From Nitrospinota bacterium (GTDB lineage: Bacteria > Nitrospinota_A > UBA7883 > JBLYYQ01): DNA of 35,140 nt. Positions 1 through 35,140 of the stretch are shown piece by piece. Both the position numbers and the translations under genes were made by a program. The stretch's first letter is position 1, and every line of letters starts with the position of its first letter. The notes under the pieces are model-generated. The model did no database searches, was not told the DNA's origin, and saw only the letters and a list, made by a program, of their open reading frames with translations. The DNA is taken from positions 1 through 35,140 of the forward strand of contig JBLYYQ010000046.1 in the NCBI GenBank assembly GCA_048550035.1, in the 5' to 3' direction.

Positions 1-1
1 C

Positions 2-1009
2 TCTCTTGTTAAGGATAACTTTGGAGACAAAATAGTCACATGCCACACATTAGATGATTCAGTTGAAACCTCTATATTGTGGATGCTAAGGGGGGCAGGT
101 CCGAAAGCGTTTGGTGGCATCCCCCCTATCCGTGATGTTTATATTCGCCCTATCCTCAATACCGAGAAGAAAACCATCCTAGGATGGCTTAAGAAGGCAA
201 ATCTTACATACATCAGTGACCCATCTAACGAAACAGATCTCTATAGACGCAACCGTATCAGGCATAATATTATTCCAGAACTAGTAAAAGAAGAGCCAAC
301 TGCAGTACGATCAATTGCGAATCTTACTCAATTAATAAAAGCGCAATCTGATTATATAGAAAATGTGGCTGTTGAAAAGTTAAGAAAAGTTGAAAGAAAA
401 AATGGTCTTAATATTGATGAACTTCTCCAAGTCGAGATGACGATTCGTTATGCAATCTACAGACTTTTTGCAAGGAACAATGGTCTTGACGATCGAGTAT
501 TAACGAACAAGAAGCTAGCTGATCTTGATAAATTATTGATTGCAAAGAAGCTTGGTTCAACGGTTAATCTTTATCAAAATTTTTCATTCTGCCTTGATCA
601 TGATGGTCTCTATATCGAAAAAGGTTCAAATATAACCCAATCAATTTCTGAACCGTTTAAAATTCCACTTGAGCTAAAGATAGAATCGTTAGGAAAGTTG
701 ACCATTATGGCAAATTATAAAGCTGAAAGTAAATTCAATGTTGACCTTGATAAGATCAACCAGTTGAGTTCTTCTATCAGGCAGCGAATCGGAGGTGATT
801 ACCTGATAAATAATGGTCACCGTAAATCACTCAAAAAATATATGATCGAAAAATCTATTCCAGATAGGATTCGTCATAAATTACCACTTATTGTAGAGGG
901 TCAACAGGTGCTCCTAATACCTGGTTGGTTTATTTGTGAGCAGATAAAGGCCACTCCAATGAGTGATAATATATGTTCAGTTGAGTTTGAAATGGAAAGT
1001 GACAATTAA
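2..1009 (+). CDS. tilS: tRNA(Ile)-lysidine synthetase TilS, 5'-truncated by window edge
   Basis: Frame is open from position 2 (SLVKDNFGDKIVTCHTLDDSVETSILWMLRGAG), matching the TilS H-x-x-DD-x-x-ET...RG-x-G motif. Also IRPIL, DPSN...RNRIRH and the C-terminal KSLKKYMIEKSIP..IRHKLPLI of the TilS C domain. Confidence 0.93.
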   Translation, partial: SLVKDNFGDKIVTCHTLDDSVETSILWMLRGAGPKAFGGIPPIRDVYIRPILNTEKKTILGWLKKANLTYISDPSNETDLYRRNRIRHNIIPELVKEEPTAVRSIANLTQLIKAQSDYIENVAVEKLRKVERKNGLNIDELLQVEMTIRYAIYRLFARNNGLDDRVLTNKKLADLDKLLIAKKLGSTVNLYQNFSFCLDHDGLYIEKGSNITQSISEPFKIPLELKIESLGKLTIMANYKAESKFNVDLDKINQLSSSIRQRIGGDYLINNGHRKSLKKYMIEKSIPDRIRHKLPLIVEGQQVLLIPGWFICEQIKATPMSDNICSVEFEMESDN

Positions 1010-1017
1010 GCAGTTAA

Positions 1018-2694
1018 TTATAGATCCATTTTCATAATTCTATTGGCACCTAGCTTTAGCGAGAGAATAGTTACTAACAAGAATAGTAGTGTTAGTAATA
1101 TAAAATGTAATTCGACCATATCATTTGGCAAATTTCTATTTAAGTAAGCATTGAGTAGATAAATTCTAACCGGCTGTGCGATTAAAGCTACGGTAAGTGC
1201 CGAGAGCAGCAGACCTAACATCATAAAAATCATCGCCGCTGGAGTAGTTCCAATTTCTGCCTGATTTTCATAATTAAAGTATGGAACCATTGCCCCAAAT
1301 CCAATCCCGAGCCCTGTCATTGCTATTGATAGACCTAGTGCGACAATAGATGAGAGGATCATAATATATTGGTCAACATCTAGTAGCCAATTTGAAACTA
1401 CAACTATAATTTGAGCCATTACAACTACCGGTATAAGATATAAGAAAAACTTTGCGATAAGATAGCTAAACGGATTAATAGGTGCAGATTTTATAATCCA
1501 AAATGATTCTCCTTCAAAGGAGACCGCTCCAAAGACAAATCGAGCAGAGATAGCAGTAAGCAATACTCCTGATAGCCCTATATTTGCAACTGCAATCAGG
1601 TTTTTAAGATAGACTGTTTCGACAGGCAAGTTTTTAATATTAAATATGTAGACTGCGACTAACGCTGCGAGCATAAAAAGTTGCGACCACTGTCCTGCCT
1701 CACGCCAAAAGAGTTTTATATCTTTAATAGAATGACTTTTAATCATAGCTCCAAATGGAGTTAGAATTTTGTCAATGATTCGATAAAAAAGATTTTCATT
1801 GCCGGTTGTCATTATCTCTTTTGAACCATAAGAGTTTGCCCACCCTTGCAGGTAGTACGCTTTTGCAATAAAGTATGCAACTATTAATGCTATCATAGCA
1901 TAAGTAATGAGCCATCCAAGTTGCATGAAATATGAATTCCAGTCATAAAATGCAGCATATTTTAGTCCAGAAGTCAACATTGAGGATGGGAGCCAAATTA
2001 AATCTGGTATTTTCAAACTCTCTACATATTCAATGATCATTTCATCTGGGATATCTTGTCTAAAGTACTTTTCAGGTTTAGTAAATCGGAGAAATAGTAC
2101 AATAGCTCCAATAAAAGCAACGCCAAGTGATAATAATATCTGATAAGTCTGCCGGACAGGTGCATATCGAACGAGTAGCATAACAATCAACGAAGCAGCA
2201 ACAGCAGGAAATATGATAAACGGTATTAGAATTGTAATCATCGCAGGATAATACCAATACGAGGCAAAATAGAGGTTGCCATATGCAACAAAAATTGGGA
2301 TCCCGAACAATATTGCCATCCAAGACGACCTACTGATAGACATCAATAAGCGTGCGAAATAGAGTCGCCACGAAGTAATTGGTGACGAGCAGAGTAGCTC
2401 TAGATCTTTAGCAATATATAAGGTTGATAATGATGCAATTATGTTAGAAAAAAATAACATTCCAAAAATCATCAAAACTAATGTATTTAATAACTGTATG
2501 ATCAACAGTTCACCTACATCTAATGGAAGATTATCAAGATGTCTAATTAAACGGCTGAAAACGATATACTCACCTGTCACAAATAGTGCAACAAACGTTG
2601 CTAAGAGAAGGTAGCGCAATTTAGAGTTGCGATCTTTGCTGACCTGATTATACAAAATTTTTAATCGTAATTTTAGTAACATATCAAATTTCAT
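1018..2694 (-). CDS. Putative ABC transporter permease (large polytopic membrane protein, two ABC-2-like halves)
   Basis: 558 aa with many hydrophobic segments; DLELLCSSPI and SFEGESFWIIKSAPI...AKF motifs are typical of ABC-2-like permeases. Confidence 0.75.
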   Translation of the reverse strand: MKFDMLLKLRLKILYNQVSKDRNSKLRYLLLATFVALFVTGEYIVFSRLIRHLDNLPLDVGELLIIQLLNTLVLMIFGMLFFSNIIASLSTLYIAKDLELLCSSPITSWRLYFARLLMSISRSSWMAILFGIPIFVAYGNLYFASYWYYPAMITILIPFIIFPAVAASLIVMLLVRYAPVRQTYQILLSLGVAFIGAIVLFLRFTKPEKYFRQDIPDEMIIEYVESLKIPDLIWLPSSMLTSGLKYAAFYDWNSYFMQLGWLITYAMIALIVAYFIAKAYYLQGWANSYGSKEIMTTGNENLFYRIIDKILTPFGAMIKSHSIKDIKLFWREAGQWSQLFMLAALVAVYIFNIKNLPVETVYLKNLIAVANIGLSGVLLTAISARFVFGAVSFEGESFWIIKSAPINPFSYLIAKFFLYLIPVVVMAQIIVVVSNWLLDVDQYIMILSSIVALGLSIAMTGLGIGFGAMVPYFNYENQAEIGTTPAAMIFMMLGLLLSALTVALIAQPVRIYLLNAYLNRNLPNDMVELHFILLTLLFLLVTILSLKLGANRIMKMDL

Positions 2695-2886
2695 TTATTA
2701 AATCTTAAACAAAGCAGTATCTTTATGATAGATTTTAAATAGGGCTAGAGTCGATTCAGTCACAATAGTATTATATTTCATTTAGAGTTTAAAGTAGCTA
2801 AAAAAAGACAAATATGCGATTATTTGTAGAGAAAGAAGCCCTCCTTTAGTCGAGGAAATATTAATATTTAGTAGCATAAGGTATCT

Positions 2887-3282
2887 ATGTTTGGTTTTGG
2901 CATACAAGAGATTGTAATAATTCTTGCAGTTGCACTGATATTTGTAGGTCCGAAGAGGATTCCTGAGGTTGCAAGAACACTTGGCAAGATCTACTTTGAA
3001 CTTACTCGCCATATTGATGATGCAAAAAGTGCACTAGGTCAAATAAGTAGTGATGTCCAGAGTGAGCTTAATCCTTTTGACGACGAGAGTTCAAGCTCTA
3101 GTTTAAGCCCTGCTAGCATTAAAGAGAGTATCACAACTGAATTTAAAGGGGCACTAGAAGATATTGATATAGGAGATCATATTTCTGATGAGCCTAGTCA
3201 GAACGATTCTATTGAAAATGAGGTTGAAATAATTGATACCGACACTCCACCGACCGAAAAGGGAAAGAATAAAAAAGATTAA
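2887..3282 (+). CDS. tatB: Twin-arginine translocase subunit, TatB-like (TatA/B family)
   Basis: MFGFGIQEIVIILAVALIFVGPKRIPEVARTLGK: TM helix with Glu8, GP hinge and amphipathic helix, then an acidic tail. AAGG upstream. Confidence 0.8.
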   Translation: MFGFGIQEIVIILAVALIFVGPKRIPEVARTLGKIYFELTRHIDDAKSALGQISSDVQSELNPFDDESSSSSLSPASIKESITTEFKGALEDIDIGDHISDEPSQNDSIENEVEIIDTDTPPTEKGKNKKD

Positions 3283-3344
3283 TAAAGTTTAAATTACGGT
3301 ATAATTCCTTGTTGGAAAGTTAAAATATTTATCTGGTAAGTACT

Positions 3345-3467
3345 ATGAAGAAAATAACATCCGTCGCTCTTAGACTACTAACATACTTTGCAACACTCAT
3401 ATCACTGAATTCTCTCTTTATCATTTATATTCAAGAGAAAGAGAGAATATCAACGAATGCAAAATAG
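3345..3467 (+). CDS. Candidate 40-aa small membrane protein (not in ORF track)
   Basis: ATG..TAG gives MKKITSVALRLLTYFATLISLNSLFIIYIQEKERISTNAK: basic N-terminus, ~20-aa hydrophobic stretch, charged tail. Only a weak RBS (GGTAAG). Confidence 0.3.
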   Translation: MKKITSVALRLLTYFATLISLNSLFIIYIQEKERISTNAK

Positions 3468-3552
3468 ACAATAGTAAATCATGCCTATTTTTATATTCTG
3501 GATAACTTATGTCGGTAATTTGATGCCAAGCTATAGTTTTGTCAGCTAGATT

Positions 3553-4020
3553 ATGACTCAAACAGTTAATATTGATGATGAAGATGTAGGTAAGATTGGT
3601 GCAAAACCTATATTGCTAGTAATAGGAAAGGATATCGGTTTTTCTGATGAATTGATCCAATATGCAATAGATCTTAGTACTCGTATGAACTATGAAATTC
3701 TTGCAGTTAACATTTATCAATACAATATAATCCGTAAGTTTTTTTCAGCCGATATCATAAAAATTGCAAGTGAAGATTTAATAAAATCTCAACGTGATAA
3801 AGGTGTTGCAATCTTTAAAGCTAGGGCTAGTAACCAGAATATTAAATTTGAGTCCAAAGTGGTAGTAGCCGAATTAGATCAATTCCTGCAAGATATTGTA
3901 TCTGAACGTGATGATATTGATCTTGTAACTATTGAACCTAGTTATGTTCAAGAAAATAACGAAATCAGTGATAATCCTATCAGCTCAATCCCCACATTTA
4001 CTATTGTTCCGATGGAGTAA
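3553..4020 (+). CDS. Universal stress protein (USP)-like protein
   Basis: ILLVIG...SDELIQYAIDLSTRMNYEILAVNI and DIDLVTI fit the USP beta-alpha pattern; lies 9 nt upstream of a transporter. Confidence 0.6.
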   Translation: MTQTVNIDDEDVGKIGAKPILLVIGKDIGFSDELIQYAIDLSTRMNYEILAVNIYQYNIIRKFFSADIIKIASEDLIKSQRDKGVAIFKARASNQNIKFESKVVVAELDQFLQDIVSERDDIDLVTIEPSYVQENNEISDNPISSIPTFTIVPME

Positions 4021-4029
4021 TTACTACTT

Positions 4030-5880
4030 ATGGAACAGGCGTTAACTTTTGAAATCACATTAGTATTGATAGTTATTGTTATAGCAATATTTCTTTTTAT
4101 AACCGAGCTAGTCAGGGTTGATGTTGTGGCAATTATTATGATGGTATTGTTGCCTATATTAGGGCTAGTAACTCCAAGTGAGGCATTTAGTGGCTTCTCG
4201 TCAAATGCAGTAATATCAATCATTGCAGTTATAATAATTGGGGCAGGACTAGATAAAACCGGTCTAATGAATCGCGTGGCAGCACCTATAATAAGATTTT
4301 CAGGTGCTTCGCTACCTAGGTTAATTGCTGGTATTTCAGGAACGGTTGCGATAATCTCAAGCTTCATGCAAAATATAGGTGCAGCTGCCCTATTTATGCC
4401 AGCAACAATGCGAGTCTCACGACAACTAAATATCCCACTGTCGAAACTTTTAATGCCAATGGGCTTTTGTGCTATATTAGGCGGGACAGTCACATTAGTT
4501 GGCTCATCGCCCCTCATACTCTTGAACGATCTTTTAGCAACTGCCAACCTAGAGCCGTTTGGGCTCTTTTCTGTAACACCGATCGGACTACTGTTAGTTG
4601 CTGCTGGGATAGGATACTTTATAATATTAGGACCTATAATATTACCAGCTAAGAGAACAACTTCAGGTGAACAGGTAGGTGGTTCGTTAAAACTATTAGC
4701 AAAGTATAGTGCATCTCTAAAAGTATTTGAGCTTATTGCTACCGACGATTTAAAGTTTAAGAGTAAAACATTAAAGGAACTAAATAGTCGCGAAATGTTT
4801 TTTGTAACTGTGGTTGCAATAAAAAATAAGAATTCCAATGAGATTATCGTATCGCCAAGTCAGGCTAACCAGATAAGTAAAGGTGATCTAATTGGAGTAT
4901 TAGGTCATATTGATAATGTCAAACAGCTTGCTGACTACTATGGATTTCAAATCAAGCCGAAATTGGATATTTTTGAACGAGCGCTTGATAATACAAATAC
5001 TGGTTATCTTGAAGCAATTATATCACCTGAAAGTAGTCTGATCGGCAAAACATTGCGCCAAAATAAGTTTATCCACAATTTTGGAATATCAACAACAGCA
5101 ATCTATAGAAAAGGAAAAGTATTTCGTGGTTCACACGTCAATATTCCACTCCAAGTTGGTGATACTCTGCTCTTATATGGTACTTGGCATTCATTTGTGA
5201 AGCTGAAAAACTCATCTGATCTATTGCTCCCTTCTGCTGATTCCATACAAGACATCTTTGAAGTTCATAAGATGAAGACAGCGCTATTCTCATTTGGAGT
5301 AGCCTTAACATTACTCTTCTCAAAAGGACTGTTTGCAACATATTTAGGAATCGAATTAACGCTCTCTGTATGCCTTATGACTGGTGCATTACTTATGATC
5401 TTGACAAAAACGCTCTCTGTTGACGATGCATATAAGGCGGTAGATTGGCGAACTATCTTTTTGCTAGCTGGATTGATACCACTTGGGTTAGCAACACAAA
5501 AATCTAAAGCTGCAGAGTATATAGCAAATATGGTCCTAAATGGGTTAGGTGATATATCACCATTGATGCTACTACTTGTGATTGCAGTGATGTCGACACT
5601 ATTTACATTGGTAATATCTAATGTTGGCGCAACTGTCCTACTGGTGCCGATCGCAATTAGTATGGCACAAAATGCCAATACGGATCCTAGGATAGCAGCA
5701 TTGGTTGTAGGGCTTGCAGTTTCTAATTCGTTTATACTCCCGACACATCAGGTTAATGCACTTATGATGGGTCCTGGTCGATATACAACTCTCGATTTTG
5801 TGAGAGCAGGTGGAGGGATGTCGATCCTATTTATAGTCATTATGCTATTTGGACTATGGGCATTCTATGGAATCACTTAA
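4030..5880 (+). CDS. SLC13/CitMHS-family di/tricarboxylate or sulfate transporter with two TrkA-C (RCK_C) domains
   Basis: RVDVVA...EAFSGFSS, SSFMQNIGA, LGGTVTLVGSSP, central soluble TrkA-C repeats, VDWRTIFLLAGLIPLG, ISNVGA, PTHQVNALMMGPGRY. Confidence 0.9.
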   Translation: MEQALTFEITLVLIVIVIAIFLFITELVRVDVVAIIMMVLLPILGLVTPSEAFSGFSSNAVISIIAVIIIGAGLDKTGLMNRVAAPIIRFSGASLPRLIAGISGTVAIISSFMQNIGAAALFMPATMRVSRQLNIPLSKLLMPMGFCAILGGTVTLVGSSPLILLNDLLATANLEPFGLFSVTPIGLLLVAAGIGYFIILGPIILPAKRTTSGEQVGGSLKLLAKYSASLKVFELIATDDLKFKSKTLKELNSREMFFVTVVAIKNKNSNEIIVSPSQANQISKGDLIGVLGHIDNVKQLADYYGFQIKPKLDIFERALDNTNTGYLEAIISPESSLIGKTLRQNKFIHNFGISTTAIYRKGKVFRGSHVNIPLQVGDTLLLYGTWHSFVKLKNSSDLLLPSADSIQDIFEVHKMKTALFSFGVALTLLFSKGLFATYLGIELTLSVCLMTGALLMILTKTLSVDDAYKAVDWRTIFLLAGLIPLGLATQKSKAAEYIANMVLNGLGDISPLMLLLVIAVMSTLFTLVISNVGATVLLVPIAISMAQNANTDPRIAALVVGLAVSNSFILPTHQVNALMMGPGRYTTLDFVRAGGGMSILFIVIMLFGLWAFYGIT

Positions 5881-5941
5881 ACTATAAGCCCCCTACTACA
5901 GAGAAAATAATTTAAGGGAAGTAAACCGGTATGATTAAAAT

Positions 5942-6355
5942 CTATGACTCGTCAGACTCTTTAATAATACGCCGCCGTTTTTTCGGAGCATGTGCTTCAT
6001 TTCTATCAACAAGCTCTATGATAGCCATTGGAGCGGCATCGCCATTTCTAATACCTAGCTTATAAATTCGAGTATACCCACCTGCCCTATCTTTATACCT
6101 GTCAGATAGTTCTGAAAAAATCTTTGCCACCACCGACTTGTCTCTCACAAATCCGGCCGCCTTCCTGCGAGTAGCAAGGGTTCCCTTCTTGCCGAGTGTA
6201 ATGATCTTCTCTGCAACACTTCGTAATTTCTTAGCACGGGGCAAGGTTGTTGTGATTCGCTCAATATCAAGTAACGATGTGGCCATGTTACGAAACATTG
6301 CCTTCCGATGACTACCGGACATATTAAAACGTTTTTTACTATTTAGATGACGCAT
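5942..6355 (-). CDS. rplQ: 50S ribosomal protein L17
   Basis: MRH...[13 protein letters not shown]...ITTTLPRAK...RAGGYTRI...[12 protein letters not shown]. Confidence 0.98.
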
Positions 6356-6379
6356 TGTTCTTGATCCTTATAACTTTCT

Positions 6380-7405
6380 CTACATCATAAAAGAGTTAGT
6401 ATCTTTTTCTAGGATATTAATCTCTTCTCTATATGCTTCAACATCCATTCCCAAGTTTAGCCCGAGCTCATTTAAAATCTCTTTGATCTCGTTTAATGAT
6501 TTGCGACCAAAATTTCTTGTCCTCAACATATCTGTTTCTGTTCTAGAAACCAGCTCTACAAGATTCTTGATGTTTGCATTTTTTAAACAGTTATAAGATC
6601 TAACTGAAAGCTCCAGCTCCTCTACATTTTTAAGAAGATTTTTTGCAATCTTGAGTCGCCCCTCGTTGATTTTGGCAACTGGCACCTCTTCTTCCTCTTC
6701 AAAATTAATGAAGATCTGCATATGATCTTTTATATTTTTAGCAGCAAGTGCAATCGCATCTTGTGGATTTATTGCACCGTTAGTAGTAACATCAATAATC
6801 AGTCTATCATAATCTGTCGACTGTTCTACCCTTGTCTTCTCCACTCTAAACGCAACATTGAGCACTGGTGAAAAAATCGCATCAACAGGGATAACATCTA
6901 TATCCCAATTAATATCAGAATGCTCTTCTGATGGTGAATAGCCTTGACCACTACGGACCAACATCTCAATTTTTAAACTTGCATTTGAATCTGTAATTGT
7001 CGCGATATGTGCTTTAGGATTAAGTATTTTAATCTGATCTGGCGTTTCAATCATCCCCGCAGTAACTTCGCCTTCTCCTGTTGCTTGTAACCTGATAAGC
7101 TTGTCTTCTTCATCAGAGCCCTCTTTAACCAATGATAACTGTTTTATGTTGAGTATAATCTCTGAAATATCTTCGACAATTCCGTCAATGGACGAAAACT
7201 CATGGAATATTCCTTCAAACTTAACTGCAACTACCGCAGAGCCTGTAATATAAGATAGCAAATGTCGCCTTAAAGAGTTGCCTATCGTTGTTCCTACTCC
7301 TCGCTCAAACGGTTCTGCTATAAACCGACCATAAGTATCTGTTTGACTCTTAAGATCAGTCTCTAATTTCCTTGGTTTAACCAACCTTCTTGAGGTTAGT
7401 AGCAT
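6380..7405 (-). CDS. rpoA: DNA-directed RNA polymerase subunit alpha
   Basis: [60 protein letters not shown]; AGGAG RBS. Confidence 0.99.
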
Positions 7406-7426
7406 TTTATCTCCTTACTTAATAAT

Positions 7427-8053
7427 TTACTTTGAATAAAGCTCAACTATAAATCGTTCCTGAATAGGTGTTCTGACACTATCTCGTGTCGGAGCAGCTA
7501 ATAAAGTTATCGACATCTCATTTTTATCTAAAGCAAGCCACTCTGGTATTTGTGACTCTATAACATTATCAATAGCGCTTTTAAAAATATCTAGATTGCG
7601 GCTCTTCTCTTTTACTCGTATAACATCACCCTCTTTTAACAATATCGACGGAATATTTACCTTCTTACCATTTAATGTTAAATGGTTGTGAGATATAACT
7701 TGTCGCGATTGAACCTTTGATGTAACTAATCCAGCACGAGATAACACTGAATCAAAGCGTGATTCTAAAATTACAATCAAGTTCGTGCCAGTTACACCTT
7801 TTGCCCGATCCGCTCTCTTAAAGTAGATCCGAAACTGTTTCTCTAATACACCATACAACCGTTTGACCTTCTGCTTCTCTCGCAACTGAGTTCCATACTC
7901 TTTAACTTTGACTCTACTTAACCCAAACTGACCTGGTGCGAAATTGCGTTGCTCAATCGCACACTTGCTCGATACGCATCGTGTACCTTTTAAGAAAAGC
8001 TTTAGTCCCTCTCGTCTGCATAATCTACAAACAGAGCCTTTATATCTTGCCAA
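7427..8053 (-). CDS. rpsD: 30S ribosomal protein S4; likely TTG start at 8053 (ORF track start 8107 overlaps rpsK)
   Basis: (M)ARYKGSVCRLCRREG...PGQFG...QLREKQK...LESRFD...IVELYSK; GAGGG RBS just upstream of TTG at 8053. Confidence 0.97.
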   Translation of the reverse strand: MARYKGSVCRLCRREGLKLFLKGTRCVSSKCAIEQRNFAPGQFGLSRVKVKEYGTQLREKQKVKRLYGVLEKQFRIYFKRADRAKGVTGTNLIVILESRFDSVLSRAGLVTSKVQSRQVISHNHLTLNGKKVNIPSILLKEGDVIRVKEKSRNLDIFKSAIDNVIESQIPEWLALDKNEMSITLLAAPTRDSVRTPIQERFIVELYSK

Positions 8054-8072
8054 ATTACCCTCTCTAACCTTA

Positions 8073-8471
8073 TTAAACTCGTCGTCGTTTAGACGGTCTG
8101 CACCCATTATGTGGAATCGATGTTACATCTTTAATTGATTCTATTTCTAACCCTGCAGTCTGCAACGCACGAACCGCTGCTTCACGACCTGCTCCAGGTC
8201 CTTTCATATATACATCAACTTTACGCAACCCCATCGCTATCGCTTTCTTGGCAGCCGACTCAGCTGTAACCTGAGCTGCATATGGAGTCGACTTGCGTGA
8301 CCCTTTAAATCCTTCTGCTCCAGCTGCTGACCACGAAATAGTAGCTCCTGATGGATCGGTTAGCGTCACTATTGTATTATTGAAAGTAGAGCGTATATGA
8401 GCCACACCTACCGCTCCTACTGTCTTTGATCGCTTCTTACTTGACGCTTTTGTATCTTTCTTATCTGCCAT
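8073..8471 (-). CDS. rpsK: 30S ribosomal protein S11
   Basis: STFNNTIVT...[13 protein letters not shown]...GPGAGRE...[12 protein letters not shown]. Confidence 0.99.
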
Positions 8472-8489
8472 AATATCACCTAATGGTTG

Positions 8490-8873
8490 TTACTTTTTCT
8501 GTTCCTTACGTCGACCTGATCCTGAAGTCCGTTTTGGCCCTTTTCGTGTCCTAGCATTTGTCCTAGTCCGTTGACCTCTGACTGTCAATCCCTTACGATG
8601 ACGCAATCCTCGATAACAACCTATATCCATCAAGCGCTTAATATTCATCTGGGTTTCGCGCCGAAGATCGCCTTCTATCTGATACTGCTTCTCAATAATA
8701 CTTCGTAAATTATTTACATCACTATCTGTCAGATTTTTTACTCGCATGTTGGGGTCAACATTTGCTGCCTTTAATATCTTTTTAGATGTTGATAGTCCTA
8801 TCCCAAAAATATATGTTAACGCAATTTCGATCCGCTTTTGACGCGGAATATCTATTCCTCCAATACGTGCCAT
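8490..8873 (-). CDS. rpsM: 30S ribosomal protein S13
   Basis: [10 protein letters not shown]...LTYIFGIG...[26 protein letters not shown]. Confidence 0.99.
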
Positions 8874-8887
8874 ACTAATTAATTTCC

Positions 8888-9001
8888 TTATCCTTGTCGC
8901 TGCTTATGTTTTGGGTTCTCGCATATAACACGAATGACTCCTTTGCGTTTCACTACCTTGCACTTATCGCACATAGGTTTAACCGACGCTCGTACCTTCA
9001 T
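8888..9001 (-). CDS. rpmJ: 50S ribosomal protein L36 (below ORF-track length cutoff)
   Basis: Manual translation [37 protein letters not shown], in the canonical position before rpsM. Confidence 0.98.
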
Positions 9002-9039
9002 ATCTCTCTCGCTCTAAACTTTGCTCAATAAAACCATTG

Positions 9040-9067
9040 ATTTTAACATATATTTTTAACAATTCAA
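9040..9067 (-). promoter_or_regulatory. Putative sigma70 promoter for rpmJ-alpha operon
   Basis: Minus strand TTGAAT-16 nt-TAAAAT with a TG extended -10, in the 71-bp map/rpmJ gap. Confidence 0.5.
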
Positions 9068-9072
9068 CTCTT

Positions 9073-9825
9073 TTAATTAAATTCGCTCAATATTATTGCT
9101 TCACCATCTAATAATGCCACTGAATGCTCAAAATGTGCTGACAACTTGCCATCGGTAGTCACTGCAGTCCAGTCGTCATCTAAAATTTCAATGTCGGCAA
9201 CACCCTCATTTACCATCGGTTCAATTGCAAGAACAATCCCATCCTTTAACTTCACTCCATGACCTGGTGGACCAAAATTTGGAACCTGTGGATCTTCATG
9301 AGGTGATACACCTATACCATGACCTACAAAAGATTTTACCACTGAATAGTTATGACTTTCCACATAAGATTGAATAGCATGAGAAATATCACTTAACCTG
9401 CCACCTGCTTTTATCTTACTTATCCCTTGATACAAAGATTCTCTCGTTACATTAATTAAATCTTGCGCTTTAGATGATATCTTCCCGACAGCTATTGTCT
9501 GCGCGGCATCGCCATAATAACCTTTACATTCCACTCCAAGGTCAAGACCTACAATGTCACCAGCTTGTAATTCCCGATCACTAGGAATGCCATGCACAAC
9601 CTGATCGTTGATAGCAACACATAGCGTCGCTGGAAATCCTCTATAACCCTTGAATGATGGGCGACCGTTCAGATCTAAAATAAGTTCTTCTGCCTCTTTA
9701 TCTAACTGCTTAGTAGTAACACCAGGTTTCACCAGCTGCTCTAAATGTTTGTGCGCTGCTACTACAATCTGATTTGCAACACGCAATTTTTCAATCTCCT
9801 CTGCTGTACGATAACTAATAGCCAT
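9073..9825 (-). CDS. map: Type I methionine aminopeptidase
   Basis: VVHGIP, GDIVGLD...GYYGD, GHGIG...HEDP, AIEPM, SAHFEHSV. Confidence 0.98.
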   Translation of the reverse strand: MAISYRTAEEIEKLRVANQIVVAAHKHLEQLVKPGVTTKQLDKEAEELILDLNGRPSFKGYRGFPATLCVAINDQVVHGIPSDRELQAGDIVGLDLGVECKGYYGDAAQTIAVGKISSKAQDLINVTRESLYQGISKIKAGGRLSDISHAIQSYVESHNYSVVKSFVGHGIGVSPHEDPQVPNFGPPGHGVKLKDGIVLAIEPMVNEGVADIEILDDDWTAVTTDGKLSAHFEHSVALLDGEAIILSEFN

Positions 9826-10472
9826 TAATCGCCTTTTATCAAAGTTTCTATCTGTTTTGTCAGCTGATCAATCGCAATAGCGCCATCAAATTTATGGTAA
9901 ATTCCTTGATCGCTATAGTAAGCATTCAAAGCATCAGATTGATCCTTATAAAGATTGTAACGCTTCTTAATGGTCTCCTCTACATCATCAGCTCGTTGGT
10001 ATAGTTTGCCTCCACAGTTATCACAAAAACCATCTTTACTTGGAGGGAGAAACTCTATATGCCACATCTGTGAACACGATTCACATATCCTACGCCCTGT
10101 AATACGCCTTACCAACTCATCTAGTTCGACATTAATATCTATTACATAATCTATCTTATCACCTTTGTTATCAAGCATTTCACTTAATACTTTAGCTTGT
10201 GTAACTGTTCTTGGAAATCCGTCTAGTAGGTAGCCTGATTTGCAATCAAAATGATCTAACCGCTCGTTGATAACATTAATAATTATACTATCTGAAACCA
10301 GTTGACCAGACTCCATGATGCTCTTGATTTCTAATCCGATCTTAGTTTTATTTGCAACCGCTACTCTTAAGATATCACCGGTTGATATTTGGGGTATATT
10401 ATAGGCAGCACAGATCTTCTTAGCTTGTGTTCCTTTGCCTGCCCCTGGTGGACCTAAAAAAATTATACGCAT
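9825..10472 (-). CDS. adk: Adenylate kinase with Cys4 zinc LID
   Basis: GPPGAGKGTQA, ISTGDILR, LDGFPRT, CESC...CDNC, QRADD. Confidence 0.98.
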   Translation of the reverse strand: MRIIFLGPPGAGKGTQAKKICAAYNIPQISTGDILRVAVANKTKIGLEIKSIMESGQLVSDSIIINVINERLDHFDCKSGYLLDGFPRTVTQAKVLSEMLDNKGDKIDYVIDINVELDELVRRITGRRICESCSQMWHIEFLPPSKDGFCDNCGGKLYQRADDVEETIKKRYNLYKDQSDALNAYYSDQGIYHKFDGAIAIDQLTKQIETLIKGD

Positions 10473-10483
10473 ATTGTTGCCTC

Positions 10484-11812
10484 TTAGCCTCGCCTACTTT
10501 TAATAGTACCTTTTTTCACTAGACCATCGTAATGGCGCATCACTAGATGTGATTGAATCTGCGACATGGTATCCATCCCTACACCAACCACAATTAGCAA
10601 GCCGGTGCCACCAAAATAAAAAGGGATATTTAACTGAGTAATCAGAATATCAGGTAGCACACAAATTAATGACAAATAACACGCACCAGTAAATGTTAAG
10701 CGGGTAAGAACTTGCTCAATATAAGCAGCAGTCGGTGCACCAGGGCGGATTCCTGGGATATTTGCATTAGATTTTTTTAAGTTATCTGCAATTTCAGTTG
10801 GATTAAAAATCATCGCAGTATAGTAGTAGCAGAAAAAGAATATTGCCCCAACATAGAATATCTCATAGAACAGTCGACCAGGCTGAAGCGAACCAGATAA
10901 AGTTGAAAGCCACGATCCTGAACTATTTGACGGATCTAAGAATATCAGTAATGTTGCCGGTAGCATAATAATTGATGACGCAAAAATAGGAGGAATAACA
11001 CCAGCTGTATTCACCTTCAATGGAAGATGACTACTTGTGCCGCCTAACATCTTACGACCCATCATACGTTTGGCATAATTGATTGTCAATCGTCGCTGGG
11101 CTGACTCCATAAAGACTATTGCACCTAACACAAAACACATAAATACAATTAGAGCAAGAATTATGATTAGATTTATCTGACCAATTGAAACAAGTTCAAA
11201 TGTTTGGAAAATAGCAGATGGAATATCGGCAACAATTCCTGCAAAAATAATTAAGGAAATCCCATTTCCTATACCTCGCTCTGTTATCTGCTCGCCTAAC
11301 CACATCAAAAATGATGTTCCTGCCACTACTGTTATTACTGTCATTAAACGAAATGACCATCCAGGTTCTGATACTGCTCCAACACCACCTGGCGACTGCA
11401 ACGACTCTAGCCAAAATGATATCCCCATCCCTTGGATTGTTGCTAATATAATCGTACCGTAACGAGTGATCTGAGTGATCTGCTTGCGACCTCGCTCACC
11501 CTCCTTCTTTAGCTTTTCTAAGTATGGAATGACTGTTGTCATTAGCTGCAGGATAATAGAGCTTGAAATGTAAGGCATAATCCCAAGTGCAAATATTGTC
11601 GCTTGCGAAAAGTTTGATCCAGTAAACATATCAAAGAACTCAAACATCGTGCCTGACATATTCTGAAAAAAATCAGCTAGCGCCACCTTGTTTACACCAG
11701 GAAGCGGGATATGAGATCCAATCCTAAACACTATTAGCATCGCTAAAGTAAATAAAATACGATTCTTTAGCTCTGGAATCTTTGCTATACCTGCTAAACT
11801 TTGACCGATCAT
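10484..11812 (-). CDS. secY: Preprotein translocase subunit SecY
   Basis: IFALGIMPYISSSII, WLGEQITERGIGNGISL, LPLKVNTAGVIPPIFA, IPGIRPG, GGTGLLIVVGV. Confidence 0.99.
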   Translation of the reverse strand: MIGQSLAGIAKIPELKNRILFTLAMLIVFRIGSHIPLPGVNKVALADFFQNMSGTMFEFFDMFTGSNFSQATIFALGIMPYISSSIILQLMTTVIPYLEKLKKEGERGRKQITQITRYGTIILATIQGMGISFWLESLQSPGGVGAVSEPGWSFRLMTVITVVAGTSFLMWLGEQITERGIGNGISLIIFAGIVADIPSAIFQTFELVSIGQINLIIILALIVFMCFVLGAIVFMESAQRRLTINYAKRMMGRKMLGGTSSHLPLKVNTAGVIPPIFASSIIMLPATLLIFLDPSNSSGSWLSTLSGSLQPGRLFYEIFYVGAIFFFCYYYTAMIFNPTEIADNLKKSNANIPGIRPGAPTAAYIEQVLTRLTFTGACYLSLICVLPDILITQLNIPFYFGGTGLLIVVGVGMDTMSQIQSHLVMRHYDGLVKKGTIKSRRG

Positions 11813-12258
11813 TTGCGTACAACTTTGACTTGGCCGCCGGCAGCTACTATCTTTTCTTCGGCTTGTTTGCTAAATTTATTTGCAGTTACTATTAATGCTA
11901 CTTTAATATCGCCTTCACCTAGAATCTTGATCTTTCGACGTGACCTGACCAAATTCTTTTTTATCATAAGCTCCGGAGTCACTTCGTTACTTTCCATCTC
12001 AAGAGTCGCAAGTTTTCCTATATTAACTATTTCATACTCCTCACGGAAAATATTAGTAAACCCAAACTTTGGCAGACGCCTTGCTAATGGAGTTTGTCCA
12101 CCTTCAAATCCCCGTTTCCTAGCAGCTCCTGCTCTTGAGTTTTGACCGTTGTGACCTGTACCACATGTCTTGCCATGACCGCTCCCTGTACCTCGTCCGA
12201 CCCGCTTGCGAGAGCGCTTCGAGCCTTTAGCTGGGCTAAGCTTACTTAGTAGTTCCAT
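11809..12258 (-). CDS. rplO: 50S ribosomal protein L15
   Basis: RVGRGTGSGHGKT...GFEGGQTPLARRLPKFGF. Confidence 0.99.
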   Translation of the reverse strand: MELLSKLSPAKGSKRSRKRVGRGTGSGHGKTCGTGHNGQNSRAGAARKRGFEGGQTPLARRLPKFGFTNIFREEYEIVNIGKLATLEMESNEVTPELMIKKNLVRSRRKIKILGEGDIKVALIVTANKFSKQAEEKIVAAGGQVKVVRK

Positions 12259-12262
12259 ATTT

Positions 12263-12790
12263 CTAACTTTCTCTTGCTCGAATTATCTGTTCTGGATCTT
12301 TTAAATGTTTGAGCGCGTCCATAGTAGCAAGTGCCAAATTATTCGGATTTGAAGAACCTAATGATTTAGTTAATATATCCTGCACACCAACAGCTTCCAT
12401 TATAGATCGAACGGCTCCTCCTGCTATGACACCTGTACCTTGTGAGGCAGGCTTCATTAATAACCGTCCAGCTCCAAAATGACCAATCATCTCATGAGGG
12501 ATTGTTCCACCACGAAGATAAACTTCAATCATCTCCTTCTTTGCTACCACGATTGCTTTACGAATTGCTTCTGGAACCTCATTTGCCTTGCCGGTTCCAA
12601 GACCTACTTTCCCTGCCCTGTCACCAACAACAACCAACGCTGTAAATGAAAACCGACGTCCTCCCTTTACTACTTTCGCAACTCGATTTACAAAGATGAC
12701 TTTATCTAACAACTCATTTTCACGCGAATCTTCTTGCTCGCTTGGTTTTGCACGACGGGGCTGACGACGATTACTATCACTATTTTTCAA
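12263..12790 (-). CDS. rpsE: 30S ribosomal protein S5 (TTG start overlapping rplR stop)
   Basis: [16 protein letters not shown]...[10 protein letters not shown]...GTGVIAGG. Confidence 0.98.
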
Positions 12791-13149
12791 AGTAGCAACC
12801 CTTTCTCTCGGATTGCTGTTGCAACCTCCTTAACTTTGCCATGATATCTCCTTGAACCACGATCAAACACTAATTCTTTTAAGCCTAACTTTAATGCTTC
12901 TTCACCTACAGTAGAACCAACCTGCTTTGCAGACTCTAAATTATTACCAGTCAATTTGCTACTTTTCACTCCGGTTGCAACATAAGCTAGAGTTGAACCT
13001 TTGTCATCGTTTACAAGCTGAACTATAATATTCTTATTAGTAAATCTAACAGAAACACGTGGACGATCGGCAGAACCTGAAATCTTCCTTCGAACCCGTG
13101 CTCGCCTAGCCATTAGAGCTTTTGCTCTTACTCCTAATTTTCGTTTCAT
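12787..13149 (-). CDS. rplR: 50S ribosomal protein L18
   Basis: [17 protein letters not shown]...[13 protein letters not shown]. Confidence 0.97.
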
Positions 13150-13165
13150 AAAATTTTATTCTACT

Positions 13166-13708
13166 CTATTTCTTAGCGGCAGCTTTACCTGCCTTACGCC
13201 TGATTCGCTCTGTTGAAAATCTTATACCCTTACCCTTATACGGCTCTGGAGGACGTAGATTCCTTATGTTTGCTGCTATCTGTCCTATCTTTTCCTTATC
13301 AATACCTTTGACAATAAGCTCAGTTGGCTTTATCACTTCAAACTCTACTCCATCAGGAGGGTTCATCATTATTGGATGACTATAACCTAACAAAAACTCA
13401 AGCCCTTTCCCTTTTTGAGCACAACGATAACCAACACCTTCTATAAGTAATCGTTTGGAGAATCCTTCCGTCACACCTTGAACCATATTAGCTAACAGTG
13501 CTCGGGTTAAACCATGCAGGGCCTTGTTCTTATTGGAATCATCGGGGCGCTTAACTATCACCTGCGAATCCTTTAGATTAATCGATATCTTATGATGAAA
13601 TTCACGGGTGATCTCTCCTAGCTTACCCTTAACTGTAACATCATTTTGCTTGATATCAACTATCACGCCTGTAGGCAAATCAACTGGCTTCTTTCCTATC
13701 CTAGACAT
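13166..13708 (-). CDS. rplF: 50S ribosomal protein L6
   Basis: MSRIGKKPV...GVGYR...LGYSHP...RPPEPYKGKGI. Confidence 0.99.
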   Translation of the reverse strand: MSRIGKKPVDLPTGVIVDIKQNDVTVKGKLGEITREFHHKISINLKDSQVIVKRPDDSNKNKALHGLTRALLANMVQGVTEGFSKRLLIEGVGYRCAQKGKGLEFLLGYSHPIMMNPPDGVEFEVIKPTELIVKGIDKEKIGQIAANIRNLRPPEPYKGKGIRFSTERIRRKAGKAAAKK

Positions 13709-13717
13709 TTTTCCTTA

Positions 13718-14116
13718 TCACCAGATATAACAGAGAATCTCGCCGCCAACTTTATGCAGCCTTGCTTCTTTATCCGAAAGAATCCCTTTACTTGTTGACA
13801 TAATCGCTACCCCTAGACCACTAAAAACTGATGGAATATCTTTACTCTTTTTATAGACACGCAGTCCAGGTCTCGATACTCGCTTCAAACCGTAAATTGC
13901 AGGTTTCCCTTTATAATACTTCAACCCAATTTCAATGTTGTGACGATTCAGACTTGATCGGACAATTTTGAAATTTTCTACAAAACCTTCTTCTTTTAGT
14001 AATGCCGCAATTTCCCCTTTTATAACAGAATGTGGGATAACCACTCGCTTATGATTCATTGCAATCGCATTTCTAATCCTAGTAAGCATATCTGCTAACG
14101 GATCGCTCATACTCAT
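13718..14116 (-). CDS. rpsH: 30S ribosomal protein S8
   Basis: DPLADMLTRIRNA...RVSRPGLRVY...GLGVAIMSTSKG...GGEILCYIW. Confidence 0.99.
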   Translation of the reverse strand: MSMSDPLADMLTRIRNAIAMNHKRVVIPHSVIKGEIAALLKEEGFVENFKIVRSSLNRHNIEIGLKYYKGKPAIYGLKRVSRPGLRVYKKSKDIPSVFSGLGVAIMSTSKGILSDKEARLHKVGGEILCYIW

Positions 14117-14135
14117 TAGTTTTTCTTCCTCTTCA

Positions 14136-14321
14136 TTACCAGCTGCTCTTTGTTACGCCCGGAATCCTACCTTCCAACGAAAGGCGTCTAAAACAGATCC
14201 TGCACAATTCAAATTTTCTTAAAAAACCTCGCGGTCGACCACAAATCTTGCAGCGACTGTAGCTACGTACCTTAAACTTAGGACGCCTCTGCTGCTTGGC
14301 GATCATCGATTTCTTCGCCAC
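14136..14321 (-). CDS. rpsN: 30S ribosomal protein S14, short zinc-binding type Z
   Basis: 61 aa, [10 protein letters not shown]...LCRICFR...PGVTKSSW; GTG start. Confidence 0.98.
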
Positions 14322-14334
14322 CTTGATCTCTCCT

Positions 14335-14874
14335 TTAGTTCCTAAACGGCATCCCTAACGCCTTCAAGAGACTATGACCCTCTTTGTCGCTTGATGCCGT
14401 TGTGACTATCGTTATGTTAAAGCCTTTAATCTTCTCTATCTTATCGTAATCTACCTCAGGGAAAATTAAGCTCTCCTTAACCCCTAATGTATAATTACCA
14501 GATCCATCAAACGCATTTGGGGATATCCCTTTGAAATCTCTTATTCGTGGAATTGCTGACACTATTAGTCGCTCTAAAAACTCATACATCATATTGCCAC
14601 GCAATGTCACCATAACTCCTATCGAAACATCTTCGCGTAAGTTGAAATTACTTATCGCATTCTTAGCTTTAGTCACTATCGGCTTCTGTCCTGATATACG
14701 GGTGAGTGTATAAATCCCGACATCTACTATCTTAGGATTCTGAGTTGCCTCACCTAGCCCCATATTTATCACGATCTTTGAAAGCTTTGGCATCTGCATC
14801 ACATTTTTATAGCCATTTGCTTTCATCAAGGCCGGAATCACTTCCTTCTTATATTTCTTGCTTAATGTTGCCAT
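14335..14874 (-). CDS. rplE: 50S ribosomal protein L5
   Basis: [11 protein letters not shown]...GQKP...VTLRG...PRIRDFKG...FDGSGNY. Confidence 0.99.
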
Positions 14875-15192
14875 CTATCCAACCTTAACCACTTCTGAGC
14901 ATTTCGCACATATTCGTACTTTGCTACTATCTTCTAATCTCTTATACTGAACTCTTGTTGGCTTGTCGCACTGAGGACAGATTAACATTACCTTCGAGAC
15001 ATCTATTTTCGCCTCTTTCTCAATTATACCACCTTGACGATTATCTTGCGTTGGTCGTTGATGGCGCTTCACTACGTTAACCTTCTCTACTATGATCATT
15101 CCCTCTTTTGGCATCGACTCTAGTACCCTACCTGTTTTACCTTTGCTTGCCCCATAAATAACTTTGACCATATCATCTCTTCTTATCTTCAT
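14875..15192 (-). CDS. rplX: 50S ribosomal protein L24; true start likely ATG at 15192 (TGATG overlap with rplN)
   Basis: [21 protein letters not shown]...VEKVN...GGIIEKEAKIDVSKVM. Confidence 0.97.
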   Translation of the reverse strand: MKIRRDDMVKVIYGASKGKTGRVLESMPKEGMIIVEKVNVVKRHQRPTQDNRQGGIIEKEAKIDVSKVMLICPQCDKPTRVQYKRLEDSSKVRICAKCSEVVKVG

Positions 15193-15560
15193 CAGAGCAC
15201 CTCCGGTGCTAATGATACGATCTTCATAAATTTCTTCCACCTTAATTCACGCCCAACAGGACCAAAAATCCTTGTTCCTATCATCTCTTTTTGATCATCA
15301 AGAATTACTGCCGCATTATCTCCGAATCGCACATATGTACCATTCGCACGCCTGATTTCTTTCTTTATCCTCACTACAACCGCATTATGAACCTTCCCTT
15401 TTTTTACTGTTCCATGCGGTACTGCCTCACTTACAGCAACTTTGACAAGGTCTCCTATTGTCGCATATCGACTGGTCGATCCACCTAAAACCCTAATGCA
15501 GGTCACTTTCTTGGCTCCCGAATTGTCTGCGACATCTAAAACTGTATTTAACTGAATCAT
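15192..15560 (-). CDS. rplN: 50S ribosomal protein L14
   Basis: MIQ...VADNSGAK...FGDNAAV...[13 protein letters not shown]...SLAPEVL. Confidence 0.99.
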
Positions 15561-15571
15561 AATATTCTATT

Positions 15572-15862
15572 TTACCTTGCCGAACGCTCTAACACTTCTA
15601 GTAATTCCCATCGCTTAAGCTTCGAAAGTGGACGTGTCTCACCTATCTTAACCTTATCTCCTATCCCCAACTCATTACTCTCGTCATGGATATGGTACTT
15701 CTTGGTTCTAGAGATAATTTTCTTAAACATTTTATGTGTCGTCATACGTTTGACTGCCACTACGGCACTCTTATTCATCTTGTTGGAAACTACCACCCCA
15801 ACTCTATGCTTCCGATTTTTCACACTCTCCTTCAAGCTGCTATTAGTTTGATCTTCAACCAT
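15572..15862 (-). CDS. rpsQ: 30S ribosomal protein S17
   Basis: [11 protein letters not shown]...HDESN...[18 protein letters not shown]. Confidence 0.98.
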
Positions 15863-15867
15863 ATCCT

Positions 15868-16074
15868 CTAGCTTACCTCTTCCTTTCCTGCTCGTTTGCT
15901 AGTTAATATTGTTAGCCCTCGTGCAATTGTTCGACGGATCTTCCGTATCTCCATAGGACTCTCTAACTGCGATGTTGCATGACGAAAACGTAGCTTCATA
16001 TACTCTTTCTTAAGATCAGACAGACGGCTCATCAACTCCTCCTCTGAAAAATCTCGTAACTTATCTGCCTTCAT
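15868..16074 (-). CDS. rpmC: 50S ribosomal protein L29
   Basis: MKADKLR...[10 protein letters not shown]...[15 protein letters not shown]; lies between rplP and rpsQ. Confidence 0.96.
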
Positions 16075-16496
16075 CTTGCAAACCTTCTTTCAACCTTCGC
16101 TAAAATCCTCGTCTTAACTGACAACTTATGTGAAGCTCGTAGTAAAGCATGCTTTGCAGTTTCAATATCTACTCCGTCTAATTCAAACAATACTCTACCC
16201 TTCTTTACTCTAGCAACCCAAACCTCAGGTGTCCCTTTACCTTTTCCCATCCTGACTTCTAACGGTTTCTTCGTTAATGGCTTGTCTGGAAATATTCGAA
16301 TCCAAACCTTCCCGCCTCGCTTGATACCTCTCGATATCGCAACACGAGCTGCCTCTATCTGGCGTGCTGTAATCCAGCCAGGATCTAGTGTCTGTAGCGC
16401 ATATGCTCCAAAACTTATATTCGAACCACGCCACGCTGTTCCTCGACTACGTCCTTTCTGACGCTTTCGGTATTTAACCTTCTTAGGCATTAACAT
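16071..16496 (-). CDS. rplP: 50S ribosomal protein L16
   Basis: [11 protein letters not shown]...[10 protein letters not shown]...WIRIFPD...RMGKGKG. Confidence 0.99.
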
Positions 16497-16524
16497 GTTT
16501 GTATCTCTTGCTAAATAATTCTAT

Positions 16525-17337
16525 CTAGCTATCCTTCTTATTGTCATCTTTATTTTCATCTGCCTTGACAGACTCTTCTTTAACAGTGTCAGCCGCTGCC
16601 GCTGAAGATTCCTCTTTAGCTAAATCGACTTTTGCAGCCTCCACAACTTCCTCTATATGCTTCTGACTTCTCATCTTGCGTTGCTCTTCTAACTTGCGAG
16701 CCTCTTTCCCAAAATAGAAATTACCTCTGAATATCCAAGTCTTGATACCTATAATACCAAAGGTGGTATTCGCTTCTGCAAATCCATAATCGATATCTGC
16801 TCTGATTGTATGAAGCGGCACTCGACCTTCTCTGTACCATTCTGTTCTTGCTATCTCAGCTCCTGCTAGACGACCGGCACAATTTATCCGTATCCCTTTT
16901 GCGTTAAAGCGCATTGATGTTGCTACCGCCTTCTTCATCGCACGTCTAAATGCTACTCGACGCTCCAACTGCAATGCTACATTCTCTGCTACTAACTGGG
17001 CTGATAACTCAGGTTTGCGTTCCTCTTTTATATTTAAAAATAGTTCCTTACCTGGTAATGCCGCCTGAATCGACTTCTTTAGCTTGTCTACTTCATGCCC
17101 CTTCTTGCCAATAATTATGCCTGGGCGCGCAGCATTAATATGAAGGCGAACATTGTTCCCTTTTCGCTCTATCTGTACAGATGAAATCCCTGCATGGTAG
17201 AGATCCTTCTTAATCATTTTGCGCAATCTTAGATCAGAATGAAGATTCTCTGCGTAACCTTTTTCAGAATACCAGTTAGATTCCCAACCTTTTATTATTC
17301 CGACTCGAAACCCTATTGGATGTGTTTTCTGACCCAT
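16525..17337 (-). CDS. rpsC: 30S ribosomal protein S3 with long charged C-terminal tail
   Basis: [11 protein letters not shown]...[11 protein letters not shown]...[12 protein letters not shown]...GRVPLHT. Confidence 0.99.
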
Positions 17338-17338
17338 T

Positions 17339-17782
17339 TTACTCTTTCTCTTTTCCTGTTTTTGTTGCTACGGCATCTGACTTTTGCGCAAGATTCTCTG
17401 ATGACTGAACCTCTTTTGATGAGAGTTCAGTTTTTGATTTGAGATCCTGACCTAACATTACTGTTATGTGTGAAGTTGGCTTACGGATCGGGGTCGCTCT
17501 ACCTCGAGCTCTCGGAAGGCTTCGCTTGTAAATCGGACCGCCATCAATCCAAATCTTGCTCACCAGCAACATATCAGTATCCTCTATATTCTTATCCTCT
17601 GCATTTGCAATTGCAGAATTCAATGTCTTGAGCAATACTTTTGCTGATCTCTTTGGGCTAAATGTTAGTATCCGTTGTGCTTCTGTCACATGCTTGCCTC
17701 GGATCAGATTTGCTACCAACCTCGTCTTTTGTGGACTCAACCTCACAAACCGTACTACCGCTTTAGCTACTTCGTTGCTCAT
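17339..17782 (-). CDS. rplV: 50S ribosomal protein L22 with C-terminal extension
   Basis: [17 protein letters not shown]...SAIANAE...PRARGRA...KPTSHIT. Confidence 0.98.
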
Positions 17783-17820
17783 TATAACTATTTCTTATTC
17801 AAGTTAATGTCTGTTAATTA

Positions 17821-17883
17821 TACGTGGAGGAAAGTTTAACCGTCTGCGTCTTGCTCGCTAGTCTTACTAGGCTTCCGCACGTA
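17821..17883 (-). ncRNA. Candidate structured 5' leader RNA of the rplV-initiated ribosomal operon
   Basis: Minus strand: UACGUG/CACGUA closing helix, GGAAG/UUUCC helix, CUAGU-AAG-ACUAG hairpin. 32/63 GC inside very AT-rich flanks. Begins at the predicted transcription start. Confidence 0.5.
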
Positions 17884-17890
17884 AACAATT

Positions 17891-17918
17891 ATTATTACCT
17901 ATTTTTTTACACTGTCAA
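17891..17918 (-). promoter_or_regulatory. Putative sigma70 promoter driving rplV operon
   Basis: Perfect TTGACA (17918-17913), 16 nt, AATAAT (17896-17891); A-tract upstream resembling an UP element. Confidence 0.6.
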
Positions 17919-17938
17919 CATTTATTTTGTTTTTTTTA

Positions 17939-18310
17939 CTATCGGTTATTTACAACTCGCTCGCCACGCTTAATAAGCCAGTTGTCAAAATCATCCGGAC
18001 TACTCAATAGCTCATCGTAAATCGGATAATACCGTTCACAGTCAGGTGGTTTATGATCCCTACATATACTAGGGCGGCTCTCATAAATAGTACAAAAGCT
18101 ATTCTTATCAAGGTAGCTACAGTCAGTTTGCAATAGTTGATACCACCTCTTATTCCTTATGAAATAATTTATATACTTAAAGTGTAGCTGCCATCTTATA
18201 TTTGTTTTCTCTAGCTTCGTCCGAGGGCGCTTAACCTGCTCTTCAATACCTCTGCAACATGCTCCTTTGCAACCTTCGCAAAGCTTTAAGCTCATCTTCT
18301 TCGCACTCAT
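17939..18310 (-). CDS. YkgJ-family cysteine-cluster (Zn/Fe-S chelating) protein
   Basis: CEGCKGACC...CSYL....CTIYESRPSICR; ATGA overlap with the upstream gene. Confidence 0.85.
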   Translation of the reverse strand: MSAKKMSLKLCEGCKGACCRGIEEQVKRPRTKLEKTNIRWQLHFKYINYFIRNKRWYQLLQTDCSYLDKNSFCTIYESRPSICRDHKPPDCERYYPIYDELLSSPDDFDNWLIKRGERVVNNR

Positions 18311-20121
18311 GATAATATCGAAAGGATCGTCTCAATCTCTACTGCTGGACTCATCATATAGACACCATCAACAGTATCTCGAAAGCAATCTAAGGTCTCT
18401 TTGGCTATTTTAGCTCCTATATCTTTTGCTCCATCCTGATTCTTACTTAAATCGTTACGGATCGCTGATGGAATCGTCATACCTGGAACTTCGTTATGTA
18501 AAAATTCTGCCATCTTATGTGATGTCAATGGTAGGATCCCTATCAAAATTGGGATCTTAAAGCTTTCTACTGATTTTAGAAATTTCTCAAATAGTCTATT
18601 ATCATATACCGGCTGAGTCATACAAAACTCAGCTCCAGCTTCAACTTTGCTCTCGAATCGACGGAGTTCTTCATCTATATTTAACGCTCCTGGGTTACCA
18701 CCAACTCCGATATGAATACTGGTCTTACCTTTAATCGGACTCCCTGCTATATCAACACCTCTGTTTAAATTACTAATCAACTTCACTAATCCGATTGAAT
18801 CAAAATCGTATACCGCAGTCGCATCTGGGTACTTCCCTAATTTCGGAGGATCTCCAGTAATTATCAATATATCTTTGATACCTAGTCCATCAGCACCTAA
18901 AATATCGGCTTGCATCCCTATCAGGTTCCGATCGCGGCAGGTATAATGGATAATCGGCGTTACTTTACTCTCTTGCTTTAGTATCAGCCCAAAGGATAAC
19001 GAATTCATCCTTGCCATTGCTCGTGGTCCGTCTGGAATATTCACAAACTCTATCCCCTTAGATTTGAGCTTGCTTACAGCTCTAACTGTATGTCTATAGT
19101 CAGAGCCCTTAGGTGATAGCAGCTCTACAGATTGAACCCATTCCTTTGCCGCTAGTTTTGATGAAAAATTTGTCTTTAATTCTGTTGCACACGGAACTTC
19201 CTTGTCTATGTTATCTTTTGATAGCAACACCGATTTCACCTCAAGCCTCGATGGTGAAAGTGCCTTCGCTCCTTTTGAGAGTGCTCTTATATGATCTGGG
19301 GTTACTCCGCAGCAACCTCCTACTATTGATGCTCCAGACTTTATAAAACGTTTCCCATATGTTAAAAGATATTCAGGTGTCGTTAAGTATAGTAGCCGAT
19401 CATCGCTTACTTTCGGCATCCCTGCATTGGGCTGCGCTGAAATTGGGAGCTTCGTATATTTGGAGAGTAGTTTAACACTCTCCAACATATGACTAGGTCC
19501 TACAGAGCAGTTTGCCCCACAAGCGGTTATATCTAACGGAGTTATAGATTCTACAAACTGCTTTATATCTGCCTCTAGCTCTTCTTTGTTATCTTCTATA
19601 AATGTCATCTGAGCAATAATCGGAATCGTACTACTAATCGATCGGATGCTCTTAATTGCAGCTACTAATCGCTCTACACTATGGAATGTCTCTAATATGA
19701 TTAAATCAGAGCCTTCATCTATCAAGCTACTCGCTTGCTCTTCAAAAATAGCAGTAGCCATCTTATCGCTTGTCTGACCTAACGGTAGTCCTATCGGTCC
19801 GATAGTCCCTGCAACATACACGATCCCTTGAGCAACCTCTTTTGCCAAACGGACTCCTGCCCTATTAATACTATCTACTTTTGATTCTAGGTTATGTTTT
19901 GCTAACTTCTCTCGGTTGGCAGCAAAAGTGTTCGTCTGAATTATATCAACACCTGCCTTTATATAGTCGCTATGCAGCAGACGTATCTTGTCTGGATCGG
20001 TTAAGTTAAGCTCTTCAAAGCAGGTTGCATCGCTACCACCTCTCTCATAAAGCATCGTTCCTGTTGCACCATCGCATACTAGGATCCGTTTGCTTAATGC
20101 GTCAGCAAATGGTTCAATCAT
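18307..20121 (-). CDS. yitJ: Bifunctional homocysteine S-methyltransferase / 5,10-methylenetetrahydrofolate reductase (YitJ-type)
   Basis: DGATGT, TNTF, GANC, PNAG, GGCCG in the HMT domain; HYTCRDRNL, TGDPP, KVEAGAEFCMTQP, FLHNEVPG in the MTHFR domain. Confidence 0.92.
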   Translation of the reverse strand: MIEPFADALSKRILVCDGATGTMLYERGGSDATCFEELNLTDPDKIRLLHSDYIKAGVDIIQTNTFAANREKLAKHNLESKVDSINRAGVRLAKEVAQGIVYVAGTIGPIGLPLGQTSDKMATAIFEEQASSLIDEGSDLIILETFHSVERLVAAIKSIRSISSTIPIIAQMTFIEDNKEELEADIKQFVESITPLDITACGANCSVGPSHMLESVKLLSKYTKLPISAQPNAGMPKVSDDRLLYLTTPEYLLTYGKRFIKSGASIVGGCCGVTPDHIRALSKGAKALSPSRLEVKSVLLSKDNIDKEVPCATELKTNFSSKLAAKEWVQSVELLSPKGSDYRHTVRAVSKLKSKGIEFVNIPDGPRAMARMNSLSFGLILKQESKVTPIIHYTCRDRNLIGMQADILGADGLGIKDILIITGDPPKLGKYPDATAVYDFDSIGLVKLISNLNRGVDIAGSPIKGKTSIHIGVGGNPGALNIDEELRRFESKVEAGAEFCMTQPVYDNRLFEKFLKSVESFKIPILIGILPLTSHKMAEFLHNEVPGMTIPSAIRNDLSKNQDGAKDIGAKIAKETLDCFRDTVDGVYMMSPAVEIETILSILS

Positions 20122-20190
20122 CTACTCTATACCTCGTCTGTTATTTACTTTACGCTAAATAGAATAGCATAAACATTGATCAAATAATAA

Positions 20191-22581
20191 CTAGATCTTG
20201 TTTACAATTGGGATGGAAACCTCATCACCACTTTTCAGGTATGATAGATCCTTTTTCGGATTAAATAGCATCACCAACCAGAGTGGAGTATCACTATCTG
20301 CTGCTATCAAATCCCAAATCGCCTGACCATGTTTTAGCTTAACAAGCTTTTCGCCCTCTACACGGTATGAAGCAAGAAACTTTTCTAACTCCGCTAGATG
20401 GTATTCGAATCGCTTCATCTCAAAATCATCTAACTGATCAGATTTAATCGGTATAGCTATGACAGCCCCTATCCGCAAGCTACGACGGATATCACGCTTG
20501 TTTATACGCTCAATCGATGCGATAGGAACTTCTAACCACTCTGCATAATGACCTAGTGTCTCTCTTGATTCTATTACTATCTCTCCTCGACCTGCTCGTA
20601 AGCGATTCACTTTATAACGGTCCTTAGGGAGAATTAGACGCTTTTCATTTTGAGATAGACTATTGTTCCCATTAGTTTGGGTCACCTTACTTTTAGTTGC
20701 AATACTAGCTCCAGACTTATCAATATTAATGACTTCATTACTTGCATCAGCAACGACAACTGGATTATCACTATCTTTACTTGCATCAGCAACGACAACC
20801 TGATCATCACTATCTTTTTGGTTATTTTTCTCAAATAATGACCAAAAATAGTTCTTTACAGATTTATCAGTTTCTGACTCAAGTTCATCTTCGCTAGAAG
20901 GGAGCTTGTTAATATTGTCTGCTGCTGCTATCAGGGTAACATCGTCTGCACTATTGCCAGCCTCGCTCACAATTAAAATCTGACCAGGATAGATCGTATC
21001 TCGCTTAGTTAGATCATTAAGCTCTGCTAACTTGTTGACGGTCGTATTGTTTGCTAATGCAACGCTATAGAGTGAATCGCCACTTGCTACTTCCCATTCA
21101 CCATTGCCAGCTTTACCTCTGCGTACTTTTCGTTTCGCAACTTTTACAGGTTTACGATCACTGTATGGGATATGGAGCTTCTGACCTGGTCGTATAATCG
21201 CTATTCGACCTCTGCGTAAATGCACATTGTTTACATCGACTAGCAGACCAACCGAAGTATGATACATACCGGCTATCTCAGAGATTGTCTCCCCTTTGGC
21301 AACCACATGAATCACATCTTTACTTATCGGATTATCTCGCTTGGACTCTGGTGTTAGAGCAATAGCTGCCTGAGTTTTATCATAAAGAGCTGCTGGCACC
21401 TTTATCTTGTACCCTTTCGGAATATTTAAATGCCCGCGCCATATACTTTTGCGCAATCCACGATTGTACTCTTTCAGATATGCGAGCTTCACTCCCATAT
21501 TCTTAGCTAGCTCCTTGGCTGGAATATAGTATGGCGCCTTAATCTCTCTTAGGTCAATATCTGACTCTAAAACAAGTTCTCCAAAATAATAATACCAATT
21601 ATTCGATACCTCAAGCGCCGCTAAAAACTCTGAATAAAAGTTGCGGGATGCAAATCCAAATATTCGTGATTTATAGTTTTGAACAATCTCACCTATATCA
21701 GAACCATGTCGTTTCTTAGCTCGCCTCATCCCACCTAATCCATGGTTATAAGCAGTAATTGCTAGTGGCCACGATCCTAATTTATCATAGTTGTATCTCA
21801 ACAACTTCGCCGCTGCCTTACTCGACTCAATCGGATCCCATCTCTCATCTACCAGATAGTTGATCTTTAGAAAACTTCGACCGGTCGACCTTGTAAACTG
21901 CCATAAACCTGCTGCTCCTGCATGCGAATATGCCTTAGGGTTAAATGATGATTCTACATGTGGTATTACCGCTAGCTCTTCAGGAAGATTTAGCTTATTA
22001 AGCTCCGATTTTATATGTGGTAAATATCGACCAGAACGGATAACACCCCTCTTAAACCTATTTGAAAGACCTACTTGAAATCTAATATTGCTTGCCGCTT
22101 TTAGCATCTCTGATTTAGACATGCCAGCTAATAATCCAACAATACTCTCCTCTTCTTCGGTTCTCGCAACTCCGCCTTGCTTTGCGATTGTCCTGATATT
22201 TTTCCTTAGCCTATTTGCCTCTTGAATAATATAGCGACGCTTCTTCCGATAGCTTAGCTTACTCTTATTGCTAAGTGGACTATTATCTATATCAATCACC
22301 TTGTAAACCAAACTTAAATCATTTATGTCATGTAGCAATATATGACGGTCGGTATACTTTGCGTATATATCTTTCCAGAATTGAATATTTGTCCGTAGCA
22401 CTTCAGGTGCAGGAAATAACTCCTCACTAGACTCTACCGTAAACGACTGATCAGAAAGATTATTAACTATCTGATTGCCTACTCTAGCATCATATCCAAA
22501 CGCTACTATTGGCAATATAACTACAGCAGTGATCAATGGCACTGCAAATGAACATATCTTCGCTCTCATTAAACTTTTCAC
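20191..22581 (-). CDS. MltD-like lytic transglycosylase (SLT domain plus LysM repeats), exported
   Basis: N-terminal hydrophobic signal; VESSFNPKAYSHAGAAGLWQF, VDERWDP, AITAYNHG; LysM motifs HVVAKGETISEIA and WEVASGDSLYSVA...IYPGQIL. Confidence 0.9.
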   Translation of the reverse strand: MKSLMRAKICSFAVPLITAVVILPIVAFGYDARVGNQIVNNLSDQSFTVESSEELFPAPEVLRTNIQFWKDIYAKYTDRHILLHDINDLSLVYKVIDIDNSPLSNKSKLSYRKKRRYIIQEANRLRKNIRTIAKQGGVARTEEEESIVGLLAGMSKSEMLKAASNIRFQVGLSNRFKRGVIRSGRYLPHIKSELNKLNLPEELAVIPHVESSFNPKAYSHAGAAGLWQFTRSTGRSFLKINYLVDERWDPIESSKAAAKLLRYNYDKLGSWPLAITAYNHGLGGMRRAKKRHGSDIGEIVQNYKSRIFGFASRNFYSEFLAALEVSNNWYYYFGELVLESDIDLREIKAPYYIPAKELAKNMGVKLAYLKEYNRGLRKSIWRGHLNIPKGYKIKVPAALYDKTQAAIALTPESKRDNPISKDVIHVVAKGETISEIAGMYHTSVGLLVDVNNVHLRRGRIAIIRPGQKLHIPYSDRKPVKVAKRKVRRGKAGNGEWEVASGDSLYSVALANNTTVNKLAELNDLTKRDTIYPGQILIVSEAGNSADDVTLIAAADNINKLPSSEDELESETDKSVKNYFWSLFEKNNQKDSDDQVVVADASKDSDNPVVVADASNEVINIDKSGASIATKSKVTQTNGNNSLSQNEKRLILPKDRYKVNRLRAGRGEIVIESRETLGHYAEWLEVPIASIERINKRDIRRSLRIGAVIAIPIKSDQLDDFEMKRFEYHLAELEKFLASYRVEGEKLVKLKHGQAIWDLIAADSDTPLWLVMLFNPKKDLSYLKSGDEVSIPIVNKI
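20738..20815. repeat. Tandem 39-bp direct repeat (2 copies, 36/39 identical) within the transglycosylase linker
   Basis: ttacttgcatcagcaacgacaactggattatcactatct / ttacttgcatcagcaacgacaacctgatcatcactatct; encodes KDSDDQVVVADAS / KDSDNPVVVADAS. Confidence 0.95.
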
Positions 22582-22887
22582 TCGCTCTCTTGGAACTTCT
22601 TATGTAACATACTTTTCTTATGCATATAGTATTCTCTTGCATTTGAAATAGGTGACCAAACTGATAACTTCATCTAGCCATCTTATATCAAAACTACTTC
22701 GCTTGCTAGGTGATATTATATATAATTTTCAACAAAGCATATATAATAATAGTTTAAGTACCTTTTAATTATATTTCACTCTGTTATTCAAAAAGATCTA
22801 AATTTATATGAATTATTATACAAAAATAGCTAGAAATAAGTAAAAATTCGTCACTTATTTAACAGAAATTAGCTCTAATTCATCCAT

Positions 22888-23538
22888 TTATACAAAGGTG
22901 GATGGCTCAGGATTGAAAAATTCTACCCCCCGAATCGGTTTTAAAATCTGATCTAGTAGCACTTTAAAATCTCGCTCATTTTCCACAAAATCTATTTTAT
23001 CGCTATTTATGATTAAAAGGTTCCCTTTATATTGGTTATGAAAAAACGAGACAAAACTTTGATTCACTTGATCTAGATAGTCATATTTAATATTCGCCTC
23101 TGCTTGCCGATTACGCTTTGTGACCCGTTTGAAGAGTGTTTTGCTATCTGCTTGCAGATAAACAACAAGCTCTGGCTTAGGGGTTAACCCTGTTAGCATT
23201 GAGTAGATCTGCATATAGAGTTGAAGTTCATCGTCATTAAGATTAATATTGGCAAAGATCAGATCACGCTCAAATATATAGTCGGCAATGATTGATTTCT
23301 TGAATAGATCGACCTGCGCAATATCCTTTAGCTGATTAAACCTAGCAATTAGAAATGCTAGTTCTGTTTGAAACCGATACCGTTTAGGATCCTCATAAAA
23401 TAGCTCCAAAAATGGATTATTATATAACGACTCTAATATAGGCTCCATCGATAGATGTTCACTTAGTAACTTCACAAGGCTACTTTTGCCTACTCCAATC
23501 GGCCCTTCAACCGCTATATACCTTGATCTATGGCTCAT
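22888..23538 (-). CDS. Deoxynucleoside kinase (dNK family)
   Basis: YIAVEGPIGVGKSSL, NPFLELFY, PELVVYLQA, KRNR..E; coupled to folK. Confidence 0.93.
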   Translation of the reverse strand: MSHRSRYIAVEGPIGVGKSSLVKLLSEHLSMEPILESLYNNPFLELFYEDPKRYRFQTELAFLIARFNQLKDIAQVDLFKKSIIADYIFERDLIFANINLNDDELQLYMQIYSMLTGLTPKPELVVYLQADSKTLFKRVTKRNRQAEANIKYDYLDQVNQSFVSFFHNQYKGNLLIINSDKIDFVENERDFKVLLDQILKPIRGVEFFNPEPSTFV

Positions 23539-24038
23539 TTTGAAACCTTTGTCACTCTCTGAGAGCTAGTTACTATTAAACTTAATATTTCACTTAGCCG
23601 CTTATTACTATCAGGATCAACTAGATCAGGCTCTAGCTCAACTAATGGGATCAATGCAAACCGTCGCTTCTGAAGCTTAGCATGTGGAATCGTAAGCTCG
23701 CTACTTTCGATCTTATAACTTCCATAGAGCAATATATCGATATCTATAACTCTTGGTCCATATCTGATATTCTTCTCTCTTCCTAACTTCGCTTCTATCT
23801 CCTTGCTAACGGCTAAAAGTTCAGTCGGCTCTAGTTGAGTCTTAATCTTTAACACCATATTAAGAAACCACTCTTGATCTTTTAGATCTTGCGGCTCGCT
23901 CATATAGTACGAGCTCTCTTTAAGAACTTCAACCATTTCTCTCTTATTAATAAGATCAATAGCACTCTTGATATAAGCTTCTCTATCTAGCTTATTAGAG
24001 CCAATCCCCAAATATGCAGTGATAGATTCCCTCACCAA
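23535..24038 (-). CDS. folK: 2-amino-4-hydroxy-6-hydroxymethyldihydropteridine diphosphokinase (start TTG 24038 or GTG 24035)
   Basis: AYLGIGSN, FLNMV, IEAKLGR, GPRVIDIDILLYG, LTIPH, RRFALIPL. Confidence 0.97.
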   Translation of the reverse strand: MVRESITAYLGIGSNKLDREAYIKSAIDLINKREMVEVLKESSYYMSEPQDLKDQEWFLNMVLKIKTQLEPTELLAVSKEIEAKLGREKNIRYGPRVIDIDILLYGSYKIESSELTIPHAKLQKRRFALIPLVELEPDLVDPDSNKRLSEILSLIVTSSQRVTKVSK

Positions 24039-24050
24039 TCGATCCTATTA

Positions 24051-25289
24051 TTAAAAAGTAAATTTAGAACTTGATAGTCGCCTTTTGATCTCATCAATAA
24101 TCTCTTTTTCCTTAGCTTCATTCTCGGCTTCAAATGTTACTGAAAATCTAACATAAGGGGCTACTTCATCCCACGGTACGGTCGAGATAAGTTTCTCTTT
24201 TATCAGCCACTGCGAAAAATCTTCACCACTCTCAAATGAGTTGGGTCGTCCTTGAACTGATTTTGGTGCCTTAGTATACAAGAAAAACGATCCATCTGGC
24301 ATCTTAGTATCAAATCCAACCTCTCTTAGAGCATTGACTAGCAGAATCATTCTGCGCTCATATTTTTCTCTAATAAGCTCTGTAATCGAAAGGTTGTTAA
24401 GTGCAGTTATCCCTGCTTTTTGTATTGGGATAAACTGACCTGAATCATAGTTATCTTTGATCGTAGCAAAGCCATTCACTATGAGGCTGTTGCCAGCAAG
24501 AAAAGCTATTCGCCATCCTGTCATATTGCAACTCTTAGAGAGCGAATGGAGTTCTACCCCTACATCTTTTGCACCGTCAACAGATAGGAAGGAGAGTGGC
24601 TCTCGGTTGTAAACCAAAGCAGCATACGCTCCATCATGGACAACAATAACATTGTTAGCTTTTGCAAACGCAACTAGCTTCTCAAAGAACTCTTTTGTCG
24701 CTCCTGCTCCGGTCGGATTATTTGGATAGTTAATATAGATCAGTTTCAATCTCTTTTTGATCGAATCATCGATCGAGTCTAGGTCAGGAAGAAAGTTATT
24801 ATCCTCTGATATTTTTAGATTCAGAACTTCGCCACCTAAATATTTTGTATGAGTCGCCATCACAGGATAGCCTGGAATAGTCTGCGCTAAATAGTCACCT
24901 TCGTTTATAAATGCTAATGGTAACATCGCTAATGCTGGCTTGCTCCCGATTGAATGATTGACCTCCGTTACAGGATCGATATTGCTAACTTTAAAGACTC
25001 TATCTAAATAGTTTGCAGCCGCCTCTTTGAATGTTTCAATCCCATTATCGGCATAGCCACGATTCTCTCGCTTGCTCGCCTCTGATTGGAGAGTAGCCAC
25101 TACATCGCTAGATGCCATACCATCTGGTTCACCAACACCTAAATCGATAAGTGGAATATCAGGCTTTAAAGAGCACGCCTCTTTCTTGGCACGCTTAATT
25201 TTCTCAAACTTGTAAATCGTAGTCCCCTTGCCAAACTTTGAACCACCTATCCTGTCAGAATAAGAGGACTGTATATAGCTTTCCGTCAT
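24051..25289 (-). CDS. dapL: LL-diaminopimelate aminotransferase (class I PLP aminotransferase, DapL2-like)
   Basis: N-terminal RIGG..FGK...IYKFEKIKRAK, which I recognise from methanococcal/Firmicutes DapL; DLGVGEPD, NYPNNPTG, SLSKSCNMTGWRI. Confidence 0.85.
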   Translation of the reverse strand: MTESYIQSSYSDRIGGSKFGKGTTIYKFEKIKRAKKEACSLKPDIPLIDLGVGEPDGMASSDVVATLQSEASKRENRGYADNGIETFKEAAANYLDRVFKVSNIDPVTEVNHSIGSKPALAMLPLAFINEGDYLAQTIPGYPVMATHTKYLGGEVLNLKISEDNNFLPDLDSIDDSIKKRLKLIYINYPNNPTGAGATKEFFEKLVAFAKANNVIVVHDGAYAALVYNREPLSFLSVDGAKDVGVELHSLSKSCNMTGWRIAFLAGNSLIVNGFATIKDNYDSGQFIPIQKAGITALNNLSITELIREKYERRMILLVNALREVGFDTKMPDGSFFLYTKAPKSVQGRPNSFESGEDFSQWLIKEKLISTVPWDEVAPYVRFSVTFEAENEAKEKEIIDEIKRRLSSSKFTF

Positions 25290-25335
25290 AATCTTTAATA
25301 GTTACCTTTCTTATAAAAGTCTAAATAAAAGTGGA

Positions 25336-25364
25336 ATTTTGAATTGTTTATTAAATTTTGTCAA
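25336..25364 (-). promoter_or_regulatory. Putative sigma70 promoter for dapL-folK-dNK
   Basis: Minus strand TTGACA-17 nt-CAAAAT. Confidence 0.45.
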
Positions 25365-25440
25365 ATAGATCTCGCAGAAGCTATACTCGTTTAAGACTCT
25401 TTACTACTTGAAGCTGGTCAAACTTTATTAAAGTAAAATC

Positions 25441-25468
25441 TTGACACTACCATGCAAAATGATATTAT
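25441..25468 (+). promoter_or_regulatory. Near-consensus sigma70 promoter upstream of structured RNA / prp operon
   Basis: TTGACA (25441-46), 16 nt, TATTAT (25463-68), with TG at the extended -10 position. Confidence 0.7.
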
Positions 25469-25474
25469 AGGCAG

Positions 25475-25644
25475 GTAGAATGTTGTGTAGTTGCAGAGTC
25501 ATAGTAGAAGTATCTACTTGGGGGGAAGACCTGTTTTCAAGCTCAACCTCTATTTCTTAAGTTGTTTTTAATTACTAAAGTTGACTTGATACTGAATTTC
25601 TCTTTCTCTCCTTTAAGTTTCGACTGATCTGCTACACAAAGCTA
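25475..25644 (+). ncRNA. Candidate rod-shaped structured RNA (6S RNA-like architecture or novel prp leader)
   Basis: Nested helices: 25483-89/25633-39, 25493-97/25628-32, 25498-500/25622-24, central bubble, 25520-29/25601-10 (with G-U), 25537-47/25580-89. Confidence 0.5.
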
Positions 25645-25669
25645 GACTAAAAATAGTATTTGGGGGAAT

Positions 25670-26569
25670 ATGTCAGAAAAGAACAGTCAAGGCTTCAAAT
25701 TTAGGGTCGCAGTTGAAAATAACAGTCCACTACAAGTAGTAGGTGTTGTTACAGCTTACTATGCAATCATGGCAGAAAAGTGTTCTCACAAAGCACTATA
25801 TCTCTCAGGCGGAGGTCTTGCCGCATGTTCTTTGGGGGTGCCAGATCTTGGAATCACAACATTAAATGATCTTATAGAAGATGCATCTCGTATAACAGCA
25901 GCATCCTCTCTTCCACTCTTAGTAGATGTAGATACAGGGTTCGGGTCGGCATTCAATATTGCAAGAACGGTGAAAGAGTTAATCCGTATAGATGTCGCTG
26001 CAATGCATATGGAAGATCAAGTATCAGCAAAGCGCTGTGGGCATCGACCTAATAAAGCTATCGTATCTGAATCTGAGATGGTCGATAGAATTAAAGCAGC
26101 ATGTGATGCAAGGACAGATGAGAATTTTGTGATAATGGCAAGAACTGATGCACTTGCCGTTGAAGGTATTGAGAAAGCAATCGAACGATCAATAAGATAT
26201 GTAGAAGCAGGTGCGGATATGCTTTTCCCGGAAGCTGTAACAAAACTTGATCAATACAAAAAGTTTAGCGAAGCGGTTAATGTCCCTATCTTAGCCAACA
26301 TCACAGAATTTGGATCGACTCCCCTATTTACCACCGATGAACTAAAAAGTGCAGATGTTAAAATCGCACTATACCCACTAACCGCATTTAGGGCAATGAG
26401 TAAGGCAGCACTAACCGTATATCAAACATTGTTATCATCTGGTACACAAAAAGATATCATAGATACAATGCAGACAAGAATGGAGCTTTATGACACGCTA
26501 GGATATATGGAATTTGAAAAGAAGTTAGATAACCTATTCCAAAAGGAGGCAAAAGAGAAAAATGAGTAA
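25670..26569 (+). CDS. prpB: 2-methylisocitrate lyase
   Basis: [49 protein letters not shown]. Confidence 0.97.
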
Positions 26570-27692
26570 AGATCAATCAGCGACAGGGAGTGGACTAAGA
26601 GGACAAAGTGCCGGTGTAACTAGCATTTGTACTGTAGGTAAAACAGGTTCTGGGTTGACCTACCGTGGATTTGACCTCTCGGACTTAGCAAAGAATGCGA
26701 CATTTGAAGAGGTTGCATATCTTCTAATCTATGACAAAATCGCTACTTCAGAAGAACTACTAGCCTATAAAAATAAACTTAAAGGATTACGTACTCTTCC
26801 TGATCCTCTAAAAGTAGTATTAGAACAATTTCCTAAAACCGCACATCCTATGGATGTTATCCGGTCAGGCTGTTCTGCTCTTGGGATATTAGAACCTGAG
26901 GAAAACTTTAGTCAGCAGTATGACAAAACTGACAGGATGCTTGCCATATTTCCATCTATCGTAAACTATTGGTATCACTATTCTAATAATGGGAAGCGTA
27001 TCGAAACAGAGACAGATGATGATACTGTAGGCTCTCATTTTCTTAGCTTGCTCCATGGCAGAAAACCTACAGAGCTAGAAGAGAAAGTAATGAATGTATC
27101 GCTAATACTCTATGCAGAACATGAGTTCAATGCATCAACATTCTCTGCAAGATTAACGGCATCTACTCTCTCAGACATTTTCTCTGCAGTGACAGCAGCC
27201 ATCGGTACTTTGCGAGGTCCTCTGCATGGCGGGGCAAACGAAGCTGCTCTTGATATGATATTACAGTGGAAATCTAAAGAAGAAGCAGAAGCTGGAATAT
27301 TAAAGATATTAGAGACTAAAGATCTGGTGATGGGATTTGGTCATGCAGTCTATAAAGAGTTTGATCCTCGTAATCCAATTATCAAAGAATATTCAAAAGA
27401 GCTATCTCAATCGCATCCTGAAAGTTATCTTTACGATGTTTCAGAACGTGTCGAGATGGTTATGAAACGTGAAAAAGGACTATTTGCTAACGCAGATTTT
27501 TACCATGCTAGTGCGTATAGGTTTATGAATATCCCTATAGAGCTATTTACCCCGATTTTCGTCTGCTCGCGAGTTACAGGCTGGACAGCCCATATCTTTG
27601 AGCAACGTGCTAACAATAAACTTATCCGCCCTAGTGCAGACTATAACGGTCCTGAACCTAGGGAATGGGTATCATTAGAAAGTAGAGGATAG
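26562..27692 (+). CDS. prpC: 2-methylcitrate synthase
   Basis: [49 protein letters not shown]; prp context. Confidence 0.96.
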
Positions 27693-27698
27693 AAGAAT

Positions 27699-29150
27699 AT
27701 GAGTTCCAATTTTGATCTTAGTAATCGACCACCTGCTGACAAGGTTCTAGTAGATATAGCAGACTATGTTTTAGATTATAAAATAGAATCTGACCTTGCA
27801 TATAACGAAGCGCTAAATGCATTTGTAGATACATTAGGATGTGGGCTTTTAGCATTAAATTTTCGAGATTGCGTCCGTCATTTAGGTCCTGTAGTGGAAG
27901 GGACTACTGTTCCGTTAGGCTCAAGAGTTCCAGGTAGGTCAACCGTGTTAGATCCTATAAAGGCAGCGTGGGATATAGGTGTGATGGTAAGATGGCTAGA
28001 TTTTAACGATACTTGGCTTGCCGCAGAGTGGGGACATCCATCAGATAATTTAGGTGCGATACTTTCTCTTTCTGACTATCTTAGCCAAAAAGCTGTCGAT
28101 GAAGGGAAAGAGCCTCTTACAATTAAAGAGCTCCTAGGTTGGATGATCAAAGCTTATGAAATTCAAGGAGTTATCGCACTTGAAAATAGTTTTAACCGTG
28201 TTGGGATAGATCATGTAATCTTGGTTCGTGTTGCAAGTACGGCAGTTTCTGCTGCGATGCTAGGAGCAACAAAAGATCAGATAATAAGTGCTATTTCACA
28301 TGCTTGGGTCGATGGTTCTGCACTTAGAACTTACCGTCATGCACCGAACGCAAGCTCGCGTAAGTCATGGGCAGCAGGCGATGCTACAGCAAGAGGACTA
28401 TTTCTTGCACTCCTTGCAACAAGAGACGAGATAGGGCTTCCTTCTGCTCTAACTGCAAAGCAGTGGGGTTTCTACGATGTCGTATTTAAGGGAAATCAAT
28501 TTTCACTACCACAAAAATATGCGACATACGTTATGGAGAATATCCTTTATAAGATCTCATTTCCTGCAGAATTCCATGCTCAGACAGCAGTAGAGGCTGC
28601 TTTAACTCTCCATAGCGATGTTAAAGATAGATTTGATCAGATAGATAGAATTGAACTTACAACACACGAATCTGCAATTAGAATTATCTCTAAAGTAGGT
28701 GAGCTTGCAAACTTTGCAGATAGAGACCACTGCCTGCAATATATGGTTGCAGTCGGGCTAATTGAAGGAAAACTTATCTCAGAATATTACGAAGATGATT
28801 ACTATCATCGCACCCCTTTAATTGACCAGCTCCGTGATAAGATGGTGGTACAAGAAGATAAACGTTACAGTAAAGAATATTTAGAATCTGATAAACGCTC
28901 TATTGCAAATAGTGTTCAGATTTTCTTTAAAGATGGAACCAGTAGCGCCAAAGTTGAAGTTGAGTATCCAATAGGACATAAAAGAAGGCGTGATGAAGGA
29001 ATACCTCTTCTTAGAGCAAAGTTCTTAAATAATCTTAAGGAACAATTTTCAGAAGAAGATTCTAAAAAGATATATGACCTAGCAATAGATTTGAAAAAAA
29101 TTGAGTCGATACCAGTTAATCAGTTTCTTGATATGTTGGTTACCACTTAA
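27699..29150 (+). CDS. prpD: 2-methylcitrate dehydratase
   Basis: RWLDFNDTWLAAEWGHPSDNLG, RTYRHAPN..SRKSWAAGDA, KISFPAEFHAQTAVEAA. Confidence 0.98.
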   Translation: MSSNFDLSNRPPADKVLVDIADYVLDYKIESDLAYNEALNAFVDTLGCGLLALNFRDCVRHLGPVVEGTTVPLGSRVPGRSTVLDPIKAAWDIGVMVRWLDFNDTWLAAEWGHPSDNLGAILSLSDYLSQKAVDEGKEPLTIKELLGWMIKAYEIQGVIALENSFNRVGIDHVILVRVASTAVSAAMLGATKDQIISAISHAWVDGSALRTYRHAPNASSRKSWAAGDATARGLFLALLATRDEIGLPSALTAKQWGFYDVVFKGNQFSLPQKYATYVMENILYKISFPAEFHAQTAVEAALTLHSDVKDRFDQIDRIELTTHESAIRIISKVGELANFADRDHCLQYMVAVGLIEGKLISEYYEDDYYHRTPLIDQLRDKMVVQEDKRYSKEYLESDKRSIANSVQIFFKDGTSSAKVEVEYPIGHKRRRDEGIPLLRAKFLNNLKEQFSEEDSKKIYDLAIDLKKIESIPVNQFLDMLVTT

Positions 29151-29175
29151 TTTATAGATAATAAGGGGGGAATTT

Positions 29176-31065
29176 ATGGGTAATTATAAGGAGGAGTATC
29201 GTCATTCTATTGAAAATCCTGTTAGCTTTTGGAGAGAAAAAGGAAACGGTATAGAATGGTTTAAGGAACCTGAGAATATCTTAACCTATGATGAAGATAA
29301 GATCGCCCATTGGTTTGCCGATGGGGAGATGAACAGTTCATATCTAGCAGTTGACTATCATGTTAAGAATGGAAGGAAAGATCAGTTAGCTCTCATTTAT
29401 GATTCGCCTGTTACCAACACCATAAAGAAATATAGCTACGGCGAATTGCTAGAGGAAGTAGCATTGACAGCCGGAATGCTAAAAGAGTATGGGGTTGAAA
29501 AAGGGGATACTGTAATCATATATATGCCGATGATACCAGAAACAGTTATCGCTATGCTAGCATGTGCTCGGATAGGTGCTATCCATTCTGTAGTATTCGG
29601 TGGCTTTGCAGCACCTGAGTTGGCTGTTAGGATTGATGATGCAACGCCTAAACTGATTCTCTCAGCTTCATGCGGGATTGAGATAAGCCGTATTATCGAC
29701 TACAAAAAGCTACTAGATGATGCGATCAATATTGCATCATTCAAGCCTTCACATTCAATCATATTCCAACGTCCTGAGCTTATAGCTTCGTTAAATGAAA
29801 AAGATGTAGATTGGAAAGAGGCTCTAAAAAAAGCAACAGCTGCAGATCCTGTAGCAGTTCGAGGTGACGACCTACTCTATATCTTATATACATCAGGATC
29901 GACAGGAGCTCCAAAAGGGGTAACAAGGGAAAGTGGAGGTCATGCAGTCGCTCTAAAATATAGTATGGATCTGATTTATGATATCAAGCCTGGAGATGTA
30001 TACTGGGCAGCATCCGATGTAGGCTGGGTTGTAGGTCACTCTTATATAGTATATGCTCCACTATTTGCAGGCGCAACTACAATACTCTATGAAGGAAAAC
30101 CTATTATGACTCCAGATGCAGGTGCATTCTGGAGGGTTATTGAAGAGCATAAAGTAAAATCACTCTTTACTGCCCCGACTGCATTTAGGGCGATAAAGAA
30201 AGAAGATCCAGATGGGAAGTTAATCAAGGATTATGATATTTCATCACTTGAAACTATCTTCTCAGCTGGCGAACGGCTTGATCCTCCAACTTATAGATGG
30301 CTAGAGAAAAACTTTGATGTCCCAATTTTAGATCACTGGTGGCAGACAGAGACAGGATGGGCAATAGCAGCTAACATGCATGGATTAGAACGGATGCCAG
30401 TCAAAGCTGGTTCTGCGACGCTCCCTGTTCCTGGATTTAATGTGAAGATTATTGATGGGAAAGGAGAAGAAGTTGCAGCTAACGAACAAGGAAATGTAGT
30501 GATAAAGTTGCCTCTGCCTCCTAGTTGTCTTACCTCAATTTGGAAAAACAGAGCAAGGTTTCACGCAAGCTATCTTGATGCATTTCCTCAGTTTTACCTT
30601 ACAGGTGATGGCGGATATATCGATGATGATGGCTATCTCTTTATCATGGGAAGAACAGATGATGTTATCAATGTTGCAGGACATCGACTCTCTACAGGTG
30701 GTATTGAAGAGGTGATCGGAAAGCATGAAATGGTTGCAGAGTGTGCTGTCGTAGGAAGAGAAGATGCACTTAAAGGACAGGTCCCATTCGGATTTGTTGT
30801 GTTGAAAAATAATGCAACCATTCCGTATGAAACTCTTATGGAAGATTTGGTCAAGGCTGTTAGATCTTCGGTAGGAGCAATAGCATGTTTTAAAGAGGCA
30901 ATAACTGTAAAGAAGCTTCCTAAAACTAGATCAGGTAAGATTTTAAGGAAAACCCTACGGGAAATTATAGATCAAAAGGAGTTTGAGGTACCGTCTACTA
31001 TTGATGATCCTGAATCGTTAAGTGAAGTAGAAAGTGCTTTGAAGCAATGGAATGCTGACAAATAA
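29176..31065 (+). CDS. prpE: Propionyl-CoA synthetase (acetate/propionate-CoA ligase)
   Basis: YILYTSGSTGAPKG, SDVGWVVGHSYIVY, DHWWQTETG, GRTDDVINVAGHRLS, LPKTRSGKILR. Confidence 0.92.
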   Translation: MGNYKEEYRHSIENPVSFWREKGNGIEWFKEPENILTYDEDKIAHWFADGEMNSSYLAVDYHVKNGRKDQLALIYDSPVTNTIKKYSYGELLEEVALTAGMLKEYGVEKGDTVIIYMPMIPETVIAMLACARIGAIHSVVFGGFAAPELAVRIDDATPKLILSASCGIEISRIIDYKKLLDDAINIASFKPSHSIIFQRPELIASLNEKDVDWKEALKKATAADPVAVRGDDLLYILYTSGSTGAPKGVTRESGGHAVALKYSMDLIYDIKPGDVYWAASDVGWVVGHSYIVYAPLFAGATTILYEGKPIMTPDAGAFWRVIEEHKVKSLFTAPTAFRAIKKEDPDGKLIKDYDISSLETIFSAGERLDPPTYRWLEKNFDVPILDHWWQTETGWAIAANMHGLERMPVKAGSATLPVPGFNVKIIDGKGEEVAANEQGNVVIKLPLPPSCLTSIWKNRARFHASYLDAFPQFYLTGDGGYIDDDGYLFIMGRTDDVINVAGHRLSTGGIEEVIGKHEMVAECAVVGREDALKGQVPFGFVVLKNNATIPYETLMEDLVKAVRSSVGAIACFKEAITVKKLPKTRSGKILRKTLREIIDQKEFEVPSTIDDPESLSEVESALKQWNADK

Positions 31066-31993
31066 TAAAGTAGACAAAGATATAACTTGTATTGACGCAC
31101 AATATACAAAATTAGGTAAAGCAGCATTTTATACCCTCTATGATGGTGATAAAGTAGCCGTTATAGAGACAGGTGCAAAAGGTTCTGCTGATTGTCTGAA
31201 AAGATCACTGCAACAAGATTCTTTATCGTTGGATAATGTCGTCTATATAATTCCGACCCATGTCCATTTAGATCATGCAGGGGCAGCTGGGGCAATGATG
31301 GAGGTTTGCAAAAATGCAAAACTAGTCATACACCCTTCAGGTGCAAGACATATGATTGATCCTTCAAAACTTATTCAAGGGACAGTGGAAGTTTACGGTC
31401 AAGAGACATTTGATAGGCTCTACGGTAAAATAACCGCTGTAGATGAGTCTAGAGTTATTATTCCGGAAGATAATAGTGATATCTTTCTTCAGAATAGAAA
31501 GCTAAAGATACTCTATACGCCAGGTCATGCAAGACATCATTTCGTAGTTTTTGATTATCAGACAAGAGGCATCTTTGCAGGTGACGCATTTGGTATTTCC
31601 TACCGTGAGTTTGATGCCAACGGAAATCATTTTATCTTTCCTGCTACCACTCCTGTTCAGTTTGAGCCTGATAAAATGAAAGAGAGCATCAACAAAATGT
31701 TGGCACTAGATCCTAAAAAGCTCTACCTTACTCATTTTGGGGCAATAGATGTTACAAGCTCTATTGTTAATCAGCTAACATCACTTATAGATCTCTTAGT
31801 TGAGGCTGCTCAAGCTGCAAGTTCTGAATTAGATAAAGAAGCATTTATCAAAGAAAAGATCTCCCATATCTTTTTAGAAAGGATAGAGTCGATAGGCTCT
31901 AAGATATCAAAAGAAGATGCACTAAACTTGCTTCGGGGCGATCTAGAATTAAATAGTGCTGGTCTTGCACTATGGCTTGAGAAAACCTTATAA
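31052..31993 (+). CDS. MBL-fold metallo-hydrolase
   Basis: THVHLDHAG, TPGHARHH, FAGDAFG, LTHFG. Confidence 0.92.
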   Translation: MLTNNKVDKDITCIDAQYTKLGKAAFYTLYDGDKVAVIETGAKGSADCLKRSLQQDSLSLDNVVYIIPTHVHLDHAGAAGAMMEVCKNAKLVIHPSGARHMIDPSKLIQGTVEVYGQETFDRLYGKITAVDESRVIIPEDNSDIFLQNRKLKILYTPGHARHHFVVFDYQTRGIFAGDAFGISYREFDANGNHFIFPATTPVQFEPDKMKESINKMLALDPKKLYLTHFGAIDVTSSIVNQLTSLIDLLVEAAQAASSELDKEAFIKEKISHIFLERIESIGSKISKEDALNLLRGDLELNSAGLALWLEKTL

Positions 31994-32010
31994 TATAACT
32001 TACGATCTAA

Positions 32011-32045
32011 AATAAGCAGTCTCAGCTTATTAGATAAGCTATAAT
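32011..32045 (+). promoter_or_regulatory. Overlapping inverted repeats and TATAAT box immediately upstream of tsaE
   Basis: AATAAGC(32011-17)/GCTTATT(32025-31); AGCTTAT(32024-30)/ATAAGCT(32034-40); TATAAT 32040-45 with a 5-nt gap to the ATG. Confidence 0.45.
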
Positions 32046-32050
32046 GCCGT

Positions 32051-32500
32051 ATGAGAAGTAATCTTACAAAATTAGATTTTATTAGTAGATCGGCTAACGA
32101 AACCTTTCGGATCGGGGTAGATTTTGCTAGAAAACTATCTAAAGGCGATATAGTAGGATTAGAAGGTGATTTAGGGGTTGGGAAAACACTCTTTGTGAAG
32201 GGAGTATGCAGAGGGCTGAATTTTGATAATACCGATTTGGTAAGGTCGCCTAGCTATACGTTAATCAACCATTACAGAGCAGATAATCTTCTTATTCGTC
32301 ATGCTGATTTATACCGATTGGAAGCTCTTGCTGAGCTAGACTCTATTGATCTATTTGATAGTCACTATCAAGAATCAATTCTACTTATTGAGTGGTCAGA
32401 TAGGTTAGCTGATTTATCTACTCTAGACTATACTGTAAGGATCAAAGAGGTTGATGACAATAGTCGTCTAATTAGTATAGAAAAGAGAAGATCGGCATGA
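32051..32500 (+). CDS. tsaE: tRNA threonylcarbamoyladenosine biosynthesis ATPase TsaE
   Basis: LEGDLGVGKT, VRSPSYTLINHY, HADLYRL, LIEW. Confidence 0.96.
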   Translation: MRSNLTKLDFISRSANETFRIGVDFARKLSKGDIVGLEGDLGVGKTLFVKGVCRGLNFDNTDLVRSPSYTLINHYRADNLLIRHADLYRLEALAELDSIDLFDSHYQESILLIEWSDRLADLSTLDYTVRIKEVDDNSRLISIEKRRSA

Positions 32501-33036
32501 AAACTAGCTTCATTATCATATTAGTAGCCAGCGTTGGCTACCTAGTGCTAACTATCTTATCTCTTAGCGACTTAGGGTATAACATTACGAACAGTGAGCC
32601 TACTGTACAGAATTTTGAGAATATCCAGAACATCCATCTTATCGAAAAAGAGAATAATAATATCATTTATGAAGTCATGGCTCGCGAGGCGTTTATACTT
32701 CAAAGTAATAAAAGTATTATGAACCTACGCGACTTTACAGTTATTTTTTATCTCGCCACTGGTAGAGAGGTTACTTTTATAGGTCGCACTGGGAAGATAG
32801 ATAGTGAAAGCAAGCTATTTAATATTCAAGATGAAGCAGTTATAATAGATGATCTAGATCGTATAATGATTACATCAAACCTTACGGCATCTAGTATAAC
32901 GAAATTCGTTGTAAGTGATGACCCTGTCTTGATGTTAGGTCCAAATTTTGTAATTAGAGGCAAAGGAATAAAATTTGATAAAGAGAACTTTAAATTCACA
33001 ATTCAATCTGATGTTACTGCTACAGTTAGGAAATAA
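32497..33036 (+). CDS. lptC: LPS export periplasmic protein LptC
   Basis: Single N-terminal TM followed by a beta-rich domain (..ITSNL....SDDPV...GKG..FD....F.I.SDV); upstream of lptA/lptB. Confidence 0.75.
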   Translation: MKTSFIIILVASVGYLVLTILSLSDLGYNITNSEPTVQNFENIQNIHLIEKENNNIIYEVMAREAFILQSNKSIMNLRDFTVIFYLATGREVTFIGRTGKIDSESKLFNIQDEAVIIDDLDRIMITSNLTASSITKFVVSDDPVLMLGPNFVIRGKGIKFDKENFKFTIQSDVTATVRK

Positions 33037-33040
33037 GCGA

Positions 33041-33538
33041 TTGATTCAGATTAACTTGTTAATGATTAGTCTGATTTTAATTCCGACCTTTGGATTGGGA
33101 GCGACTTCTGATGACAAGTTGAAAATCAAAGCAGATCATGCTGAAATAGATGGATCAGGCAGAGTAACCTTTATAGGAAATGTAAAGTTCTCAACCAAGA
33201 GTATGAGTATGGTAAGCTCAAAAGTGATGGTCTATTTCAATAAGGACAAAACGATAAAAGAGATTATTGCGATCGGCGATGTTAAACTTAAGAGTGCTAC
33301 TCAAGAAGCATATGGTGATGAGGCATACTATAGGTTAGTTGATGAAAAGATGTTAATTAAAGGGAATGCACGGCTGATAGGTGAAAAAGCGAATATCCAA
33401 GGTGAATCAATTGTTTATGATTTTAAGAATAAAAAAGTGAATGTTATAAATAGTGAAAATAGTAGCCCTGCCAACGGTAAAGATGTTGCAAGGCCAACCA
33501 TAATAATTAATTTAGATGACGATAATAGTGGTAAATGA
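33041..33538 (+). CDS. lptA: LPS transport periplasmic protein LptA (OstA family); start probably TTG 33041 or ATG 33062
   Basis: Signal peptide, IKADHAE...FIGNV...AIGDV...GDEAYY...KGNA...GESIVY; AGGA about 9 nt before 33041. Confidence 0.85.
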   Translation: MIQINLLMISLILIPTFGLGATSDDKLKIKADHAEIDGSGRVTFIGNVKFSTKSMSMVSSKVMVYFNKDKTIKEIIAIGDVKLKSATQEAYGDEAYYRLVDEKMLIKGNARLIGEKANIQGESIVYDFKNKKVNVINSENSSPANGKDVARPTIIINLDDDNSGK

Positions 33539-34287
33539 ACGAGAATAGTGAAAGTAGCAGATTAATAGAGTTTAGAGCCGATAATATTTCAAAATCATAT
33601 GGGGGTATTGAGGTTGTTAATGATGTTTCATTAAGTATCAGGAGTAATGAAATAGTAGGGCTGCTCGGACCAAATGGAGCAGGGAAAACAACCTCTTTTT
33701 ATATGATGGTAGGATTTGTAGCAGCCGATTCTGGCTCAATTTCTCTGAATGACGAGGAGATAACGACCCTTCCTATGCATATCAGAGCAGGGAAAGGGAT
33801 CGGATATTTACCACAAGGAAACTCAACATTTCAAAAGTTGACAGTATTAGAGAATATACTAATCACACTTGAGATGGTTATGAGTTCATCAATAGCAAGG
33901 CGTGATAAAGCAGAAGAACTATTAGAAGAGTTTCATATAAACCACCTATCCGATAAGGTTGCAATCACCCTCTCAGGTGGAGAGCGGCGTCGCCTAGAGA
34001 TAGCACGAACATTAGCGACTAATCCATCTTTTATATTATTAGATGAGCCATTTGCAGGGATTGATCCTATTTCGGTAAAAGATGCGCAAAATATTATTAG
34101 TAATTTGAAAGAGCGCAATGTCGGAATATTATTAACAGATCATAGTGCATTAGAAACATTATCGATCTGCGATCGGGCATATATACTACATAAAGGGAAA
34201 GTAATAGAGGAAGGGGAACCTAAAAAGATATTAAAATCAGAAAAAGCCAGAAATATCTACTTTGGAGATCATTTTTCGTTAAAATAG
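33535..34287 (+). CDS. lptB: LPS export ABC transporter ATPase LptB
   Basis: GLLGPNGAGKTTSFYM, LSGGERRRLEIAR, LLDEPFAGIDP, C-terminal YFGDHF; between lptA and rpoN. Confidence 0.96.
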   Translation: MNENSESSRLIEFRADNISKSYGGIEVVNDVSLSIRSNEIVGLLGPNGAGKTTSFYMMVGFVAADSGSISLNDEEITTLPMHIRAGKGIGYLPQGNSTFQKLTVLENILITLEMVMSSSIARRDKAEELLEEFHINHLSDKVAITLSGGERRRLEIARTLATNPSFILLDEPFAGIDPISVKDAQNIISNLKERNVGILLTDHSALETLSICDRAYILHKGKVIEEGEPKKILKSEKARNIYFGDHFSLK

Positions 34288-34319
34288 AATTATAAATTTA
34301 AGTTATAGGAAATTATATT

Positions 34320-35140
34320 ATGGCACTAAATATGAAGATTGATCTTCGTATGTCACAAAAGCTTGTGATGACACCAATGTTGCAACAAGCTATAAAATTA
34401 TTACCAATGACTCGAATGGAGATGATTCAGTCAATCCGCGCAGAGCTTAATGAAAATCCAATGTTAGAAGAGGTAACAGAGGAGATTGAAGAATCACAAG
34501 AGTTAAGTGACGATACTGTGCAAGAGGTAGACCGAGTAGCAGATACATTAGAAGCACAAACAGAAGAGTCTCAGACAATATCGGCAAAGGATGAGCCAAA
34601 ATTTGAAGAGGATAGCAATCTAGAAGATAGTCAAGCTCCCCAAAAGCCAGACGACATTGAGTGGGATGCCTATAGTCAAGATGGGATCTATGATGGAAGC
34701 AGTTGGAATTCATCAAATGAGAAGCCAAGTATTGAAAATAATATAGGTAACTCGGCAACGTTGGAAGAGAGGTTATTGTGGCAACTTAACTACTCTGCTA
34801 TAATTGAAGAAGAGCAAAAATTTGGTGAAATTATTATTGGTAATCTTGACAGCAAAGGATACCTTGAAATAGATATCCAAACAATTGCTACTGAACATAA
34901 AGTTGATCCTGAGATAGTAGAAGATGCACTGATATTAGTTCAAAGTTTTCATCCGTCAGGAGTTGCGGCTCGGAATTTGAAAGAATGTTTGCTCCTCCAA
35001 GCTAAGAATAGCGAATGCAAAAGTGAGATAGTTGAAGAATTGATTGAGCATCATTTAGAAGAGCTCGATGAGCGAAATGTCAACAAGTTAGCCAAAAAGT
35101 TAAAAAGTGATCCTGCTAAACTCCTTGAAGCAATTAAAAC
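34320..35140 (+). CDS. rpoN: RNA polymerase sigma-54 factor, 3'-truncated by window edge (absent from ORF track)
   Basis: Manual translation MALNMKIDLRMSQKLVMTPMLQQAIKLL...ELNENPMLEE...LLWQL...IIGNLDSKGYL...QSFHPSGVAARNLKECLLLQ; canonical position after lptB. Confidence 0.96.
   Translation, partial: MALNMKIDLRMSQKLVMTPMLQQAIKLLPMTRMEMIQSIRAELNENPMLEEVTEEIEESQELSDDTVQEVDRVADTLEAQTEESQTISAKDEPKFEEDSNLEDSQAPQKPDDIEWDAYSQDGIYDGSSWNSSNEKPSIENNIGNSATLEERLLWQLNYSAIIEEEQKFGEIIIGNLDSKGYLEIDIQTIATEHKVDPEIVEDALILVQSFHPSGVAARNLKECLLLQAKNSECKSEIVEELIEHHLEELDERNVNKLAKKLKSDPAKLLEAIK

Follow-up and report, generated by a model that had tools for sequence, protein, structure and literature searches.

The locus examined here raises the question of what becomes of regulation when the most conserved gene string of bacteria is cut. 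In the window, i.e., the whole 35,140-nucleotide stretch of Nitrospinota DNA that was analyzed, rplV, coding for uL22 (147 aa; 17339..17782, minus strand; Pfam PF00237, E 1.5e-39), is the first gene of an rplV-to-rplQ cluster. It is preceded by an element of 63 nt (17821..17883, minus strand) that consists of three helices, P1, P2 and P3, along with a conserved loop. Most likely, the rplV-led operon has here a true structured leader RNA of restricted lineage distribution, which probably serves as a small, lineage-specific control of ribosomal protein production.

The operon split between rpsS and rplV is real and old. On the downstream side, rplV is followed by rpsC, rplP, rpmC and rpsQ, and the run of same-strand ORFs continues to about position 5942; judged by position and size, the ORFs past rpsQ would be the remaining spc and alpha genes, to rplQ. 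On the upstream side, the split is marked by an unrelated gene coding for a CxxCxxCC-domain protein (17939..18310, minus strand; Pfam PF03692), followed by genes for a homocysteine-methyltransferase/MTHFR fusion and an SLT/LysM protein. The rpsJ gene and the rplB-rpsS genes of the same assembly are found, in the usual order, on a 3.5-kb contig, on which the ORF ending just before rpsJ looks, by eye, like tuf, and a convergent, unrelated ORF lies 3' of rpsS. The rplV junction is not an assembly artifact, because positions 17300-18400 are spanned without interruption by contigs from three public runs belonging to two studies. Two of these runs may be the origin of the DNA, and the third (X4) represents a closely related strain, with 10 differences in 1101 nt. 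Moreover, the split is common to all 28 class relatives examined, with no S19 within about 1.5 kb upstream of uL22. S19 is present upstream of uL22 at the single out-of-phylum locus, and among 80 metagenome loci containing other uL22 genes it is directly upstream in 78, the remaining two being too short upstream. The fusion gene upstream of the split (18307-20121, minus strand) codes for 604 aa with homocysteine S-methyltransferase and methylenetetrahydrofolate reductase domains, and shares 4 nt with the beginning of the CxxCxxCC gene.

A promoter-like site is found in front of rplV, with a -35 hexamer, TTGACA (17913..17918, minus strand), separated by a 16-nt spacer from a -10 hexamer, AATAAT (17891..17896, minus strand); the two hexamers match the consensus at 11 of 12 positions. 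The +1 of the rplV transcript is predicted at around 17886-17882, at or just before P1. In 29 of 30 loci, a perfect TTGACA, a spacer of 16-18 nt and a -10-like hexamer were found at 58-181 nt upstream of rplV, suggesting that the class gained a consensus promoter at this place and that the families then acquired differing leader structures. We propose that the element would be the 5'-terminal structured domain of the leader of a long r-protein mRNA, running from rplV through rplQ, and that in this lineage the rplV-rplQ operon, cut off from rpsJ-rpsS, would be served by a strong promoter of its own.

An earlier, sequence-only reading had drawn attention to the element, and the minus strand from 17883 to 17821 reads exactly as quoted there, with the same three helices. 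P1 pairs UACGUG (17878..17883) with CACGUA (17821..17826) over 6 bp; P2 pairs GGAAG (17872..17876), part of the invariant block GCGGAAGCC, with UUUCC (17829..17833) over 5 bp including one G-U; P3 is a perfect 5-bp hairpin, CUAGU(AAG)ACUAG (17858..17870), all on the minus strand. The general layout would then be a closing helix, P1, a bulge of 1-2 nt, P2 in the form GGAAG(CC)/(GG)YUUYC, P3 as a small hairpin immediately 3' of the P2 5' strand, and a loop of about 24 nt, the conserved 5' part of which would read GAGCRAGACGC. In the window this loop block is GAGCAAGACGC (17846..17856, minus strand), and its counterpart in the sister family f5, described below, is GAGCGAGACGC, with 10 of 11 positions identical between the two lineages. 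Read on the minus strand, the P1 3' strand of the window is followed by UAAUUAACAG. The A/U-rich linker (17783..17820, minus strand; 38 nt) carries two AUUAAC motifs and a weak Shine-Dalgarno (SD) stretch, AAGAAA, so that the 3' end of the element lies 38 nt ahead of the rplV ATG (17782). AAGAAA is the sole SD-like stretch before rplV and is weak, but comparable to those of other genes of the cluster. The earlier description of an element that starts at the predicted +1 and ends 38 nt before an ATG with no clear SD agrees with the promoter prediction and with the linker sequence. So does its figure of 51% GC in AT-rich flanks: the GC content is 50.8% in the element, against 18.4% in the linker and 16.4% in the upstream intergenic DNA (38.8% in the whole window).

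Taken alone, the window element does not fold better than expected. Its minimum free energy (MFE) is -14.7 kcal/mol, as compared to a mean of -12.98 +/- 2.38 for shuffled sequences (z -0.72), and 50 of 200 shuffles fold at least as well; the z-score of the full window leader is -0.17. The consensus fold of the window element has -9.6 kcal/mol as against the MFE of -14.7. In the ensemble of the window, the pair probabilities are 0.67-1.0 for P1 and 0.88-0.96 for four pairs of P2, whereas P3 is weak (0.12-0.17). A GCG/CGC arm, put forward earlier as a possible additional helix, has a probability of 0.23 in the window and, in its register, is not conserved in the alignment; it is not supported. 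The start region of the window rplV is predicted to be unstructured and open. The f5 elements, in contrast, fold far better than their shuffles (z -3.89 and -3.55).

Two genomes of f5, G009 (locus L015) and G004 (locus L020), have rplV leaders of the form CCGCGG-C-GGAAGCC-CGGC(GCAU)GCCG-GAGAGCGAGACGCC...GGCUUCC-A-CCGCGG. A covariance model built from these two leaders only (R1) was searched against 135 kb of 31 loci and matched the window at 17822-17882 on the minus strand with 23.4 bits (E 0.016 for the 135 kb), at the same homologous spot; no leader of any other family in the 31 loci was matched. The near-palindromic nature of the helices led R1 to match both f5 elements on the reverse strand as well, with 26.3 and 22.2 bits. 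Searched genome-wide, R1 gave no match at E<=1, and at that scale the window match alone is not significant; its weight derives from its position, which is the one homologous spot. A second model, R2, built from the window and L020, was run on the 31 loci and on 33 genomes of the phylum. It matched only the three elements in the 31 loci, and in the genomes it gave one match in each of 3 of the 33, every time before rplV, as well as a further match of 20 bits (E 0.69) elsewhere in G025.

Covariation was counted on the alignment of the three sequences, which represents two independent lineages and was fitted to the structure model. In this alignment all 47 of 47 pair cells (three sequences, 16 pairs) are standard pairs, and 5 of the 16 pairs are changed on both sides, two of them in P1 and three in P3. 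The latter are three of the five P3 pairs, which are compensatory with respect to f5 (CCGGC/GCCGG); two P2 pairs alternate between G-C and G-U, through one-sided changes. Of 500 shuffles, 1 reached the observed values, and in a control in which the 3' partners were slid by 1-3 columns, only 38-53% of the cells were paired and 0-1 double changes were found. RNAalifold, run on the same alignment, predicted all three helices, P2 with one additional pair in f5, and added a mini-hairpin of 3 bp, GCR(AGA)CGC, in the conserved loop block, which is broken in the window. Unpaired sequence is also kept: GCGGAAGCC is invariant in all three sequences and GAGCRAGACGC is identical at 10 of 11 positions. Because f5 is GC-rich, changes from U-A to C-G on an inherited inverted repeat are partly expected from compositional drift. 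Still, 16 of 16 pairs and the two blocks persist between lineages whose uL22 is only about 52-60% identical and whose flanking leader sequences cannot be aligned. We regard it as very probable that a conserved RNA structure exists at the element.

Between the two f5 species, which belong to genus g5, the element is identical at 63 of 67 positions, the promoter at 36 of 40 and the coding sequence at 298 of 331, as compared to 30 of 38 for the linker and 101 of 159 for the upstream DNA. Of the four differences in the element, two are substitutions in the long loop, one is a loop indel and one turns a G-C into a G-U pair. The strain of run X4 shows one change within the element, at 17865, the first base of the P3 loop, so that no helix is altered; it also differs at 17890, immediately downstream of the -10 hexamer. 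The spacing between element and AUG is maintained, with 38 nt in the window as against 37 and 36 nt in the f5 leaders.

The distribution of the element is narrow. That conservation and covariation would be found in relatives sharing the split proved true for one sister family, f5; the other 30 of the 33 phylum genomes do not have the element. Thus, among the 32 other genomes of the phylum, two additional ones, from one other family, carry it. The remaining 30 keep the split and the promoter and have different leaders, several of which are structured (z down to -3.0). Since these 30 genomes, those of f2 and f3 included, have the split and lack the element, it is not required to run a split operon. 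In a tree of S3, the window groups with f3, f5 and f2 (support 85/81), with no resolution inside this group; therefore, either f2 and f3 have lost or remodeled the element, or its origin lies in a group narrower than the tree resolves. A k-mer scan of the leaders of 14 genus representatives found none shared beyond the family-wise shuffle maxima; TTTCC, ACGGTT and TAACAG were nominally enriched only. Searches further afield returned no closer relatives: none of 80 metagenome loci retrieved with a uL22 alignment matched R1, and a search of genome contigs with the uL22 protein found one locus, which is not split. A DNA pattern scan of genome contigs hit at least 119 loci, the pattern being unspecific, and among the matches listed the one that adjoins L22 is G004 itself.

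The element had been presented as a candidate new leader RNA, and neither a known family nor a dispersed repeat accounts for it. No family of Rfam 15 (4227 models, r-leaders and riboswitches among them) matched anywhere in the window at the gathering score, and at E<=10 the region 17600-18100 gave one irrelevant match (E 9.1), away from the element; the f5 copy gave only a miRNA match (E 7.8) on the opposite strand, and the loci of 20 relatives gave none at all. The element is present in a single copy in the 1.49-Mb assembly, consistent with the one R2 match per genome, and a search of the assembly with 163 nt of promoter plus leader returned that sequence only; the next matches spanned 17-28 nt, at E 0.009 or higher.

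Only some of the r-protein operons have documented autogenous control. In E. coli the leader of the S10 operon precedes rpsJ and combines an L4-stimulated, NusA-dependent attenuator, formed by a hairpin and a U-run, with translational control. Like the element, it is a structured 5' leader in the operon family that contains rplV, on a long polycistronic r-protein mRNA. In contrast, the element precedes rplV, rplD belongs to the other half of the operon, and there is no terminator-like site and no Rfam match; indeed, the region 17300-18400 contains no terminator-like site, nor an S10-type attenuator hairpin with a U-run before rplV. The operators for S8 in the spc operon and for S4 in the alpha operon are mimics of rRNA sites that overlap internal start regions (rplE, rpsM). 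Their regulators are encoded in the same transcription unit, as S8 and S4 would be in the operon headed by the element; unlike these operators, the element is separated by 38 nt from the first gene, the start region of which is predicted by folding to stay open. A candidate L2 leader of the Alphaproteobacteria, found by comparative analysis upstream of rplB-rpsS-rplV-rpsC, has a ligand that is deduced only from the nearest gene (PMC7247131). It resembles the element in being a candidate leader within the S10 gene series and differs from it in lineage, in position, before rplB, and in structure; no family of Rfam 15, this motif included if it is among the models, matches the window or the loci of the relatives. 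No leader directly before rplV was found in the literature searched, the nearest being this L2 candidate, and none is in Table 1 of Eckert and Weinberg (2020; PMC7247131).

The sequence-only reading had interpreted the element as a feedback element of the split operon. That it is the leader of a genuinely split r-protein operon has held up; feedback, like the binding of any particular protein, is still something that we infer. Specifically, the element could be an r-protein feedback operator, i.e., a cis-regulatory site for an rRNA-binding protein encoded downstream, which is the function that we favor among those considered, with a likelihood somewhat below even. GCGGAAGCC, P3 and GAGCRAGACGC would in that case form the recognition surface. 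In f5 the P2 3' strand can alternatively pair with the start-codon region, and the fold state of P2 could thus gate translation. In L015, the P2 3' strand together with its flank is complementary to the start-codon region (AUGGAAGCCAUU), with a duplex of -26.1 kcal/mol that none of 500 shuffles equaled; the duplex of L020 has -17.2 kcal/mol, and 28 of 500 shuffles were as good. The MFE structure of the L015 leader with the start of the coding sequence uses the start pairing along with a 5' UUUCCG:CGGAAG hairpin and P3. The same duplex has only -4.9 kcal/mol in the window, where 472 of 500 shuffles were at least as good. Because the window has no such pairing, a start-site switch is plausible for f5 but not as a shared mechanism. 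In the window, the element would act through interference of a bound protein with 30S loading, or else via mRNA stability; interference is proposed because the end of the element, at about -38, coincides with the upstream limit of the ribosome footprint. In f5 (L015 1894-2038, minus strand, and L020), the start pairing together with a possible pairing of the 5' UUUCCG to the 5' strand of P2 gives a predicted two-state leader that is not present in the window.

Could the element imitate a site in rRNA? The sequence-only reading had noted a likeness to 23S rRNA next to A2058. The E. coli sequence, GCGGCAAGACGG, had been given correctly, but the relative G001 has GCGACAGGACGG at that place, and the match is no better than chance: the local alignment of the window element to 23S and 16S rRNA scored 16, against a shuffle mean of 18.9, and 197 of 200 shuffles scored at least as high. 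With the motif missing from the 23S of the relative and the alignment no better than for shuffles, A2058 mimicry was rejected. Another likeness was noticed post hoc, in 23S sequences that are those of relatives, the 23S of the three carriers themselves being absent from the assemblies. The 23S rRNA of G001 (L254, about 1575-1615) reads GGGGUUUCC-AGGCAAAUCC-GGAAGCCC-ACUACUC-CGAGACG and aligns to about 1480-1520 of E. coli, and that of G016 (L277) reads GGAAGCC-AUUAACCC-CGAGACGC. Positions 1502-1526 of 23S are assigned to H58, a helix directed towards uL2 (PMC5071890). H58 of both relatives is like the leader in that GGAAGCC precedes RAGACG, the two blocks being 7-8 nt apart in the rRNA, and like P2 in that GGAAGCC is paired with a (G)GYUUCC strand. 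Unlike in the leader, the topology of the strands is permuted, and in the rRNA the lower stem includes the second block. The pattern GGAAGCC-N5-30-RAGACG has 58 matches in 29.2 Mb-strands of five relatives, i.e., about 0.009 expected per 4.5 kb of rRNA; only two of the five order relatives searched with the H58 pattern keep the first block. On these comparisons of sequence, rRNA mimicry via H58 is a lead, at best a weak one, and not a finding. A fuller proposal would be that a new autogenous operator arose after the S10 cut in one Nitrospinota subclade, that it mimics H58 with its GGAAGCC helix and RAGACG strand and is bound by a large-subunit protein of the rplV-rplQ unit, and that in f5 it became coupled to a switch between P2 and an anti-start-codon pairing. 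We think this combination improbable; if it were true, the element would be the first case of a feedback leader immediately ahead of rplV.

Other functions may be envisaged for a structure in this position. The helix at or next to the +1 might simply shield the mRNA, which is polycistronic and very long, against decay that depends on the 5' end, neither a specific ligand nor feedback being involved. This would be consistent with P1 starting 0-3 nt from the predicted +1, with P1 and P2 being the robust helices of the window ensemble and with a start region that is predicted to be left open in the window; the presence of unrelated hairpins at the same place in other families, e.g., UUUUCCC-N6-GGGAA in f8, also fits a generic need for 5' structure. 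However, such a stabilizer leaves unexplained why unpaired GAGCRAGACGC, the invariant GCGGAAGCC and P3 are all kept, and the 5-10 nt or so of single strand that precede P1 in f5 would weaken the protection of the end. On balance, we consider a stabilizer with no other role rather unlikely. A translational switch sensing a ligand or a condition, as a riboswitch or an RNA thermometer does, in which the fold of P2 frees or holds the start-sequestering strand, seems less likely still. The complementarity to the start codon in L015, matched by none of 500 shuffles (28 of 500 for L020), and the adoption of the start pairing by the MFE structure of the L015 leader would speak for it. Against this, the window lacks start complementarity (equaled or bettered by 472 of 500 shuffles), the two f5 genomes, being closely related, amount to one observation, the GGAAGCC at the start of the coding sequence simply encodes the conserved Met-Glu-Ala, and no Rfam riboswitch family matches.

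It also seems conceivable that the leader recruits Nus factors to the operon of about 12 kb for processive antitermination, as in rrn operons, through a boxB-like hairpin and a boxA. The rrn leaders of 15 class genomes have a promoter, a 5' hairpin starting with UUUC(C) and a boxA, GGUUCUUUGAAAUYG, and, like the rplV leader, the class rrn antitermination leaders (boxB-boxA-boxC) present a strong promoter, a 5' hairpin and then an A/U-rich motif; the window has AUUAAC twice, and GCUCCAUUAACGA and GUUCAUUAACGA in the f5 linkers resemble, by eye, the boxA consensus. The boxA consensus of the lineage, however, is not detectable in the rplV leaders. A position weight matrix made from 17 rrn sites and applied to 30 rplV leaders scored them like shuffles: the best score in the window was -2.9 bits (p 0.81), and 3 of the 30 leaders reached p<=0.05. 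In addition, no k-mer is shared across the leaders beyond the shuffle maxima. With the matrix negative in the rplV leaders, an rrn-type boxA/Nus site was rejected, and we hold antitermination to be very improbable. Finally, the element may have no function at all and be the remnant of a GC-rich inverted repeat, kept by descent between two related families, with GC drift as the source of the covariation. This would agree with its occurrence in two lineages only and its not being found in 30 of 33 phylum genomes, with most of the compensatory changes being AT-to-GC transitions and with a window copy that is thermodynamically unremarkable. But it does not account for the persistence of 16 of 16 pairs and two blocks in the face of a uL22 identity of about 52-60% and an unalignable flanking leader, for an element better conserved in genus g5 than the linker and the upstream DNA, or for the maintenance of a GC island in a spacer of 18% GC in an AT-rich genome, and we give the absence of function little credence.

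The reading of the element as a structured leader RNA is the one that we retain. The f1/f5 element is, among the differing leaders of the class, the one with comparative support. Its present value is that of a well-founded candidate, because the clade is uncultivated and the sequences are three. If a ligand were found, the element would exemplify the recent birth of an r-protein operator and would add to the known RNA-protein recognition pairs.

Further interpretations of the conserved sequence were considered and rejected. A leader peptide was discarded as the short ORFs, starting with GTG in the window and with ATG in f5, read the conserved block in different frames, as judged by eye. A transcription-factor operator was rejected because the arms of P3 covary rather than staying conserved, and a K-turn at the P1/P2 junction because no tandem G-A is seen there by eye.

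Some features of the f5 genomes and of other leaders were noted in passing. In G004, the frame of uL22 (L020 1606-1936, minus strand) shifts a few codons after the ATG, and the ORF from that ATG codes for 79 unrelated residues; this is likely an assembly error. G009 has two different partial 16S genes, on contigs C182 and C117 (L250 and L251), which may reflect contamination of the bin; the leader on C182 resembles the rrn leaders of the order, and the C117 copy, which follows a tRNA-like stretch, does not. In f8, the rplV leaders (L026-L034 and L036-L038) start, much as the class rrn leaders do with their UUUC(C) and hairpin, with a short conserved hairpin, UUUUCC(C)-N6-GGGAA, located right after the -10 box, TAGACT.
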